Source: Rickettsiales bacterium
GTDB taxonomy: Bacteria; Pseudomonadota; Alphaproteobacteria; Rickettsiales; UBA8987
Length of the DNA: 64,000 bases
Direction of reading: 5' to 3'
Assembly: GCA_965222525.1 (NCBI GenBank)
Contig: OZ244955.1
Location: 256,025-320,024, forward strand
Made by a program: the position numbers and the translations under genes. Of the stretch, positions 1 through 64,000 are shown piece by piece. Below the pieces are notes generated by a model. That model ran no database searches, was not told the DNA's origin, and worked only from the letters and a program-made list of their open reading frames with translations. Within the stretch, counting starts at the first letter, position 1. Each line of letters begins with the position of its first letter.

Positions 1-2708
1 AGCCACGTCCTGGTGAGCAGGCATTGATGTATTTCCATGACAAGGATTACAGCAAGGCATACGAGATTTACCTCAAGCAGTGGCAGGATGGCAACCGTTC
101 GGTTAACGTGGTGCGCAAGCTGACCGACCTTCATTTGCAATATGGCAACATCCATGAGGCAATTGTGGTAATGGAGGAGTATTCCAGGCTGAACCCCGAT
201 TCGCTTGAGGCCAGACAGCAGCTTGGTACATATTACACCTATGCCCAGCAGATAGATAATTACCTGGCCAATCTGGAGGAAACATACAAGCTCTCCCCTA
301 CTCCCAAAACCCTGCGAGAACTTTCAAAGCTGTATAATTATTACGGTGAGCACCGCAAGCAGATAAATGTACTGCAAAATCTGGTGGATAATTATGATGC
401 AACCGAGGAGGATTATATCGGCCTGGCCTATCTCTATGCTTATGTAAAGGAACCAGGCAACGCACTACATACGCTGAACCTGCTCTATGAGAAGTTTGAT
501 AATACAAACAGGAAATTGAAATCCGAATCGCTGGAGTTTTATGTCAGCCTTTTGCTGGATGAGGGACAGTCTGGCAAGGCACTGGAAATTTCCAGCACCT
601 ATGTAACCGATAAAAAGCCGCAGATTGCTTCTCACCTTGCTGCCCTGATGAATCGAAAGGGATATAATGAAGAAGCGCTGGAAGTACTTATCCCCTATAC
701 TGACAAGCTGGAAAAGCACCCTCATATATTATCGGTTCTGTCCAATATCGAAATTGAGCTTGGCTATGAAGACAGGGCATATGAACGGCTACTGGCAATA
801 TATGAAAAGGGCAGGATTCCTGATACGGTTCTGGAGACATTCGTATTCCTGGCGGTTACCAAACAGGATAATGCGATATTAACTGATGTAATCCGTACCA
901 CCGAGCTGGAGCTGCTTTCCGAGGATATATTGTTATCTTTCGCTGAACTTTCCTTATCACTTTCCAGGCCTGAAATTGCAAGACAGGTGCAGAATAAGCT
1001 TGGTGACGGCTTCCTGAATGCGAGTCCACTGGTAAAGGCCGCACTCGAACTGGCGGTTATGGATACGGAAGAACGCAGGAATTTCAGGGGATTTGAGAAT
1101 CTGTCCGATTCGATGTCGGGCAGCAGGATGATCAAGATTATACGGATTTGCAGGCGGGCTGGGCTGGATGAGGTTGCCGGCAGGATTATGGGAGGGTTCA
1201 GCAAGGTTGACCTTAACGATACCGAACTTTTCGACATATCCGAATTATATTTCGAGATGGACAGGATCGACGAAGGCTATGAGCTGTTTAATTCCTTGCG
1301 TGAGGGCGGCAAAATCCGCAGGCAGAAGGCACAGCTTGACCATATATGGGCGATGTTTGCAGTGGCGGCTGGTGGAAAGGATGAACAGGAGGCCGTAGAG
1401 TGGCTGGAGTCTAACAATAGTCTTACCAAGAAATTATTACAGGATATATATTTCACCGCACGGGATTACAAGCGTAATAAAACGGCGCTACTGACAGCCG
1501 AGAAGCTTTTTGCAATGAAGGGTGATGATGAATCACGGACTCATCTTGCCGGCGCATTAATGGTCAATGGCAGACTGGAAGAGGCTTTGGGATATTTCCG
1601 TAAATTGCTGGACAGCAATATAAATATACACTCGGACTATATTGAGACTCTGGCCAAACTGGCAAAAAAGCATAAAAAAGGCAAAAAGGTGGCGGCGTTA
1701 CGTAAAGAGCTGAAAAATTATATAGCAACATACCTGCAACCACATGGTGACATTACTGATAATCAGCAATCCGAAAATAAATCCGCGCATATAACCGGCA
1801 AGGAGAAAAGTGACCTGGCATTTTTCCTGTCCGAGGAAGGGTTCTCTCTGGAAGCCGAGATGATTTTCCTGTCACTTGTGAAACACAGCGAAAATCCGGC
1901 AGATTACCTGGAAGGTCTGGGCTATATCCTGAGCAAGTCGCTGTCGCAGGAATCGCTGGACTGGCTATGGCAAAAGGCACGCAACGGAAAGTCGGAGCAG
2001 AAGGCTGCGTGGCTGAAAGTACTGGTAGAAGCCGGTCAGCACGGGCAGGTAGTAAAATTCATCGAGGACAAAAACATGGCACTGACTTCCGATTCGGTAA
2101 GCGATGTATATTATGCGGCACTGGAGAGGTCTGATTCGGTAGAGGGCAGGAAAAAACTGGCCGCAACCCTTGAGCGTGATATCGAACAGGAAACCGATGT
2201 CAAACGGCTGAAAAAGCTGGCGAAAATAGCCCGTGGCACCGATTCATATAACGCAACCGAAAAGGCCTACCTGAAAATTGTAAAACTGGCTCCCGATACG
2301 GGCAATGATATGAAAAAGGAACTGGCGATTATAAGCTTTTTCAGGGGACAATATTCAAAGTCGGAGAGATATTTTAACGAGTATTTTGCCCGAAAAGACG
2401 GGGATTACAGGGCAAATTTCTATTACGGAGAAATTCTGCACAAAAACAAACGCAAACGTCTGGCAAGGAAGCATTATCACAAGGCCTTGTCTCAAATAAA
2501 TTCAGTTGAAAAAGCTGACATAGCTGCCCGCTCGATAGAGCCGCATATCCTGATACGTCTGGGCAACAAGCAGCAAGCACTGGAGAAATTCAACAAATTA
2601 TTCGACTCAAACCGCAATGACAAATATATACGGGCTGATTTCGCCAGCTTCCTCATCCAGCTCGGCCGCTACAAGGAAGCGGAGGATGTCCTGACGGTAG
2701 ATAAATAG
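1..2708 (+). CDS. TPR-repeat protein, probably 5'-partial
   Basis: ORF track gives 24..2708 (TTG at 24), but the frame is stop-free back to nt 3, so the gene may begin upstream of the window. TPR-like helical repeats run end to end (AYEIYLKQW, ARQQLGTYY, ATEKAYLKIVKL, ARKHYHKALSQ). No signal peptide, TM segment or beta-barrel tail is visible. Confidence 0.6.
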   Translation, partial: PRPGEQALMYFHDKDYSKAYEIYLKQWQDGNRSVNVVRKLTDLHLQYGNIHEAIVVMEEYSRLNPDSLEARQQLGTYYTYAQQIDNYLANLEETYKLSPTPKTLRELSKLYNYYGEHRKQINVLQNLVDNYDATEEDYIGLAYLYAYVKEPGNALHTLNLLYEKFDNTNRKLKSESLEFYVSLLLDEGQSGKALEISSTYVTDKKPQIASHLAALMNRKGYNEEALEVLIPYTDKLEKHPHILSVLSNIEIELGYEDRAYERLLAIYEKGRIPDTVLETFVFLAVTKQDNAILTDVIRTTELELLSEDILLSFAELSLSLSRPEIARQVQNKLGDGFLNASPLVKAALELAVMDTEERRNFRGFENLSDSMSGSRMIKIIRICRRAGLDEVAGRIMGGFSKVDLNDTELFDISELYFEMDRIDEGYELFNSLREGGKIRRQKAQLDHIWAMFAVAAGGKDEQEAVEWLESNNSLTKKLLQDIYFTARDYKRNKTALLTAEKLFAMKGDDESRTHLAGALMVNGRLEEALGYFRKLLDSNINIHSDYIETLAKLAKKHKKGKKVAALRKELKNYIATYLQPHGDITDNQQSENKSAHITGKEKSDLAFFLSEEGFSLEAEMIFLSLVKHSENPADYLEGLGYILSKSLSQESLDWLWQKARNGKSEQKAAWLKVLVEAGQHGQVVKFIEDKNMALTSDSVSDVYYAALERSDSVEGRKKLAATLERDIEQETDVKRLKKLAKIARGTDSYNATEKAYLKIVKLAPDTGNDMKKELAIISFFRGQYSKSERYFNEYFARKDGDYRANFYYGEILHKNKRKRLARKHYHKALSQINSVEKADIAARSIEPHILIRLGNKQQALEKFNKLFDSNRNDKYIRADFASFLIQLGRYKEAEDVLTVDK

Positions 2709-2764
2709 TATATTTTTACCATATAAATGGTATAATTACTATTTACTTTTTATATTTTTCTGAT

Positions 2765-3049
2765 ATGATAGACGTTATAGACTTTGAATATGATTCCAGG
2801 AAGAGTGCATCTAACCTCGTAAAACATGGTATAAGCTTTGAGGATGCCATCAATCTTTGGCATGATCAAGGTCTACTTGAAATTCCTGCAAGAAATACGG
2901 ATGAACCACGTTTTCTTGTCATAGGAATGATAAACAACAGGCACTGGTCTGCTATCACAACTTACAGAGGAAAAAAGATACGCATTATTTCTGTAAGGCG
3001 TTCAAGAAAATCGGAGGTAGAATTATATGAAAGCGAGCGATTTAGATGA
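2765..3049 (+). CDS. brnT: BrnT-family (DUF497) ribonuclease toxin
   Basis: 94 aa. FEYDSRKSASNLVKHGISFEDA ... RIISVRRSRKSE matches the BrnT pattern. It overlaps the downstream antitoxin ORF by 23 nt. Confidence 0.8.
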   Translation: MIDVIDFEYDSRKSASNLVKHGISFEDAINLWHDQGLLEIPARNTDEPRFLVIGMINNRHWSAITTYRGKKIRIISVRRSRKSEVELYESERFR

Positions 3050-3257
3050 GAAATTTGATAATGGCAAGGAAGTTCTGGACGAGTTTGACCTGGACAAGGC
3101 CAGAAGGCCTAATCTCGAACAAAAACGGGTAAATGTTGACTTTCCCTCATGGATGGTTCAATCCCTTGACAGGGAGTCCCGCAGACTCGGTATCACACGC
3201 CAGTCCCTCATAAAAATGTGGGTCGCCGACAGGCTGGAAACCAGTAGCCATACATAA
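3027..3257 (+). CDS. brnA: BrnA-family antitoxin (RHH/CopG-like)
   Basis: 76 aa. The DFPSWMVQSLDRESRRLGITRQSLIKMWVADRL ribbon-helix-helix-like C-terminus is typical of BrnA. It is translationally overlapped with brnT. Confidence 0.7.
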   Translation: MKASDLDEKFDNGKEVLDEFDLDKARRPNLEQKRVNVDFPSWMVQSLDRESRRLGITRQSLIKMWVADRLETSSHT

Positions 3258-3346
3258 GATACTCCCCCTCCTTCATTGCTTTCTCCTAATATAACGTCTA
3301 TAGAATGCTTTAGGTTGTGTCTGTTGTAGATACAAAAGGAGCATAG

Positions 3347-4714
3347 ATGGCAGAGCACAGGGGGAAATTGCGTATAATACGCAGTTCGGCGGTCTTTGAG
3401 ATGCTGGTATTTTTTATACCAGTGGTGACGCTGAATATTGTATTCGGTGACGGCCAGCGCTTTATCAACCTTTCACCCCACCCTTTCTGGATAATCATCC
3501 TTCTTATAACTGTACAATATGGCACTCGTGAGGGGGTTATGTGCGCTATTGTCAGCAGTATAGTTCTACTTGCTGGCAACATCCCGAAGCAGGGGTTTAA
3601 TCAGGACTTCTACGAATATCTGCTGCTTATACTTTACCGTCCGATAATATGGCTCACCACTGCAGTTATCCTTGGCCAACTCAGAGTACGCCAGATTGAA
3701 AACCGCAAAGAGATACAGCACAATCTCGACGAGGCGTTGGAGCGGGAAAAGGTCGTAACCGAGGCATATAGCAAACTTAAAGATGTAAAGGAAACCCTGG
3801 AGGTACGGCTCGCCAGCCAGGTAAAAAGTACATCCGCCGCTTACGGTGCGCTGAAGGCGGTGGATACGCTTGATCAGAAAAGCATCCTGGCAGGTGTCGA
3901 GGATATGATAAAGGTAGTGATGAATCCTGACAAATTCTCAGTATATGCCCTCGACAAAAACGGATTTGAGCCAACCGCTTTAATGGGCTGGAGCAAGAAT
4001 GAACCTTATCAGCGTTATTTCGACAACCAGTCACCGCTTTACCAGGCTATAATCGGCCGCCAGCGGATTCTTTGTGTTATCAATGAGGAAGATGCAATGA
4101 TTCTTGGTGATGAAGGGATTATGGCCGCTCCGCTGGTGGATGAATCAAGCGGCGAGGTTTTCGGAATGCTGAAAATCGAGGAGCTGAATTTTACCGAAAT
4201 TACTCTAAGTAATGTTGAAACTTTCAAGGTGATAGCCGAGATTGTCGGTATGGCATACGCCAATGCAGCAAAATTCCGGGCAGCACAGGAAAACAGCCTG
4301 ATAAATTTTGATACAGAGCTGCCTTCACATAAGCTGTTCCGCCGTCAGTGTGACCTTGTGCTCAAGCTCAAGCAGAAAAGCAATCTGAAAGCCAGCATTA
4401 TTGAGGCAAAATTGCTTAATACCACTGATTTTTCCAGGGAAGAACGTTATAGCCTGGCAATGGAATTTGCTAATGTGGCAAAAACCATTATACCCGACGG
4501 TGATTTTTATAGCGGCCGGCGCAGTGGGATGGAATTACTGATATTACTGCCTAATATATCATCAGCAGAAGCCAAAAAACACGCTTCATCCCTACACCGT
4601 ACAATAAAGGATATAGAATCAGGAGAACTCGCCCGTGCCAAATTCTCTTTTGGCACCAACAAAATAGAAGGAGGAAGCAGTAGTAACAGGCGTAGGAGTG
4701 ATAACAACCAATGA
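3347..4714 (+). CDS. Inner-membrane GAF + degenerate-GGDEF protein (PelD-like architecture, putative c-di-GMP receptor)
   Basis: 455 aa. Four N-terminal hydrophobic helices are followed by a coiled-coil linker (EIQHNLDEALEREKVVTEAYSKLKDVKETLEVRL). The middle is GAF-like (FSVYALDKNG...APLVDESSGEVFGMLKIEE). The C-terminal GGDEF fold has its signature degraded to RRSGMELLILLP. AAGGAG RBS; ATGA overlap with the next gene. Confidence 0.55.
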   Translation: MAEHRGKLRIIRSSAVFEMLVFFIPVVTLNIVFGDGQRFINLSPHPFWIIILLITVQYGTREGVMCAIVSSIVLLAGNIPKQGFNQDFYEYLLLILYRPIIWLTTAVILGQLRVRQIENRKEIQHNLDEALEREKVVTEAYSKLKDVKETLEVRLASQVKSTSAAYGALKAVDTLDQKSILAGVEDMIKVVMNPDKFSVYALDKNGFEPTALMGWSKNEPYQRYFDNQSPLYQAIIGRQRILCVINEEDAMILGDEGIMAAPLVDESSGEVFGMLKIEELNFTEITLSNVETFKVIAEIVGMAYANAAKFRAAQENSLINFDTELPSHKLFRRQCDLVLKLKQKSNLKASIIEAKLLNTTDFSREERYSLAMEFANVAKTIIPDGDFYSGRRSGMELLILLPNISSAEAKKHASSLHRTIKDIESGELARAKFSFGTNKIEGGSSSNRRRSDNNQ

Positions 4715-5823
4715 ATCAAAACGCCACATCATATATCCCCAAAAGCTCAATGCTGTTTGTGACTGCGCTGATGGCGGCAGTTATAGCGATGCTGGAGGGG
4801 GATATTATCTACCGCCTTTATGTAGACCGTATGCGGCTTTCAACCGCTATCATCACCCACATTGCAATATTTATAGTTTTGGGGTGGTGGGTATATTTCA
4901 ACTATATCAAACAGGAAGATTTGCGCATCCCGCTGTTGTTATGGCTTTCGGTAACCGGAAGCGGTGTATTCGGTGCGCTAACCTGCCTGGTCACTATAAC
5001 CCTCTATTACCTATACATAAAAACTGCCAGCTCTTTTGCAGAATGGCTGGCTTCGATATTCCCCGAGCGCAAGGAAGCGCATAGCGATGTTTATGAAAGG
5101 CTGAAATTCGGCTGGGATGATTTCAGTGAAAAAAGGGGCGTAATACCATTCAGGGACATAATAGCGCTTGGGACTACCAACCAGAAAAGGATGGCGCTGG
5201 TCAAGATGTCCCGCCACTTCAAACCTTCCTTCGCCCCTGCATTGCTGGCGGCGGTTAATGATGAAAGCAACCCGATAAGGGTGCAGGCAGCTACGATTAT
5301 TTCCAAACTGGAAAATGAGTTTTTCCATGTAATCATGGAAATGGAAGAAGAGCTTGAGAAAAACCCTGAAGATGGCAACCTGTTGCGCAAGATAGCTGAC
5401 AGATGCGATGCCTACGCCTATTCCGGGCTGCTCGACAGGGAGCAGCAGGACAGGCTACGTATCAAGGCTATCGTACATTATAAGGGATATTTGGAAATCA
5501 CTCCCGATGACGCCGATGCAATATTTGCCCTGGGGCGGCTATATCTGCGCTGTCATAAGCCGCAGGAAGCCTATTCCGTATTCAGAAAAACCATTAAGCT
5601 CAAGGGGGAAGTAACCGCAAATATCGTGCCGTGGTATATGGAAGCACTGTTTAATATAGGCAGGATCACAGAATTGAAGGAGTTCGCATATAACAACCTT
5701 GATAAAATCGACAAGGATAATCGCCACCTGCTCCATATATATGAAATGGCAAAATTATGGGCACTGGGAATAGACGAGGAGCAATTACTGGTTATTCACA
5801 AGAAAAGTACGGGAAGCGGGTAG
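4711..5823 (+). CDS. Membrane protein with HEAT-like and TPR-like cytoplasmic repeats (PelE-like architecture)
   Basis: 370 aa. About four N-terminal TM helices, then a HEAT-like segment (ALLAAVNDESNPIRVQAATIISKL) and TPR-like segments (ALGRLYLRCHKPQEAYSVFRKTIKL). Start codon overlaps the upstream stop (ATGA). Confidence 0.45.
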   Translation: MNQNATSYIPKSSMLFVTALMAAVIAMLEGDIIYRLYVDRMRLSTAIITHIAIFIVLGWWVYFNYIKQEDLRIPLLLWLSVTGSGVFGALTCLVTITLYYLYIKTASSFAEWLASIFPERKEAHSDVYERLKFGWDDFSEKRGVIPFRDIIALGTTNQKRMALVKMSRHFKPSFAPALLAAVNDESNPIRVQAATIISKLENEFFHVIMEMEEELEKNPEDGNLLRKIADRCDAYAYSGLLDREQQDRLRIKAIVHYKGYLEITPDDADAIFALGRLYLRCHKPQEAYSVFRKTIKLKGEVTANIVPWYMEALFNIGRITELKEFAYNNLDKIDKDNRHLLHIYEMAKLWALGIDEEQLLVIHKKSTGSG

Positions 5824-5918
5824 AAAACTGTATCACTTTTGCCGCAGGAAGTAAAAAACCGTACATATTCACCCTAAAAACTATGCAAATCTGGCGGGTT
5901 ATAGTGTAGCCTTACCGT

Positions 5919-6632
5919 ATGTTTTATCAGAGAAGTGGCTTTACCGTACTGGAACTTTCGGTAGTGCTGGTCATCATTGGCTTGCTTATTGCGGGGGTGC
6001 TGGTCGGGCAGGATATGTTACGTCAGTCACGGATACAGTCGGTGGTGGTGGATATAAAAAATTTCCGCTCGGCAATCAGCCTGTTCCAGGAGCAGTACAA
6101 TGACCTGCCTGGTGATATTACTGACGCTTTTGATTACTGGGATACGGACTGCGCAGCTACCGCTGCAGCATGTAATGGTGATGGTGATGGTGCTATAGAG
6201 GAAGATGATGACGCAGCGGATACAAAGGAGGCTCTAAAACTATGGCAACAGCTTGTTCTAGCCAAGCAAATGCCCGGTAACTATACGGGAGTAGATGCCG
6301 GAGTACCTGATGTGCAAATTGAAGTTAATGCGCCTCCTTCAAAGATTCCTGAAGGTGGGTATTTGCCAGTAAATGCCACAGTATATACCGAAACCGACAA
6401 TTTTATTGCCTTTGGCTCGGAGAGGAACGATGCAGTTGAAGGTGAAGTGGTTAATGCCCTGGAGGCATGGCAGATTGACAACAAGATGGATGACGGCAAG
6501 GCGGCGGAAGGTGGCGTGCTGACGCTTGACGGTAGCGGAGAAACCGGCTGTATAGATACATTACCAAACCCTGATATATACGATCAGGATAATGAAGATA
6601 TAAAATGCCGGATGTTTTTTAAGATTTATTAA
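5919..6632 (+). CDS. Prepilin-type N-terminal cleavage/methylation domain protein (type IV pilin / pseudopilin-like), paralog A
   Basis: 237 aa. MFYQRSG/FTVLELSVVLVIIGLLIAGV has Gly at -1, Phe at +1 and Glu at +5. An acidic GDGDG segment and two Cys pairs are present. Confidence 0.75.
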   Translation: MFYQRSGFTVLELSVVLVIIGLLIAGVLVGQDMLRQSRIQSVVVDIKNFRSAISLFQEQYNDLPGDITDAFDYWDTDCAATAAACNGDGDGAIEEDDDAADTKEALKLWQQLVLAKQMPGNYTGVDAGVPDVQIEVNAPPSKIPEGGYLPVNATVYTETDNFIAFGSERNDAVEGEVVNALEAWQIDNKMDDGKAAEGGVLTLDGSGETGCIDTLPNPDIYDQDNEDIKCRMFFKIY

Positions 6633-6633
6633 A

Positions 6634-6729
6634 CCTCCCCCGCTTGCGGGGAAGGCAGGAAATTCGAGGAAACCATATCCTCCGTAGCTTTAGCGTAGGA
6701 GGATTGCTTCCCGAATTTCTGGTGGGGGA
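6634..6729. repeat. Palindromic repeat family C, full copy
   Basis: CCTCCCCCGCTTGCGGGG...GAAATTCGAGGAA...central hairpin...TTCCCGAATTTCTGGTGGGGGA. The same about 96-bp unit recurs at 9457-9552, and a deleted inverted form at 9635-9701. Confidence 0.85.
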
Positions 6730-6740
6730 ATCCACACTTC

Positions 6741-7154
6741 ATGACTGACGAAGAAAATACGGAGCAGACTGACATAGCGGAAAACACCGGGGATAACGCT
6801 GATAAAGCGCAGGGTGGTAATGCGGAAGAGGCAGTAGGATCCGCCGAAGCGCCCTCATCCGACAGTATATCGTCCGGTAGCGATGCTGTTGCTCCAACTC
6901 CTTCCCGTGACGATATGAATGCTTTCGGAGATGTTATGGTTGAGTTGTCGGCAGTTATGGGGCGAATCACCATGTCGGTAGAGCAGTTTTTAAAACTGGG
7001 GCGGGGCGCAATAATTGAGCTGTCGAAACACAAGGATGACGATATTGACATATACGCTAATAATTATCATATAGCGCAGGCGGAGATTGTAGTTGAAAGT
7101 GAGAATGTGGGTATTTCAATCACCAAATTACTCAAACAACCAAAGACGGTATAA
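6741..7154 (+). CDS. fliN: Flagellar motor switch protein FliN (SpoA domain)
   Basis: 137 aa. Acidic disordered N-terminus, then VMVELSAVMGRITMSVEQFLKLGRGAIIELSKHKDDDIDIYANNYHIAQAEIVVESENVGISITKLL. This aligns to the FliN/YscQ C-terminal SpoA domain as I recall E. coli FliN. Confidence 0.75.
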   Translation: MTDEENTEQTDIAENTGDNADKAQGGNAEEAVGSAEAPSSDSISSGSDAVAPTPSRDDMNAFGDVMVELSAVMGRITMSVEQFLKLGRGAIIELSKHKDDDIDIYANNYHIAQAEIVVESENVGISITKLLKQPKTV

Positions 7155-7156
7155 AA

Positions 7157-7870
7157 ATGCGGAAAAATAATAGTGGATTCAGTCTTGTTGAACTATCGAT
7201 TGTAGTAGTAATTATTGGCGTTATCATCGGAGCAATAACCTATATACAATCCATCCGTGAAAAGGCGGAGTCACGGGCAATTATCGCCGAAATGGGTGAA
7301 TATAAAAATGCCATCAGTGCGTTCCGTGATAAATATAAATACCGTCCGGGCGACCATCCCGATGCCGGTCGTTACTTCACTTCCGATGATAATGCTGACA
7401 CTGACGGTGATGGTGACGGGCGCTGGGATACAGCAACCGAGCGTGATGTTATGTGGCCGCAACTATATCAGGCCGGTTTTATCAGTCAGAAATTATCAGG
7501 AACAGGAGCAGCTTCCGAACCCGGGGTAAACCGACCTGAATCGAGGGTAGGTGGCGGCTGGACCATTATAGACACACTTGATATAGACCCGCCCGGTGCT
7601 GTTACTTCTATTAAATATCATTTTGTTCTGCGCTATGGCCAGCCTGACGGTACCGAGGATTTGGGCAATCCATCATTAAATATAGAAAAACACCGGTATA
7701 TAGACGCTAAAATAGACGCACCCGATACCCCGCTTTCCGGTTTTTATGTTGTAGGTGAGCCTGCCTGCGTTAGTGAAAGCGGTGGGGTTTATTCATATCA
7801 ACTGGACGAGGAACTGCTTTGCACCGCCAATATGCCGGAAATCAGCGCCGGCGGTACATATAGCCCCTAA
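7157..7870 (+). CDS. Prepilin-type N-terminal cleavage/methylation domain protein, paralog B
   Basis: 237 aa. MRKNNSG/FSLVELSIVVVIIGVIIGAI. It shares PGD, DGDGDG and W.QL motifs with paralog A. It starts 2 nt after the fliN stop. Confidence 0.75.
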   Translation: MRKNNSGFSLVELSIVVVIIGVIIGAITYIQSIREKAESRAIIAEMGEYKNAISAFRDKYKYRPGDHPDAGRYFTSDDNADTDGDGDGRWDTATERDVMWPQLYQAGFISQKLSGTGAASEPGVNRPESRVGGGWTIIDTLDIDPPGAVTSIKYHFVLRYGQPDGTEDLGNPSLNIEKHRYIDAKIDAPDTPLSGFYVVGEPACVSESGGVYSYQLDEELLCTANMPEISAGGTYSP

Positions 7871-8460
7871 TTGCACACTAATACTCCCTTATCGGTCACC
7901 ACGCAATCCAGTTTTATATCGTGCGGCTCACTGGGTATTCGGTCGATCTGCTGGAAATCATATCCGACACCGACTGCGATAACCTCGCTTATTTCCTGTA
8001 ATTGCCTCAGGGTGCGGTCGTAATACCCGCTGCCGAAGCCGATGCGATGACCGCTCTTATCAAATGCAAGCAGGGGAACTATAACAACATCAGGCTGCAA
8101 CAAAGCCGCTAAATCGGCAGGCTCCATTACACCAAATGAATGTTTATATAATTTATCTCCACGCTTATACCGCCTGAACGACAAATCCTTATCATGTTGC
8201 TGGATTCTCGGCAGGCATAAGCTGTGCCCGTTTTCCTCCAGAATCTCCAGCACCAATGTTATATCAATTTCATCCTTAAGCGGCCAGTATCCGGCAATTA
8301 TATCGCTCTGTTTAAGCGGGATATTAGCGATAAAATTCTGTGTAACCGCCCGGGCCGCCTCCTTGCGCATCCTATCAGAAACCGCCGCACGCAACTGCTT
8401 CATCTCCTTGCGTATTGAATCTTTCAGGGATTGTGTATTATTTTCTACGGGATGTGACAC
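7867..8460 (-). CDS. ygfA: 5-formyltetrahydrofolate cyclo-ligase
   Basis: 197 aa. The C-terminal RIGFGSGYYDRTL motif and overall size fit the MTHFS family. Confidence 0.8.
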   Translation of the reverse strand: MSHPVENNTQSLKDSIRKEMKQLRAAVSDRMRKEAARAVTQNFIANIPLKQSDIIAGYWPLKDEIDITLVLEILEENGHSLCLPRIQQHDKDLSFRRYKRGDKLYKHSFGVMEPADLAALLQPDVVIVPLLAFDKSGHRIGFGSGYYDRTLRQLQEISEVIAVGVGYDFQQIDRIPSEPHDIKLDCVVTDKGVLVCN

Positions 8461-8481
8461 ATAGACACAGAAAAGTCATAA

Positions 8482-8686
8482 GGAGGGATGAGACCGCCCG
8501 ACCGTCGACTCTGTAATTCCTCGCGAGACCTGTATGTACAGGTGGGCGCCATATCACAAAAGCCATAGTCCAGGATTTACAAAATGTTACCTGAGCTAAC
8601 GCTACTTTTGTCAGGGACAGCTCCCTTCGAGAAAACGTTGCCTCCGGGAAAAAGCTATCTAACGTACCAGGCAGCTTCCTCACCCC
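8482..8686 (-). ncRNA. ssrS: Candidate 6S RNA
   Basis: Non-coding stretch immediately upstream of ygfA on the same strand, the conserved ssrS-ygfA arrangement. The 5' GGGGUGAG..GCUGCC pairs with the 3' GGCGGUCUCAUCCC as a closing stem. An internal ACAAAAG/CUUUUGU helix gives a long irregular hairpin. Ends are approximate. Confidence 0.45.
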
Positions 8687-8794
8687 GATAAGAACATAGT
8701 AGCGCAATTTTAGAAGTGCTGCAACGATTTTACTTGCAAAAATCCAATTAAATTTTCTTGCAAAAAATATTTTTTCATATGAGTATGTTGCGTC

Positions 8795-8823
8795 TGTCAT
8801 CCTGAACCTGTTTCGGGATGATA
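8795..8823. repeat. Family A solo hairpin (TIR-only copy)
   Basis: TGTCATCCTGAACCTGTTTCGGGATGATA is the family A terminal sequence folded on itself. Confidence 0.7.
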
Positions 8824-8875
8824 AAAAGGAAAAACCATAGCGAATTACCTACATAAGGATGACCTGCCGGATAAT

Positions 8876-9454
8876 GTGGCGTTCAATGGTGACCTGGCGG
8901 TTGATACTGAAACCCGTGGGCTGAATATCGCATTGCGTGACAGGCTGTGTGTTGTACAACTTTCCGATGGTGGTGGCAATGCGCATCTGGTACAGTTTGA
9001 CGGCGAGAACTACGATGCGCCAAATCTGCGGAAGCTGCTTGCAGATGAAGGGCGTACCAAAATCTTCCACTATGCCCGCTTTGACCTGGCTGCTATCAAG
9101 CATTACCTGGATGTTGATATCCGCAATATATATTGTACCAAAATCGCATCCCGACTGGCCCGCACCTATTCCGACAAGCACGGGCTGAAGGAGTTATGCA
9201 AGGAATTTCTGGGGGTGGATTTATCCAAGCAGCAGCAATCCTCATATTGGGGGGCGAAGGATTTATCCAAGGCGCAGATAAGTTATGCCGCAGCAGATGT
9301 ATTATATCTCCATAAGTTGCGGGACAAGCTTAATGTAATACTTGAGGATGATAACCGCATTGAACTGGCACAGCAATGTTTTGACTGCCTGCCCGCCCGT
9401 GTTGCACTGGACTTGCAAGGCTGGAGCGATACTGATATATTCTCGCATAATTAG
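8876..9454 (+). CDS. DEDD-family 3'-5' exonuclease (small RNase D-like)
   Basis: 192 aa, GTG start. Carries LAVDTETRGL (Exo I), FHYARFDLAAI (Exo II) and YAAADVLYLHKL (Exo III). Confidence 0.75.
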   Translation: MAFNGDLAVDTETRGLNIALRDRLCVVQLSDGGGNAHLVQFDGENYDAPNLRKLLADEGRTKIFHYARFDLAAIKHYLDVDIRNIYCTKIASRLARTYSDKHGLKELCKEFLGVDLSKQQQSSYWGAKDLSKAQISYAAADVLYLHKLRDKLNVILEDDNRIELAQQCFDCLPARVALDLQGWSDTDIFSHN

Positions 9455-9456
9455 AA

Positions 9457-9701
9457 CCCCTCCCGCTTGCGGGAGGGGAGAAAATCTGAGGAAACCATAT
9501 CTTCCGTAGCTTTAGCGCAGGAGGATTGTTTCCCGGATTTTCGGGGAGGGAATGATGAAGTGCTGAGTGTTTAGTGCTGAGTGTTTTCAACAGGAGACCT
9601 AGCACTCAACACTCCGCACTTTGCACTTACCGTATTCCCCCACCAGAAATTCGGGAATTAAAATTCCTCGAATTTCTTGCCTCCCCCGCAAGCGGGGGAG
9701 G
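9457..9701. repeat. Composite of nested repeats: family C copy, a second small palindrome, and an inverted deleted family C copy
   Basis: 9457-9552 is family C. 9558-9620 has AGTGCTGAGTGTT...AGCACTCAACACT inverted repeats. 9635-9701 is a reverse-orientation family C lacking the central hairpin. Confidence 0.8.
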
Positions 9702-9745
9702 TGTACAGTAGAATTAACCTGCCCAGCCATTACACACCCCCTCCC

Positions 9746-10819
9746 ATGCTACATGTTCCATTCAGTCTCGTAATCAATCGCCTCGCAGTGACGGCGTGGG
9801 TGTTGCTGTGTATTGCTCTCTCCTTTATGGATTTATCCTTTATCTCTGACTCGATGGGTACTGACTCCGAGCATCTGCTCAATATTACATATGGCGGTGA
9901 AACCGATGGAATAGAAGGAGCGTATGGGGCTACCGCCAAGATTTTCCGCCTAATCCCCGAGGTTTTGCTGAATCCCGTTGTACTGGCGATAAGCTGTTTT
10001 GCGCTGGTATTGTTTATGAAGGATTTCCGCCGTTATAGAACTATCGCCATGGCGATGTATATTACGCTCCCCGCCATGCTGCTATTCATGACCCGTCCGC
10101 AGAAGGAAACCATAGTTATATGCCTGACAATTATAACATTCTTTATATTTCGTTCGCGATTGTCGGAGATGAAGAAAATATTGCTTATGACCGCACTTTA
10201 CGGTGCATACGCCTATTTTATCCGCGAATATTATTTCATTATTATCGTATTCTTTTTCGGCCTGTATTTTATGAAAAAAATGCACGGGATGATTCGCCTG
10301 GCGATTATACCGATTTCACTGGCAGCCCTTGCGTTACTGCCGTCTGATATTTTCCTGGAAACCCAGGGGATGCGTGATTTTGTCAATTACTGGCTGGGAA
10401 CGGATAAACGGGTGATACGTACGGCATTTGTCAACCCCTACCCTGCCGACAATGCCTGGCATTTTATCCTGAACTACGGATATGCCGCCCTGCGGCTGCA
10501 TCTGCCGATATTTTTCATGGCGCCAACATATAAGGAGGTGCTGCATATCGCCTCCGTATGGCTGTTTATCTGGTTTATCTGGATTGGTATGAATGCTCGC
10601 AAGGATATAACAGGGGCAGGAAAAAAGCGGGAAAGCCTGGGTAACAATGCAATATTATCTTCTCAACTTGCACTTGCGCATGTGCTGACCCTGCTTATAT
10701 TTGAACCTGATTTAGGTAGTTATTTAAGACACTTAACATCTATTTTCTTGTATCTTACTCCAAGTATGCTATTATACGACACTGGTAAACATAGGAAGAT
10801 TCGTATCGTTACCAGCTAG
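9746..10819 (+). CDS. Polytopic membrane protein, possibly a polysaccharide polymerase/ligase-like protein
   Basis: The track ORF starts at 9677, inside the repeat (MPPPQAGEV is repeat-encoded). I prefer the Met at 9746 (MLHVPFSLV). About 10 hydrophobic helices. The function call rests only on topology and the TagF-like neighbour. Confidence 0.45.
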   Translation: MLHVPFSLVINRLAVTAWVLLCIALSFMDLSFISDSMGTDSEHLLNITYGGETDGIEGAYGATAKIFRLIPEVLLNPVVLAISCFALVLFMKDFRRYRTIAMAMYITLPAMLLFMTRPQKETIVICLTIITFFIFRSRLSEMKKILLMTALYGAYAYFIREYYFIIIVFFFGLYFMKKMHGMIRLAIIPISLAALALLPSDIFLETQGMRDFVNYWLGTDKRVIRTAFVNPYPADNAWHFILNYGYAALRLHLPIFFMAPTYKEVLHIASVWLFIWFIWIGMNARKDITGAGKKRESLGNNAILSSQLALAHVLTLLIFEPDLGSYLRHLTSIFLYLTPSMLLYDTGKHRKIRIVTS

Positions 10820-10946
10820 ATAGACTTTCAGGAAGTCTTTCCGACTTTCCAGTGTAATTATCAGCAACTGATTGTAGAATATCAGGACGGCAAAAGGTCG
10901 CGGTGTATTTTTTTGGTCAAAATCAATTAGCTAATAAAAGGTTAAA

Positions 10947-12191
10947 GTGCATACAGGTATAAATAAAATTGTCTGGCATATGTTTCATGAGTTGTTTTAC
11001 CTGCTCATACTGCCGCTGGACCTGCTTGTCCCCAAACGTAAGGATTACTGGATTTTTGCACTCAAGCACGGCATTCCGTGGGGAGATAATCTGCGTAATA
11101 TTTTCGAGCGTGCGCTGGAAGACCCTGACATTACCCCAATTCTGCTTACCAACGGTTCTGACCCGCGTGATGACATAAAACAGCTCTATGCCGACAGGGG
11201 AATTGATATAATAACCGCAAAACGTATGAGTCTGCGCGGGGTTGGCTATTTCCTGCGCTCGAAATTCTGCTTTATCAGTTTTAGCAACATGGAATTATAC
11301 AGCGTTCTTATCCCGCAATTCCGCCATAATATTATCAATTTGTGGCATGGAATAAGGGTAAAGGCGGTTGGGTTTGCACTGCCGAAAAAGCGCAATTACC
11401 GCAGTGTACGCAAGTTCCTCAACCCGCATTACATATATTGTGACTATTATATTTCCAGTTCCGAGGTGGACAAGCTCGCCATGTGTACTACAATGATGCA
11501 TAACCCTCATAAAGTCTGGGTTACAGGCTCACCGCGCAATGACTATCTGTTTGAGGAAACCAGACTGCCCCCCGATTTGCAGGCAGAAGACGAGCATCTG
11601 AAAAAGGTACTGAATGGGCGGAAACTGGTGCTTTATTCGCCTACTTTCAGGGAATGGCGGGATAATGTTAACCCTATTTCCGATGAGAAGAATGCTGCAG
11701 CACTGGCGAAACTGGCGGAGAAATATGGTGCGGTATTCGGCATCCGCAAGCACTGGAGTGACCATGCACTGCAAATAGTAGACGGGCTGGGGATTATAGA
11801 CTGCGGCAACAAGGAATTTCCCAATTCACAGATTGTAATCCGGAATGCTGATATAATGATTTCCGATTATTCGAGCATATGGGTGGATTACCTGCTGCTC
11901 AACCGCCCTGTAATCGGCTATTGCTATGATTATGAACGTTATCTGCGCGACAGGTCGCTTTTATTCCGATATGATAACATCTTCCCGGGTGAGATAACCT
12001 ATAATTTCGACGAGCTTGTATCTGCCCTGGAATCCGTGCTGAAAGGCGAGGAAAGTGCCGATTCAAAGGCTCTTCGTAAATCCTCCCGTAAATTCTTCTT
12101 CAGCCATTTCGACAACCAGTCCACCACCCGCGTCTACACCAAAATCCAGGAGACTTATTTTGGTAAGAAGTGTCATTCTTCTAACAACTGA
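10947..12191 (+). CDS. CDP-glycerol/ribitol glycerophosphotransferase (TagB/TagF family)
   Basis: 414 aa. LVLYSPTFREW and MISDYSSIWVDYLLLNRPVIGYCYDYERY match the TagF-family catalytic region. Confidence 0.7.
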   Translation: MHTGINKIVWHMFHELFYLLILPLDLLVPKRKDYWIFALKHGIPWGDNLRNIFERALEDPDITPILLTNGSDPRDDIKQLYADRGIDIITAKRMSLRGVGYFLRSKFCFISFSNMELYSVLIPQFRHNIINLWHGIRVKAVGFALPKKRNYRSVRKFLNPHYIYCDYYISSSEVDKLAMCTTMMHNPHKVWVTGSPRNDYLFEETRLPPDLQAEDEHLKKVLNGRKLVLYSPTFREWRDNVNPISDEKNAAALAKLAEKYGAVFGIRKHWSDHALQIVDGLGIIDCGNKEFPNSQIVIRNADIMISDYSSIWVDYLLLNRPVIGYCYDYERYLRDRSLLFRYDNIFPGEITYNFDELVSALESVLKGEESADSKALRKSSRKFFFSHFDNQSTTRVYTKIQETYFGKKCHSSNN

Positions 12192-12211
12192 CCTCTGACA
12201 ACTGATAACTA

Positions 12212-14128
12212 TCACCCCACCCCGCTCATGAGGCGCTGGGTTTCGTAGAGGATTTTACCGCCGATAGGAGCGGCGATTTGTGAACCGTAACCGCCATGTT
12301 CTATCACCACTGACACCGCATAGCGCGGGGCGTGCACCGGCGCAAAGCCTATAAACAGCGCATGATAGCGCTCCTGCCGCTCGGTGGGGATATATTTGAA
12401 AGTCTTGTGACTCAACACCTGCGCCGTACCGGTTTTTCCTGCAAACTCCCTTCCTTCAACGGTGACCCGGTTGCGATATACCAGCCCTCGCCAGTGATTT
12501 ACCACCATATCCATACCATCCAGCACCGTTTGCAAATGTTCCTGTGATATACCTTCAATCTGCGGGAATTCCTCACGCTCTCGCGGTACCAGTATCTTCC
12601 GGCCACCGTCAATCGAAACCAACTCCTTCTCCGGCTCCCTTATTACCAGCCGCGGTACCACAGCCCGCCCGCCACTTGCCATACGTGCCGCCGCTACTGC
12701 AAGCTGTAACGGAGTTGACAGAACATAACCCTGTCCGATACCGGTATTAAGCGTCTCGCCCTGATACCAGGGCTCGCCGATTACAGCCGGTTTCCATCTG
12801 GTATCGGGAATAACCCCTGCTTTCTCGCCTGGCAATTCTATACCCAAAGGTTCATCAAACCCAAGCTTGCGGGCGGTTTCAGCAATTTTGTCAACCCCAA
12901 GCAATTTGGCGGTATGATAGAAATACACATTGCATGACTGCGCAATCGCACGTTTTAAATCAAGCTCACCATGCCCGTCACGATACCAGCAATGGAAATT
13001 ACGATCACCGAATGTATAGAATCCCGGGCAGAATACCGTCGTATCCGCATTGATTATACCATTCTGTAATGCCGCCAATGCAACTATGGTTTTGAATGTT
13101 GAGCCGGGAGGATATTCTGCCGCAACCGCCTTGTTGATAAAGGGCAAATCCGGGTCTTTATTAAGATAGTTCCAGTATTCCGGCTCTATCTTGCGCACAA
13201 ATTTATTGGAATCATAACCCGGTACCGAAACCATAGCCAGTACATCGCCGGTTTTTATATCCAGCACTACCGATGAACCGCCCTCAGTCTGCAAGCCACC
13301 CTTGCCGATAAGCTGTGCATGGACAAATTGCTGTAACTCTATATCTATAGTCAGCCGTGCATCTTCCCCGGGCACACCCTCATTGGTATCCAGCTCGCGC
13401 ACATGACTGCCGCGTGCATTCACCTCGACCTGCCGTACACCGGCCTTGCCACGCAAACTATCCTCCAGCGCCCGCTCCAGCCCCGTCTTGCCCACCCTGA
13501 ATTCGGGATGGCGGATGATATTGCCTTCCTTGAGGTCTTCCTCGGAAGGCTCGCTCAAATAGCCGGTTATGTGCGACATTGTCTCGCTATGCAGGTAATG
13601 GCGCACCTCCAGCGATTCTATGTTAACTCCCGGCAGATCGGGAATATTTACCTCGATTTTGGCAACCTTGTCCCAGTCCAGAAAATCCTCGATCAAAAGC
13701 TGTTCGTTATTGGGCAAATCGGCAAGCTGCTTTATCAGCTCTTCCTGTCTTTCTACCGGCAGGTCAATCAGGTGGGACAGATTTGCTATAGTTTCCTCCT
13801 GTATGGAGGTGTCGGTGGTTTTATTCCCCCGTAATATCCGGCTGGTAATGCTCGCCGGCGGGCGTACCGAAGGGTCGAGCAGAAGGCGGTAGCGCGGGGT
13901 ACCTTCCGCCACTATTACCCCGTTGCGGTCAAGGAACTTACCTCGACGCGGTAATACAGGATATAGCCGCACACGGTTATCCTCGGACAGGGTCTGATAG
14001 CGGTCGGCCTCACTGAATTGCAGGTAATACAGCCGTGAGCCGAGTGCCGAAAGCAGGCACAGCTTCGCCCCGCCAAGCACTACCGCCCGCCTGGTCAACC
14101 CCCGTGATTTTATAATCTGACTACGCAT
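12212..14128 (-). CDS. mrdA: Penicillin-binding protein 2 (elongation transpeptidase)
   Basis: 638 aa. N-terminal anchor, then SxxK (GSTFK), SxN (QSCN) and KTG (GKTGTA) motifs. Confidence 0.9.
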   Translation of the reverse strand: MRSQIIKSRGLTRRAVVLGGAKLCLLSALGSRLYYLQFSEADRYQTLSEDNRVRLYPVLPRRGKFLDRNGVIVAEGTPRYRLLLDPSVRPPASITSRILRGNKTTDTSIQEETIANLSHLIDLPVERQEELIKQLADLPNNEQLLIEDFLDWDKVAKIEVNIPDLPGVNIESLEVRHYLHSETMSHITGYLSEPSEEDLKEGNIIRHPEFRVGKTGLERALEDSLRGKAGVRQVEVNARGSHVRELDTNEGVPGEDARLTIDIELQQFVHAQLIGKGGLQTEGGSSVVLDIKTGDVLAMVSVPGYDSNKFVRKIEPEYWNYLNKDPDLPFINKAVAAEYPPGSTFKTIVALAALQNGIINADTTVFCPGFYTFGDRNFHCWYRDGHGELDLKRAIAQSCNVYFYHTAKLLGVDKIAETARKLGFDEPLGIELPGEKAGVIPDTRWKPAVIGEPWYQGETLNTGIGQGYVLSTPLQLAVAAARMASGGRAVVPRLVIREPEKELVSIDGGRKILVPREREEFPQIEGISQEHLQTVLDGMDMVVNHWRGLVYRNRVTVEGREFAGKTGTAQVLSHKTFKYIPTERQERYHALFIGFAPVHAPRYAVSVVIEHGGYGSQIAAPIGGKILYETQRLMSGVG

Positions 14129-14151
14129 TACATATGCCTAAAATTTGCAAT

Positions 14152-14298
14152 TGTCATGCTGAACTCGTTTCAGCATTCATCTGTCATAATCCTAAGACTG
14201 GCAATTGTGACGGAGTTTACCAAAATACATAGAACTGGTTATCTGTGATCAATACTGGTCATTGGATAAATAGATCCCGAAACAAGTTCGGGATGACA
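14152..14298. repeat. MITE-like element, family A
   Basis: TGTCATGCTGAACTCGTTTCAGCATTCAT ... GATCCCGAAACAAGTTCGGGATGACA terminal inverted repeats; 147 bp. Confidence 0.85.
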
Positions 14299-14312
14299 AT
14301 CAATAAAGCATA

Positions 14313-15575
14313 TTGAGTAATACAATAAAAATAATTATAAACAAAAAAATGAGTATTATCAGTATAGCGAGTATTCTTGTCAGTCTATGTGCGGTTTTTG
14401 CCTATGTGAATTACCGCCTGCTCAGGCTGCCGACCACTATCGGGATTATGGTGATTGCGCTGGTGCTGTCGCTTGGGGTTCTGATACTGAACAGCTTCGG
14501 GGTTGATGTCAAAACCTCAATCGAACCGCTTATAAATAATATAGATTTCAGCGAGGCGCTGCTGCACGGGATGTTAAGTTTTCTGCTATTTGCGGGTGCG
14601 ATGCATGTCAATCTTGACCACTTGCTGGAGCAGAAATGGATTGTCGGGATTCTTGCCTCATTCGGCACGATATTCTCAACATTTGCAGTAGGCTTTATCA
14701 CATACTACCTGTTTGCAGCGCTGGGATTCGAGATTCCGCTGATATATGCACTGATTTTCGGCTCTTTAATATCTCCCACCGACCCGATTGCGGTAATGGC
14801 GATACTCAGGAAAGCAGGCGTGCCTAAGACGCTGGAAACCAAGGTAGTGGGCGAATCCCTGTTCAATGACGGGATTGCGGTTGTGGTATTTATCGGCCTG
14901 CTGTCGATTGCAACCAAGGGGCAGGCCAGTGCCGGTGAAATCGCCATGTTATTTGCACAGGAAGCTATAGGAGGTGTGCTACTTGGGCTTTTGCTTGGTT
15001 ATATAACTTATCGTCTGCTCGCAACGGTTGATGACTTCCCGCTGGAGATATTGCTAACACTGGCACTGGTTATGGGTGGTTATGAGCTAGCACATACACT
15101 GCATACATCCGGCCCGATAGCAATGGTAGTTGCAGGCCTGCTGATTGGTAATCATGGCAAGAAATACGCCATGTCCGAGCGTACCCGTGAACATCTCGGC
15201 AATTTCTGGGAACTGGTGGATGAGTTCTTAAATGCGGTACTGTTTTTACTGATAGGACTGGAACTATTACTGGTAAAACCTGACTCAACCGCAATCATAG
15301 TCGGAATTATAATGATACCGACTTTACTCGGGATAAGGCTGTTTTCAGTATGGACACCGGTAGCAATACTGAAAAAACACCGCAGCTTTAGCCCTAACGT
15401 AGTTAAAATCCTTACCTGGGGCGGCTTGCGCGGCGGTATATCGGTTGCGCTGGTACTATCACTTCCCGCAGGCGAAATCCGTGACTTCCTGCTAATCACC
15501 ACCTACTGCATAGTCCTGTTCTCCATCATAGTCCAGGGGCTGACTATTGAAAAGGTAGCAAAAATCGGAGAATGA
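14313..15575 (+). CDS. Na+/H+ (cation:proton) antiporter, CPA1/NhaP-like
   Basis: 420 aa, about 12 TM helices. Carries ISPTDPIAV and ESLFNDGIAVV motifs. An alternative start lies at 14349. Confidence 0.8.
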   Translation: MSNTIKIIINKKMSIISIASILVSLCAVFAYVNYRLLRLPTTIGIMVIALVLSLGVLILNSFGVDVKTSIEPLINNIDFSEALLHGMLSFLLFAGAMHVNLDHLLEQKWIVGILASFGTIFSTFAVGFITYYLFAALGFEIPLIYALIFGSLISPTDPIAVMAILRKAGVPKTLETKVVGESLFNDGIAVVVFIGLLSIATKGQASAGEIAMLFAQEAIGGVLLGLLLGYITYRLLATVDDFPLEILLTLALVMGGYELAHTLHTSGPIAMVVAGLLIGNHGKKYAMSERTREHLGNFWELVDEFLNAVLFLLIGLELLLVKPDSTAIIVGIIMIPTLLGIRLFSVWTPVAILKKHRSFSPNVVKILTWGGLRGGISVALVLSLPAGEIRDFLLITTYCIVLFSIIVQGLTIEKVAKIGE

Positions 15576-15630
15576 ACTACCCAGCCAAATTGCACCCAAA
15601 AAGACTAAAGGCTAGAAACTACACTACAAC

Positions 15631-16488
15631 CTAATCGCCTGCGGCTTCCATGGCTTCCTCGAATTCCTTGAAGGAGGGCATGACGTCACCGGGAATCATC
15701 TTGCGGGCATATTCGACCGTAACCGCAGGTGCATTACCCTGCACATGCGCCAATATCGCAGTTTTTATACATTCGTAGTATTTATGCTCCTCGGCAAAGA
15801 ACTTGCCGATATATTGTCCCATCGGCCCGACAAAGCCGTATGCCAGCAGGATCCCCAGGAACGTACCCACCAGCGCCGCACCGATCAGCCCACCCAGAAT
15901 CTCCGGCGGTTCGGTAATACTACCCATAGTGATAATCACCCCCAGCACCGCTGCCACAATACCCAGTGCCGGGAAAGAGTCACCTAGTGTCACAATGGCG
16001 CTGGAAATCGTCTCCTTATGATGGTGATGTTCCTCAAGCTCGGCATTCATCATATCCTCAAGCTGATACTGGTTATCTACTCCCATCGTCAACAACCTTA
16101 TGTAATCATTGAAGAAATCGAGTGCATGGTGGTTTTTCATGAAAGTCGGATATTTGTTATATAGCTCACTACCTTCCGGCTCCTCCATCTGCTTTTCCAT
16201 TTCAAGCAGTCCCTTGGTTTTCATGAATTTGCATACATTATAGAGGAAAAGGAGAAGCTCAATGTAATCGGCCTTTTTATACGGCCGGCTTTTGAGCAAA
16301 TATTTGAAGCTTCCCAGAGATTGTTTCACCAGCCCGGGCGGGTTTGATATGATAAATGAGCCTATCCCCGACCCGCCGATAATCAGGAATTCGGTAGGCT
16401 GGTTAAGCACCGCAAGATTACCATGGTGAAGTACATATCCACCAAGCACACAGCCGATAACCGTTATGACGCCGATAATAAAAAACAT
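15631..16488 (-). CDS. motA: Flagellar stator protein MotA
   Basis: 285 aa. MotA/PomA-like N-terminus (MFFIIGVITVIGCVLGGYVLHHG) and C-terminal TM3/TM4 (PALGIVAAVLGVIITMG...LVGTFLGILLAYG). No motB is adjacent. Confidence 0.8.
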   Translation of the reverse strand: MFFIIGVITVIGCVLGGYVLHHGNLAVLNQPTEFLIIGGSGIGSFIISNPPGLVKQSLGSFKYLLKSRPYKKADYIELLLFLYNVCKFMKTKGLLEMEKQMEEPEGSELYNKYPTFMKNHHALDFFNDYIRLLTMGVDNQYQLEDMMNAELEEHHHHKETISSAIVTLGDSFPALGIVAAVLGVIITMGSITEPPEILGGLIGAALVGTFLGILLAYGFVGPMGQYIGKFFAEEHKYYECIKTAILAHVQGNAPAVTVEYARKMIPGDVMPSFKEFEEAMEAAGD

Positions 16489-16583
16489 TGCCTGCTAACC
16501 GCCAGCCTACTATAAATAGTGTTACCGACTGGCTTATGCCACAAAATATATTGTAAAACAAATAATTTTTTTACGGGGATAAA

Positions 16584-17983
16584 ATGGATTATCTGGCCTG
16601 GTGGATTGTAGCGGTTCTTGTGGGAGGGATAACAGTCATGGCTGCGTATTTCGCCGGTAGCAGGCGTGCAATACGTGCGGCAGCGGCAACGGAAGAGGCT
16701 TTGCGTACGGAGCATGAGGAGCAGAATAACGAATTGCTGAAAGTTAATGCAGAACTTGAGGAATTGCTTGTTAAGTCGAAGAGTGATGCGAATGCGCTTG
16801 GCAGGATGCTGGAGAAAGAATCACAGTATAACAAGGAGATAAAGCAAAAATATAATTCCGAACATGAAAAGCGTATTGAATCGGAAAAAGAGTTGGTAAA
16901 AATCCAGCAGAAGATTATTGAAACCGAAAAAAGGCTGGAGGAATTCAGGGAAAATCATGAGCAGAATATGAAGAATGCCAAACTGGCCTTTACTGAAACA
17001 GGAGGCAAGGTTTTCCGCGAGGAAGCGGAGGGTGTCTACAAAAAAACCATGGAACAGTTCGACAGGATTATTAAATCGGTCTCCGGCCTGAGCAGCCGTG
17101 TTGTCAAGCATGAAGACAAGGTTGAGACTATGTGGAAGGCGCTTTCTACCCCTTCCGGGGCGGGGCAGTTTTCCGAAATCGGGCTTGAGAATACGCTGAA
17201 AAATTACGGGCTTGAGCCGGAACGGGACTTTGTATTACAGCCGGTGGTGGATGATGCGGAAAACCGCAGTAATCTGCGGCCGGATGCTCTGGTATTCCTG
17301 CCCGGCGGGAATATCCTGGTGATTGACAGCAAGGCCTCGATGTTTTTTCTGGAACTGGCAGAAGTTGAGGGTAGTGAACGGGAGCAGGCCATTCTGGACA
17401 AGCTGAAGAAGCGGATGAATGACCATCTGCGTGCGCTTGCCGGCAGGGGGTATAAGGATGCGGTGCAGAAATCCTATAAGAAGAGCGGGCGGGATGATGA
17501 GATAAATCATATATGACCGCCATGTTCCTGCATAGCGAGGCCAATATCGAGCGTTTATATCAGGTTGACCCGGAGTTTCGTCGCAAGGCCGCGGAATATA
17601 ATATTACCCCGACCGGCCCGACCGGTCTGGCTGGTTTCCTGTCACTGGCACGGTTGGAGATTGAAAAGGAAGAGCGCAACAAAAATCAGGAGCAAATCAT
17701 ACATGAAGTCAGTAAATTACTGGGATATATTAAGGCAGCACTTAAACATTCTGAAAATGTGGGCAGGGGTATCAAAAAGGCTGCGGAAAGTTACGAGGAT
17801 TTTGTTCGTTCCATGAATAGCCGGCTGCTACCGTCAGCCCGGCGGATTAACAGGATGGGGGTACAGCTTCCCGGTGACCATAACCTGCCGCAGAACCTTT
17901 CCGGCTATCACGTCACCATAACCGACACCCCCCTCATCGAAGGCGACGCGGAGGAGGTTAAAGTTAAAAAACTACCCGCTTAA
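16584..17983 (+). pseudogene. rmuC: DNA recombination protein RmuC, split into two ORFs (16584..17516 and 17513..17983)
   Basis: The N-terminal ORF has a TM anchor, a coiled coil and RPDALVFLPGGNILVIDSKAS. The C-terminal ORF continues with MFLHSEANIERLYQVDPE...ITPTGPTGLAGFL. The ORFs overlap by ATGA, which implies a 1-nt frame change near 17495-17515. Confidence 0.7.
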
Positions 17984-18082
17984 GGCTTGCCACCATAATT
18001 TATAGTGTTTTGAACTTTTTAATTGGGGTATTATAGTTATAAAATAGAGAGTTAAAGCAAACTCAGCATAGCAGCAAACAAT

Positions 18083-18697
18083 ATGAGAAAATTGATAATT
18101 ACAACTATGTTTTTGCTAATTCTACCGCTTCCTACATATGCACAGGTTGGCGGGATAAATCTGGGTAGTAGTGCCGACCAGCCGATAAACATTGAATCCG
18201 ACACTCTGACTGTCAAGCCGGGGAAGAATATGGCTGTATTCAAAGGCAAGGTGAAGGCTGAACAGGGAGATGTCACTCTTAAGTCCGATAATATGACGGT
18301 GTTCTACAGTAATGATAACGGTACTAAAAATGACAATAAGGATATGAGCGGAAAGCAGCTCTCGAAAATAGAGACTGCGGGTAATGTAATCCTTACCGTA
18401 CCCGGTAAATCGGCGAAATCCGATCAGGGTAAATATGATGTCGAGAAGGAATATATCGTATTGACCGGCAACGTAGAACTAACGCAGGATAACAACAAAT
18501 TGCGTGGTGAAAAATTCCTTTATAATATGCGTACCGGTGAAAGCCGTATGCAAAGCGGTAGTGGCAGCACGGGACCATCAGGAGGCCGTGCCAAGGCAAC
18601 ATTCGGCGGAAATAGTAGTAACAACTCCGGCAAAACCGACAGCGGACGGGTAAAGGGCTTCCTCATCCCCAAAGAAAAACCCTCCACTCCACGGTAA
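18083..18697 (+). CDS. lptA: LPS transport periplasmic protein LptA (OstA-like)
   Basis: 204 aa. Signal peptide, then IESDTLTV...AVFKGKVKAEQGDVTLKSDNMTVFY...GNVELTQDNNKLRGEKFLYNMRTGE. Confidence 0.8.
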   Translation: MRKLIITTMFLLILPLPTYAQVGGINLGSSADQPINIESDTLTVKPGKNMAVFKGKVKAEQGDVTLKSDNMTVFYSNDNGTKNDNKDMSGKQLSKIETAGNVILTVPGKSAKSDQGKYDVEKEYIVLTGNVELTQDNNKLRGEKFLYNMRTGESRMQSGSGSTGPSGGRAKATFGGNSSNNSGKTDSGRVKGFLIPKEKPSTPR

Positions 18698-18703
18698 AAA
18701 GCA

Positions 18704-19375
18704 ATGACTAAAATGGAAAAAACAAAAAAAATATCATTCCTGCATCCGGCGTCGCTTATCGGGACGTTTCTGTGTATCGGGAAAATCCCGTTTGCTCCCG
18801 GAACATGGGGTTCTGTCGGCGGAGTGGTATTTCTCGGGGCTATAGTATTTTACATACCGGCAATTATCAGCAGGCAGATGCCGGATGCTTCCCATACCGA
18901 AGTGTGGGAACTGGCGGAAACCATTATGCCATATACGATTTTTGCTGTGACTGTGTTGATTTATATTATCGGGGCGTGGGCAACTTCGGTTTATATGAAG
19001 CATACCGGCAAACATGACCCGAAGGAAATAGTTATTGATGAGGTTGCCGGGATTTTCGTGATGATGAGTGTGGCAATGCCGGTATATAAAATCCTGCTAT
19101 CCTATGACCATACTGCATTTAACGCTATTCTCGGTGCGTATAATATATATTTTTTCATTGCAGGGTTATTACTGTTTCGGTTGTTTGACATATGGAAACC
19201 CTGGCCTGTCGGCTGGATTGACCGTAATATGAAGGGCGCACACGGGGTTATGCTGGACGACGTAGCTGCGGGCGTTATGGCCGCTATAGCGTTTTATATA
19301 ATTGTTCTTGCACTGTATTTTTCCGGCGGTTTTTACCAGCTATTGTCAATTACCCATCCCGATTGGGTTGAGTAA
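18704..19375 (+). CDS. pgpA: Phosphatidylglycerophosphatase A
   Basis: GKIPFAPGTWGS, IVIDEVAG, FRLFDIWKPWPV and MLDDVAAG motifs. Confidence 0.85.
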   Translation: MTKMEKTKKISFLHPASLIGTFLCIGKIPFAPGTWGSVGGVVFLGAIVFYIPAIISRQMPDASHTEVWELAETIMPYTIFAVTVLIYIIGAWATSVYMKHTGKHDPKEIVIDEVAGIFVMMSVAMPVYKILLSYDHTAFNAILGAYNIYFFIAGLLLFRLFDIWKPWPVGWIDRNMKGAHGVMLDDVAAGVMAAIAFYIIVLALYFSGGFYQLLSITHPDWVE

Positions 19376-19376
19376 C

Positions 19377-19637
19377 CTATGCAGCCGCAGGGACTACAGA
19401 GACGTAAACTCTGCCCTTGGCTTTTCTGGTGAATTTTACATTGCCGGAGATTTTGGCAAACAGGGTGTGGTCCTTGCCGATTCCGACATTGTCGCCGTCC
19501 CGGTATTTGGTGCCACGCTGGCGCACGATAATATTGCCGGGAATCACATATTCCCCGCCGAATTTCTTTACACCCAGTCTGCGACCCGCCGAGTCACGCC
19601 CGTTCCTGGAGCTACCACCTGCTTTCTTATGTGCCAT
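19377..19637 (-). CDS. rpmA: 50S ribosomal protein L27
   Basis: [28 protein letters not shown]... Confidence 0.95.
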
Positions 19638-19756
19638 AACTCAGTTCCTTTATTCTGTCTATCATCCTGCGGAAATTACGAAGTAATTTAGCGCAGGATC
19701 CAGTATTTATATTTTCTGGATTCTGCTCGCCTTGCATACGCAAGACAGCAGAATGA

Positions 19757-20314
19757 CTATTTCTTATCCTCTTTTTTACCAGTCTGACCCGTAGTCTTTG
19801 CTGTTTTTTTGGTCGCTGCTTCCTTCTTATCAGCAGTCTCCTTATTATCCTTTTTCGTTTTCGCAGCTGGTTTGTCCTCTGCCTTTTTGACTTCAGCTTT
19901 TTTCACGGCAGGTTTTTTAGCCTCCGCCTTCTTTTCCGTTTTGGCTTCTGCTTTCTTCTCCACCGGCTTTGCTGCATTTTTCGGAGCGGCCTTCGCTTTC
20001 AGCCCCTCACCTATATCCTGAATCCTGACTATGGAAACCTGCTGACGATGGCCTTTCTTCCGGCGATAATTATGACGACGCTTTTTCTTGAAAACGATGA
20101 TTTTATCATCTTTTTTCTGCTCGACAATCTCGGCAGATACCTTCATCCCCTTCACTACAGGCTCACCGACGGTTACTTTCTTACCATCACCAACCGCCAA
20201 TACCTCATCAAATACGACAGTCGCACCGGCATCACCGGCGATTTTCTCAAGCTTGACCGTATCGCCCCTGGCAACCTTATACTGCTTTCCGCCTGTTTTT
20301 ATTACTGCAAACAT
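19757..20314 (-). CDS. rplU: 50S ribosomal protein L21 with Lys/Ala-rich C-terminal extension
   Basis: [14 protein letters not shown]... L21 core of about 100 aa, then an about 80-aa KAEKK-type tail. Confidence 0.9.
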
Positions 20315-20425
20315 ATTTGTCTCATATAATAAGGAACTGGCTAATATATGTTTAACTGGCTTGCTGTCAACGGTTTTCTTGCCTTTTGATTGCTATTTTT
20401 CGGGATATGGGATAGAGGGAGCGGT

Positions 20426-21883
20426 ATGGAGAATCCGTTATACAGACCGGAAGACCTTGGTAAACCGATTCCTGATTCAAAACATGCTGTGTCCGTATGT
20501 TTGCCTAAATGGGCAGATGTGGTTGATTATGAGGAAGGCGAAGAGCGGGTTATAGAGGCGATGCAGGCCGGATATCCACGCTTCTTTTATCATCCGCTGG
20601 TAGAGGAGTTTTTTGCGGAATGCGAGAGGAAATTTGCCCGTGAGGGTGAGTTCTGCATAGCTTTTCCTTCTAAAAGGATAGCTGAGCAGTGCGTTAAATA
20701 TATTGCGCCATATGTTGATATAACAGGCAGAACAGAGCCTTATGGTGCGCAGGATGTTTATGTTTGCTGTTTGCCGGAAGCTGCCCGTGCTTGTGCCGGG
20801 GAATTCTGGCAACATACCGGGATGATTATAAATTCCCGTCAGGCGGAAGCTGTTCTGAGCGGCAATTTTCCGGCGGAAGATAACAGTAAAAATATTATAA
20901 AACAGCGCATTGCCGGGCTTTCGGGAGAAGATGAGGATAATATATACCTGTTTCCGTCGGGGATGGGTGCGATATTTACCGCCCATCAGGCGATAACCGA
21001 CATAAACCCGCAGCAAAAGACTATCCAGCTTGGCTTTCCATATGTTGATTCGCTGAAGGTGCAGGAGAAGTTTGGTGCGGGGGTGCATTTCCTCAAATAT
21101 AACGATGACAATGATTTAGCGGCAGTTGAAGAGATTATCCGCAATGAAAAAATAGCAGCGGTTTTTTGTGAATTTCCGGGCAATCCTTTGTTGCAGTCGA
21201 TTGCGCTGGATAAATTATCCGAAATCTTGCGTGTGCGGGAGGTTCCGCTGATTATAGATGATACTGTCGCAACCTGGTATAATGTTGATTTGCGGGAGTT
21301 TGCCGATATTACCACCACCAGCCTTACCAAATTTTTCGCCGGTAGCTGTGATGTTATCGCCGGTTCTCTGGTTATAAATTCCGCCTCTCCTTTATATGAT
21401 AAGCTAAAACCGGCAGTGGACAATATCTATGAGGATTTACTGTTTACCGGTGATGCGCAGGTGCTTGAGAAAAACTCCCGTGATTTTTCCGGGCGTATGG
21501 AAAAAATCAACGGAACCACGGAGGTTATATGCGATTATTTGCGTAACCACCCTGAAATAAAACAGGTTTACTATCCGAAATATATAACTCCTGATACATA
21601 TAACCGGCTGAAAAGGCCGGGTGCAGGTTATGGCGGGTTGTTTTCGGTTACCTTTAGCAGTGAGCAAAAAGCCATTGATTTTTATGATAATATCGAAATC
21701 TGCAAGGGGCCAAGCCTCGGAACCAACTTTACCCTGGCCTGCCCATATACCCTGCTTGCCCATTATCATGAACTGGATTTTGCTGCGAAATTCGGTATAG
21801 AGGCCAACCTGATACGAATTTCCATCGGCCTGGAAGACGCCGATGATTTGGTCAGCAAATTTGAAAAGGCTTTGATGCTATAA
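20426..21883 (+). CDS. Cys/Met-metabolism PLP-dependent enzyme (cystathionine gamma-synthase-like)
   Basis: I prefer the Met at 20426 (GAGGGA RBS). N-terminal HAVSVCLPKWADVVDYEEG...GYPRFFYHP. The PLP-lysine context is TTSLTKFFAG. Confidence 0.7.
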   Translation: MENPLYRPEDLGKPIPDSKHAVSVCLPKWADVVDYEEGEERVIEAMQAGYPRFFYHPLVEEFFAECERKFAREGEFCIAFPSKRIAEQCVKYIAPYVDITGRTEPYGAQDVYVCCLPEAARACAGEFWQHTGMIINSRQAEAVLSGNFPAEDNSKNIIKQRIAGLSGEDEDNIYLFPSGMGAIFTAHQAITDINPQQKTIQLGFPYVDSLKVQEKFGAGVHFLKYNDDNDLAAVEEIIRNEKIAAVFCEFPGNPLLQSIALDKLSEILRVREVPLIIDDTVATWYNVDLREFADITTTSLTKFFAGSCDVIAGSLVINSASPLYDKLKPAVDNIYEDLLFTGDAQVLEKNSRDFSGRMEKINGTTEVICDYLRNHPEIKQVYYPKYITPDTYNRLKRPGAGYGGLFSVTFSSEQKAIDFYDNIEICKGPSLGTNFTLACPYTLLAHYHELDFAAKFGIEANLIRISIGLEDADDLVSKFEKALML

Positions 21884-21903
21884 ATAATACCTTTCCACTC
21901 ATA

Positions 21904-22128
21904 TTACTCAAACAGCCTGTTCATCGGTACTTTCAATGCCTGCGCTATTACTGCAAGCATCTCTAGATTGACAAATTTTTTACCCATCTCGTAACAATCG
22001 AGAGTAGTGATACTCACCCCAGTCTGTTTAGCGAGATGTCGCATTGTCAGATTTTGCCCAACCCTTACTTCCCTGATATTATTACCAATTCTACGTCTGC
22101 ATGCACGTAACTCTTCCGTGTTTTTCAT
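21904..22128 (-). CDS. XRE-family helix-turn-helix transcriptional regulator
   Basis: MKNTEELRACRRRIGNNIREVRVGQNLTMRHLAKQTGVSITTLDCYEMGKK. GGGAG RBS before the Met at 22128. Confidence 0.7.
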   Translation of the reverse strand: MKNTEELRACRRRIGNNIREVRVGQNLTMRHLAKQTGVSITTLDCYEMGKKFVNLEMLAVIAQALKVPMNRLFE

Positions 22129-22442
22129 GATATGCTCCCTGTTGTTTGATTGACAAACGACAACCACAAACGATGTCGGGAGCTCACTACATGGCGAAAG
22201 TCATGCCCGCTTATTTCCAGACAAGCTGGTATTTTATTCACAGACTCCCGACCAGGAGCCCGATTTTACGGCAATCGGAAACCGCTTTCACCAAGGTGTA
22301 GTGAGCACCGAAGATGAAGCTAGTATGAAAGCAGATATATGTAAAGTTCTACCATAGCAAAAAGTGTATTTATCAACTTCGAGTAGTAAATTGACCTGTA
22401 CAATATATACTTTTAGTGTTGTATGACAAGAGCACCCTTCAG

Positions 22443-23141
22443 TCATCTCCCGCCGAATCGCCGCTCCCTGTTGTTAAACTCATCGACCGCCTTGCCCAAC
22501 TCGTTCTTGTCAAAATCAGGCCATAAGGTCTCGGTAAAATATAACTCGGTATAGGCCGACTGCCATAACAGAAAATTACTTATACGCTGTTCCCCACCGG
22601 TACGAATCAGCAAGTCGGGGTCGGGGATATCCCTCGTATACAGACAGGACGCAACCAGTTCCTCATTTACACCATCAACACTCACATTCCCCGCCTTGAC
22701 ATCTTCTGCAATTCTCCTCGCCGCATATGCGATTTCCTGACGCCCACCATAGCTTAGCGCCAGATTGAGATACCCCTCATCATTCGCTTCCGTTAACTTC
22801 TCAATATACGATATGCGCCCCAGAATATCATCACTAAACTTCTGTTTATCACCAACAATCCTTATCCTTATACCCTTGTCATGCAGCTTGTTAATCTCCT
22901 TGTCACTGCCCAGATAATGGCGCAGCAGGTTCATCAAATCCTCGACTTCATCCTGTGGCCTGCCCCAGTTCTCCGAAGAAAACGCATATAGAGTCAGGTA
23001 TTTTATCCCGAAATCCCTGCAGGCCTGTATGGTTTTTTTCGCCGCCTCCGCACCCTGCCTGTGTCCGGCAAGCAGCGGCATACGCCTTGCCTTTGCCCAG
23101 CGTCCGTTTCCATCCATTATAATTGCTACATGATTCAGCAT
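22443..23141 (-). CDS. uppS: Undecaprenyl diphosphate synthase
   Basis: HVAIIMDGNGRWA, TLYAFSSENW and RTGGEQRISNFLLWQ motifs. Confidence 0.95.
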   Translation of the reverse strand: MLNHVAIIMDGNGRWAKARRMPLLAGHRQGAEAAKKTIQACRDFGIKYLTLYAFSSENWGRPQDEVEDLMNLLRHYLGSDKEINKLHDKGIRIRIVGDKQKFSDDILGRISYIEKLTEANDEGYLNLALSYGGRQEIAYAARRIAEDVKAGNVSVDGVNEELVASCLYTRDIPDPDLLIRTGGEQRISNFLLWQSAYTELYFTETLWPDFDKNELGKAVDEFNNRERRFGGR

Positions 23142-23251
23142 TACATCCCTAAGATACCCTCTAAAATTATATGCAATAAATCTTCTTGTATACTTCTAAA
23201 ATTTTCTGCTATAAAGGTGCCGGTTGTGAAACTTTTTAATCGGAGGAACAA

Positions 23252-23773
23252 ATGTTGAACAGATTTTTTACTTTTCTACCGCTGATTCTGGTAACCGTGG
23301 CACTTTCCGCATGTAGCGGTAGCTCAGGCAAGGGCAAGCCTGGTGCAGGTGACGGAGCATCCGGTGCTTATGGCGATGCTGCTAATATCAAGGGCGGAAA
23401 TCTCGGCAATATAACACCAGGCACTCAGGAAGACCTGGTAGCCAATATCGGTGACCGTGTGTTTTTCTCATTCAACAGCTCGGCAATTACCGAAAACGGG
23501 CAGAAAACCCTGCGTCGTCAGGCTGACTGGCTGAAAAACAACCCGAATGTGACCGTGACTATCGAAGGCCATTGCGATGAGCGCGGTACCCGTGAATATA
23601 ACCTGGCACTTGGTGACCAGCGGGCTAATGCGGTGCGTAATTACCTTATCGGACTGGGAGTGGATAGCAGCCGGATTACCACTATAAGCTACGGTAAGGA
23701 ACATCCGGAATATCTCGGTTCAAACGAGGTTGCATGGAGTAAAAACCGTCGTGCAGTGACGGTTGCTAATTAG
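23252..23773 (+). CDS. pal: Peptidoglycan-associated lipoprotein Pal
   Basis: Lipobox LSAC. OmpA-like domain VTIEGHCDERGTREYNLALGDQRANAV. Confidence 0.9.
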   Translation: MLNRFFTFLPLILVTVALSACSGSSGKGKPGAGDGASGAYGDAANIKGGNLGNITPGTQEDLVANIGDRVFFSFNSSAITENGQKTLRRQADWLKNNPNVTVTIEGHCDERGTREYNLALGDQRANAVRNYLIGLGVDSSRITTISYGKEHPEYLGSNEVAWSKNRRAVTVAN

Positions 23774-23776
23774 GAG

Positions 23777-24916
23777 GTGGCTATGTTTAGAGGGGTGAAG
23801 TCGGCTACATTGCCTGTATTGTTGTGTGGTGTGTGTGCCGTAAGTGCGGCGCAGGCACAGGATTTCGAACAACAGCGGGTTGAAGACCGTATTATTAAGC
23901 TTGAAAAGCAGATTAACCTGCTGGAGCGGGCGTTTTTCAAGAAACAGGAATTATCGGGTAGTGCCGCCTCTGCGGATGGGGAGGACGGTGCTGTGGAGTC
24001 TCGTATATCCACGCTTGAAACTACAATGCGTGACTTAAGAGGCAAAATAGAAGAGCTTGAGCATGAGAATTTCCTGCTCAAGGCGAAGATTGCTAGGGCT
24101 CCCGGCAATGCGGGTAATATTACGCTCGGGGCAGCAAATGTCGGTAATTCTGAAACGGTTTCAAGTGAGATTGTAACAGTTTATGAAAATCCGGATGCAG
24201 CAGAATTACCTGAAAAGCAACGTCCGGTAAAAACTTCCGCAGTTGCAACTCCGGTTACGAAGCCTCCGGTTCCTGCTTCAATGAGCGGCAGGAAGAATGT
24301 ATTTCAGAAACCGGCTGAAATTGTTAAAAAAGGCAGTGGTATTGCGGCAGCGGCAGATAATAATGCGAAGTCTGGTGCGAAGCCAGGAGTACCGACCGAA
24401 AAGGCAACCGTCAGCGAAACTATCGTAACGGAATATTCCGATTACAGCGGTCCGATAAATCTGGGAAATGCGGAGCCGGCAGCTGGTAATACTGATAATG
24501 TAACGACGGCAGGTTCATCAAAGCCGGAAAGTGCCAAGGAACAATATGACTGGGCATTGTCGCTGATTACTGAAGCGAAATATAGCGATGCGGCGCTGGC
24601 ATTCCATCAGTTTGTCAATGACCACCCCAATACTGAAATGACCGGTAATGCCTATTACTGGCTGGCGGAAACCTACTATGTGCGTGGGGATTTCGAGCAG
24701 GCATCGGTATATTTTCTCGAAGGGTACAAGAAATTCCCTGAAAGCAGCAAGGCAGCGGATAATCTGCTGAAACTGGCTATATCACTTGGCAATACCGGCA
24801 AGAAAAAAGAGGCCTGTATTTCGTTTGACAAGCTGAGTAACGAGTTTCCATCTGCTTCCAGCGCAATAAAAAACCGCTCAAAAAAAGAGAGTGCAAGACT
24901 GGAGTGCAGTGGCTAG
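23777..24916 (+). CDS. cpoB: Tol-Pal associated cell-division coordinator CpoB (YbgF)
   Basis: Signal peptide, N-terminal coiled coil, and C-terminal TPR region (GNAYYWLAETYYVRGDFEQA...AADNLLKLAISLG). Directly downstream of pal. Confidence 0.8.
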   Translation: MAMFRGVKSATLPVLLCGVCAVSAAQAQDFEQQRVEDRIIKLEKQINLLERAFFKKQELSGSAASADGEDGAVESRISTLETTMRDLRGKIEELEHENFLLKAKIARAPGNAGNITLGAANVGNSETVSSEIVTVYENPDAAELPEKQRPVKTSAVATPVTKPPVPASMSGRKNVFQKPAEIVKKGSGIAAAADNNAKSGAKPGVPTEKATVSETIVTEYSDYSGPINLGNAEPAAGNTDNVTTAGSSKPESAKEQYDWALSLITEAKYSDAALAFHQFVNDHPNTEMTGNAYYWLAETYYVRGDFEQASVYFLEGYKKFPESSKAADNLLKLAISLGNTGKKKEACISFDKLSNEFPSASSAIKNRSKKESARLECSG

Positions 24917-26258
24917 CAATCCTCTAGACATCGCTGTGCAGTCTGTGGACAGGGCTATGGCAGCCGGAGCCGATGCAGCGGATGTGGTGGTATTCGGCAG
25001 TAATGATGTAAATGTGCGTGAGCGGCTGGGCAAGCCGGAAACTATAGAGCGCTCCGAGTCCAGGGATTTGGGGTTGCGTGTGTTTGTAAAAGGCAGGGAC
25101 GGACTGCAACAGGCGATAATTTCCTCCAATGATTTTTCCGAAAATTCGCTGACAGAAACCGTCAGCCGTGCGGTGGATATGGCGAAGGCTGCTCCTGCCG
25201 ACCCTTACAGCGGATTGGCACCATCGGAATTACTGGTAAAAAATACACCGGAGCTTGATATATGCGATGCGGATGAAGTGTCGGTTGAAACGCTGAAGCA
25301 ATGGGCGGCAGAGGCCGAGGAGGCTGCGCTTGCGGTTAAGGGCGTTACCAATTCCGAAGGCTCCGAGGCCAGCTATGGCAGGGATAGCGTAGCGCTGGCC
25401 ACCAGTAACGGTTTTGCCCACCAATATACCACCACCGGTTTTTCCATATCAGCCTCGGTTATTGCCGGTGAGGGAACGGCGATGGAAACCGATTACGACT
25501 ATGCGTTCAAGCGCCATATCGAGGATTTGAAAAAACCGGCAGATATAGGTAAAAGCGCGGGTGAGCGGGCGGTACGACGGCTTAATCCGCACAAGGCGGG
25601 AAGTTGCCAGGTGCCGGTAATTTATGAATCGCGGGTGGCCAAAAGCCTTCTGGGTTCCTTTGCCGGTGCGATTAACGGTGCGTCGATAGCGCGCGGAACC
25701 AGCTTCCTGAAAGACAAGATGAATCAGCAGGTTTTTGCGGATGACATCAATATAACAGACGATCCGCTGATGAAACGTGGTATTGCCTCCGAGCCGTTTG
25801 ATGGCGAGGGGGTAGCCGGCAAAAAGCGCAGCCTGATAGAAAACGGTACGCTTACTACATGGCTGCTTGATATACGTTCCGCCAACAAGCTTGGCCTGCA
25901 GACCACCGGCCATGCCTCGCGCAGCACATCATCCCCGCCCAGCCCCGGTTCCAGCAATCTATACATGGAAGCGGGCAGGCATTCAGTGACAGAACTGGTT
26001 GCCGATATTAAAAGCGGATTCTATATCACCGAAGCGTTCGGTATGGGGGTGAATGGCGTAACCGGTGACTACAGCCAGGGAGCCAGCGGGTTCTGGATAG
26101 AAAATGGCGAGATAACTTATCCGGTTAGCGAAGTGACCATAGCCGGCAACCTGACCGATATGTTCAAGAACCTCACCCCTGCCAATGATCTGGAGATGCT
26201 ATACGGCACCAACTCCCCTACCCTCCGCATAGAAGGCATGACCGTTGCAGGTGCCTGA
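24891..26258 (+). CDS. pmbA: PmbA/TldE-family metalloprotease component
   Basis: 455 aa. The TldD/PmbA family pattern runs from N- to C-terminus (GADAADVVV...LGLRVFVKG...GHASRS...SNLYMEAG...YPVSEVTIAGN). Confidence 0.8.
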   Translation: MQDWSAVASNPLDIAVQSVDRAMAAGADAADVVVFGSNDVNVRERLGKPETIERSESRDLGLRVFVKGRDGLQQAIISSNDFSENSLTETVSRAVDMAKAAPADPYSGLAPSELLVKNTPELDICDADEVSVETLKQWAAEAEEAALAVKGVTNSEGSEASYGRDSVALATSNGFAHQYTTTGFSISASVIAGEGTAMETDYDYAFKRHIEDLKKPADIGKSAGERAVRRLNPHKAGSCQVPVIYESRVAKSLLGSFAGAINGASIARGTSFLKDKMNQQVFADDINITDDPLMKRGIASEPFDGEGVAGKKRSLIENGTLTTWLLDIRSANKLGLQTTGHASRSTSSPPSPGSSNLYMEAGRHSVTELVADIKSGFYITEAFGMGVNGVTGDYSQGASGFWIENGEITYPVSEVTIAGNLTDMFKNLTPANDLEMLYGTNSPTLRIEGMTVAGA

Positions 26259-26568
26259 GAGGGTATCTAAATTCTACTAGCATGGCCTGCAAATAACTGT
26301 TTCCTGCGCTTCCGTTGCTCACGTACGAAAAAAGTACGCTGCGCTACAGTTCTCGGAAACAATTATTTTCGCCACATGCTAGCGAATTTATAGTCGTTCC
26401 AAATAATTTCCGTGTATTTTACAACCAGCTAGATTTGTATTAGAGCAAGTGAAATTTCGCAGCTCGTAGTTTACCCTACTTGCAAGAAATTTACACGCAG
26501 CTATAAGGCAAATTGAGCAGTTACAAAATACACGGAAATTATTTGGAACGACTATAGATACCCTCTCA
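26257..26568. repeat. Family D palindromic element interrupted by a nested IS630-type MITE
   Basis: The outer arms GAGAGGGTATC (26257-26267) and GATACCCTCTC (26557-26567) are reverse complements. The D core at 26269-26388 has AAATTC.CTAGCATG ends. It is related to copies at 42945-43086 and 41101-41137. Confidence 0.8.
26389..26556. mobile_element. IS630-derived MITE (168 bp) nested in family D element
   Basis: TIRs are TATAGTCGTTCCAAATAATTTCCGTGTATTTT ... AAAATACACGGAAATTATTTGGAACGACTATA. They are near-identical to the TIRs of the IS630 remnant at 57991-58684. The element is bounded by TA. Confidence 0.8.
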
Positions 26569-26574
26569 ATATTC

Positions 26575-27486
26575 TTATAATTTCCGCCGAACACCCAAAA
26601 TATGACACACGGCGCTTACCAGAAGCGGGCGGTTGAGGGTATAGAAATGGAAATGGTCAACCCCCTCCTCGCGCAGGATTCTGCACTGTTCCGCCGCTAT
26701 CATCGCTGATACTATATTACGCATTTTCGGGTTATTGTCAATTCCACCCAGCAGGTTATGCACCCATTCCGGCACTGTAGCCTGACATTTTTTACAAAAA
26801 TTCAGAAACATCGAAAAGTTCGATACCAGCGGGATACCCGGAATAATCGGCACATTAACCCCTGCCGCAGCAGCCTTGTCACGAAAATCCAGAAACAGCC
26901 CGGTATCAAAGAAAAGCTGGGTAATTGCGCGGTCAACACCAATATCCGTCTTCTGTTTGAGATATTCCAGGTCTTTCTCGGCACTTTCCGCCTCGGGATG
27001 CACCTCGGGAAAACAGGCCACGGAAATCTCAAAATCCGCTATATTTTTCAAACCTTTAACCAGATCAGCGCAATAAGCATAACCATCCGGATGCGGTATA
27101 TATTTTCCCGCCTGGCCAGCATCTTCGGGCGGGTCACCACGCAGTGCCACTATATGCTTTATACCGGAATCCCAGTATTCACGGGCAATATCGTCAATCT
27201 CCCCGCGGCTTGCCCCTACACATGTCAGATGCACCGCCGGAGTCAGCGAAGTTTCGTCCCTGATGCGCTTTACCGTATTATATGTACGCTCACGGGTACT
27301 CCCCCCCGCACCGTAAGTAACCGATACAAATTTCGGCTGTAACGCCTCCAGCTCCTTGATGGTATTCCATAAAACCTGCTCTGCCTCATCATCCTTCGGC
27401 GGAAAAAACTCAAAGGATACCTCCGGCGGTGGCAGCTCCAGAAACTCCTCAAACCGGGAGAGATGTTTGTTTAGTGTTTTGCTCAT
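26575..27486 (-). CDS. metF: 5,10-methylenetetrahydrofolate reductase
   Basis: VSFEFFPPK...FVSVTYGAGGSTRERT...HLTCV motifs. Confidence 0.9.
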   Translation of the reverse strand: MSKTLNKHLSRFEEFLELPPPEVSFEFFPPKDDEAEQVLWNTIKELEALQPKFVSVTYGAGGSTRERTYNTVKRIRDETSLTPAVHLTCVGASRGEIDDIAREYWDSGIKHIVALRGDPPEDAGQAGKYIPHPDGYAYCADLVKGLKNIADFEISVACFPEVHPEAESAEKDLEYLKQKTDIGVDRAITQLFFDTGLFLDFRDKAAAAGVNVPIIPGIPLVSNFSMFLNFCKKCQATVPEWVHNLLGGIDNNPKMRNIVSAMIAAEQCRILREEGVDHFHFYTLNRPLLVSAVCHILGVRRKL

Positions 27487-27628
27487 GGTAATAACTTAAG
27501 TTAACATAAAGTTAAGATCGTGACCTTTGCGCAACTCCATAATTGGCAAAACGCCTGTAAGGCAGGTTTTTTGTTTGTTTTTACCGTTTATATGGTATGC
27601 TTTAGCATAAAACAACTATGAAACTGCC

Positions 27629-28525
27629 TTGGGGAGGGTAGTTTTTATTTGGGATAAAGCTATGTTTGCAAAAAGAATATTGCTGTTGTCGGCAGTTTTT
27701 TTGGCTGTCGGGTTTCCTGTATATTCATTTGCCGAGGGCGCTCCGGCAGGTGATGTAGTCGCCTCCGAAAAGAAGGTACCAAAAGTAGTGGTATCGGAAG
27801 GAATCGAGGAAGAATTCGAGGACGGTGATTACTACGAGGAAAACGAGGAAGAAATATATAGCGACCCGGCCGATCCGTATGAAAAATGGAATCGCAAGAT
27901 CTTCTCGTTCAACGAAACCGTGGATGAGATGTTCCTTGAGCCGATAGCTCGCGGTTACCGTGAGTATATACCGAAATGGGGGCGTGACCGGGTAAGCAAT
28001 TTTGTTGATAATCTCTGGGAGCCGGTGAGTTTCGTAAATAATGTTGCGCAGGGCGATGTTGAAGGTTCGTTCCGCAATTTCTGGCGGTTTACCATAAATT
28101 CCACTGTAGGTATCGGCGGGCTGTTTGATGTTGCGTCACAGGCCGGTCTGGAGCCGGAGCGTGAGGATTTCGGCCAGACCATGGGTTATTACGGTGTTGA
28201 TGGCGGTGCATATATAGTCATTCCGTTTCTCGGCCCTTCAAATACACGGGATGCGGTGGGTACTGTGGTGGATGCCTTTACCAATCCGGCAAGCTATGCC
28301 AGTGCGGGAGCTACGGCCGGTTATCAGGCTATGAAAATTATCAGCAACCGTGAAGAATTGCTCGACATCACCGACGAAATTGACAAAAACTCTTTTGACC
28401 CTTATGCTACTATCAAGAGCGGGTATACGCAGCACAGGAAAAAAGCAATCCGCGATGGGGAGATTGCTGAAGGGCTGGATAGCATGGAGCCAAGTGCAGG
28501 TAGTGGTTTTTCCCTGTTTGAGTAA
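27629..28525 (+). CDS. mlaA: MlaA/VacJ-family outer-membrane lipoprotein
   Basis: DPYEKWNRKIFSFNETVDEMFLEPIARGYREYIP...VSNFVDNLWEP. The likely true start is the Met at 27662. Confidence 0.8.
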   Translation: MGRVVFIWDKAMFAKRILLLSAVFLAVGFPVYSFAEGAPAGDVVASEKKVPKVVVSEGIEEEFEDGDYYEENEEEIYSDPADPYEKWNRKIFSFNETVDEMFLEPIARGYREYIPKWGRDRVSNFVDNLWEPVSFVNNVAQGDVEGSFRNFWRFTINSTVGIGGLFDVASQAGLEPEREDFGQTMGYYGVDGGAYIVIPFLGPSNTRDAVGTVVDAFTNPASYASAGATAGYQAMKIISNREELLDITDEIDKNSFDPYATIKSGYTQHRKKAIRDGEIAEGLDSMEPSAGSGFSLFE

Positions 28526-28563
28526 CTTATCCGTATAAACCAGGGGTATAATCAGGAGGAGAT

Positions 28564-29235
28564 ATGAATATGAGGAAATTATTTCTGGCATTATGTGTAA
28601 CGCCAATACTGTTTTCTGGTACAATACCGGTTTTTGCTTCCGGTAACGAGGTAGCCGTCGGTGAATCCGCGTCTGGCAGTTCTCAGGAAATGGAAGGTGC
28701 ACGTGATTTCGTCAAGGGTTTGAGTGCGCAGACGTTTTCTATCATAGAAAACGCCGAACTGAAGGATGTGCAAAAGAAAGACTCCCTGAAGGATTTATTC
28801 AGGCAGAATGTCGACGTCAACTGGATGGCCAGGTTCGTTATGGGCAAGCATTTCCGCAAGATAAAGTCTGATAAGACACGACAGCATTATGTCAGCCTGT
28901 ATGGTGACTATCTGGTGGAGAGCTATATACCGAAATTCCGTGAGTTTTCCGGTGAAAAGTTTAATATTATCAAAATCCGCAAGGATGACGAGGGGGAGTA
29001 TACCGTGTTTACCGAGCTGGTTCCACCGACACCTGATGCTCCCAGTACCAAGGTGGATTATAAAATCCACAAGAAAAGTGATGCGGAATATAAAATCGTT
29101 GATGTTATTGGCGAGGGGGTAAGCCTTATTACCACCCAGCGCTCGGATTTCGGCGGCATGATTTCCCGCAAAGGAGTCAAATTCTTCATAGAAAGGCTGG
29201 AAGCCAAGGTTAACAAGATGAAGGCGGCAAGTTAG
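28564..29235 (+). CDS. mlaC: MlaC/Ttg2D-family periplasmic phospholipid-binding protein
   Basis: Signal peptide, then VDVNWMARFVMGKHFRKI...YVSLYGDYLVESYIPKF. Confidence 0.7.
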   Translation: MNMRKLFLALCVTPILFSGTIPVFASGNEVAVGESASGSSQEMEGARDFVKGLSAQTFSIIENAELKDVQKKDSLKDLFRQNVDVNWMARFVMGKHFRKIKSDKTRQHYVSLYGDYLVESYIPKFREFSGEKFNIIKIRKDDEGEYTVFTELVPPTPDAPSTKVDYKIHKKSDAEYKIVDVIGEGVSLITTQRSDFGGMISRKGVKFFIERLEAKVNKMKAAS

Positions 29236-29860
29236 GTTTTCCCGAGCGCCGTCTGCCAATCCCGAGGAATTTCCTGGCAGTCCACCATAGAATCCGCATG
29301 TCCAGCCAGAAATTATGGTGGCGGACGTAAAACATGTTATAGCGGAATTTATAGGGCAGGATACGGTTGATATATTCGCTCTCACCGTCCTCACCGGCAG
29401 CGGCCAACATACGTTCCTCCTTCTCATGAAACAGGATTGAAGCAAAGCCGGTCAGGCCGGGTTTTACGCTGGTAATTTTGCGGTATTGCTCTGGATAAAT
29501 CTCGATATATTTCGGCAATTGTGCCCGCGGTCCTACCATGCTGATATCACCGCGCAATACATTATAAAGCTGTGGCAATTCATCCAGCCGGTATTTGCGC
29601 AGGAATGTCCCCACCCTGGTAATCCGGTTTTTCTTGGCATTATGGGTAATACCGTCATCCTTCACCGGGTCATTTTCCACCCGCATGGTACGGAATTTAT
29701 AAAAAGTAAAAGGCTGCAAGTCTTTCTTGATACGGGTTTGTGTATGAATCACCGGCCCTGGAGAGCTGAACTTCACCATAATTGCAATCATCAGCATAAG
29801 TGGTGATAGCGCCACCAGCAGCAAGGATGATGATACTATGTCGAATAGTCGTTTTATCAT
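29210..29860 (-). CDS. Small monotopic phosphoglycosyl transferase (bacterial sugar transferase family, PglC/WbaP C-terminal type)
   Basis: 216 aa. KRLFDIVSSSLLLVALSPLMLMIAIMVK...FYKFRTM...DELPQLYNVLRGDISMVGPRA. Confidence 0.85.
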   Translation of the reverse strand: MIKRLFDIVSSSLLLVALSPLMLMIAIMVKFSSPGPVIHTQTRIKKDLQPFTFYKFRTMRVENDPVKDDGITHNAKKNRITRVGTFLRKYRLDELPQLYNVLRGDISMVGPRAQLPKYIEIYPEQYRKITSVKPGLTGFASILFHEKEERMLAAAGEDGESEYINRILPYKFRYNMFYVRHHNFWLDMRILWWTARKFLGIGRRRSGKPNLPPSSC

Positions 29861-29880
29861 GGTGGCTTGTGGTAATGCAT

Positions 29881-30037
29881 TGTCACCCCGGATGGCATGC
29901 TTTCTCCAAATCTATGATTTGGCAAGAAAGCACCATTCTCGGGGTTACAGGTAAGTAACGTGAATGTGTAATAACCCCGAGAACGCTATTTTCTGACTAC
30001 ATCAAAGATGTAGAGAAAATATGCGTCCGGGGTGACA
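29881..30037. repeat. MITE-like element, family B (nested palindromes)
   Basis: TGTCACCCCGGA.GCAT...TTCTC outer TIRs, plus inner inverted repeats (CTCGGGGTTA.../...TAACCCCGAG); 157 bp. Confidence 0.85.
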
Positions 30038-30051
30038 AATTAACGTACTGG

Positions 30052-30837
30052 TTAAAAATAATAAACGACCCGCCTGGCGAGTTTCTTTTGTATAATAACA
30101 GCTATAACTACCATAATTGCAGCTATTGAAAATGCCATCGTCATCTGCGTAACAGAGGGAAACGTACCATAATATACAAATTCCTGCATCGGTTTTATCA
30201 GAATATAAAACGGGTTATACTCAAAATACACCATATACTCCGCAGGTATTGCCGAGGCCGGATATACAATGGGAATTGTCCAGAATAAAGCGTTAAAAGC
30301 TACTGTCAGCAAATGGTGCAGATCATTGGCATATGGGGCAATATACGCTACTGCTATAGCAGCAAAAATCGTGAACAATATGATGGGAAGCACTACCAGC
30401 GGCCATAGCAGGAATACTGTCAGGCTGAAAGTGCCGGTAATCAGGCCGACTGCCAGATACATCATTGAAAATGATACGACCAGCGTATAAAGCGCAACAG
30501 CCACATCGGAAATTATGAAGATAGTCTTCGGCAGCATACATCCGCCCTTTATCAGCCCGCCATGTGACACCAGCGAGTTTGCCCCCAGCGTCACCCCTGA
30601 TACTATAAAAATCCAGGGCAGCAACCCGCTTACCAGCAGCAACACGTAATTATCCATGTCAAAGCGCAATATTGTCGAGAATACGATTGACAGTACGATT
30701 ACCTGCACAGTCGGCTGGATGAGAGTCCACAACACACCCAGAAACGACCCGCGATACTGCTTCTTCAGAGAAAGCTCGGACAGGAACAATAGAGATTTGA
30801 AATAGTTCCTGTCGAGTCTTGAAATTATATTCAACAT
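30052..30837 (-). CDS. ABC-2 type polysaccharide/polyol-phosphate export permease (Wzm/TagG/KpsM-like)
   Basis: 261 aa, 6 TM. N-terminal LKKQYRGSFLGVLWTLIQP is typical of ABC-2 permeases. It is adjacent to the cognate ATPase. Confidence 0.75.
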   Translation of the reverse strand: MLNIISRLDRNYFKSLLFLSELSLKKQYRGSFLGVLWTLIQPTVQVIVLSIVFSTILRFDMDNYVLLLVSGLLPWIFIVSGVTLGANSLVSHGGLIKGGCMLPKTIFIISDVAVALYTLVVSFSMMYLAVGLITGTFSLTVFLLWPLVVLPIILFTIFAAIAVAYIAPYANDLHHLLTVAFNALFWTIPIVYPASAIPAEYMVYFEYNPFYILIKPMQEFVYYGTFPSVTQMTMAFSIAAIMVVIAVIIQKKLARRVVYYF

Positions 30838-30838
30838 A

Positions 30839-31582
30839 TCAGTTGGCAGTTGACCGATTATACTCCCCTATCACCTCTTCTGGCTTACCGTCCATAACAA
30901 TTTTGCCACCCTGCATCCATATACAGCGATTGCACACATTCTCAATTACATCGGTGCTGTGATTGACCATTAAGGCAACTGACACCGAATCCAGTTTTTC
31001 CTTTATCAATGCAGTGGCTTTCTGCTGAAAACCAACATCACCGGTAGCAAATATCTCATCAAGTATCAATATCTCCGGCTCCTGGAACACCGCCAGTGCA
31101 AATGCCAACCGCGCCCGCATCCCGGTACTATATGCTTTCAAAGGCTGGTCTATACTTTCCCGCAATTCGGTAAATTCTATAACCTTTTCCTCAACGTCAC
31201 GATTGTAATGTACAAGCTGGCCGGTATATAGCAGGCCAATCCTGATATTCTGACGGCCGGTGAATTCCGGCTCAAGCCCCATTCCCATCTCGATAATCGG
31301 GGTAATCTTGCCGGTGATACTAACCGTACCGCTGGTTGGCGGGTAAATTCCGGCTATTACTTTCAGCAGTGAACTTTTGCCGGAACCGTTGCGACCGATA
31401 ATTCCTACCCGTTCGCCATGATTCACATCCAGAGACACCCCCTGCAGGATTTTTATGCAAGTATCACGCCCGCCGACCTTACCCTTGCCCACAACCATCT
31501 GCTTCAGGCTCTGTGCCCGCAACAGCGTATCCACACCATCAACATGAATATCTTTCAGATGGATCTTTGCCTTTTCTGTCAT
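30839..31582 (-). CDS. Polysaccharide/teichoic-acid-type export ABC ATPase (Wzt/TagH/KpsT-like)
   Basis: Walker A GRNGSGKSSLLK, signature YSTGMRARL, Walker B ILILDE. Confidence 0.85.
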   Translation of the reverse strand: MTEKAKIHLKDIHVDGVDTLLRAQSLKQMVVGKGKVGGRDTCIKILQGVSLDVNHGERVGIIGRNGSGKSSLLKVIAGIYPPTSGTVSITGKITPIIEMGMGLEPEFTGRQNIRIGLLYTGQLVHYNRDVEEKVIEFTELRESIDQPLKAYSTGMRARLAFALAVFQEPEILILDEIFATGDVGFQQKATALIKEKLDSVSVALMVNHSTDVIENVCNRCIWMQGGKIVMDGKPEEVIGEYNRSTAN

Positions 31583-31723
31583 CCTGAACTTGTTTCAGGA
31601 TCTATCAAGCAGAGTCCTGATAATAGTAATTGCAACTAATCTTATCAAAATTTCAAACTGACCATCAATTAATATGGATTCCGTTGTTGAATGGATGGAT
31701 CCTTCACCTCGTTCAGGATGACA
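31577..31723. repeat. MITE-like element, family A
   Basis: TGTCATCCTGAACTTGTTTCAGGATCTAT ... CCTTCACCTCGTTCAGGATGACA; 147 bp. Its first 6 nt are the reverse complement of the ATG-ACA start of the ABC ATPase gene. Confidence 0.85.
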
Positions 31724-31737
31724 ACCAACTCCGCCTG

Positions 31738-33030
31738 CTACGCCACCCTTCTTGACTCCTGTGAATCCATGAATTCTGCAATTGCACCGACCACATATTC
31801 CCTTGCATTTGTATCAATCGCATGATGGCAGCCGAATGCAAAACCGTTCTGCATTATATTATCAGAATTTTCGCTAGTACCGGCAATGCGATGCTCATAA
31901 TGCTCAAATACAGGATGGCGGGCAATATTACCTGCTATAACAGGGCGGGTTTCTATGTTACGTTGTTTGAGGTGTGCAGTTATATCAGCAACATCAAACG
32001 GGGCGCTATCCTTAACAATTATCCCGAACCCGAACCAGCTTGATTCTGCACCGGCAGTTTCATCCTGAAACGCAAAGAACTCGCTGAACTTATCCAGTTC
32101 CCGCCGGAAAAATGCTGCATTCTCCCTGCGGGTAATAACAATCCTGTCCAGCTTGGGAAGTTGCACAGAGCCCATAGCCGCCTGACATTCGGTAGGACGC
32201 AAATTATACCCCAGATTGACAAAAATAAACCGAGGATCGATATCAGGATATTTTTCGACATATTGCTGGTGGTTATCGGCTTCCCGCGACCAGCCATGTG
32301 CCCGCATAATTCTCATGGTCTCGGCCAGTTCATGTTCATCGGTTACGCAAATCCCGCCCTCCAGCGTAGTAATGTGATGCGAATAATAGAAGCTGAAAGT
32401 CCCGATACGCCCGAAACTTCCCACCGGCTTACCCTTGTAAACCCCTCCCATAGCCTCACAGCAATCTTCTATAACCTGTAAATCATGTCGTCCGGCGATA
32501 TCCATAATCGCATCCATATCACAGGGATTACCATATACATGTACCGGCATTATCGCCCTGGTTTTGTCGGAAATAGCCGACTCCAGCTTGTTTAAATCAA
32601 AATTCCATGTGTCCGGCTCGCAATCGACAATAACCGGCACCAGCCCGCTTTGAATCACCGGCCATACCGTTGTCGACCATGACAGCGCAGGGACAATCAC
32701 CTCATCGCCGGGTTTAAGCGGATTGCTGGTCTGCGGATTGGCTATAGCAGCCACTGCCAGTAAATTGGCCGAGGAACCGGAATTATTCATCACACCATAT
32801 TTATACCCGAATTTCGACGCATATTCGCCCTCAAACTGCTTTACCTTCCTGCCCATAGTAACAAAAGTGGAAAGCATTGGCTGGATTGCAGCAAATATCT
32901 CCTCAGTACCGAATGTCGGCTCATGCAACCGTACCACCGGCCTATCCGGATTAAATGTAAAGTCATGCTGCGCATTGCAATATGACTCTATTGCTTGCTC
33001 TATATTATCCAGTAATTCCTGTCCTGACAT
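31738..33030 (-). CDS. DegT/DnrJ/EryC1-family enzyme with His in place of the PLP lysine (sugar 3-dehydratase-like, RfbH/ColD type)
   Basis: 430 aa. NNSGSSANLLA, DEVIVPALSW and the active-site region TFSFYYSHHITTLEGG (His218/His219, nt 32374-32379). Confidence 0.7.
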   Translation of the reverse strand: MSGQELLDNIEQAIESYCNAQHDFTFNPDRPVVRLHEPTFGTEEIFAAIQPMLSTFVTMGRKVKQFEGEYASKFGYKYGVMNNSGSSANLLAVAAIANPQTSNPLKPGDEVIVPALSWSTTVWPVIQSGLVPVIVDCEPDTWNFDLNKLESAISDKTRAIMPVHVYGNPCDMDAIMDIAGRHDLQVIEDCCEAMGGVYKGKPVGSFGRIGTFSFYYSHHITTLEGGICVTDEHELAETMRIMRAHGWSREADNHQQYVEKYPDIDPRFIFVNLGYNLRPTECQAAMGSVQLPKLDRIVITRRENAAFFRRELDKFSEFFAFQDETAGAESSWFGFGIIVKDSAPFDVADITAHLKQRNIETRPVIAGNIARHPVFEHYEHRIAGTSENSDNIMQNGFAFGCHHAIDTNAREYVVGAIAEFMDSQESRRVA

Positions 33031-33052
33031 CTTTATTTCCTTTGGTTGCAGT

Positions 33053-33388
33053 TTATACCCTGTCCTGATGGGATTGCATATACGAACGCAAAACAGCGTT
33101 CATCGTGCTTTGATAGCCGCGCCCCTGTTCACGATACCAGGCCAGCACATCAGCATCAACCCGCATATATAAAGGCTCTTTAGGGGGTGTTACCGAAACT
33201 ATCAAGTCATCCCAATCCTCTACACTGGGAGAAAGTGCCGCATCTTTATCACCTTTCCGAACTACCCTGGCTTCTTCCCTTGTCATGGAGTTAATTTTAT
33301 CCCAGTCAGTTGCAGATTTACCTTCCTCCCGAAGCTTTTTAATCTCCTTTTCCGAATAGCGCGCAGTATTTTTTGATTTCCGTGTCAT
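33053..33388 (-). CDS. brnA: BrnA-family antitoxin (second copy)
   Basis: 111 aa. C-terminal VDADVLAWYREQGRGYQSTMNAVLRSYMQSH. Overlaps the upstream brnT by 50 nt. Confidence 0.65.
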   Translation of the reverse strand: MTRKSKNTARYSEKEIKKLREEGKSATDWDKINSMTREEARVVRKGDKDAALSPSVEDWDDLIVSVTPPKEPLYMRVDADVLAWYREQGRGYQSTMNAVLRSYMQSHQDRV

Positions 33389-33617
33389 CTGCCCTGTGTG
33401 TTGAAATTATCCTTTTATTTTCACCTCGTGCTGTCCATACCACAACCCAAAGGCGCCCTTCTATTTCACCAACCGTTGCAAACCGCTCCTCACTATTACG
33501 TGGCGAAAGGTAAGTATATTCGGGACGGCCATCGAATAACTGCACCGCATCAATAAAATCCATACCGTGCTTTTCAATATTCAACAGCCTTTTTCTTTCA
33601 TCCCACTCATACATCAT
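33339..33617 (-). CDS. brnT: BrnT-family (DUF497) toxin (second copy)
   Basis: MMYEWDERKRLLNIEKHGMDFIDAVQLFDG...RIISTHRA. Confidence 0.8.
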   Translation of the reverse strand: MMYEWDERKRLLNIEKHGMDFIDAVQLFDGRPEYTYLSPRNSEERFATVGEIEGRLWVVVWTARGENKRIISTHRADDTEIKKYCALFGKGD

Positions 33618-33656
33618 TATATATACAAATTGTATATATTGTCAAGCCCCGGCACA

Positions 33657-33881
33657 TCACATACTCGATTCAACTTCCAGATATTTTCCTTCAAGCTGGC
33701 TATATTCATCCGGCGTAAACCATGGTAGTTGCTCACTGGGCTGGTCGTAGAGGTTAAGCAATATCAGATTATCAGTAGTAGTGCGGAAATAACGCACATC
33801 CTTATTGAGGGTAAAATTCCTGCCATCCCTGGTATTACCCGAATAATCCTCAACACATTTTATAACAGCATCCGGTTTCAT
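33657..33881 (-). CDS. Hypothetical protein (74 aa)
   Basis: An AAGGAGG RBS lies 6 nt upstream of the ATG. No recognisable motifs. Confidence 0.5.
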   Translation of the reverse strand: MKPDAVIKCVEDYSGNTRDGRNFTLNKDVRYFRTTTDNLILLNLYDQPSEQLPWFTPDEYSQLEGKYLEVESSM

Positions 33882-34227
33882 AATCGGCCTCCTTTTGATT
33901 AGTGACTAGTAGTTAGAATCTAGAGTCTGGTGTTTGATTGCCAGCCGTTATTTACAAGGTTTTTTGTTCTATTACAAGAGTGAGAAAACGTTATGCGGTT
34001 AAAAATTATGGTTTACAAAGAATAAGGAAAATGGGAGAATGGTGCTATATAAGCCTTCAGGAGACACATCATGCACGGAGTATATATCGGAGCGATAATA
34101 TTTTTTACGGTAGCAATGGCGATTGCCTTTATGATTCCGGTGAAATTATGCGGTGACAACCCGCACAGGGCGGATGACTAAAAGCAGGTTCCTTGCGCTT
34201 ACCGACTGAATGATCTGCGCCACGCCA

Positions 34228-34731
34228 CTACTGCAACGCCTTCAATGCAGCGGGTAGTGCCTGTTCCAGATCTATAGACACCCCCTCACCCAGCTCCATT
34301 GAAGTTGGAACTTCATCCATTGGATGCCAGTCCTCGCCCTTTTTCTTATAGAAAACGTTCTTCTCGGTATCGTGGTAGATATCGGAATCGGGGTAATGTT
34401 TAAACTTTGACCTGTAACCATGCGCTTTTGCATGGTCGGGAGGCCCACGGCGCTTGTCTTTACCCGCATGTTTGCCATGCTTGTCTTTCTTTCCATGTTT
34501 ATCCTTTTTGGAATGCTTATGTCCGCGCTCCCCCTTATCATCGTCCTCATCTTCCCTGTCGGCTTTTTCTTTTCTATCCGGCCTTTCCTTATCAGCTTTA
34601 TCAGACTTTTTGCCGAATACCCGCTCCAGCCATGAAGGCTTTTTATCCGAAGCATTGTCATCGGCAATAGCAGGTGAAACACCAGCGATCAGCACTCCAA
34701 CAAATAAAATTGTGAGTATATTTCTAATCAT
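34228..34731 (-). CDS. Secreted Lys/Asp/His-rich low-complexity protein
   Basis: I prefer the Met at 34731 (AGGAG RBS), which avoids overlap with rpsT. Signal peptide MIRNILTILFVGVLIAGVSPAIA, then KKSDKADKERPDRKEKADREDEDDDKGERGHKHSKKDKHGKKDKHGKH. Confidence 0.6.
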   Translation of the reverse strand: MIRNILTILFVGVLIAGVSPAIADDNASDKKPSWLERVFGKKSDKADKERPDRKEKADREDEDDDKGERGHKHSKKDKHGKKDKHGKHAGKDKRRGPPDHAKAHGYRSKFKHYPDSDIYHDTEKNVFYKKKGEDWHPMDEVPTSMELGEGVSIDLEQALPAALKALQ

Positions 34732-34750
34732 GATTAACTCCTGTGATGGT

Positions 34751-35014
34751 TTAGGAAATAGCCTTGACCCTGGCATTCAGGCGGCTGAGCTTGCGGGAGG
34801 CGGTACCGAGCTTGATAACACCCTTGCTTACCCCGCGCATAAGTTCTTTTTGAGCGGTTTTCAGGGCAGTCTGCGCGGCAGGCTTATCCTTGCTCTCAAT
34901 TGCAGCGATAACCTTTTTAACCGACGTACGGATACGTGAACGCCGTGCCGAATTCCTTTCGTAACGCTTTTTAGTCTGCCTTATCGCCTTTTTCGTTGCG
35001 CTATGATGTGCCAT
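34751..35014 (-). CDS. rpsT: 30S ribosomal protein S20
   Basis: [30 protein letters not shown]... Confidence 0.95.
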
Positions 35015-35131
35015 AATGCCTGGTTCCTTTATGTAAGGAGGGTGTAGATATACCGTTTTCCCTTGTTAGTCAAGCGGGAATTGAGGAGTTTAAGAATACA
35101 GGAAGTCAGGGATACAAGAAATTCCAACGGT

Positions 35132-35280
35132 TGTCATCCTGAACTTGTTTCAGGATCCATATATCAAAGTAACAATCGTTAACTGTTCATAGTTGACAAT
35201 ACCAAAATACATTAGGTACAAACCAATTGCCAGGATTCAGTAATGGGATGAATGGATCCTGAAACAAGTTCGAGATGGCA
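35132..35280. repeat. MITE-like element, family A
   Basis: TGTCATCCTGAACTTGTTTCAGGATCCAT ... ATGGATCCTGAAACAAGTTCGAGATGGCA; 149 bp. It is preceded at 35090-35128 by a family E fragment (GAGTTTAAGAATACAGGAAG...). Confidence 0.85.
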
Positions 35281-35309
35281 TACACCACTAGCTCCGTATT
35301 GGATGACAA

Positions 35310-37442
35310 TCACCCAGACAGGAGGTATTTTATCTGGCTGTCATATTCGAAGAGGTAAAGTAATGTGCGCAGGGCGGTGCTGCGTTCGGATTTAAGTTCA
35401 GGGTCGGTTTCGATAATCATCTTGGTATCATCCCGTGCAGCCAGAAGAAGCTCGCTATGTTCGGGCAGGACCGCCAGTTTGAAATCCGGCATACCGCTTT
35501 GCTTCGTCCCCAGAACCTCACCACTGCCGCGCAACAGCAGATCCTCCTCGGCGATACGGAATCCGTCCTCGGTCTCACGCATAATCTTCAGCCTGCGCTT
35601 GCCTATATCACTGATTTTGTTATCATAAAGCAGGATACAGGAGGAAGGCTTGTCATGCCGCCCGACCCGCCCGCGCAGCTGATGTAACTGCGCCAGGCCA
35701 AAGCGCTCGGCATGTTCGATAACAATTACAGTCGCCTCCGGCACATCAACCCCGACCTCTATAACCGTAGTCGCCACCAGAACATCAAGTTCACCCTGCT
35801 TGAACGCCGACATAACCACATCCTTCTCCTCCGGTTTCATCTGGCCATGTACAAGCCCTACCCGATTCTGCTGCTGCCCGCCAAGAATCTGCTGTAAATG
35901 GCGGTGGCGGTCTTCGGCAGCGGCAAGATCGATATTCTCCGACTCCTCTATCAGCGGGCATACCCAATACACTCGGTTACCCGCCGCTATAGCCCGCTTC
36001 AGCCCCTCCACTATATCACCTATGCGCGATTCGGGGATGATGCGGGTATCAATCGGACGACGTCCTGCGGGCTTTTCCCGCAGGCTTGAAATATCAATAT
36101 CACCGTAAAATGTAAGCGATAGTGTGCGCGGAATCGGGGTTGCAGTCATCAGCAGGATATCGGTATTCTGTCCCTTGGCTGCCAGTGAAAGCCGCTGCTT
36201 TACCCCGAATCTATGCTGTTCGTCGATAACCACCAGCGCAAGGTCATGAAATTTAACACTGGCCTGAAACAGGGCATGAGTACCGATAATTATATGGATT
36301 TCGCCATTTTCAAGTGAGTGTAGAATTTCCTCACGGTTTTTGCCCTTGTCACGTCCGGTCAGCAGACTCACCCGTACCTCGCCATCCAGACCTGACTCAT
36401 TGATAATCCGGCTAATCCAGGCGGCATGCTGACGGGCAAGAATCTCGGTCGGAGCCATAAGCACCGCCTGCTTGTCCTCCTCCACCGCATTCAGCATAGC
36501 CATAAGCGCCACCACCGTCTTGCCGCTACCGACATCGCCCTGTAACATACGCAGCATACGGTGTTTGTCTGCCATATCCTCCAGAATCTCCGATATAACC
36601 TGCTGCTGACCTTTGGTAAGGCTGAAAGGCAGCGCATCCGCAAGCCTGCTGCGCATCCTGCCATCCCCCCTGACACTGCGCCCCGCCTTCTTCTTGACAT
36701 TACGGCGGGTAAGCGCAAGTGCAAGCTGATTTGCCAGTAATTCATCATAAGCCAGCCGCATGCGCACTTTTGATTCGGGAGCAACATCCGCTGCCGAATC
36801 CGGATTATGCAGCTTGTCCATGGCAGCTTTCCAGCTCTCCCAGCCCTGACGCACCATAAATTGCGGGTCTATCCATTCCGGCCATTCCGGCATCTTGCGC
36901 ATAACCGCAACCGCCTGCCCGATAATCCTATTCATCATCTTCTGCGAAATCCCCTGTGTAAGCGGGTATACCGGCTCGGTACGGCATATTTCATCGAGCC
37001 TGTCAGGCAGTGCAATATGGTCGGGATGAATCATCTGCAGCACTTCATCAAACCGCTCAACCTTGCCGCTGACAAGGCGTTTCTGGCCGACAGGCAATTC
37101 CCGCCTGATGTAATCCGGCTTCATATTGAAAAACACCACTGTCAGATAGCCGGTATCGTTATGGCAGATAACCCGGAAAGGGCGGCCGGAATGCGGCGGT
37201 GGCGAGCGATATTCCTCAATCTCCACGATAACGCTGATCACCTCGCCATCGGGAGCGGAAATCAGGTCGGGCATAGCGCTGCGGTCAGTCACCGCATATG
37301 GCATATGGGTCAGCAGGTCGATAATCCGCGGTTCGCGGTCACGTGGTGCAACAAGCCCGGTAAGATTCTGCGCAATCTTCTTCCCCACCCCGTCAAGCGT
37401 GGTAGCCGCAGCAAATAAAGGATTAAGAATCGTCGGACGCAT
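35310..37442 (-). CDS. recG: ATP-dependent DNA helicase RecG
   Basis: 710 aa. Wedge domain plus helicase motifs GDVGSGKT, DEQHRFGV, TATPIPRT and QLHQLRGRVGR. Confidence 0.95.
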   Translation of the reverse strand: MRPTILNPLFAAATTLDGVGKKIAQNLTGLVAPRDREPRIIDLLTHMPYAVTDRSAMPDLISAPDGEVISVIVEIEEYRSPPPHSGRPFRVICHNDTGYLTVVFFNMKPDYIRRELPVGQKRLVSGKVERFDEVLQMIHPDHIALPDRLDEICRTEPVYPLTQGISQKMMNRIIGQAVAVMRKMPEWPEWIDPQFMVRQGWESWKAAMDKLHNPDSAADVAPESKVRMRLAYDELLANQLALALTRRNVKKKAGRSVRGDGRMRSRLADALPFSLTKGQQQVISEILEDMADKHRMLRMLQGDVGSGKTVVALMAMLNAVEEDKQAVLMAPTEILARQHAAWISRIINESGLDGEVRVSLLTGRDKGKNREEILHSLENGEIHIIIGTHALFQASVKFHDLALVVIDEQHRFGVKQRLSLAAKGQNTDILLMTATPIPRTLSLTFYGDIDISSLREKPAGRRPIDTRIIPESRIGDIVEGLKRAIAAGNRVYWVCPLIEESENIDLAAAEDRHRHLQQILGGQQQNRVGLVHGQMKPEEKDVVMSAFKQGELDVLVATTVIEVGVDVPEATVIVIEHAERFGLAQLHQLRGRVGRHDKPSSCILLYDNKISDIGKRRLKIMRETEDGFRIAEEDLLLRGSGEVLGTKQSGMPDFKLAVLPEHSELLLAARDDTKMIIETDPELKSERSTALRTLLYLFEYDSQIKYLLSG

Positions 37443-37517
37443 GGTGCAGGTTATTTACAAAAACATGGATAACCTACGCCACGATAACAGGATTTACAAC
37501 CAGTTACCAACAATGTA

Positions 37518-37952
37518 TCAACCGCGCCCCTCACGCACTTGTCCCAGCCTATCATTCACTTGCTTCATAGCATCTGTAAGGTGCGCATAATTAATTATTT
37601 TTTCTTTTCGCAAGATGCCAGCAATTTCCTTAATATCGAGATTCTTTCCTGTTACCACCACCGGAAAAGACTGATCGTCTTTTATATTCACATCGAAATC
37701 ATAATTCCGTATCCGAGTTGCAGATTTCAAAGTTTCAGCAACATGATTCACTGCCGCATCATCATTTAAGAATTGGTTTTTTCCATTGATTTTGTATTTG
37801 CCCGCATTAACAGCCATATGTACTTCCGTCAATCCATCATTTCCTGCCACATCATAGGCAAATGCAAGAGTTGGAATAGAGGCTTTACCCTTGTATTTAA
37901 CAACGCCCAATCTGAAAAAATGTTTTCCCTCATCTGCTTTTTTGTCTTCCAT
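37518..37952 (-). CDS. Hypothetical protein (144 aa), A+T-rich gene
   Basis: Clean ORF with no signal peptide and no motifs I recognise. Composition is visibly more A+T-rich than the neighbouring recG. Confidence 0.5.
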   Translation of the reverse strand: MEDKKADEGKHFFRLGVVKYKGKASIPTLAFAYDVAGNDGLTEVHMAVNAGKYKINGKNQFLNDDAAVNHVAETLKSATRIRNYDFDVNIKDDQSFPVVVTGKNLDIKEIAGILRKEKIINYAHLTDAMKQVNDRLGQVREGRG

Positions 37953-38184
37953 TGTAATCTCCTTTTATAAGTTTAAGTTTTCACAGGCTTATATAAAGCC
38001 GTCCCATATATTATATACCAGAGAAATGTTACAACTATATTACAATGAATGATATTTTTTGCAACTTTTTGTTAACCTGTTGATATTTAAGATAACTTCC
38101 TGCGCTCTTTTTCAAAAAAAAACACATCGCCAGCGGTTATTGTTTTGATATTACCATCTTCAAGGCGAAGGATAAACGACTTAA

Positions 38185-38802
38185 TTACGCAGCCTGTTCA
38201 CCATTATCGCCAGAACTGGCCTTCAGTTGCGAGTCCACCCAGGAGATATTGCCATCATCGCGGCGGTATACCACGCTGATTCCGCCGCTCTTCTTGTTAA
38301 TAAACATCAGTGCCGGCAGGTTGGCCAGATTCATCCGCATAACCGCATCACTTACAGAAAGCCTTTCAATCTGCATAGGCTTTTCGGCAATAATAATCGG
38401 GTTATCCTCAGCTTCCGCACTTTCCTCACCTTCATCGGAGAATATATATTTGGTACCACTGACCGGCTGAACAGCATCTCCCATTTCCGCCGGGTTCGCC
38501 TTGTGATGATCCTTTATCCGCCTTTTATAACGCCGTAGCTGCTTTTCTATCCGTTCAGAGGCCTGGTCGAATGCTGCATAAATATCCCCCGCCTTGCCGT
38601 TACCCTTGATAACAATACCGGTTCCGGTTCCTTCATTAACGATAATATCAGCAACGAACAGATGTGCCTCCTTGGTAAACACTACCCGTGCATCTATCGC
38701 CTGTTCGAAATATTTACTGACTTCACGCTCCAGACGCTCCTCTACATGCTCACGCAAGGATGCTCCGACATCAATCTGCTGTCCTGATACTGATATTTGC
38801 AT
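38185..38802 (-). CDS. hpf: Ribosome hibernation promoting factor, long form
   Basis: MQISVSGQQIDVGASLREHVEERL...IEKQLRRYKRRIKDHH, plus a C-terminal dimerisation-type domain. Confidence 0.9.
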   Translation of the reverse strand: MQISVSGQQIDVGASLREHVEERLEREVSKYFEQAIDARVVFTKEAHLFVADIIVNEGTGTGIVIKGNGKAGDIYAAFDQASERIEKQLRRYKRRIKDHHKANPAEMGDAVQPVSGTKYIFSDEGEESAEAEDNPIIIAEKPMQIERLSVSDAVMRMNLANLPALMFINKKSGGISVVYRRDDGNISWVDSQLKASSGDNGEQAA

Positions 38803-38862
38803 TTTTTATCCTCCTGTTGGTTTATACATTTTAATATAATAACTTTATTTATGCGAATCAAT

Positions 38863-39792
38863 ATGATTACATGGAAAATTATGGATTCCGGCAAGAAAAT
38901 TGCAGATATAGAGCGGATTGTGGCAATGCTGGCCGATGATTTTGGTTACACGCCGGTTATTGGTAGTGAGATTGAGTTTTATTTTGCTGATGGTGATGAG
39001 TCGAAGGATAATGATATACTTGCACTGGTGATGATGGGCTGTCGTGAGAAGGGGATTGAAATTGAAAAGATGGACAGTGAAACCGGCCACAGGCAATATG
39101 AAATTGCGCTGCGCTGGATTGCTGATCCCGTGCTGGCGGTGGAATGGATTGACAGGCTAAAGGAAATTATTTCATTTGCAGCAGGAAAAATGGGTAGTGA
39201 GGCTTTGTTTGCAGCCAAGCCTTTCGAGGATCAACCGGGATGCGGACTGCATATAAATATCAGCATGTTCGGGGAGGATAAGCACAGTTTATTTGCCAAG
39301 AAGGGAGAGGAGGATGAAACCGAGATTATGCAGTGTTGTATCGGCGGGTTATGTGCGACAATGCTTGAGTCTATGGTATTTTTCGCACCGCTTGAGGAAT
39401 CATATGCAAGGTTTACTACGGGTTTTAACAAGGTTGAAGAAGGAGAGCCGCTTAGGCAATATAACAATGCACCGGTAAATATCAGCTGGGGTGGAAATAA
39501 TCGTACGGTTGCGCTGCGTATCCCTACCAGTACGCTGGATGCGGAAATGCGTCATATCGAACATCGGGTAGCCGGTGCTGATGCTGATGTCGGCGCAGTT
39601 ATAGCTGCAATTCTGGCGGGCATACATTACGGGCTGAAACACCAAATCCAGCCACCACATCCCAAATTATACGGCAACGCCTTCGATAAGCAATATAGCC
39701 GCCTCCCTCCCCTGCCCGATTCTTTGCAATCTGCACAGGTATTTAATGAGGATAGCAGTGTATTAGAAACCTACTTCAATCCTGAGGAATAA
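38863..39792 (+). CDS. Glutamine synthetase catalytic-domain protein lacking the N-terminal beta-grasp domain
   Basis: About 305 aa from the Met at 38863 (start uncertain; 38881 is also possible). KPFEDQPGCGLHINISMF, NAPVNISWGGNNRTVALRIP and IEHRVAGADADVGAVIAAILAG match GS C-domain motifs. Confidence 0.65.
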   Translation: MITWKIMDSGKKIADIERIVAMLADDFGYTPVIGSEIEFYFADGDESKDNDILALVMMGCREKGIEIEKMDSETGHRQYEIALRWIADPVLAVEWIDRLKEIISFAAGKMGSEALFAAKPFEDQPGCGLHINISMFGEDKHSLFAKKGEEDETEIMQCCIGGLCATMLESMVFFAPLEESYARFTTGFNKVEEGEPLRQYNNAPVNISWGGNNRTVALRIPTSTLDAEMRHIEHRVAGADADVGAVIAAILAGIHYGLKHQIQPPHPKLYGNAFDKQYSRLPPLPDSLQSAQVFNEDSSVLETYFNPEE

Positions 39793-41034
39793 TGAGCCGA
39801 AAATGAGGATTCGGGAGGGGGTGGTTGAGGTTGAGGTTATATAACCAGTTGCATCTTCAATATCGATACAGGATTTGCTGTTAAACCCAGCCCCCATAGC
39901 CATTTTGGCTATCTGTTCTGCACTATAGCTGTTATACTCACTTTTTACACTCACTCCGCAGACCAGTTCTGCCCTGCCCAGTAAAGGGCGGAGAAATGCC
40001 GTAACGTCCTTCCCCCTTGTAGTACCGCAGATAATATATAACGGCATATCATCCCAATCTCTCTCCACCATCTGCGTTATAGAATAACCGGCAGCCTCAT
40101 TATGCCCGCCGTCAAACCATAATTCCCAGCCTTCAGGTAAATTATAATCGGTAATCTGCTCCAGCCTCCCCAGCCATGTGGCATTTACCAGCCCGGCAGC
40201 AATATCCTCACCTTTTATATCGAAATCCTCAAGCAATGTAGCGGCAGCTATGGCATTACCGGCATTTACCACCTGATGGTCACCTATAAGGGCTGGTACA
40301 GGAAAATTTACACCTCCATTATGGTCGGTGTATGTAATTCCTTCACTATTTCTCTGTATAACCCAGTTCTTGCGGAACTGGTATAAGGGAGAGCCAATTT
40401 TTTCCGCTTCCCTTTCAAGAACGGCCAGGGCTTCTCCCTGCTGGAAACTAACCACACAAGGGGTATTGCCACGCATTATCCCCGCTTTTTCATATGCAAT
40501 CTTACCAAGGCTTTCGCCCAGAATTTCCATATGGTCATAGGAGATGGTAGTAATTATGGTAAGCAGCTTGTCTTCTATAAGGTTTGTCGGGTCACTGCAT
40601 CCGCCACAGCCGGTTTCCACCAGTAATATATCGGCAGGGCTTTCGGAAAATGCCAGAAATGCCGCTGCGGTAGTTGCGCTGAAAAATCCCGGCTGCATAT
40701 CACCAGCCACATCCCGACAGCGCTCCAGTATCATATGCAGGCTATTATCGCTTATATGCTCGCCATCCAGGGTAATACGTTCATTGAAATGCAGTAAATG
40801 CGGGGAGGTATAGCTATGCACCTTGTACCCTGCCTCCTGCAATATCGCCTGCAGGAAAGCAATAGTCGAGCCTTTGCCGTTAGTTCCGGCAACATGTATA
40901 ACCGGCGGGAGGTTTTGTTCAGGACTACCCAGCCTGTCCAGCAATATCCTGGTATGCAACAGCGGGTCAGCCTCCGGCTCCTTCCATAAAGGCTGCGGCC
41001 AGTGCGGCATATGGATCTTTTTGTATGTGGGCAA
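39763..41034 (-). CDS. folC: Folylpolyglutamate synthase / dihydrofolate synthase
   Basis: VIHVAGTNGKGST P-loop, SPHLLHFNERI, and Mur-ligase-like organisation. Confidence 0.9.
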   Translation of the reverse strand: MPTYKKIHMPHWPQPLWKEPEADPLLHTRILLDRLGSPEQNLPPVIHVAGTNGKGSTIAFLQAILQEAGYKVHSYTSPHLLHFNERITLDGEHISDNSLHMILERCRDVAGDMQPGFFSATTAAAFLAFSESPADILLVETGCGGCSDPTNLIEDKLLTIITTISYDHMEILGESLGKIAYEKAGIMRGNTPCVVSFQQGEALAVLEREAEKIGSPLYQFRKNWVIQRNSEGITYTDHNGGVNFPVPALIGDHQVVNAGNAIAAATLLEDFDIKGEDIAAGLVNATWLGRLEQITDYNLPEGWELWFDGGHNEAAGYSITQMVERDWDDMPLYIICGTTRGKDVTAFLRPLLGRAELVCGVSVKSEYNSYSAEQIAKMAMGAGFNSKSCIDIEDATGYITSTSTTPSRILIFGSLFLRIEVGF

Positions 41035-41100
41035 GGGATTTTGGCCGTTGGCTATCAGCTATTGGCCTTTGGTATAAGAAATACTCTAAACAGTACCGTC

Positions 41101-41137
41101 AAATTCGCCACATGCTGGCGAATTTTAAGAAACCCTC
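41101..41137. repeat. Family D element, internally deleted mini-copy
   Basis: AAATTCGCCACATGCTGGCGAATTTTAAGAAACCCTC is the two D ends joined, plus one outer arm. It lies immediately after the rpmG stop. Confidence 0.6.
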
Positions 41138-41311
41138 TTAGGACTTCAGCTTTTCTTCCTTGAACAGCACATGCTTGCGGATTACCGGATCATATTTGCG
41201 GAAGGAAAGCTTCTCCGGCTGTTTCTTGGGATTACGCTTCTTTACCAGAAAAAATCCGGTACCGGCAGTACTCACTAATTTCACCAATGTTACATTCTTC
41301 GACTTGGCCAT
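41138..41311 (-). CDS. rpmG: 50S ribosomal protein L33 (not in ORF track, 57 aa)
   Basis: My manual translation of the minus strand gives [57 protein letters not shown], which is the L33 pattern. Confidence 0.9.
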
Positions 41312-41396
41312 AGCTGTATTTTGTTTTTCGTTTCAAAAAAGAAGGGCAATTCTGCCCTCCCACCCCATATTTGTCAAGCTATTTATTGGATATTCC

Positions 41397-42863
41397 CTAG
41401 CCCTGAACCCGGTAATTGGGAGATTCCTGGGTGATGGTGACATCATGGGCGTGGCTTTCACGCAGACCGGAATTGGTAATCCGCACAAACTCGCATTTGC
41501 TTTTCATGCTTTCTATATCCGCATTGCCGGTATAGCCCATCGCCGCACGCAGGCCGCCTATCAGCTGGTGGATTACATCCGCCACCGCCCCTTTATATGG
41601 CACACGTCCTTCAACCCCTTCGGGGACAAGTTTTAGCTGGTCACTTATATCCTGCTGGAAATAGCGGTCAGCCGAACCACGCGCCATCGCCCCTACCGAA
41701 CCCATCCCGCGATAGGTTTTATATGAACGCCCCTGGTATAATATAACCTCGCCGGGGCTTTCGGAAGTTCCGGCAAATAATGAGCCAACCATTACACAAT
41801 CGGCACCGGCAGCAATAGCCTTGGCAATATCGCCGGAATATTTAATCCCGCCATCGGCAATCACCGCAATATCACGTTTTTTCGTCTCTTCAACCGCCCC
41901 CATTATAGCGCTTAATTGCGGCACACCAACTCCGGCAACAATCCTTGTAGTACAAATCGAACCCGGCCCTATACCAACTTTCACCGCATCCGCTCCGGAA
42001 TCTATCAGTGCCCTGGCACCTTCGGCGGTGGCGACATTCCCGCCGATTACAGGTATATCGCTATATTTCTTCTTTATGCGTGAAACCGTATCCAGCACCG
42101 ACTGCGCATGGCCATGTGCGGTATCAACAATAATCGTATCAACATCCGCAGCAATAAGCGCTTCCGCCCGTTCAACACCGGCATCACTGGCCCCAACCGC
42201 CGCCGCAACCCTGAGCCTCCCCTTGTCATCCTTACTGGAATTGGGGTAAAGCTGGGATTTTTCGATATCCTTAACCGTCACCAGACCTATACAATGATAA
42301 GTATCATCAACTACCAGCAGCTTCTCTATACGATGCTGGTGGAGCAGCTTCTTGGCTTCTTCCGGCGCGACACCCTCATTAACCGTCACCAGGCCGTCAC
42401 TGGTCATAAGCTCACTCACCGGCTGCTGCATATCCTGGGCAAAACGCACATCACGGTTGGTGATTATCCCCACCAGCCTGTTATCATTATCAGTAACCGG
42501 TACACCGGAAATCCGGTTGTCAAACATTATAGCCAGAACATCGGCAAGACTGGCATCAGGGCGGGTAGTGATAGGGTCAACCACCATGCCGGATTCGAAT
42601 TTCTTTACCTTGCGGACTTCCTCCGCCTGCTCCTCTATCGAAAGATTCTTGTGTATGCAGCCGATACCGCCATTCTGTGCCATGGCAATGGCCAGTTCAC
42701 TTTCGGTTACGGTATCCATTGCGGCGGATATAAGGGGAATGCCGAGATTCATACCGGCAACAAGGCGAGTGGAAATGTCTGTCCCCGACGGGTGAATATC
42801 AGAAGCAGCGGGCTTTAGCAGTACATCATCAAATGTAAGTGATTCTTTTAATTCAATTGCCAT
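41397..42863 (-). CDS. guaB: IMP dehydrogenase
   Basis: I prefer the Met at 42863 ([18 protein letters not shown]). CBS pair present. Catalytic [11 protein letters not shown] loop. Confidence 0.95.
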
Positions 42864-42944
42864 TTTGCCTGGTTTATTTTTCCACTCCATAAGGAGGCGC
42901 TTTAGCCAAGGTAACCCAGATATTTCATATTAGATTTCCCCGGA

Positions 42945-43086
42945 GGGATTTCTTAAAATTCGCTAGCATGAGGCGAAAATGGCTGTTTTCGAGAACCGTA
43001 CTGCATCGTACTTAAGGGTACGTGAAGCACGGAAGCGCAGAAAACAGTTATTTGCAGCCCATGATAGTAGAATTTGAAGAAATCCC
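42945..43086. repeat. Family D palindromic element, intact copy
   Basis: GGGATTTCTT AAAATTCGCTAGCATG ... CATGATAGTAGAATTT G AAGAAATCCC. Opposite orientation to the 26257 copy. It abuts the stop codon of the 43086 gene. Confidence 0.8.
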
Positions 43087-43388
43087 TAGGCCTCTTCCAG
43101 CTCTTCCTCCTTGCCCACTTCCTGTGCCATCTGCTTGCGCTCCTTGGCGGTAAGCTTGGACATTTTCTGCTGTTCCGTATCCCAGCGATATTGCGTCACT
43201 ATCACCCTGGTGCCGGTAGTAACAACGTCGCCATTTTCAAGCTGCAATACATCAAAACCCTTCTGCAGGGCTTCCGATATAATGGCCGAGGAATGGCGCA
43301 GATATTCGGGATTGAGCATCAAATCATCCCCACCGCTATCCCGTTCCGTTTCCTTTATCCGTTTGAGAGAGTCTTTAATTGGATCCAT
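43086..43388 (-). CDS. Hypothetical conserved-looking small acidic protein (100 aa)
   Basis: I prefer the Met at 43388 (AAGGAG RBS). MDPIKDSLKRIKETERDSGGDD...; no recognisable domain. Confidence 0.55.
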   Translation of the reverse strand: MDPIKDSLKRIKETERDSGGDDLMLNPEYLRHSSAIISEALQKGFDVLQLENGDVVTTGTRVIVTQYRWDTEQQKMSKLTAKERKQMAQEVGKEEELEEA

Positions 43389-43564
43389 AGCTTTACTCCT
43401 TGAATAATGTGGTTGCGACCCCACTATAGAAACCTGAAGGTCTCCATATCCGTATATTCTACAATCTAAGGTATCCTGTTACAATAAAACAAGCAACACT
43501 GCAACAAATATGGCACGTTATAACCTGTTTTTTTATATAAATCTATATGTAAAATTTTTCTGAT

Positions 43565-43714
43565 TGTCATCCTGAACCTGTTTCAGGATCCATTTATCAA
43601 AGCTATGATAACTGACAGGTTATAAACATACTCTTCAAAATACAGGAACCTGTGCTTTTGTTACCAAGATTATGTCATAGGAAAAACAGATCCTGAAACA
43701 GGTTCAGGATGACA
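43565..43714. repeat. MITE-like element, family A
   Basis: TGTCATCCTGAACCTGTTTCAGGATCCAT ... AGATCCTGAAACAGGTTCAGGATGACA; 150 bp. Confidence 0.85.
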
Positions 43715-43724
43715 TAAAGCACCA

Positions 43725-44747
43725 TCAACCAGACTTATGTGGGTCGAAGGCGTCACGGACTGCCTCACCTATAAATATCAACAGGCTCAGCATTACCGCA
43801 ACTACTACAAAGCCGGTTATTGCCAGCCATGGTGCTTCCAGATTGGCCTTGCCCTGCGCCAGCAATTCCCCCAGCGACGGAGAGCCGGGTGGCAGACCGA
43901 ATCCCAGGAAATCCAGCGCAGTAAGAGTGGTAACTGAACCGTTCAGTATAAATGGCATAAAGGTAAGTGCCGCGACAAAGCTGTTAGGTAATATATGGCG
44001 GAACAGTATCTTGTGCTCACGCACTCCGAGCGCCCGTGCCGCCCGCACATAATCCATATTACGGGTCTTCAGACATTCCGCCCGCACCACCCCTACCAGC
44101 GACATCCAGCTAAACAGCAGCATAACCGCCATCAGCCACCAGAAATTCGGCGTAATAAAGCTGGTCATAATTATAATCAGGAACAGTACCGGCAGACTGC
44201 TCCATATCTCGATGAAGCGCTGGAAAATCAGGTCAGTCCAGCCACCAAGATAGCCCTGCACCGCACCGGCAACTATACCTATTACCGAGCTGAATATAGT
44301 GAGAACCAGCCCGAATAATACCGATATACGGAAGCCGTATATAAGCCTGGCCACCACATCTCGTCCCTGGTCATCGGTGCCAAGCCAGTTTTCACTACTA
44401 GGCGGTGCGGGGGCAGGTACCGGCAGGTCATAATTGATAGTGGAATAGCTATATTTCACCGGCGGCCAGAGCATCCAGCCATTTTTCTCTATAATATCAG
44501 CTATATAGGGATCGCGATAATCGGTTTCGGTATCGAAATCCCCGCCAAAAACGGTTTCGGGATAGGATTTGAAAACCGGAAAATAAACCCCTCCCTTATA
44601 TCCCACCATAATCGGCTTGTCATTGGCGATGAATTCGGCACATAAGGTTAGCATAAATAATATCAGAAATATCCATAACGACCAGTATCCACGGCGGTTC
44701 TGACGGAATTTACGCCATCTTCTTCTGGTTATGGGGGACAGGCTCAT
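43725..44747 (-). CDS. yejE: ABC transporter permease, DppC/OppC family (YejE-like), orphan
   Basis: 340 aa. N-terminal RRRWRKFRQNRRGYWSLWIF...ANDKPIMVGYKGGVYFPVF and an EAA-type loop (YVRAARALGVREHKILFRHILPN). No partner permease, ATPase or binding-protein gene is nearby. Confidence 0.7.
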   Translation of the reverse strand: MSLSPITRRRWRKFRQNRRGYWSLWIFLILFMLTLCAEFIANDKPIMVGYKGGVYFPVFKSYPETVFGGDFDTETDYRDPYIADIIEKNGWMLWPPVKYSYSTINYDLPVPAPAPPSSENWLGTDDQGRDVVARLIYGFRISVLFGLVLTIFSSVIGIVAGAVQGYLGGWTDLIFQRFIEIWSSLPVLFLIIIMTSFITPNFWWLMAVMLLFSWMSLVGVVRAECLKTRNMDYVRAARALGVREHKILFRHILPNSFVAALTFMPFILNGSVTTLTALDFLGFGLPPGSPSLGELLAQGKANLEAPWLAITGFVVVAVMLSLLIFIGEAVRDAFDPHKSG

Positions 44748-44909
44748 TTTTGTTGCAAGGCTGGATTGTTAGGGAAAACAGGGGGAAATATGGGTAAAAT
44801 ATGCGTAAATCTTGACTAAAGCATGATTTAAGGGTAGTTTTATAATTGAAATATGGGTATAATTGGACGTGAGAATAGGTTGTAGTGCCGGGAAGTTCAA
44901 TAGATATCT

Positions 44910-45072
44910 TGTCATCCTGAACTTGTTTCAGGATCCATCAGGCAAGATATTGAGAACTAACGGTTACGACTAAGCTTACCAAAATATCAAAATAAGCCAT
45001 CAACCACCAAGATTAGGTCATGGGGTGAATGGATCCTGAAACAGCAAAAGTATAGCTTTTGCCAGGATGACA
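44910..45072. repeat. MITE-like element, family A variant with extra hairpin in right TIR
   Basis: TGTCATCCTGAACTTGTTTCAGGATCCAT ... ATGGATCCTGAAACA[GCAAAAGTATAGCTTTTGC]CAGGATGACA; 163 bp. Confidence 0.85.
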
Positions 45073-45100
45073 TAAAAATTACCCTGTAAAATGTTATACT

Positions 45101-45331
45101 ATGTCACAAAACCTGAAAATTCTGTTTGTACTTTCCTGTTTTCTCCTACCTGCATGTGCTGCGGTAAGCAGGTTTCAGGAAGAACATATGCCACCGGAGC
45201 CTCCAAAAATACTGGAACCACACCAGTATCCTTGTAAACAACCGCATACCCATGGCCGTGATTTTGATGTATGTGCCGCACAGAATAACCCTTCTCCGCA
45301 GTTTGATGAATCTGAAAGCGGAGAGTTCTAG
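45101..45331 (+). CDS. Small putative lipoprotein (76 aa)
   Basis: Signal peptide with lipobox-like LLPAC. Pro-rich mature part with two further Cys. Confidence 0.5.
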   Translation: MSQNLKILFVLSCFLLPACAAVSRFQEEHMPPEPPKILEPHQYPCKQPHTHGRDFDVCAAQNNPSPQFDESESGEF

Positions 45332-45865
45332 ATGACAGATCGTAATGCCGGAAAGCTGCTGGATGAGCTGGAAAAGATAGAAGTCCCCGCATACAGTTCC
45401 AGACTGCATGTCCATACGAAAGACGTGCCGACGGATCTTACCCTGGGAAAGCTCGATAAAATTCTTGATACGGTTGCGGAAGCTATAGATCAAAACCGCA
45501 TATCATTATCTGAAGATGGAAGTAAGGCCAGACTTAACAGGAATCTGCAATTCAGGGAGGGGTTGCTGGATAATCCTGTTATGCTGTCCCTTACCGCGGC
45601 TGTTATTTTCAACCCCGAAGAAAAGCTGAAGATTCTGGCAGCCAAGGTGGTGCAGGAGGCAGAAAAACTTGACAGGTCAATTGACCCGAAAACATTCAAA
45701 ATGACGGACGGAGTGTATAACCGGCTTGAAAAAATAGCCGGAAGCTTTAATGAAAATATGAATAACGCAGGGGTGGACAGAAAATTTGTCAGCACCAGCC
45801 TTAATTCAATCGCCACCGCCATCCCGGAACTGATGGAACAAAGATACACGACTCTTTCTATGTGA
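45332..45865 (+). CDS. Hypothetical protein (177 aa)
   Basis: It starts immediately after the upstream stop codon (TAG ATG). Helical-looking, with no recognisable motifs. Confidence 0.5.
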   Translation: MTDRNAGKLLDELEKIEVPAYSSRLHVHTKDVPTDLTLGKLDKILDTVAEAIDQNRISLSEDGSKARLNRNLQFREGLLDNPVMLSLTAAVIFNPEEKLKILAAKVVQEAEKLDRSIDPKTFKMTDGVYNRLEKIAGSFNENMNNAGVDRKFVSTSLNSIATAIPELMEQRYTTLSM

Positions 45866-45967
45866 CATAGCTCACAATTTTTACTGTGAATGCTATGGTA
45901 TTTTGTTAAAATAAAATTATCGTCGTAAAGTAAGGTTATTACATATAAACTCTTTCTTTTTAAGGAT

Positions 45968-46513
45968 ATGAAAATATCTCTAAAAAAACTTATATTTTTC
46001 ATACCATTGGTAATACTGGTAATTTTTGTAATGATGCTTACGTTGCGGCTAGCAGGTGAAAAACTTACGCAAAATTCTACCTCTTTTGTACAATCTCCTC
46101 TGGTTGGCAAGCGGGTGCCAGAATTTACCCTTCCTGCCCTGTATAAAGGTGAAAAAGGGCTGGACAGCAACGACTTTCCGGCAGATGACAATGAAATGGT
46201 TCTGATAAATATTTTCGCATCATGGTGTGTTACATGCCGAGGTGAACATCCATATTTAATGCAACTGGCGCAAAAGGGCATCAAAATATACGGTATAAAC
46301 TGGAAGGACAAACCGCAAGATACAAAGAACTTCCTAGCACAACTCGGTAATCCTTATCAAGAAATCGGGATTGATGAATCCGGCACGGTTGGGGTCGATT
46401 TTGGCATAACTGGTGCTCCTGAAACATTTCTTATCTCAAATGGCACCATACTCTACCGTCACTCCGCTCCTATAACTCCAAAGTTTATTGAGAAAATGTT
46501 TGAAGATTACTAA
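45968..46513 (+). CDS. ccmG: Thiol:disulfide interchange protein DsbE/CcmG (cytochrome c maturation)
   Basis: N-terminal anchor, thioredoxin motif FASWCVTCRGEHP, and GITGAPETFLI. Confidence 0.85.
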   Translation: MKISLKKLIFFIPLVILVIFVMMLTLRLAGEKLTQNSTSFVQSPLVGKRVPEFTLPALYKGEKGLDSNDFPADDNEMVLINIFASWCVTCRGEHPYLMQLAQKGIKIYGINWKDKPQDTKNFLAQLGNPYQEIGIDESGTVGVDFGITGAPETFLISNGTILYRHSAPITPKFIEKMFEDY

Positions 46514-46567
46514 GCTAAATATAGTTAGCTATAAGTGAAATATCGCTTTATGCGAAAATATAAAAAA

Positions 46568-46592
46568 GGGTACCTTCAAAAAGAAGGTACCC
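46568..46592 (-). terminator. Rho-independent terminator of the porin gene
   Basis: GGGTACCTTC-AAAAA-GAAGGTACCC is a perfect 10-bp stem. On the minus strand it is followed by TTTTTT (complement of 46562-46567). Confidence 0.75.
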
Positions 46593-46629
46593 TAAAATAT
46601 AGCTCTTTCTATTACCATCCAGCTGGTTA

Positions 46630-47754
46630 CTAGAAAGTAAGCTCTGCGCCGACAAGCACTACGGAACCGTCATTGTCCGCACTTGCCGCTACGTTATCGT
46701 CAGTATCAAAGAAGCTGACTTCCACGTAAGGTACAAGACCCGGTGCAAGCTGGTAGTCTGCACCAACCACAAGGTTGGAGAACTCGTGCTCGTCAGTACC
46801 GGCAGCCTGTGTCGCCTCACTTTGCAGATAAGTTACACTGATACCGTATGGACCGTTTTCATAAGCGGCACCAAGAGTCCAGAAAGACTGGTCGTCATTA
46901 GGAGCAGCAGTAGTGCTCAGACCACTTTCGCCCCAATCAGCCCATGAACCTGCAACCGAGAAACCTTCGAAATCAGCGCCCAGACCTAAAGCCCATGCTG
47001 CTACATCCTCAGTTGTAGCGGTTTCTGCGCTACCGAACTCACCGGTTGCAGAAGCGTGGATACCCACACCTTCAACTTCACCGCTATATTTAACACCGAC
47101 ACCAACCACATTTTCCTGGTTAGTACCTGTATCGGAAGACAGACCGGAAGCTGTACCTGTATCACCTTCATCAGGAGTAAAGCTCACACCAACCTGAAGG
47201 CCGGAGAATGAAGGAGTGAAATATGATACCTTGGTTGCATCTTCACGCACAGCAGTAGTGAATTGTGAAGGAAGATCCGGAGAAATCAGGAACGGACCGC
47301 CTGTAGCAACATCAACATGACGGTAAAAATCACCGTCAATACCGCCGGTTGCACGAGCAATAGTTGAAGCATCAACTTTCATGCTGTGTACGACACTTAC
47401 ATTGTTACCCATTTCAACACGTCCGGCTTCACTTTCCAGATAGATATATGCCTTGTCGGCATTACCACCGTCACCGTCAGCATCACCGTCAGTATCAGCG
47501 TTAAGCTCGATAACCGCACCGTAAACGATGCCATTATCAGCCTGACCTTCAACATTAACATGAATTTCAGTGTCGGTCACGATATGCTGCTCACGGCTGA
47601 AACCGCCTGTAGCAAACGCAGAATCCTGATCTGCAAAGCCTGCCTGAAAGTCGATGAATCCACCGACTGTCACGGTAGGCCCAGCCGCATGAGCCGCACC
47701 GGCCAGAGCCGCCGCACTCATCAAGGCTGTTGTACCTAAAAGAACTTTTTTCAT
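46630..47754 (-). CDS. Outer-membrane general porin
   Basis: Signal peptide MKKVLLGTTALMSAAALAGAAHA. Alternating beta-strand pattern, an Asp/Gly-rich loop, and a C-terminal ...VGAELTF. Confidence 0.8.
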   Translation of the reverse strand: MKKVLLGTTALMSAAALAGAAHAAGPTVTVGGFIDFQAGFADQDSAFATGGFSREQHIVTDTEIHVNVEGQADNGIVYGAVIELNADTDGDADGDGGNADKAYIYLESEAGRVEMGNNVSVVHSMKVDASTIARATGGIDGDFYRHVDVATGGPFLISPDLPSQFTTAVREDATKVSYFTPSFSGLQVGVSFTPDEGDTGTASGLSSDTGTNQENVVGVGVKYSGEVEGVGIHASATGEFGSAETATTEDVAAWALGLGADFEGFSVAGSWADWGESGLSTTAAPNDDQSFWTLGAAYENGPYGISVTYLQSEATQAAGTDEHEFSNLVVGADYQLAPGLVPYVEVSFFDTDDNVAASADNDGSVVLVGAELTF

Positions 47755-48060
47755 AATTAAATCCTCAAGTTAGTTAAACCCTGTTAAATTTCTAAATTGT
47801 ATCTTAAATGCCATCTGAATGGAGTAGACACAATACGTCTAACGACATGGCAGCTATTTAAACCGCAAGTCCGCCAATTGGCAACCCGATTTATACTATT
47901 ACGATGCAAAAACTCCGATATGGCCGAGTTGTGTTGCCAACTTATCACAGTCACAATTGTGTTGAAATGCGGGATCTTTACAATATATAGGGTATCAACT
48001 GTTGCAGAAATTCGTCAATAATACTATATGTAGGTTTAGGTAGAAATATAGCGTTGTATT

Positions 48061-48735
48061 ATGACAACAGATGTTGTGCAGAATCTTATCGGGGTAAGGA
48101 AGCGGGTTGCTGATGCAGGCAGGAAATATCGGCTGGATATTGAGTGCAATCCCGAGATTATAGCGGTCAGCAAGACGCATGATGCTGATAGCATTCGGCC
48201 GCTGCTTGAGGCAGGGCATCGTGTGTTTGGCGAGAATCGTGTACAGGAGGCTATGAGCAAATGGCCGGCTTTGAAGGTGGATTATCCTGGTGTTGAGTTG
48301 CATTTAATCGGCGCATTGCAGACCAACAAGGTGAAGGATGCGCTCAGGCTGTTTGATGTAATACAGACGGTGGACAGGCCGAAACTTGCCGGCGTGTTGG
48401 CTAAACAACTGGCAAAAGGTGATTATCATGATAAAAAGTTTTTTATCCAGATAAATACCGGTGAGGAGGAGCAGAAGGCCGGTATTATACCGCAAGAGGC
48501 AGATGATTTTATTGGCTATTGTGCGGGGGAACTTGGATTGCCGGTGGTTGGGTTGATGTGTATCCCGCCGGTAGATGACAATCCCGCCTTGCATTTTGCG
48601 TTACTAAAGAAAATCGCCGAGCGTAATAACCTGCCTGAGTTGAGTATGGGCATGAGCGGGGATTTCGAGCTTGCCGCCGCCATGGGCGCTACTTATGTGC
48701 GAGTCGGCACCGCCATTTTCGACACCAGAGGATAA
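48061..48735 (+). CDS. yggS: YggS-family pyridoxal phosphate homeostasis protein
   Basis: IIAVSKTH (PLP Lys), FGENRVQE, HLIGALQTNK and MGMSGDFELA motifs. Confidence 0.9.
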   Translation: MTTDVVQNLIGVRKRVADAGRKYRLDIECNPEIIAVSKTHDADSIRPLLEAGHRVFGENRVQEAMSKWPALKVDYPGVELHLIGALQTNKVKDALRLFDVIQTVDRPKLAGVLAKQLAKGDYHDKKFFIQINTGEEEQKAGIIPQEADDFIGYCAGELGLPVVGLMCIPPVDDNPALHFALLKKIAERNNLPELSMGMSGDFELAAAMGATYVRVGTAIFDTRG

Positions 48736-48762
48736 AGTCCGAAATTTAGTGATATAGTCTCC

Positions 48763-51700
48763 CTAGCTTCTTACCTCTCCTACCCCGGGTAATCCGGAGA
48801 ATTCGATATTGCGGGGGAGGGTGTAGGTTTCGGGGAGGAGGAGTTCCAGCCGAATATTGTTATTAGTTGTGACAATCAAATATATTGCGGTTCGCACTCC
48901 TGCCCCCCTGCTTGTATTTTTGCCGGAATCTTCATCCCCATCTTTACTTTTATTATTACCATTATTATCCAGAATATTTTTTATATCATAAACCGCCTGT
49001 TTATCGGTTATTTCAATCCTCACATTACGCTTGTGCCCTTCAAGATAATCATCGAGCAGAACTATTGATTCGGCCTGCAACCGTACTCCGCCCTCATCCT
49101 TGCGTGCATCTACTTCCACCAGCAGCGGTCTGGTACCTTCCAGCAAGTCACGGCTTTCGGATATAAGTTCATCATTGAAAATGGAGATTTCGATACTGCC
49201 CATATGGTCGGAGATGTTGAGATAGGCGAAGCGGCGGCCTTCACGCTCACGGTGGGTTACCTTGACCACCACCCCGGCAACCTTGATATTACCGCCCTTA
49301 TCCGGTATTTTCTCGGCGAATTCATTGGAGCATATCACCCCGATACGCTGTAAATCCTGCTTATATATATCAAGCGGGTGGGAGGTGAGATAAAACCCTA
49401 CTGCATCAAACTCCCGCATCATCCGCTCCTCGCTTGCCCAGTCTTCTATATCAGGCAGTTTCGGATGGGTGATATCACTGCTTCCGGCATCGCCGAACAG
49501 GTTAATCTGGTTGCTTGCCCGCTCTTCCGCCGCTGCAGCGCTATAGCGGGTGAGGATAGTTGCCGATTCAAATAATTGATGGCGGTTTTTGTTCAGGCAG
49601 TCAAACGCACCGCATTTGGCCAGGCTCTCCAGTTGCCGCTTATTGATAACCTTGTTATTACAGCGAGCGGCAAAATCAAATATATCCCTGAATATACTAT
49701 TCTTCCGGCGCTCCTCCTCCATTTCACTCATCGCATCAATCCCGACCCCTTTAAGTGCCCCCAGACCGTAGCGTATTGCCTTGCCATCCTCGCTGTGTTC
49801 AATGGTAAAATAAGCCCCTGACTTGTTGATATCGGGGGGGAGAATTGCAATACCCGACTTGGAAGCCTCCTCACGTAATATATTAAGCTTGTCGGTATCG
49901 CCGATATCTATATTCATAAATGCGGTAAGGAATTCAACCGGATGGTTGGCCTTGAGATATGCAGTCTGGTAGCCGATGACCGCATATGCCGCCGCATGTG
50001 ACTTGTTAAAACCATATCCGGCAAATTTGGCAACCAGATCAAAGATGGAACTGGCCTGCGTCTTGCTCACACCATTCTTCACCGCACCCTCGACGAACAT
50101 GTCACGCTGTGCATCCATCTCCGCCTTGATTTTCTTGCCCATCGCCCGCCGCAGCAAATCCGCACCGCCAAGGCTGTATCCGGCCAGGATCTTGGCTATT
50201 TCCATCACCTGCTCCTGATAGATAATCACCCCGAAAGTCTCCTTCAGACATTCTTCCAGCATCGGATGCGGATATTCCGGCTTTTCGCGGCCATGCTTGC
50301 GGGCGATATAGGTGGGGATATTCTCCATCGGGCCAGGGCGATAAAGCGAAATCAACGCAATAATATCCTCGATACTGTCCGGCTTTAACTTGCGCAGGGC
50401 ATCGCGCATACCGGCACTTTCCATCTGGAACACGCCGGTAGCATTGCCCCCGGAGAGCATTTTGAATGTAGCTTCATCATCATATGCACTATCCTCTATA
50501 TCAATCTCGCCGCCCTGCTCACGGATTAGTTGACAGGCACGGTCAATAACAGTCAGGGTTTTCAAGCCCAGAAAATCGAACTTCACCAGACCCGCCATCT
50601 CGGCATATTTCATCGAATATTGCGTAGTGGGGATATCAGAGCGATGGTCGCTATATAAAGGCACAATCTCGGTAAGCGGCTTCGAGCCTATAACCACACC
50701 GGCCGCATGGGTCGAGGCATGGCGATGCAGCCCCTCCAGCTTCAGCCCGATATCCAGTAATTGTGCTACCTGTTCATCCTGCTTGGCCTCCTTCTTGAGT
50801 TGCGGGTCCATATCTATGGCCTTTTCAAGCGTCACCGGGTCAATCGGGTTCCACGGTACCATCTTGCATATTCTATCCACCTGCCCGTATGACATCTGCA
50901 ACACCCGCCCGACATCACGCAATACCGCCCGTGCCTGCAACTTACCGAAAGTGATAATCTGCGCTACCTTGTCCGCACCATATCTCTCCTGCACATAATG
51001 GATAACCTCGTCACGGCGATACTGGCAGAAATCAATATCGAAATCCGGCATCGATACCCGCTCGGGATTAAGAAAACGCTCAAACAGCAATCCGAAACGC
51101 AGCGGGTCAAGATCGGTAATCTGCAATACCCAGGCCACCAGCGAACCCGCACCCGAACCACGTCCCGGCCCGACAGGAATCGAGTTACGCTTGCTCCAGC
51201 GGATAAAATCCGAGACTATAAGGAAATAGCCGGGAAAGCCCATCTGTGCGATAACATCCAGCTCATATTCCAGCCGCTCGCAATATTGCGGTTGTTTCTG
51301 CTGCAGGGTTTCATATGAATCCTCCCCCAGACGCCCGCACAGACCAGTCCTGGCCACCGCACGTAATTCCTCTTCCTGCGAACGCCCGCCCTCGGTAGGG
51401 AAATCCGGCAGCATCGGTTTCTGCGGCTCCGGCATAATTGCACAGCGTTGTGCAATAACCAGCGTGTTTTCAATAGCTTCCGGGATATCGGCAAATAACT
51501 CCGCCATCTCCTCCGCCGATTTGAAATAATGTTCAGGAGTATAACGGCGACGTTTTTCCTCACCGACATAACTGCCATCGGCAATACATATCAGTGCATC
51601 CTGCGCCATATGCATATCACGCTCGGAAAAAAACACATCATTGGTAGCCACCAGTGGCAAATCATATTTATACGCAATGTCAATCAGCGGCTTTTCTATA

Positions 51701-52296
51701 TGTTTTTCGCTGTCAAGATTATGCCGCATCAGCTCGATATAAAACCGGTCGGGGAATATTTGCTTGAGTTGTTCCGCAACTTCCTCGGCTTCCCTGATAT
51801 GATCATTTTGCAGATATTTACCAATTATTCCCTCCGGCCCGCCGCTCAATGCTATCAGTCCGGCGGAATGCTGCTGCAACTTATCAAGAGTGACAGTCGG
51901 GTTATGACTATCCTTCCCGTTCAGGAATGAATGGCTGACCAGCTTGAGCAGGTTGCGATATCCCTCCTCATCCCTGGCCAGCAATACCATCTGCCCCGAC
52001 GGTGCCTCCTGCTCACTGACTACTGATGACTGACCACTGACAACTACATTCACCACACAGCCAATAATCGGCTGCACTCCCTCCTTCGCCGCTGCTACCG
52101 CAAATTCCAGCGAGCCAAACAGATTTCCGCTATCGGTAAGTGCCACCGCCGGCATATTATGCTTCCTGCACAAACCAACCAGTTCGGTAATTTTTATCGC
52201 CCCCTCCGCCAGCGAATATGACCCATGCACCCGCAGATGTACAAATTGCGGCTCTGCGGCTTTTGCCTTTGATTTCTGTTTCTTTTTAGGAGGCAT
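48763..52296 (-). CDS. dnaE: DNA polymerase III alpha subunit
   Basis: 1177 aa. PHP domain (FVHLRVHGSYSL), palm/fingers (GPGRGSGAGSLVAW, MPDFDIDF) and an OB-fold C-terminus. Confidence 0.97.
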   Translation of the reverse strand: MPPKKKQKSKAKAAEPQFVHLRVHGSYSLAEGAIKITELVGLCRKHNMPAVALTDSGNLFGSLEFAVAAAKEGVQPIIGCVVNVVVSGQSSVVSEQEAPSGQMVLLARDEEGYRNLLKLVSHSFLNGKDSHNPTVTLDKLQQHSAGLIALSGGPEGIIGKYLQNDHIREAEEVAEQLKQIFPDRFYIELMRHNLDSEKHIEKPLIDIAYKYDLPLVATNDVFFSERDMHMAQDALICIADGSYVGEEKRRRYTPEHYFKSAEEMAELFADIPEAIENTLVIAQRCAIMPEPQKPMLPDFPTEGGRSQEEELRAVARTGLCGRLGEDSYETLQQKQPQYCERLEYELDVIAQMGFPGYFLIVSDFIRWSKRNSIPVGPGRGSGAGSLVAWVLQITDLDPLRFGLLFERFLNPERVSMPDFDIDFCQYRRDEVIHYVQERYGADKVAQIITFGKLQARAVLRDVGRVLQMSYGQVDRICKMVPWNPIDPVTLEKAIDMDPQLKKEAKQDEQVAQLLDIGLKLEGLHRHASTHAAGVVIGSKPLTEIVPLYSDHRSDIPTTQYSMKYAEMAGLVKFDFLGLKTLTVIDRACQLIREQGGEIDIEDSAYDDEATFKMLSGGNATGVFQMESAGMRDALRKLKPDSIEDIIALISLYRPGPMENIPTYIARKHGREKPEYPHPMLEECLKETFGVIIYQEQVMEIAKILAGYSLGGADLLRRAMGKKIKAEMDAQRDMFVEGAVKNGVSKTQASSIFDLVAKFAGYGFNKSHAAAYAVIGYQTAYLKANHPVEFLTAFMNIDIGDTDKLNILREEASKSGIAILPPDINKSGAYFTIEHSEDGKAIRYGLGALKGVGIDAMSEMEEERRKNSIFRDIFDFAARCNNKVINKRQLESLAKCGAFDCLNKNRHQLFESATILTRYSAAAAEERASNQINLFGDAGSSDITHPKLPDIEDWASEERMMREFDAVGFYLTSHPLDIYKQDLQRIGVICSNEFAEKIPDKGGNIKVAGVVVKVTHREREGRRFAYLNISDHMGSIEISIFNDELISESRDLLEGTRPLLVEVDARKDEGGVRLQAESIVLLDDYLEGHKRNVRIEITDKQAVYDIKNILDNNGNNKSKDGDEDSGKNTSRGAGVRTAIYLIVTTNNNIRLELLLPETYTLPRNIEFSGLPGVGEVRS

Positions 52297-52373
52297 GTTC
52301 TACCAACCATAATACTACTGTATATGTTTTTCAAAGCTTGTTTTGTGGAGGGAAGTGATTATATTGCGGGGTT

Positions 52374-53678
52374 ATGGTGAATGAGAAGGAAAATGGGCTT
52401 AATATCGGGATTGCCGGACTTGGTACGGTCGGGGTGGGAGTGCTGCGGATTTTGCTGGAAAAACAGGAATTATTTGCACGCAAAACCGGCAGGGAAATTG
52501 CCGTCCGGGCGGTATCATCCCGTGACCGCAGCAAGGACCGCGGGGTGAGCCTTGATAATATGGACTGGTATGAAAACCCTGTTGATATAGCACATGATGA
52601 CAATATCGACCTTGTGGTTGAGACTATCGGCGGTGATAGCGGGGTTGCGTATGATTTATGCAAGGCTGCCCTTGAAGGCGGCAAACATGTAGTGACTGCC
52701 AACAAGGCGCTGATAGCCAAACATGGCAATGAGTTTGCTGAAATAGCGGAAGGGCAGGGGGCAGCGTTGATGTTTGAGGCTGCGGTTGCCGGCGGCATCC
52801 CTATAGTAAAGGCTTTGCGGGAGGGATTGGCAGCAAATAATTTCAGCCGTATATCCGGCATACTTAACGGCACCTGTAATTATATCATTTCCGGGATGAA
52901 GCAGAAAAACCGTGAGTTTGATGATGTGCTGGCAGAGGCGCAGAGGCTCGGCTATGCAGAAACCCCGCCTGACCTGGATATAGACGGAATCGACACCGCC
53001 CATAAGCTGGCAATAATTACCGCCCTGGCCTATAATTGCAGGCTTGATTTCGACTCCGTACATATAGGTGGAATTCGTAATGTTTCGCTTGCCGATATTA
53101 AATATGCCGATGAGCTGGGATATGAAATCCGCCTGCTGGGGATTGCCAAGCAGACCGAGAGTGGTATAGAGCAACGGGTACATGCCTGTCTGGTGCCGAA
53201 ATCTTCAGTATTTGCACAAGTCTCCGGAGTCACCAATGCTGTGCTGGCCGAATGCGACGCGCTCGGTCCGGCATTCTTCACCGGAGCAGGTGCCGGCCGG
53301 AATCCCACCGCTTCTTCGGTAATAGCAGATATTATTGACATCGCCCGTGGCAATATATCACCGCCATTCGGAATGCAGGTAAATCAGTTGCAGGAAGCCG
53401 AATTTATTGATATTAAGAGCCATACCGGTGAATATTATATGCGGATGCAGGTGAGTGATGAGCCGGGTGTTCTGGCCTCGATTACCTCACTGTTCGGCCA
53501 GCAGGAAATCGGGATGGAGACGGTTTTGCAGAAGGCTGATGAGCAGAGCAAAACCGCGCAGATTGCACTCACCACCCATAATACCAGCGAAATTGCCATA
53601 AAGAAACTTCTGGGCGAGCTGGAGAATATGGAATATATTGTCGAAACCCCGCATATTATAAGGATTGAGCGGGTTTGA
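52374..53678 (+). CDS. hom: Homoserine dehydrogenase
   Basis: NAD-binding IGIAGLGTVGVGV, catalytic region GILNGTCNYI...GYAETPP.DIDG.D, and a C-terminal ACT domain. Confidence 0.9.
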   Translation: MVNEKENGLNIGIAGLGTVGVGVLRILLEKQELFARKTGREIAVRAVSSRDRSKDRGVSLDNMDWYENPVDIAHDDNIDLVVETIGGDSGVAYDLCKAALEGGKHVVTANKALIAKHGNEFAEIAEGQGAALMFEAAVAGGIPIVKALREGLAANNFSRISGILNGTCNYIISGMKQKNREFDDVLAEAQRLGYAETPPDLDIDGIDTAHKLAIITALAYNCRLDFDSVHIGGIRNVSLADIKYADELGYEIRLLGIAKQTESGIEQRVHACLVPKSSVFAQVSGVTNAVLAECDALGPAFFTGAGAGRNPTASSVIADIIDIARGNISPPFGMQVNQLQEAEFIDIKSHTGEYYMRMQVSDEPGVLASITSLFGQQEIGMETVLQKADEQSKTAQIALTTHNTSEIAIKKLLGELENMEYIVETPHIIRIERV

Positions 53679-53702
53679 GAGGAGAAATTAGGGATACGTG
53701 GC

Positions 53703-53860
53703 TGTCACCCCGGACGCATATTTTCTCTGAATCTTTGATTCAGTCAGAAAATAGCGTTCACGGGGTTATTGCGTAGTCACGTACTGTTGCTTATAACCCC
53801 GAGAATGGTGTTTTCTTAGCGAAATCAAAGATTTCGAGAAAACATCCATCCGGGGTGACA
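53703..53860. repeat. MITE-like element, family B
   Basis: TGTCACCCCGGACGCATATTTTCTC ... GAGAAAACATCCATCCGGGGTGACA with inner CACGGGGTTAT/ATAACCCCGAG repeats; 158 bp. Confidence 0.85.
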
Positions 53861-53908
53861 AAATACTAGACTCTAGACTCAAAACTCTAGCCACTAAAGG
53901 AGAAAAAC

Positions 53909-54904
53909 ATGCTGGCAGAAAAGAAAATAACTATTGAACCGCAATATACGCTGGGGCGCAATCTGGCGCTGGAGGCGGTGCGGGTGACCGAAGCGGCAGC
54001 GCTGGCCTGTTCGAAATGGATGGGGCTTGGTGATGAGAAGGCCGCCGACCAAGCGGCTGTGGACGCAATGCGGCGTGCGCTCAACAGCCTGGATATACAG
54101 GGTACGGTTGTGATAGGTGAAGGCGAGCGTGACAAGGCTCCTATGCTTTATATTGGCGAGAAAGTGGGAACCGGAACCGGCCCTGAAGTTGACATAGCGC
54201 TCGACCCGCTGGAGGGTACGACAATTTGCGCCACCGGTGCGCCTAATGCGCTGGCGGTGGTAGCACTGGCGGAGAAGGGCGGATTCCTTAACGCACCCGA
54301 TGTTTATATGGAGAAAATTGCGGTTGGCGGTGGTTTGCCAAATGGAGTGATAAATCTTTCCGACAGTATTGAGAAGAACCTGAAACATCTGGCCAAGGCA
54401 AAGAAATGTGATATTTCCGACCTGTTGGTGGTTATCCTCGACCGCCCGCGCCATGAGGAGCTGATTGCCAGGGTGCGTGAGCAGAAAGCACGTATCCAGC
54501 TTATCGGTGATGGTGATGTAGCGGGGATTATCGCAACCACCCGTCCTGAAACCGCTGTTGACCTTTATGTCGGTATCGGCGGTGCACCTGAAGGTGTGCT
54601 AGCAGCGGCGGCTTTATGCTGTACCGGCGGGCAGATGCAGGGCAGGCTGGTATTTGACGGCTCCAGCAAGGTTGATGATGAGCAGAAGGAGCGTGCGAAA
54701 GCCATGGGCATTACCGACCTGAACAAGATTTATACCCGTGAGGAACTGGCGCATGGTGATGTCATGTTTGCTGCCACCGGTGTTACTACCGGCTGGATGC
54801 TGGAAGGGGTTAAACGCTTCCCGGGCGGTGCGCAGACCCATTCACTGGTAATGCGCTCCCAGACCGGCACCACCCGCCTGGTCACCACCGAGCATAAATT
54901 CTGA
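53909..54904 (+). CDS. glpX: Class II fructose-1,6-bisphosphatase GlpX
   Basis: 331 aa. VTEAAALA...GDEKAADQAAVDAMR...GEGERDKAPML...ALDPLEGT... is the GlpX pattern. Confidence 0.9.
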   Translation: MLAEKKITIEPQYTLGRNLALEAVRVTEAAALACSKWMGLGDEKAADQAAVDAMRRALNSLDIQGTVVIGEGERDKAPMLYIGEKVGTGTGPEVDIALDPLEGTTICATGAPNALAVVALAEKGGFLNAPDVYMEKIAVGGGLPNGVINLSDSIEKNLKHLAKAKKCDISDLLVVILDRPRHEELIARVREQKARIQLIGDGDVAGIIATTRPETAVDLYVGIGGAPEGVLAAAALCCTGGQMQGRLVFDGSSKVDDEQKERAKAMGITDLNKIYTREELAHGDVMFAATGVTTGWMLEGVKRFPGGAQTHSLVMRSQTGTTRLVTTEHKF

Positions 54905-55108
54905 TTTCATATAATATAAATTGAGATGATCAGCTTACTTAGCAAAGATATCTTAAAAACTTTTGGTAAAAAAATATAGTATTTCCTAATTTGAGGTAAA
55001 AGTTAGGGACATAAACTTCATAGGGTATAAAATTGCAGGCATAAAACCAAGCGGTCGTGCTGTACAAAAATCGCTCAACCCGTTCAAACCCTTAAAATAT
55101 TTTTAAAG

Positions 55109-57733
55109 CTACTGTGGCTGCAGAGCACCTCTAAAAGTCTCACCTTTTAGGCCTGGCCATTTCTTGTTACTTAGGTCAAGAGCACCTTTAGCTGCTGGGC
55201 CATACTTGTCCGGAATATACTCACTATTCAACTTAGGATCAGCTTCAATACCTGATGCCTCCCAACCTGGATTATAGTAGCTTTTCGTTTTTACGAAATA
55301 GCTGGATTTTTTGAAATCAGACAAACTAGAGAAGCTAATTTTTTGATCTCCATAATACAACTCCTTAAATACAGGGGCAGACAGATCTGTCCTGTGATAC
55401 AGATTACCATCAAGGATATGTGACCCTCCTTTTATTTGGCACTTTCCTAATATATGCTGCTCTTCCAACTCAACAAAAATGTTATTGTACATTTCATGTG
55501 GAAAATTAGAGTTTAACTGCTCTGGCCCAAAGTTTGAATAGTGGTAGCAGTTTCCCATACCATTATTGGAGGAGTATTTTTTACCAGAAATAACCGTATT
55601 ATGGTAGATTTTCCACGGATCAGGAGTTGTAATTCCTGACATGCTATGAGAGCCAAAACCAGATCCTGCAGCATACCCTGTTCCATCCGCTCCTTTCATA
55701 TGGCCCGACAACAAATTATGTGGGTCGGATCTTCCTTTAAATGTATATTGCGAAGCGTCAATAATATTATGGTGTATATATTTAGTTCCAGTATACCCAG
55801 GCTCTTGATCACCAGATCCATGCCATGAGAACCCTGCATGCACGCCTATTAGCTTATTATGGTGAATGTTGTAATTGTATCCGGCTGAACCCATTTGAGT
55901 TACGTCATCTCTGATGTTATAAAACTCATTATGATGAATATGTATATCATGGGCTTTATTTGTAAAGTTTATAGCATCAAAGGTATCCCTAAAAGTACTA
56001 TTTTTTATCTCAACATTATGGCCATCTATAGTTATGCCTGCACCTTGATAGCGATGCCCCGGCCTCCCTGAGCTTGGCCTCTTTACATCACTCCATGCTA
56101 TCCATTGTGGTACTTTGTCATCTATTATAATATTATCAAAAAGTATGTTATGCGAATGCTCTTGGACTCTTATAAAATACCTTCCAGCTTTAATTGACGA
56201 ATTCTTTACAATAATATTATTTGCACCACCCGGTAAAAATCTTAATGCCGTACCTCCATAACTAAAGTTTATACTTTCAAGTTTTATATATGATGAATCA
56301 CTACTAATCCTTATAATTTCATTTTCAGGAAAAACATACAATTTAGTTTTTCTAGGGTCGACATTAGTGGGATAGGATAAATTCATTTCATCTTTACCCT
56401 GGTATTTACTATGCTGTAATCGCACATATATCTTTTGATCATCTTTATTAAAGTATACTCCTGGCCCTATATAATAATCCTTGGTACCAAGGTAGTCCTC
56501 ATTGTTGGAACTAAACGGTACATAATCTTCATATGCAACAATATGATAGCCTCCATTATCTTCGCCCAAATAGGCATGTACGTAGTTAATATTTTTTGGG
56601 TATGTTTTAACGGAACGATAAATATTTTTCTTAGCATCAACAACTTCCCAATCAGCATTATCTACCTTTCTAAACTCTGAAAAGCCACCATCAATAATCG
56701 GTATCTCTCCGGGATACGCTTTTATAACTATAGGCTTATCTTTTGTTCCACTCACACCTATAAGAATATCACTTTCTCTATATACTCCTTCACGAATAAC
56801 CAAAGTATCTCCTGCACGAAGCTGATTAACTGCATGTTTTATTGTTTTCCAAGGCTTATCTTTTGTTCCAGAGTTATTGTCATTACCACCTGGAGAGACA
56901 AACAAGGCATTTTCCGGCAAAGATATGCACTTCGGATTTTCTATACATAAAGAACTTTGGTCAGAAATTTTAATGCCCCACTTACTTGAAAGGTAATTAT
57001 GTACTTGCGTAAGCTCAGAAACCTCTAACATGCGATCATACATTATTATTTCCGCAATGTATCCTTTTAACCTAGCTTTATTATCCAATCTACTATCTGT
57101 CTTATGTATAGAACCCAACGTTAAGCCATTTATATGTCTACTACCAAGATATCCTTTCACTATAGATTTTCCATCAATAAATGTTTCAGAGTGATGAGCA
57201 TTAAAAACAGTCGTAAATATTGCAGGGGTTAGAGAAATACTACCTCCTAAAGATAATTTTGCGCCTGCCCAGGAAAAGTCACCTTTACTATTGGAAAAGA
57301 GGGCATGTCTATAATTTCTGTTTATACCATCGTACAAATATGGCCGAAACCCCCGCTCACCACTTTTATCAAATTTAGCAACAACGAAAATTGTATTGGG
57401 TTGTTTTTTTATATTAGAAAATTTAGGAGTCTTTAGTAAATCACCGCCATCAAAGTGCAATACTGATATTCCATTTAAGCTCCTTATTCCATACGATGGC
57501 ATATATTTTGTGGATTTCTGAACTGCATCGTAATTATTCCCACTTTTATCTTTCCATACACTCACATAACCCTTACTATCCTTTATAAGAGTATTTACAT
57601 CTGCTGAGTCGAACCATACTACCAGATCAGATTGTACGGGAAGAGTCGCGCTTGCAAATGATCTTTCTACCGCCAGTAGAGAAAATGAAAAAACTAAAAG
57701 GGAAAAATATGCTACTATTTTGGAACTTTTCAT
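55109..57733 (-). CDS. Secreted LamG-like lectin domain + right-handed beta-helix protein (polysaccharide-active enzyme or adhesin)
   Basis: 874 aa. Signal peptide. N-terminal LamG pattern (LVVWFDSADVNTL..VSVWKDKSGNNYDAVQ...GYIAEIIMYDRMLEVSELTQVHNYLSSKWGI). Then DKPWKTIKHAVNQLRAGDTLVIREGVYRE and PbH1-like repeats (HNVEIKNSTFRD.., IHIHHNEFYNI..). The gene is strongly A+T-rich. Confidence 0.7.
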   Translation of the reverse strand: MKSSKIVAYFSLLVFSFSLLAVERSFASATLPVQSDLVVWFDSADVNTLIKDSKGYVSVWKDKSGNNYDAVQKSTKYMPSYGIRSLNGISVLHFDGGDLLKTPKFSNIKKQPNTIFVVAKFDKSGERGFRPYLYDGINRNYRHALFSNSKGDFSWAGAKLSLGGSISLTPAIFTTVFNAHHSETFIDGKSIVKGYLGSRHINGLTLGSIHKTDSRLDNKARLKGYIAEIIMYDRMLEVSELTQVHNYLSSKWGIKISDQSSLCIENPKCISLPENALFVSPGGNDNNSGTKDKPWKTIKHAVNQLRAGDTLVIREGVYRESDILIGVSGTKDKPIVIKAYPGEIPIIDGGFSEFRKVDNADWEVVDAKKNIYRSVKTYPKNINYVHAYLGEDNGGYHIVAYEDYVPFSSNNEDYLGTKDYYIGPGVYFNKDDQKIYVRLQHSKYQGKDEMNLSYPTNVDPRKTKLYVFPENEIIRISSDSSYIKLESINFSYGGTALRFLPGGANNIIVKNSSIKAGRYFIRVQEHSHNILFDNIIIDDKVPQWIAWSDVKRPSSGRPGHRYQGAGITIDGHNVEIKNSTFRDTFDAINFTNKAHDIHIHHNEFYNIRDDVTQMGSAGYNYNIHHNKLIGVHAGFSWHGSGDQEPGYTGTKYIHHNIIDASQYTFKGRSDPHNLLSGHMKGADGTGYAAGSGFGSHSMSGITTPDPWKIYHNTVISGKKYSSNNGMGNCYHYSNFGPEQLNSNFPHEMYNNIFVELEEQHILGKCQIKGGSHILDGNLYHRTDLSAPVFKELYYGDQKISFSSLSDFKKSSYFVKTKSYYNPGWEASGIEADPKLNSEYIPDKYGPAAKGALDLSNKKWPGLKGETFRGALQPQ

Positions 57734-57990
57734 AAAGTTTTCCTTGTTATTAAGAGATATGGGTTAAAATGTATAACCAGAATACCACAAGATAGTTAAC
57801 AAACAATTAATAAGTCATAAAAAATGCAGCTATTTTATTAAATTCTACTAATTTTTTACTAAAAATACATTTAGTACAAAAAATAAACAAAATTCAAGAG
57901 TGTATTTTTAATTGTTCCAAATAATTACCGTATATTTTGTTATTATCCATTGGGTTATTTATTTCTGTTAATTTTACTTCATACTTTATC

Positions 57991-58684
57991 TATAGTCCTT
58001 CCAAATAACTTCCGAATAGTTTAAGATTTTTGCGGCACCATTTTGCAGGTAGTAAGATGACATATATAGTATTTCCAATTTTAATTGGGAATACTATGAA
58101 GACCTGCGAAGCAGGGATTCCACCGCGCAAGCGAGTGTAATTTTACTTACGTAAAATTAGAAAATACTATAGTATTGATTTGTGCGAACGAGTTGTATCG
58201 TTTGTTTCTGGTGGTGGCAGCAAGCTTGAGGCCTCTCGTCGCTTTTCGGTCAGCGTCTGGTGCGTCAATGACTGGTGGTCTCGGGATGATTTACACCCCA
58301 AACCGCATGGTCGCAGACAGCGCAAACTGAACAGGGACGCTGTTAAGCGTCATTTCGAAGTTGTGTCCAAAATCTACTATAATTATGGACAATGCCGCAT
58401 TCCACAAAAAGAAGGATATTGTGGAGATGGCTGAAAAAGCAGGGCATGAAGCCATTTTCCTGCCTCCGTATTCACCAGACTTTAATCCCTTCGGGTATAA
58501 TTCCCCGCCCCTTGGGGCGAAAGAATAATATAATCCGAACTGATGCCCCGTAGCTTGCTACGGGGTAGTTCATTCCAATCGAAAAAGTCTTCGCTCATCT
58601 CAAAAAACAAAGGGCAAACGCTCCGCTTGGAAAACCAATCGACGACATAATCAAGTCATACGGAAATTATTTGGAAGGACTATA
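57991..58684 (+). mobile_element. Degraded IS630/Tc1-mariner-family insertion sequence (transposase pseudogene with internal deletion, frameshift and MITE insertions)
   Basis: Left TIR TATAGTCCTTCCAAATAACTTCCGAATAG at 57991; right TIR CGGAAATTATTTGGAAGGACTATA ending at 58684. An HTH-like N-terminal ORF spans 58180..58434. In another frame lies MDNAAFHKKKDIVEMAEKAGHEAIFLPPYSPDFNP (58385-58489). IEKVFAHLKKQRAN resumes at 58578 after an about 88-bp hairpin-rich insert. Total length is 694 bp. Confidence 0.75.
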
Positions 58685-59431
58685 AAAAACGTTACAGACG
58701 GATAGCGATCTATATTACATTATTTTTCCAATATAGTATTTGCTAGGATGCGTCAATGCTGGAAATTAAGGGAACCATGTTGAGGAGATTGCAAAATCAG
58801 AAAGATAATTACGTGTTGAAGTTGCCAAAGGACCGCGGAATGACTGACAGAAGGGGAAATTCAAGGTTTTGTTGTGGTGATAGAATGCCGAGCGGGAACC
58901 TTATAACCCTAACTTATGCTGCACACTACTTCGTCGCTAAGATGCTCAAGTCCACATGTACATTTAACTACGCCTACAGCTCTGCACTTCTCGCTCCTCA
59001 TATTGTTTTGCATAAGCGAATTTATAGAGGTATCCAAGCATAGTCCGGCATAACTGCAACCAGCATGCGAACCTAAAAACCCTATGAATTTCAACATGAT
59101 ATCAAAAAAACATGAATCGCTATGCCCATGGCAGAAATTCTAACAAAAAGAATCACCAAATAATATTTCACCCCCTCCTCCCAAACTCATAACTTTCATC
59201 TCCAGCCCCCTTAAGGTAAACCAAACCTTAAGTATTTTTGCAACACCTGCATGTTTTTTACTTTTTTTACACTTCCTTGATCCAGATCAAGGACAAAAAA
59301 AATCAGTTGTGCTATTACACTCGGCCAAGTCGTTAATACTTCGTTAAAGTATATACGGTTTTTTACTAATATAACATGCCTCTGGGGCTGTTAATTTTTT
59401 TCAATTTTTTAACTTTTTAAGGAGTTCTGTA

Positions 59432-60697
59432 ATGGATCAATTAAAAAAGACTTTACTTCTGGGTGCTTCGGCACTCGCTCTTGCTGTTACACCTGCATTT
59501 GCGGACGATAACGTAGATGACGGTATTGATGGCAATGAAAACAATGACAATACTGTTAACCAGGTTGGAGATGACAACAACTCTAACAATGGTGGCGGTA
59601 ATGACAACAACACCTCTGATAATGGAAATGACAATAACACTTCCGATAACGGAAATGATAACAACACTTCCAATAACGGAGATGACAACAATGACGGCAA
59701 TACTGTTGCTTCCGGCAATGGTTCTGGCGACGATGACAACGAAAACAATGCATTCTCCAAGAATGACATTGATACCGATGTTGACGCTTCTGACAATTCA
59801 GACAACAGCAATGACGGCAATGATAACAACACCTCTAATAATGGTGATGATAACAATGACGGCAATACTGTTGCTTCCGGTAACGGTGCTGGTGATGACG
59901 ACAACGAAAACAACGCTTTCTCCAAAAACGATGTAGACGTTGATGTTGACGCTTCTGATAACTCAGATAACTCCAATGACGGAAATGATAACAACACTTC
60001 CAACAATGGAGATGACAACAATGATGGTAACACCATTGCATCTGACAACACCTCCAATGACGGAAATGATAACAACACTTCCAACAACGGAGATGATAAC
60101 AATGATGGTAACACCATTGCTTCCGGTAACGATGCTGGTGACGACAACAACGAAAACAATGCATTCTCCAAGAATGACATTGATACCGATGTTGACGCTT
60201 CAGACAACAGCACCGGAAAAGGTGATGACAACAACGAAAGCAATGCATTCTCCAAGAATGACGTAGACGTTGATGCATCTGACAACTCTGATAATTCAGA
60301 CAACAGCACCGGTAAAGGCGATGATAACAACGAAACCAACGCCTTCTCCAAGAATGATGTTGATGTGAATGCCAGTGAAAATAATATGAATTCCAAAAAC
60401 ACTGACAACAGCACCAACACACTTACTGACAACAGCACTGACAGCAGCCAGGATGACAGCGTAAGCTTCGGCGATGCTAAAACCCTGACAGCTTCTGTTC
60501 TGGATGCTTCTGTTTCCGGAAACTCTGTTACAGTAGCAGTTGGTGGTGCCAGAAGAATTGGCGTCTATGAAGCTGACAACACCATCCAGGGAGATGCTTT
60601 CCGCAACTCCAGAGGTGTTAATGCTAACGCACAAAACACTGGTAACAGTGCAAGCGTTCAGCAAGCTATTACTATCAAGGCTGACATCCATAACTAG
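59432..60697 (+). CDS. Secreted Asp/Asn-rich tandem-repeat protein with C-terminal Gly/Asn/Gln module (P1)
   Basis: AAGGAG RBS. Signal peptide MDQLKKTLLLGASALALAVTPAFA. Five copies of N.NAFSKND[IV]D.DVDASDNS embedded in DNNTSNNGDDNNDGNT units. C-terminus DNTIQGDAFRNSRGVNANAQNTGNSASVQQAITIKADIHN. Confidence 0.8.
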   Translation: MDQLKKTLLLGASALALAVTPAFADDNVDDGIDGNENNDNTVNQVGDDNNSNNGGGNDNNTSDNGNDNNTSDNGNDNNTSNNGDDNNDGNTVASGNGSGDDDNENNAFSKNDIDTDVDASDNSDNSNDGNDNNTSNNGDDNNDGNTVASGNGAGDDDNENNAFSKNDVDVDVDASDNSDNSNDGNDNNTSNNGDDNNDGNTIASDNTSNDGNDNNTSNNGDDNNDGNTIASGNDAGDDNNENNAFSKNDIDTDVDASDNSTGKGDDNNESNAFSKNDVDVDASDNSDNSDNSTGKGDDNNETNAFSKNDVDVNASENNMNSKNTDNSTNTLTDNSTDSSQDDSVSFGDAKTLTASVLDASVSGNSVTVAVGGARRIGVYEADNTIQGDAFRNSRGVNANAQNTGNSASVQQAITIKADIHN

Positions 60698-60826
60698 TTG
60701 TAATTTCAACTATATGGGTGACTCTTGCTAGTCACGAGATTGTTGCGGGCGGGTATCCTGTGCTCCTCCTGCCCGCAGCAAAACAGATGATAGATGATGG
60801 ATTATAGATGATAGAGAAAGGGATTT

Positions 60827-60988
60827 TGTCATTCTGGCAAAAGCCGTACTTTTGCTGTTTCAGGATCCATTTGTCAAAACCCTGATAGCTGGCAATTCTG
60901 TAAAAATTATCAAAATGCGATTGTTGACCATAAACTACAAAAACCCTGCCATTGGATAAATGGATCCTGAAACAAGTTCAGGATGACA
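60827..60988. repeat. MITE-like element, family A variant with extra hairpin in left TIR
   Basis: TGTCATTCTGG[CAAAAGCCGTACTTTTGC]TGTTTCAGGATCCAT ... ATGGATCCTGAAACAAGTTCAGGATGACA; 162 bp. Confidence 0.85.
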
Positions 60989-61023
60989 GTTATTCCCTAA
61001 AAGGGTTTGCAAGGAAAAACAAA

Positions 61024-61488
61024 ATGGCAAAATTCAACCAAATAATACCGGTTCTGGCGGTCGGTACCGCTCTTGTTGCTGCTCCTGCAGCATATGCAGA
61101 GGAAACACAGATATACTCCATGCAATATATGGCGGTAGAGGATAATGACGCCACCTTCATACAGCATTCCGGTGTGATGGTAAAAGGCGGCGATGCCGAA
61201 GTGGAAATTACAATAGCAGATAATAATGAAGAGGAAACATTCGGCATGGTGATATCCGATGATGAATTACAAACATCACGAGGTGCCTCAGGTATTGAAA
61301 CTCTCAATGTTTCAATAATGAAGGCTACATCCAAGAATAACTCGGTGGGGGATAACTCGGTTACCGGCGATAATGTCATAAGCCAGGGTGCGTTCGGCAA
61401 TTCGCAGGGAGTTATAACTTCCGTACAGAACAGCGGAAATAACGTAACCATCCAGTCCTCAACTATCGTCAATATGTCGATTCAGTAG
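61024..61488 (+). CDS. Secreted protein with VISDDELQTSRGA motif and C-terminal Gly/Asn/Gln module (P2)
   Basis: The track ORF starts in the MITE (60952). I prefer the Met at 61024 (AAGGA RBS). Signal peptide MAKFNQIIPVLAVGTALVAAPAAYA. C-terminus DNVISQGAFGNSQGVITSVQNSGNNVTIQSSTIVNMSIQ. Confidence 0.75.
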   Translation: MAKFNQIIPVLAVGTALVAAPAAYAEETQIYSMQYMAVEDNDATFIQHSGVMVKGGDAEVEITIADNNEEETFGMVISDDELQTSRGASGIETLNVSIMKATSKNNSVGDNSVTGDNVISQGAFGNSQGVITSVQNSGNNVTIQSSTIVNMSIQ

Positions 61489-61511
61489 AGTCGGAGTTGC
61501 AATTTATTAAC

Positions 61512-61576
61512 TGTCACCCCGGACGCATATTTTCTCCAAATCGGAGATTTGGAGAAAATATGCGTCCGGGGTGACA
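61512..61576. repeat. Family B mini-copy (outer TIR hairpin only)
   Basis: TGTCACCCCGGACGCATATTTTCTCCAAATCGGAGATTTGGAGAAAATATGCGTCCGGGGTGACA; 65 bp. Confidence 0.85.
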
Positions 61577-61584
61577 AAGTGAGC

Positions 61585-62298
61585 ATGAATTCTATATCAA
61601 AAAAATTCCTGTTGATTTCTGCAGTTACAGCGGCGGTTACATTCACTTCAGGCCAGTCGGACGCAGCCAATATGCCGTTCTTCGGCGGTAACGGGTCGTT
61701 TAATGTAAAGGTGGAAAGCTACAAGGAAGCCCGGTTCCGTTCGGTAGTACGCCAGGATTATGATTTCAGTTGCGGTTCTGCTGCTGTGGCTACCTTGCTC
61801 AAATATCACTACGACCATCCTGTAGAGGAGAAGGAAGTACTGGATGCCATGTTCGAGGATGGCGACAAGGAAAAAATCAAGAGCAAGGGCTTTTCCATGC
61901 TTGATATGAAAAACTTCCTCAAAAACAAGGGATATTCCGCTGATGGCTACCGTACTGCGCTGGACAAGCTGACCGAGGTCGGAATCCCCGCAATCGTGCT
62001 GATTAACAATAACGGCTATATGCATTTCGTGGTGGTCAAGGGGGTGGATAAGGAAAATGTACTGGTCGGTGACCCTTCGCTCGGCAAAAAGGTTATGGCC
62101 AGGGATGAATTCGAGAAAATGTGGAATGGCATATTGTTCGTAATCAAGAGCCATAAAGCGGTCGGAAATCAATATTTCAACAGAAAAAAGGACTGGCGGC
62201 TGTATCAGGAAGCCCTGTTCGATTCGGCACTAAGCAATGAATCGCTGGCAAACTTCACGATACATATACAACCGGCACCGAATTATTTTAATTTTTAA
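61585..62298 (+). CDS. Periplasmic (signal-peptide-bearing) C39-family cysteine peptidase
   Basis: I prefer the Met at 61585 (the track start 61549 lies in the repeat). Signal peptide MNSISKKFLLISAVTAAVTFTSGQSDA. Q57-x5-C63 (VRQDYDFSCGSAAVATLL), H147 (GYMHFVVVKG) and D163 (VLVGDPS). Confidence 0.8.
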   Translation: MNSISKKFLLISAVTAAVTFTSGQSDAANMPFFGGNGSFNVKVESYKEARFRSVVRQDYDFSCGSAAVATLLKYHYDHPVEEKEVLDAMFEDGDKEKIKSKGFSMLDMKNFLKNKGYSADGYRTALDKLTEVGIPAIVLINNNGYMHFVVVKGVDKENVLVGDPSLGKKVMARDEFEKMWNGILFVIKSHKAVGNQYFNRKKDWRLYQEALFDSALSNESLANFTIHIQPAPNYFNF

Positions 62299-62299
62299 A

Positions 62300-62410
62300 T
62301 GTCATCCTGAACTTGTTTCAGGATCCATCTACTACGGGAGTTTAAGAATACAAGAGCCAAGAAATCAGGAAATTTCCTGCATTCTTATTTTCCTGTATTC
62401 TTAAGTTCTT
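62300..62410. repeat. Truncated family A element interrupted by family E palindrome
   Basis: 62300-62328 is the family A left TIR TGTCATCCTGAACTTGTTTCAGGATCCAT. 62333-62410 is GAGTTTAAGAATACAAG...CCTGTATTCTTAAGTTC with self-complementary ends; a related fragment lies at 35090-35128. Confidence 0.7.
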
Positions 62411-62442
62411 TTTCAACCACCAACCAATGAAAGGGTCGTAAA

Positions 62443-63099
62443 ATGTACAAAAAGCAAGGTAAGCATATTAAATCCAGTTTAGGTATTTGTTCTGTTATCG
62501 CTCTGATGGCGATATCGTCAGGCGCAGACGCTACTCCCGAAATGAGTGCATATGAATCATATGATTTCACCGCTCATAATAATGTTATATCCGACCCCGA
62601 ATTGGATAAAATGCGCGGGGGTTTCCTGTTCTCCAACGGTCTGAAAGTCGATTTCGGTATATCAATACAGACAATGGTTAATGGTATATTGGTACGTGAG
62701 CTTAACCTGTTCAGCGACCGGCTGGATGAGGTAAATCCTGACGAATTGCAAACAGTGATTCAGGTAGGTAATGGTAATATCGCAGGTGGTGGTAATCCGT
62801 CAGACAGTATGCCAAATGATAGTGGTGCGACAAATGGACAAGGAGTCCCGCAGGTTCAGGCAAATACCGTGCAGAATCAGGTTAACCATGTAGCCGCACC
62901 TGATATAACCGTACATAACGGTATTGCACTGGGTAATATCCCCGGCCTGTCAACAATTATACAGAATAATGTGGATAATGCATTGATCCAGCAGTTTAAC
63001 GTGATGGATGTTAAAGTAAGCGGTTTTAGCGGTTTCAGGATGCAGAACCTGACCCCGATCCTCAACCACCAGGCTATCAATGGTGTTAATGGTTTCTAG
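62443..63099 (+). CDS. Secreted protein with VISDPELDKMRGG motif and Gly/Asn/Gln module (P3)
   Basis: Signal peptide ..ICSVIALMAISSGADA. The motif is at residues 48-60. Later comes GNIPGLSTIIQNNVDNALIQQFNVMDV. Confidence 0.75.
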   Translation: MYKKQGKHIKSSLGICSVIALMAISSGADATPEMSAYESYDFTAHNNVISDPELDKMRGGFLFSNGLKVDFGISIQTMVNGILVRELNLFSDRLDEVNPDELQTVIQVGNGNIAGGGNPSDSMPNDSGATNGQGVPQVQANTVQNQVNHVAAPDITVHNGIALGNIPGLSTIIQNNVDNALIQQFNVMDVKVSGFSGFRMQNLTPILNHQAINGVNGF

Positions 63100-63188
63100 G
63101 AAACGCTTTCTCTTCATATGCTGCTGGAAAGCACAGAAATAGGCCGGTATTCCACCCCTATACCGGCCTTAATTTTGCCTCGGGGTAA

Positions 63189-64000
63189 TCAGAAATCACT
63201 CGACCCGCTGCTTTTCTTCAGGGATACCCCTCCTGTGGGGTCGGCAAAAAACTCCCCGCCCTGCTTCATTTTCAGATTAAGGTTGCTTGCATTATCGGCT
63301 TCTGCCAAAGCAACTTCCTTGGTAATCATACCTTTATTATACAAATCCAGCAGGCACTGATCTAATGTTTGCATCCCAACATCCCTGCTTTTTTCGATAG
63401 TATCCTTTAGTTCTTTAATTTTTCCTTCTTCTACCAAGGCTTTTATCAAACCTTCATTTATCATTATTTCATACGCCAGCACATGATGGCCGTTTTTGCC
63501 CTCAACCAGACGCTGTGACACAACACCTACCAGATTTTGCGACAGGGTTGTCAGAATTTGTTTATGTAATTCCTCGGGGAACAGGTTGATTATACGCTCA
63601 ATAGTCTGGTTGGAGTTGTTGGAGTGTAAAGTGGAAATGACCAGGTGACCGGTCTCGCAAAAAACCAGTGCATTCTCCATAACTTCACGGTCACGTATTT
63701 CCCCGATAACCATTACATCAGGACTCTGGCGCAGGGCATTCTTCAATGCAATGCCGTAGGAATAGGTATCAATACCGATTTCCCGCTGGGTAAACAGGCA
63801 GTTTTTATGATGGTGATAATACTCCACTGGGTCTTCTATAGTTACAATATGACCCTCGCCCACAGTATTACGATGTTCCAGCATTGCAGCCATCGAGGTG
63901 GATTTTCCCGAGCCGGTTGCCCCCACAACTAGCACCAACCCACGCTTCTTCATTATGAAATCCTTGTATATACCCGGCAGACGTAATTCCTCAAAGCTGG
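63189..64000 (-). CDS. PilT/PilU-family type IV pilus retraction ATPase, 5'-partial (PilU-like C-terminus)
   Basis: The frame is open past the Met at 63953 to the window edge (..SFEELRLPGIYKDFIMKKRGLVLVVGATGSGKST). Walker A, DPVEY, VMVIGEIRD and GHLVISTLH motifs are present. Confidence 0.85.
   Translation of the reverse strand, partial: SFEELRLPGIYKDFIMKKRGLVLVVGATGSGKSTSMAAMLEHRNTVGEGHIVTIEDPVEYYHHHKNCLFTQREIGIDTYSYGIALKNALRQSPDVMVIGEIRDREVMENALVFCETGHLVISTLHSNNSNQTIERIINLFPEELHKQILTTLSQNLVGVVSQRLVEGKNGHHVLAYEIMINEGLIKALVEEGKIKELKDTIEKSRDVGMQTLDQCLLDLYNKGMITKEVALAEADNASNLNLKMKQGGEFFADPTGGVSLKKSSGSSDF

Follow-up and report, generated by a model that had tools for sequence, protein, structure and literature searches.

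Four genes in the 64-kb window (the whole stretch of DNA that was analysed) encode a C39 peptidase and three further secreted proteins, P1, P2, and P3, and it is fairly probable that they form the cargo-and-peptidase part of a Fap-type two-step secretion system (Sec, then an outer-membrane channel) that is sister to Pseudomonas fapABCDEF. The best clue to the role of the peptidase is the pair of double-glycine leaders of P3 and P2, which the preliminary description of this DNA had missed. That description had offered a choice between a very divergent minimal Fap-like system and an undescribed processing system; the Fap-like option is favored by the FapD match of the peptidase, the synteny with FapF, the FapE relationship, and the shared module, whereas the term “minimal” does not hold.

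Gene Cluster and Peptidase

An ORF check of the window confirmed four intact reading frames on one strand (Table 1), the starts of P2 and C39 being ATG codons within slightly longer TTG ORFs. The Sec-type signals previously ascribed to all four proteins also stood when assigned by eye and hydropathy: each N-terminus is basic and is followed by a hydrophobic core (12-residue Kyte-Doolittle maximum 2.2-2.7), with AxA-type sites across the four proteins (AFA-D, AYA-E, SDA-A, and ADA-T). P2, C39, and P3 are identical to recorded proteins of a single 2,114,217-bp contig. The exact P1 sequence is missing from the protein collection, in which the sequences of its neighbors are present. Degraded IS630-family transposase fragments lie approximately 900 bp upstream of P1, outside the secretion system, and are plausibly a trace of a rearrangement that parted the cluster from the FapF-like gene described below.

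Table 1. Positions of the cluster features in the window.
Feature	Position	Strand	Description
Degraded IS630-family transposase fragments	58180..58528	+	HTH_Tnp_IS630 1.2e-7, DDE_3 5.9e-13
P1	59432-60697	+	421 aa, Sec-type N-terminus
P1 module	60575..60694	+	aa 382-421, DNTIQGDAFRNSRGVNANAQNTGNSASVQQAITIKADIHN
P2	61024-61488	+	154 aa, Sec-type N-terminus
P2 leader motif	61252..61287	+	aa 77-88, I-S-D-D-E-L-Q-T-S-R-G-A
P2 module	61366..61485	+	aa 115-154, GDNVISQGAFGNSQGVITSVQNSGNNVTIQSSTIVNMSIQ
C39 peptidase	61585-62298	+	237 aa, Sec-type N-terminus
C39 catalytic residues Q57/C63	61753-61779	+	
C39 catalytic residues H147/D163	62023-62073	+	
P3	62443-63099	+	218 aa, Sec-type N-terminus
P3 double-glycine leader	62587..62622	+	aa 49-60, I-S-D-P-E-L-D-K-M-R-G-G

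By homology, C39 is a free-standing, Sec-exported, FapD-like cysteine peptidase. It matches Pfam Peptidase_C39 (PF03412) at 2.6e-25, and its best NCBIfam match is FapD (2e-50, 171 bits against a cut-off of 330); FilB is also matched (4e-38), far under the FilB cut-off. The protein has a signal peptide of aa 1-27 (by eye and hydropathy) and a sole cysteine, C63. An alignment of 20 homologues shows no variation at Q57, C63, H147, or D163, and the Gln/Cys/His/Asp spacing of the preliminary description is therefore correct and the catalytic set intact. The C39 homologues counted number 2286, and a rough NJ tree places canonical FapD outside the entire clade of window-type C39s.

Leader-Bearing Proteins P3 and P2

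P3 opens with a signal peptide (aa 1-30); the propeptide that follows spans 30 residues and leads into the conserved N-terminus of the mature protein (FLFSNGLKVDFGISIQ), and a degenerate module (aa 164-190) precedes a tail specific to P3. As read from the sequence, a canonical double-glycine leader, new to this analysis and conserved family-wide, lies behind the signal peptide and closes the propeptide. It fits the recognition rule Leu-12/Glu-8/Leu-7/Val-4/Gly-Gly (PMC6363468) position by position, with a hydrophobic residue at -4, and cleavage is predicted after G60, before F61. The P3-family logo, anchored on L...RG only, has V/A/L/I at -12 (97%), S at -11, D at -10 (52%), E at -8 (50%), L/M at -4 (58%), G at -1 (94%), and F at +1 (80%). 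Of 3128 background ORFs, 6 contain the strict pattern [LIVM]xxxELxx[LIVM]xG[GAS]; in the final 14 kb of the window, P3 is its only carrier.

Family profiles identify P3 as a remote FapE homologue. With the canonical Aeromonas caviae fapBCDEF operon as the FapE reference, the P3 HMM gives 3.6e-7 and an hhalign comparison of the P3 family gives 2.1e-5 over the leader and the FG motif, and NCBIfam FapE is matched by 6 of 71 P3-family members (best 2.3e-4); both this link and the FapB link described below rely on family profiles whose E-values are modest (1e-3 to 1e-7) and on one canonical operon (Aeromonas). The profile searches proposed in the preliminary description were thus productive for C39 (Peptidase_C39 and FapD) and unproductive for P1, P2, and P3 singly, which themselves match no Pfam or NCBIfam model and are linked to FapE and FapB through their families.

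P2 is a paralogue of P3, with a signal peptide (aa 1-25), a propeptide closed by a leader of degenerate double-glycine type, and a single module at the C-terminus. None of the 1564 representatives of 50%-identity clusters in its family (E<=1e-3) bears a Pfam domain or name. The leader is predicted to be recognised by C39 and may be cut after G87-A88; Gly-Ala is an accepted variant of the double-glycine site (PMC6363468). The P2-family logo has V/L/A/I at -12, E at -8, L at -7, R at -3 (62%), and G (61%) or A (38%) at -2, and the second glycine is poorly conserved. Canonical Aeromonas FapE reads R-G-R where P3 has R-G-G. Because of this R-G-R and the poorly conserved second glycine of P2, the leader motif could be a binding element and not a cleavage site. 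Structure prediction, proposed earlier as a route to the fold of the module, gave a disordered AF2 model of the P2 monomer (pLDDT 48.6), the only helix of which (aa 79-84) lies within the leader; consequently, no fold backs the amyloid reading.

P1 and the Shared C-Terminal Module

In P1, the signal peptide (aa 1-24) is followed by a long low-complexity stretch rich in Asn and Asp (24% N, 19% D), the coding sequence of which consists of tandem repeats of 27, 81, 96, and 165 bp. The protein carries one Fap-repeat-like module at its C-terminus and is a candidate for the main cargo or surface-displayed subunit. P1 carries no double-glycine leader, and the L...RG motif is present in just 3 of 37 P1-like proteins. 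Syntenic D/N-rich P1 homologues occur in loci L001 and L004, and P1-like genes are found in 28 of the 58 loci with more than 2.5 kb of upstream sequence.

That P1, P2, and P3 have a C-terminal module in common, as had been proposed, is borne out by HMMs of P2 and of the P1 C-terminus (P1c), which cross-match all three. Window P1 matches P1c (3e-13, aa 311-420) and P2 (3e-08); window P2 matches P2 (4e-27), P1c (1e-21), and P3 (8e-18); and window P3 matches P3 (6e-27), P2 (4e-10), and P1c (9e-04). The module core of P2, QNSGNNV.IQ.STIVN, is invariant in 41 homologues. Against the Aeromonas FapB/C repeats, the module profile reached an hhalign score of 20.9 (P 1.7e-4), which was attained by 0 of 200 column shuffles (mean 8.2 +/- 1.7, maximum 15.0); at the profile level, the likeness of the P1/P2 module to Fap repeats goes further than compositional bias. 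Of the repeat likenesses suggested before, that to Fap was upheld, and that to curli was not, there being no curlin or CsgG match. FapB is the only recurrent NCBIfam match of the module proteins. Paralogues in other genomes contain up to at least 12 tandem modules, with 20 stretches in L038. Such stacks of tandem modules are as in repeat amyloids.

FapF-Like Channel and Gene Order

No FapF-like ORF is present within the window (tblastn, best E 0.78), in agreement with the preliminary description. An intact 455-aa protein homologous to FapF, P0185, is encoded outside the window on the same 2.1-Mb chromosome (the contig named above), and the system is therefore not “minimal.” P0185 matches NCBIfam FapF at 6.9e-51 (173 bits against a cut-off of 700) over profile positions 17-420 of 420 and FilC at 9.4e-21, far under the FilC cut-off. 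Its AF2 model (pLDDT 80) consists of a helix (41-95), a disordered linker, and a barrel; the top PDB matches of the model are FapF structures 5O65/5O67/5O68 (E 4e-21, target-normalised TM 0.82), followed by the COG4313 channel 4RL8. The cluster has no FapF-like gene linked to it, an arrangement shared among the other assessable loci by L002 only.

The order [P1-like]-P2-C39-P3-[FapF-like channel] recurs in approximately 80 genomes from Alpha-, Beta-, and Gammaproteobacteria, Geobacter/Desulfopila, and Bdellovibrionota. The gene-neighborhood survey that had been recommended (81 loci, from a GTDB genome scan plus L001) found C39 homologues syntenic with module-bearing proteins: a P2-like gene lies directly upstream of C39 in 78 of 81 loci, a P3-like gene directly downstream, also in 78 of 81, and a full-length FapF homologue in the flanks of the trio in 71 of 81. 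Where FapF lies downstream (58 loci), it starts a median of 724 bp beyond the end of C39. The outer-membrane protein of L001 is a full-length match to NCBIfam FapF (1.1e-42).

Comparison with Known Systems

As in Fap, the peptidase of the window is a Sec-exported free-standing C39 with an intact Cys/His pair, and directly downstream is a FapE-like protein with the shared N-terminal region EL..xRG-[FY]....G...FGI. The P0185 model has the coiled coil, linker, and 12-strand-type barrel of FapF-type channels, the N/Q-rich module resembles the FapB/C repeat (G.AF....G..V....G..N), and the order subunit(s)-D-E-F is also seen in loci related to the window cluster. However, the cluster is not a canonical Fap operon, because the NCBIfam FapB and FapC models (and that of FapE) do not match the window proteins, the FapD and FapF scores lie far under the equivalog cut-offs, and canonical FapD falls outside the clade. 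FapB and FapC have three imperfect repeats, whereas one module is present here and 6-20 in other genomes; P2, an additional FapE-like paralogue, precedes the peptidase gene; the P3 leader is canonical G-G, whereas Fap proteins lack canonical C39 sites according to published work; no FapA, a part of fapABCDEF, is apparent among the genes here; and the channel gene is unlinked. The sister family also extends to Alphaproteobacteria and other lineages without an earlier Fap report (PMC3792158).

FapD is not, as had been stated, the sole described stand-alone C39 that is paired with a FapF-type channel. In Acinetobacter, filABCDEF encodes a comparable pair, the C39 FilB and the FapF-like FilC, beside a secreted fibre subunit, and this FapD/FapF-type pair is linked with a real pilus fibre. 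In FilA, the signal peptide is directly followed by an L...xG element, but FilA has no detectable similarity to P1, P2, or P3, and FilD (FadL-like), FilE, and FilF are absent here. In the gonococcal nap island, the C39 NapP and the FapF homologue NapF flank genes for the double-glycine substrates that they export (NapA-C), which are small cationic microcin-like peptides that promote autolysis (PMC11798529). By contrast, P2 and P3 are neutral or anionic, N/Q-rich, and equipped with a Fap-like module, and the window C39 is approximately 36% identical to NapP over 158 aa. PCAT/AMS proteins (ComA, LahT, and PCAT1) share the C39 fold family, the Q/C/H/D catalytic set, and the leader rule obeyed by P3, but the window C39 is not fused to an ABC transporter and has a signal peptide for action in the periplasm, the P3 leader is internal, behind a Sec signal peptide, and export would proceed via an outer-membrane barrel and not a type I system.

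Proposed Pathway and Alternatives

We infer that the GG site is cleaved, that the proteins leave through the channel, and that they polymerise. All four proteins would cross the inner membrane via Sec. In the periplasm, the FapD-like C39 would bind the helical double-glycine leader behind the signal peptide and cut P3 after G59-G60 and probably P2 after G87-A88. Processing may license the unfolded-chain export of P3, P2, and leaderless P1 through the trimeric 12-stranded channel formed by P0185. Outside the cell, the shared module would stack subunits into a beta-rich fibre or surface layer, on which the long acidic Asn/Asp-rich region of P1 would be displayed.

The same machinery might instead yield no amyloid-like fibre, an unlikely reading but one with several points in its favor. 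The module would then serve as a tag for secretion or anchoring that the channel recognises or that inserts at the cell surface. P1 types would be highly acidic, hydrophilic passengers on display there, such as a coat that binds cations or adheres, and P2 and P3 would be accessory secretion factors, not structural subunits. Single-module proteins bear the module at the extreme C-terminus (121 C-termini aligned), and it terminates every P2-family protein among the matches listed; P1 and P2 have a single module apiece, the sequence N-terminal to it in P1-like proteins is hypervariable and low-complexity, and structure prediction leaves the P2 monomer disordered. In a speculation by Rouse et al. 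(PMC5557850), FapE is a starter or activator of secretion and not a fibre component. However, the P1-like proteins of several genomes (L002, L006, L030, L038, and L059) are built almost wholly of the module, in tandem arrays of 6 to at least 12 copies, which suits a structural repeat that stacks better than it suits a targeting tag, and the module resembles the FapB/C amyloid repeats.

It is improbable that mature P2 (~66 aa), cut by C39, is released via the channel onto other cells or the producer as a bacteriocin-like or autolysis peptide. The nap arrangement (also L086), the GG-type leaders of P2 and P3, and weak matches of a few P3-family members to GG-bacteriocin models (E 0.04-0.08) are set against a mature P2 that lacks cysteine, is rich in N/Q/S/T, and, at a net charge of -1, is not cationic. 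Toxins usually diversify, whereas the P2 core is near-invariant and shared with large repeat proteins; moreover, the cluster has no immunity-like gene, and its C39 is nearer to FapD than the NapP identity suggests. Least credible is a decaying, non-functional remnant that lost its channel gene through IS-mediated rearrangement. The IS630 fragments, the unlinked FapF-like gene (rare in the family), and the missing P1 record would suit such pseudogenisation, but none of the four ORFs is broken, the catalytic residues are conserved, as are the leader motifs, P1 is preceded by a strong Shine-Dalgarno sequence (AAGGAG), and P0185 is an intact, full-length FapF match on the same chromosome.

The Fap-type cluster is no one-off and belongs to a large, distinct, uncharacterised sister clade of Fap. 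For this class of periplasmic peptidase, the P3 leader names a likely substrate.

The Gene Cluster and Its Peptidase

The four same-strand open reading frames (ORFs) reported in the preliminary description, which encode the Asn/Gln/Asp-rich proteins P1, P2 and P3 and a stand-alone C39 peptidase, are all present at the positions listed in the table. The Sec-type export proposed there agrees with the basic n-region, hydrophobic core and AxA-type cleavage site predicted in all four products. Proteins identical to P2, C39 and P3 are recorded for one 2,114,217-bp contig. The exact sequence of P1 is not among a collection of 15 billion proteins in which P2, C39 and P3 of the same contig are present; P1 may be uncalled in the public annotation, or its start may be placed differently there. 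Promoter and terminator scans over the cluster gave no excess over shuffled sequences.

The peptidase matches Pfam Peptidase_C39 (2.6e-25), and its catalytic set, described earlier as apparently intact, consists of Q57, C63, H147 and D163, which are invariant in 20 of 20 aligned homologs; C63 is its sole cysteine. These are the Gln/Cys/His/Asp residues of PCAT-type C39 domains. However, PCAT-type domains are fused to ABC exporters and lie on the cytoplasmic side, whereas the window peptidase is unfused, carries a signal peptide and lacks ATPase and transmembrane domains. Its best NCBIfam match is FapD, the fibril-amyloid maturation endopeptidase (2e-50; 171 bits against a Pseudomonas-centered equivalog cut-off of 330 bits, which canonical Aeromonas FapD, at 249 bits, does not reach either), followed by Acinetobacter FilB (4e-38; 131 bits against a cut-off of 475). 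More than 2200 homologs of the peptidase were found.

P1 is composed of 24% Asn and 19% Asp, and its coding sequence contains 27-165-bp tandem repeats. No usable match to P1, P2 or P3 was obtained in Pfam or NCBIfam; the sole match in the direct scans, of P2 to Shiga-toxin B, was rejected as spurious. Searched as a profile against the PDB, the P2 family gave noise only (E 0.086 and 1.9), FapC not being among the matches, and the AF2 monomer model of P2 (41-sequence alignment) is disordered (pLDDT 48.6). Residues 26-76 of the window P2 (QIYSMQYMAVEDNDATFIQHSGVMVKGGDAEVEITIADNNEE) form a propeptide that is ~40 residues longer than in most family members.

Within the surroundings of the cluster, the segment bearing the beta-helix gene has a GC content of just 33%, compared with ~46-48% elsewhere, and this gene was therefore probably acquired horizontally. 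The pilT/pilU-like frame shows no stop before the window ends, and thus the gene is cut by the window and not truncated. The 6S RNA is the sole Rfam match in the window, in which no tRNA genes were found.

Features of the window and of related loci referred to in the text
Feature	Sequence	Position	Strand	Description
6S (SsrS) RNA	Window	8487-8680	-	Rfam, 58.7 bits
Secreted beta-helix protein	Window	55109-57733	-	874 aa; right-handed beta-helix, pectate-lyase or chondroitinase-B-like region
Degraded IS630-family transposase	Window	58180-58528	+	HTH_Tnp_IS630 1.2e-7 and DDE_3 5.9e-13, in different frames; ~900 bp upstream of P1
P1	Window	59432-60697	+	ORF, 421 aa
P2	Window	61024-61488	+	ORF, 154 aa
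P2 propeptide (residues 26-76)	Window	61099-61251
C39	Window	61585-62298	+	ORF, 237 aa, Peptidase_C39
P3	Window	62443-63099	+	ORF, 218 aa
PilT/PilU-family type IV pilus ATPase gene	Window	63189-64000	-	Convergent with P3
Multi-module P1-like proteins	L038; L002; L006	4245-9299; 7453-9477; 6757-9387		Up to 1684 aa, with 12-20 repeats of ~70 aa
FapB	L082 (Aeromonas)	5194-5700
FilA	L083 (Acinetobacter)	5754-6623

Conserved Gene Neighborhood and Location of the Channel Gene

When GTDB was scanned with each species represented by a single genome, 80 loci were obtained in addition to that of a Rickettsiales metagenome-assembled genome (MAG; L001), making 81, whose ORFs were classified by iterated HMM searches. 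The gene order in L001 is a FapF-like outer-membrane protein, a 714-aa D/N-rich protein, a 128-aa P2-like protein, C39 and a P3-like protein; the last four are homologous to the window genes, and the first gives a full-length match to the FapF model (1.1e-42). A neighborhood survey of C39 homologs had been proposed as a check on the association with module-bearing proteins, and the association held: a P2-like gene, which bears the module, lies directly upstream of C39 in 78 of the 81 loci. A P3-like gene lies directly downstream, likewise in 78, and a FapF-like gene occurs in the flanks of 71. The distance from the end of C39 to the start of the FapF-like gene has a median of 724 bp (58 loci with the channel gene downstream), and nine of the ten loci without a FapF-like gene have short flanks. 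One or more P1-like genes are found in 28 of the 58 loci with more than 2.5 kb of upstream sequence. The hosts comprise Alphaproteobacteria (Rickettsiales, Rhodospirillales, Kiloniellales, Paracoccaceae and Caulobacterales), Betaproteobacteria (Duganella, Massilia, Cupriavidus and Thiobacillus), Gammaproteobacteria (Methylobacter, Marinobacter, Thioalkalivibrio and Lysobacter), Geobacter, Desulfopila, Bdellovibrionota and a few MAGs placed in other phyla. The P2-family profile recovered 1564 cluster representatives at 50% identity (1120 at E<=1e-10), nearly all of 100-240 aa with the module at the C-terminus; none of these homologs is named or has a Pfam domain.

A search for FapF-like ORFs in the window was empty, as the preliminary description had stated. 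A query with the FapF-like protein of L001 retrieved P0185 (455 aa, 53% identity), encoded on the same 2,114,217-bp contig as the cluster, which matches the FapF model at positions 17-420 of 420 (6.9e-51). Its AlphaFold model (pLDDT 80, above 90 in the barrel) comprises a signal peptide, a long coiled-coil helix (41-95) and a disordered linker leading to a beta-barrel. Crystal structures of Pseudomonas FapF head the PDB matches of this model (E 4e-21, target-normalized TM 0.82, 26% identity), and the COG4313 channel 4RL8 ranks behind them. With P0185 encoded on the same contig, outside the window, this genome would have a complete, though split, secretion system. Among the other well-flanked loci (at least 9.9 kb on each side), L002 alone lacks an adjacent FapF-like gene. 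Residues 88-97 of P0185 (ESLEQYRATG), at the end of the coiled coil, resemble a leader. FapF-like proteins as a second C39 target were considered by means of the motif L...R[GA] and rejected, the motif being present at this site in just 12 of 36 homologs and hence not conserved.

Relation to the Canonical Fap System

HMMs with P2, or the C-terminus of P1, as seed cross-match P1, P2 and P3, which bears out the common C-terminal module noticed initially. When a profile of 121 module C-termini was aligned by hhalign with one built from five FapB/C repeats of Aeromonas, 34 columns were matched with a score of 20.9 (P 1.7e-4); 200 column shuffles of the Fap repeats scored 8.2 +/- 1.7 with a maximum of 15.0 (none reaching 20.9), and the reversed repeats scored 8.3. 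FapB is the sole recurrent NCBIfam family for module-bearing proteins (E 4e-4 to 1.5e-3), with matches to 2 of 73 P2-like and 3 of 8 multi-module P1-like proteins. FapB and FapC contain three imperfect repeats (GN-x-G-N-x2-AG-x2-NQQ-x-N), whereas P1 and P2 contain one module each. In other genomes, the modules of P1-like proteins form tandem arrays of 6 to at least 12 copies; a 1684-aa protein in L038 is the longest of these. The likeness to curli suggested at the outset did not survive: P1, P2 and P3 have no curlin-repeat (CsgA/B) match at E<=1 in Pfam or NCBIfam, and the curli reading was rejected.

As a canonical comparator, the fapBCDEF operon of an Aeromonas caviae chromosome found in the plasmid collection was used; its proteins match the FapB, FapC, FapD, FapE and FapF models, all under the Pseudomonas-centered cut-offs. 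Photobacterium and Vibrio plasmid matches belong to the P2/P3 family instead and were rejected as canonical Fap, so that Aeromonas is the sole comparator. The P3-family HMM matches Aeromonas FapE (3.6e-7), and hhalign pairs the P3 family with FapE at 2.1e-5, setting SDPELDKMRGGFLFSNGLKVDFGISIQ against ADGELAHLRGRYVSSHGI-SYFGIEF. The NCBIfam FapE model is matched by 6 of 71 P3-family members; the window P3 by itself matches no NCBIfam model, and the link between P3 and FapE is therefore remote. P2 and P3 HMMs cross-match at 1e-5 to 1e-22, and that of P2 matches FapE at 4.5e-4; judged from these profiles, P2 and P3 are paralogs.

Like the Fap operon, the cluster encodes a Sec-exported stand-alone C39 protein with the catalytic Cys, corresponding to FapD, and downstream of it a FapE homolog, P3. 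The canonical operon also encodes FapF, a trimeric outer-membrane channel that bears a coiled coil at its N-terminus, and the canonical system forms amyloid fibrils that withstand SDS and formic acid. The NCBIfam FapB and FapC models match neither P1 nor P2, and no fifth same-strand gene, a candidate fapA, is present in the cluster. FapA is often missing from Fap operons, and the Aeromonas operon is also without an obvious fapA. When a rough NJ tree is rooted on FilB, the FapD of Aeromonas lies outside the entire 82-member clade; its median BLOSUM distance to the clade is 0.73, compared with 0.55 for the window peptidase. From the P3-FapE, module-repeat and clade-position comparisons, we conclude that the cluster represents a sister family of Fap and falls outside fapABCDEF as strictly defined.

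Double-Glycine Leaders

Residues 49-60 of the window P3, ISDPELDKMRGG (I49 to G59-G60, with cleavage predicted before F61), constitute a canonical double-glycine leader, so that P3 is organized as a 30-residue signal peptide followed by a 30-residue propeptide ending at the leader. C39 peptidases recognize Leu-12, Glu-8, Leu-7 and a hydrophobic residue at -4, the leader residues from -4 to -11 form a two-turn helix, and cleavage follows Gly-Gly, Gly-Ala or Gly-Ser (PMC6363468). The leader of the window P3 agrees with this recognition rule. Of 3128 background ORFs, 6 contain the strict leader pattern, and P3 is the sole instance in the final 14 kb of the window. L...RG is found in 71 of 81 P3-family members and L...RGG in 67. 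In an alignment anchored solely on L...RG, V/A/L/I occupies position -12 in 97% of the sequences, S is most frequent at -11, and the other conserved positions are -10 (D, 52%), -8 (E, 50%), -4 (L/M, 58%), -1 (G, 94%) and +1 (F, 80%). Residues 77-88 of the window P2, ISDDELQTSRGA (I77 to G87-A88), constitute a degenerate leader that follows the rule except at -4; in the P2 family, R occupies -3 in 62% of the sequences, G or A occupies -2, and -1 varies. In the AF2 model of P2, structure is predicted solely within this leader, as a helix (79-84). Just 3 of 37 P1-like proteins have the leader motif.

In the canonical system, the published C38A mutation of FapD abolishes FapC secretion, and in published whole-cell mass spectrometry the N-terminal peptides were missing for FapE alone; a search of the later literature returned nothing further on the cleavage target of FapD. 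Canonical Fap proteins reportedly have no canonical C39 sites. In the P2/C39/P3 family, to judge by its sequence motif, a canonical C39 site stands exactly at the FapE position.

Elements resembling the leader were also observed in other cargoes. The repeats of Aeromonas FapB start with ALSNIRG or ALSQNRG, with the L...RG spacing of the P2 and P3 leaders, and in Acinetobacter FilA the signal peptide is followed at once by MDDAALSAATGQ. All FapD/FilB-type systems may have cargo with an element of this leader-like kind; alternatively, half a repeat may have given rise to the leader.

A Model for Secretion and Assembly

The model with the most support, which we regard as reasonably probable, is that Sec would export all four cluster proteins, C39 would strip the leader of P3 and probably that of P2 in the periplasm, and P3, P2 and P1 would then leave via the FapF-like channel, after which the Fap-like module would drive assembly, with the acidic low-complexity region of P1 displayed. 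Homology, synteny and motifs are the observations from which we infer cleavage, secretion and polymerization. Alternatively, with the same machinery, the module could serve as a tag for secretion or anchoring, and P1 could be a passenger at the surface instead of a fiber subunit; this appears rather unlikely.

Other cargoes are known for C39/FapF pairs in the Fil and Nap systems, and an exporter of bacteriocin or autolysis peptides of the Nap kind (PMC11798529) was also considered. However, such an exporter is improbable, because mature P2 lacks a cationic character, is strongly conserved and has its module in common with large repeat proteins. As to Fil, a pilus system of Acinetobacter that comprises a FilA-type subunit together with FilB, FilC, FilD, FilE and FilF, the P1, P2 and P3 HMMs match none of FilA, FilD, FilE and FilF, in distinction from that system. 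That the cluster is a decaying remnant is more improbable still, given that its ORFs and the channel gene are intact.

It is also tempting to speculate beyond the model of leader removal, channel export and module assembly. P2-C39-P3-FapF might represent a separate "C39-gated" pathway of secretion across the outer membrane, both ancient and widespread, in which FapE-like proteins would be the universal double-glycine substrates of periplasmic C39 peptidases, leader removal would open the FapF-type channel, and the single-module P1 and P2 would polymerize as an intermolecular cross-beta fiber. We advance this proposal tentatively, as a possibility that falls short of being probable.

Implications for Fap-Type Systems

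In 2013, reports of Fap were confined to Beta-, Gamma- and Deltaproteobacteria, and HMMs for FapD and FapF were termed unspecific (PMC3792158); co-localized fapD/fapF homologs in five further phyla received a passing mention in 2018 (PMC6173800). The literature searched contains no description of the P1/P2/P3 cargo families, of their module or of a canonical GG leader on FapE-like proteins. The present system is a large unannotated family, not a categorically new one, and Fap-type machinery reaches well past the Beta/Gamma/Delta range. A provisional role can be assigned to more than 1500 small P2-like cluster representatives, now listed as "hypothetical" proteins, and to their relatives with repeats, and the natural single- and multi-module variants of the Fap-like repeat are a resource for work on amyloids and biomaterials.

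FapD is essential for the secretion of Fap amyloid, and the literature searched (PMC5557850, PMC6173800) does not establish what its substrate is. A FapE-like member with a textbook GG leader, kept in ~70 genomes, offers a cleaner case for this question, and the conservation of the leader makes the proposition that FapE is the FapD substrate directly testable. If the "C39-gated" reading is true, it would settle the question of FapD cleavage, and the system would be the first of Fap type in Alphaproteobacteria, Rickettsiales-like lineages included.
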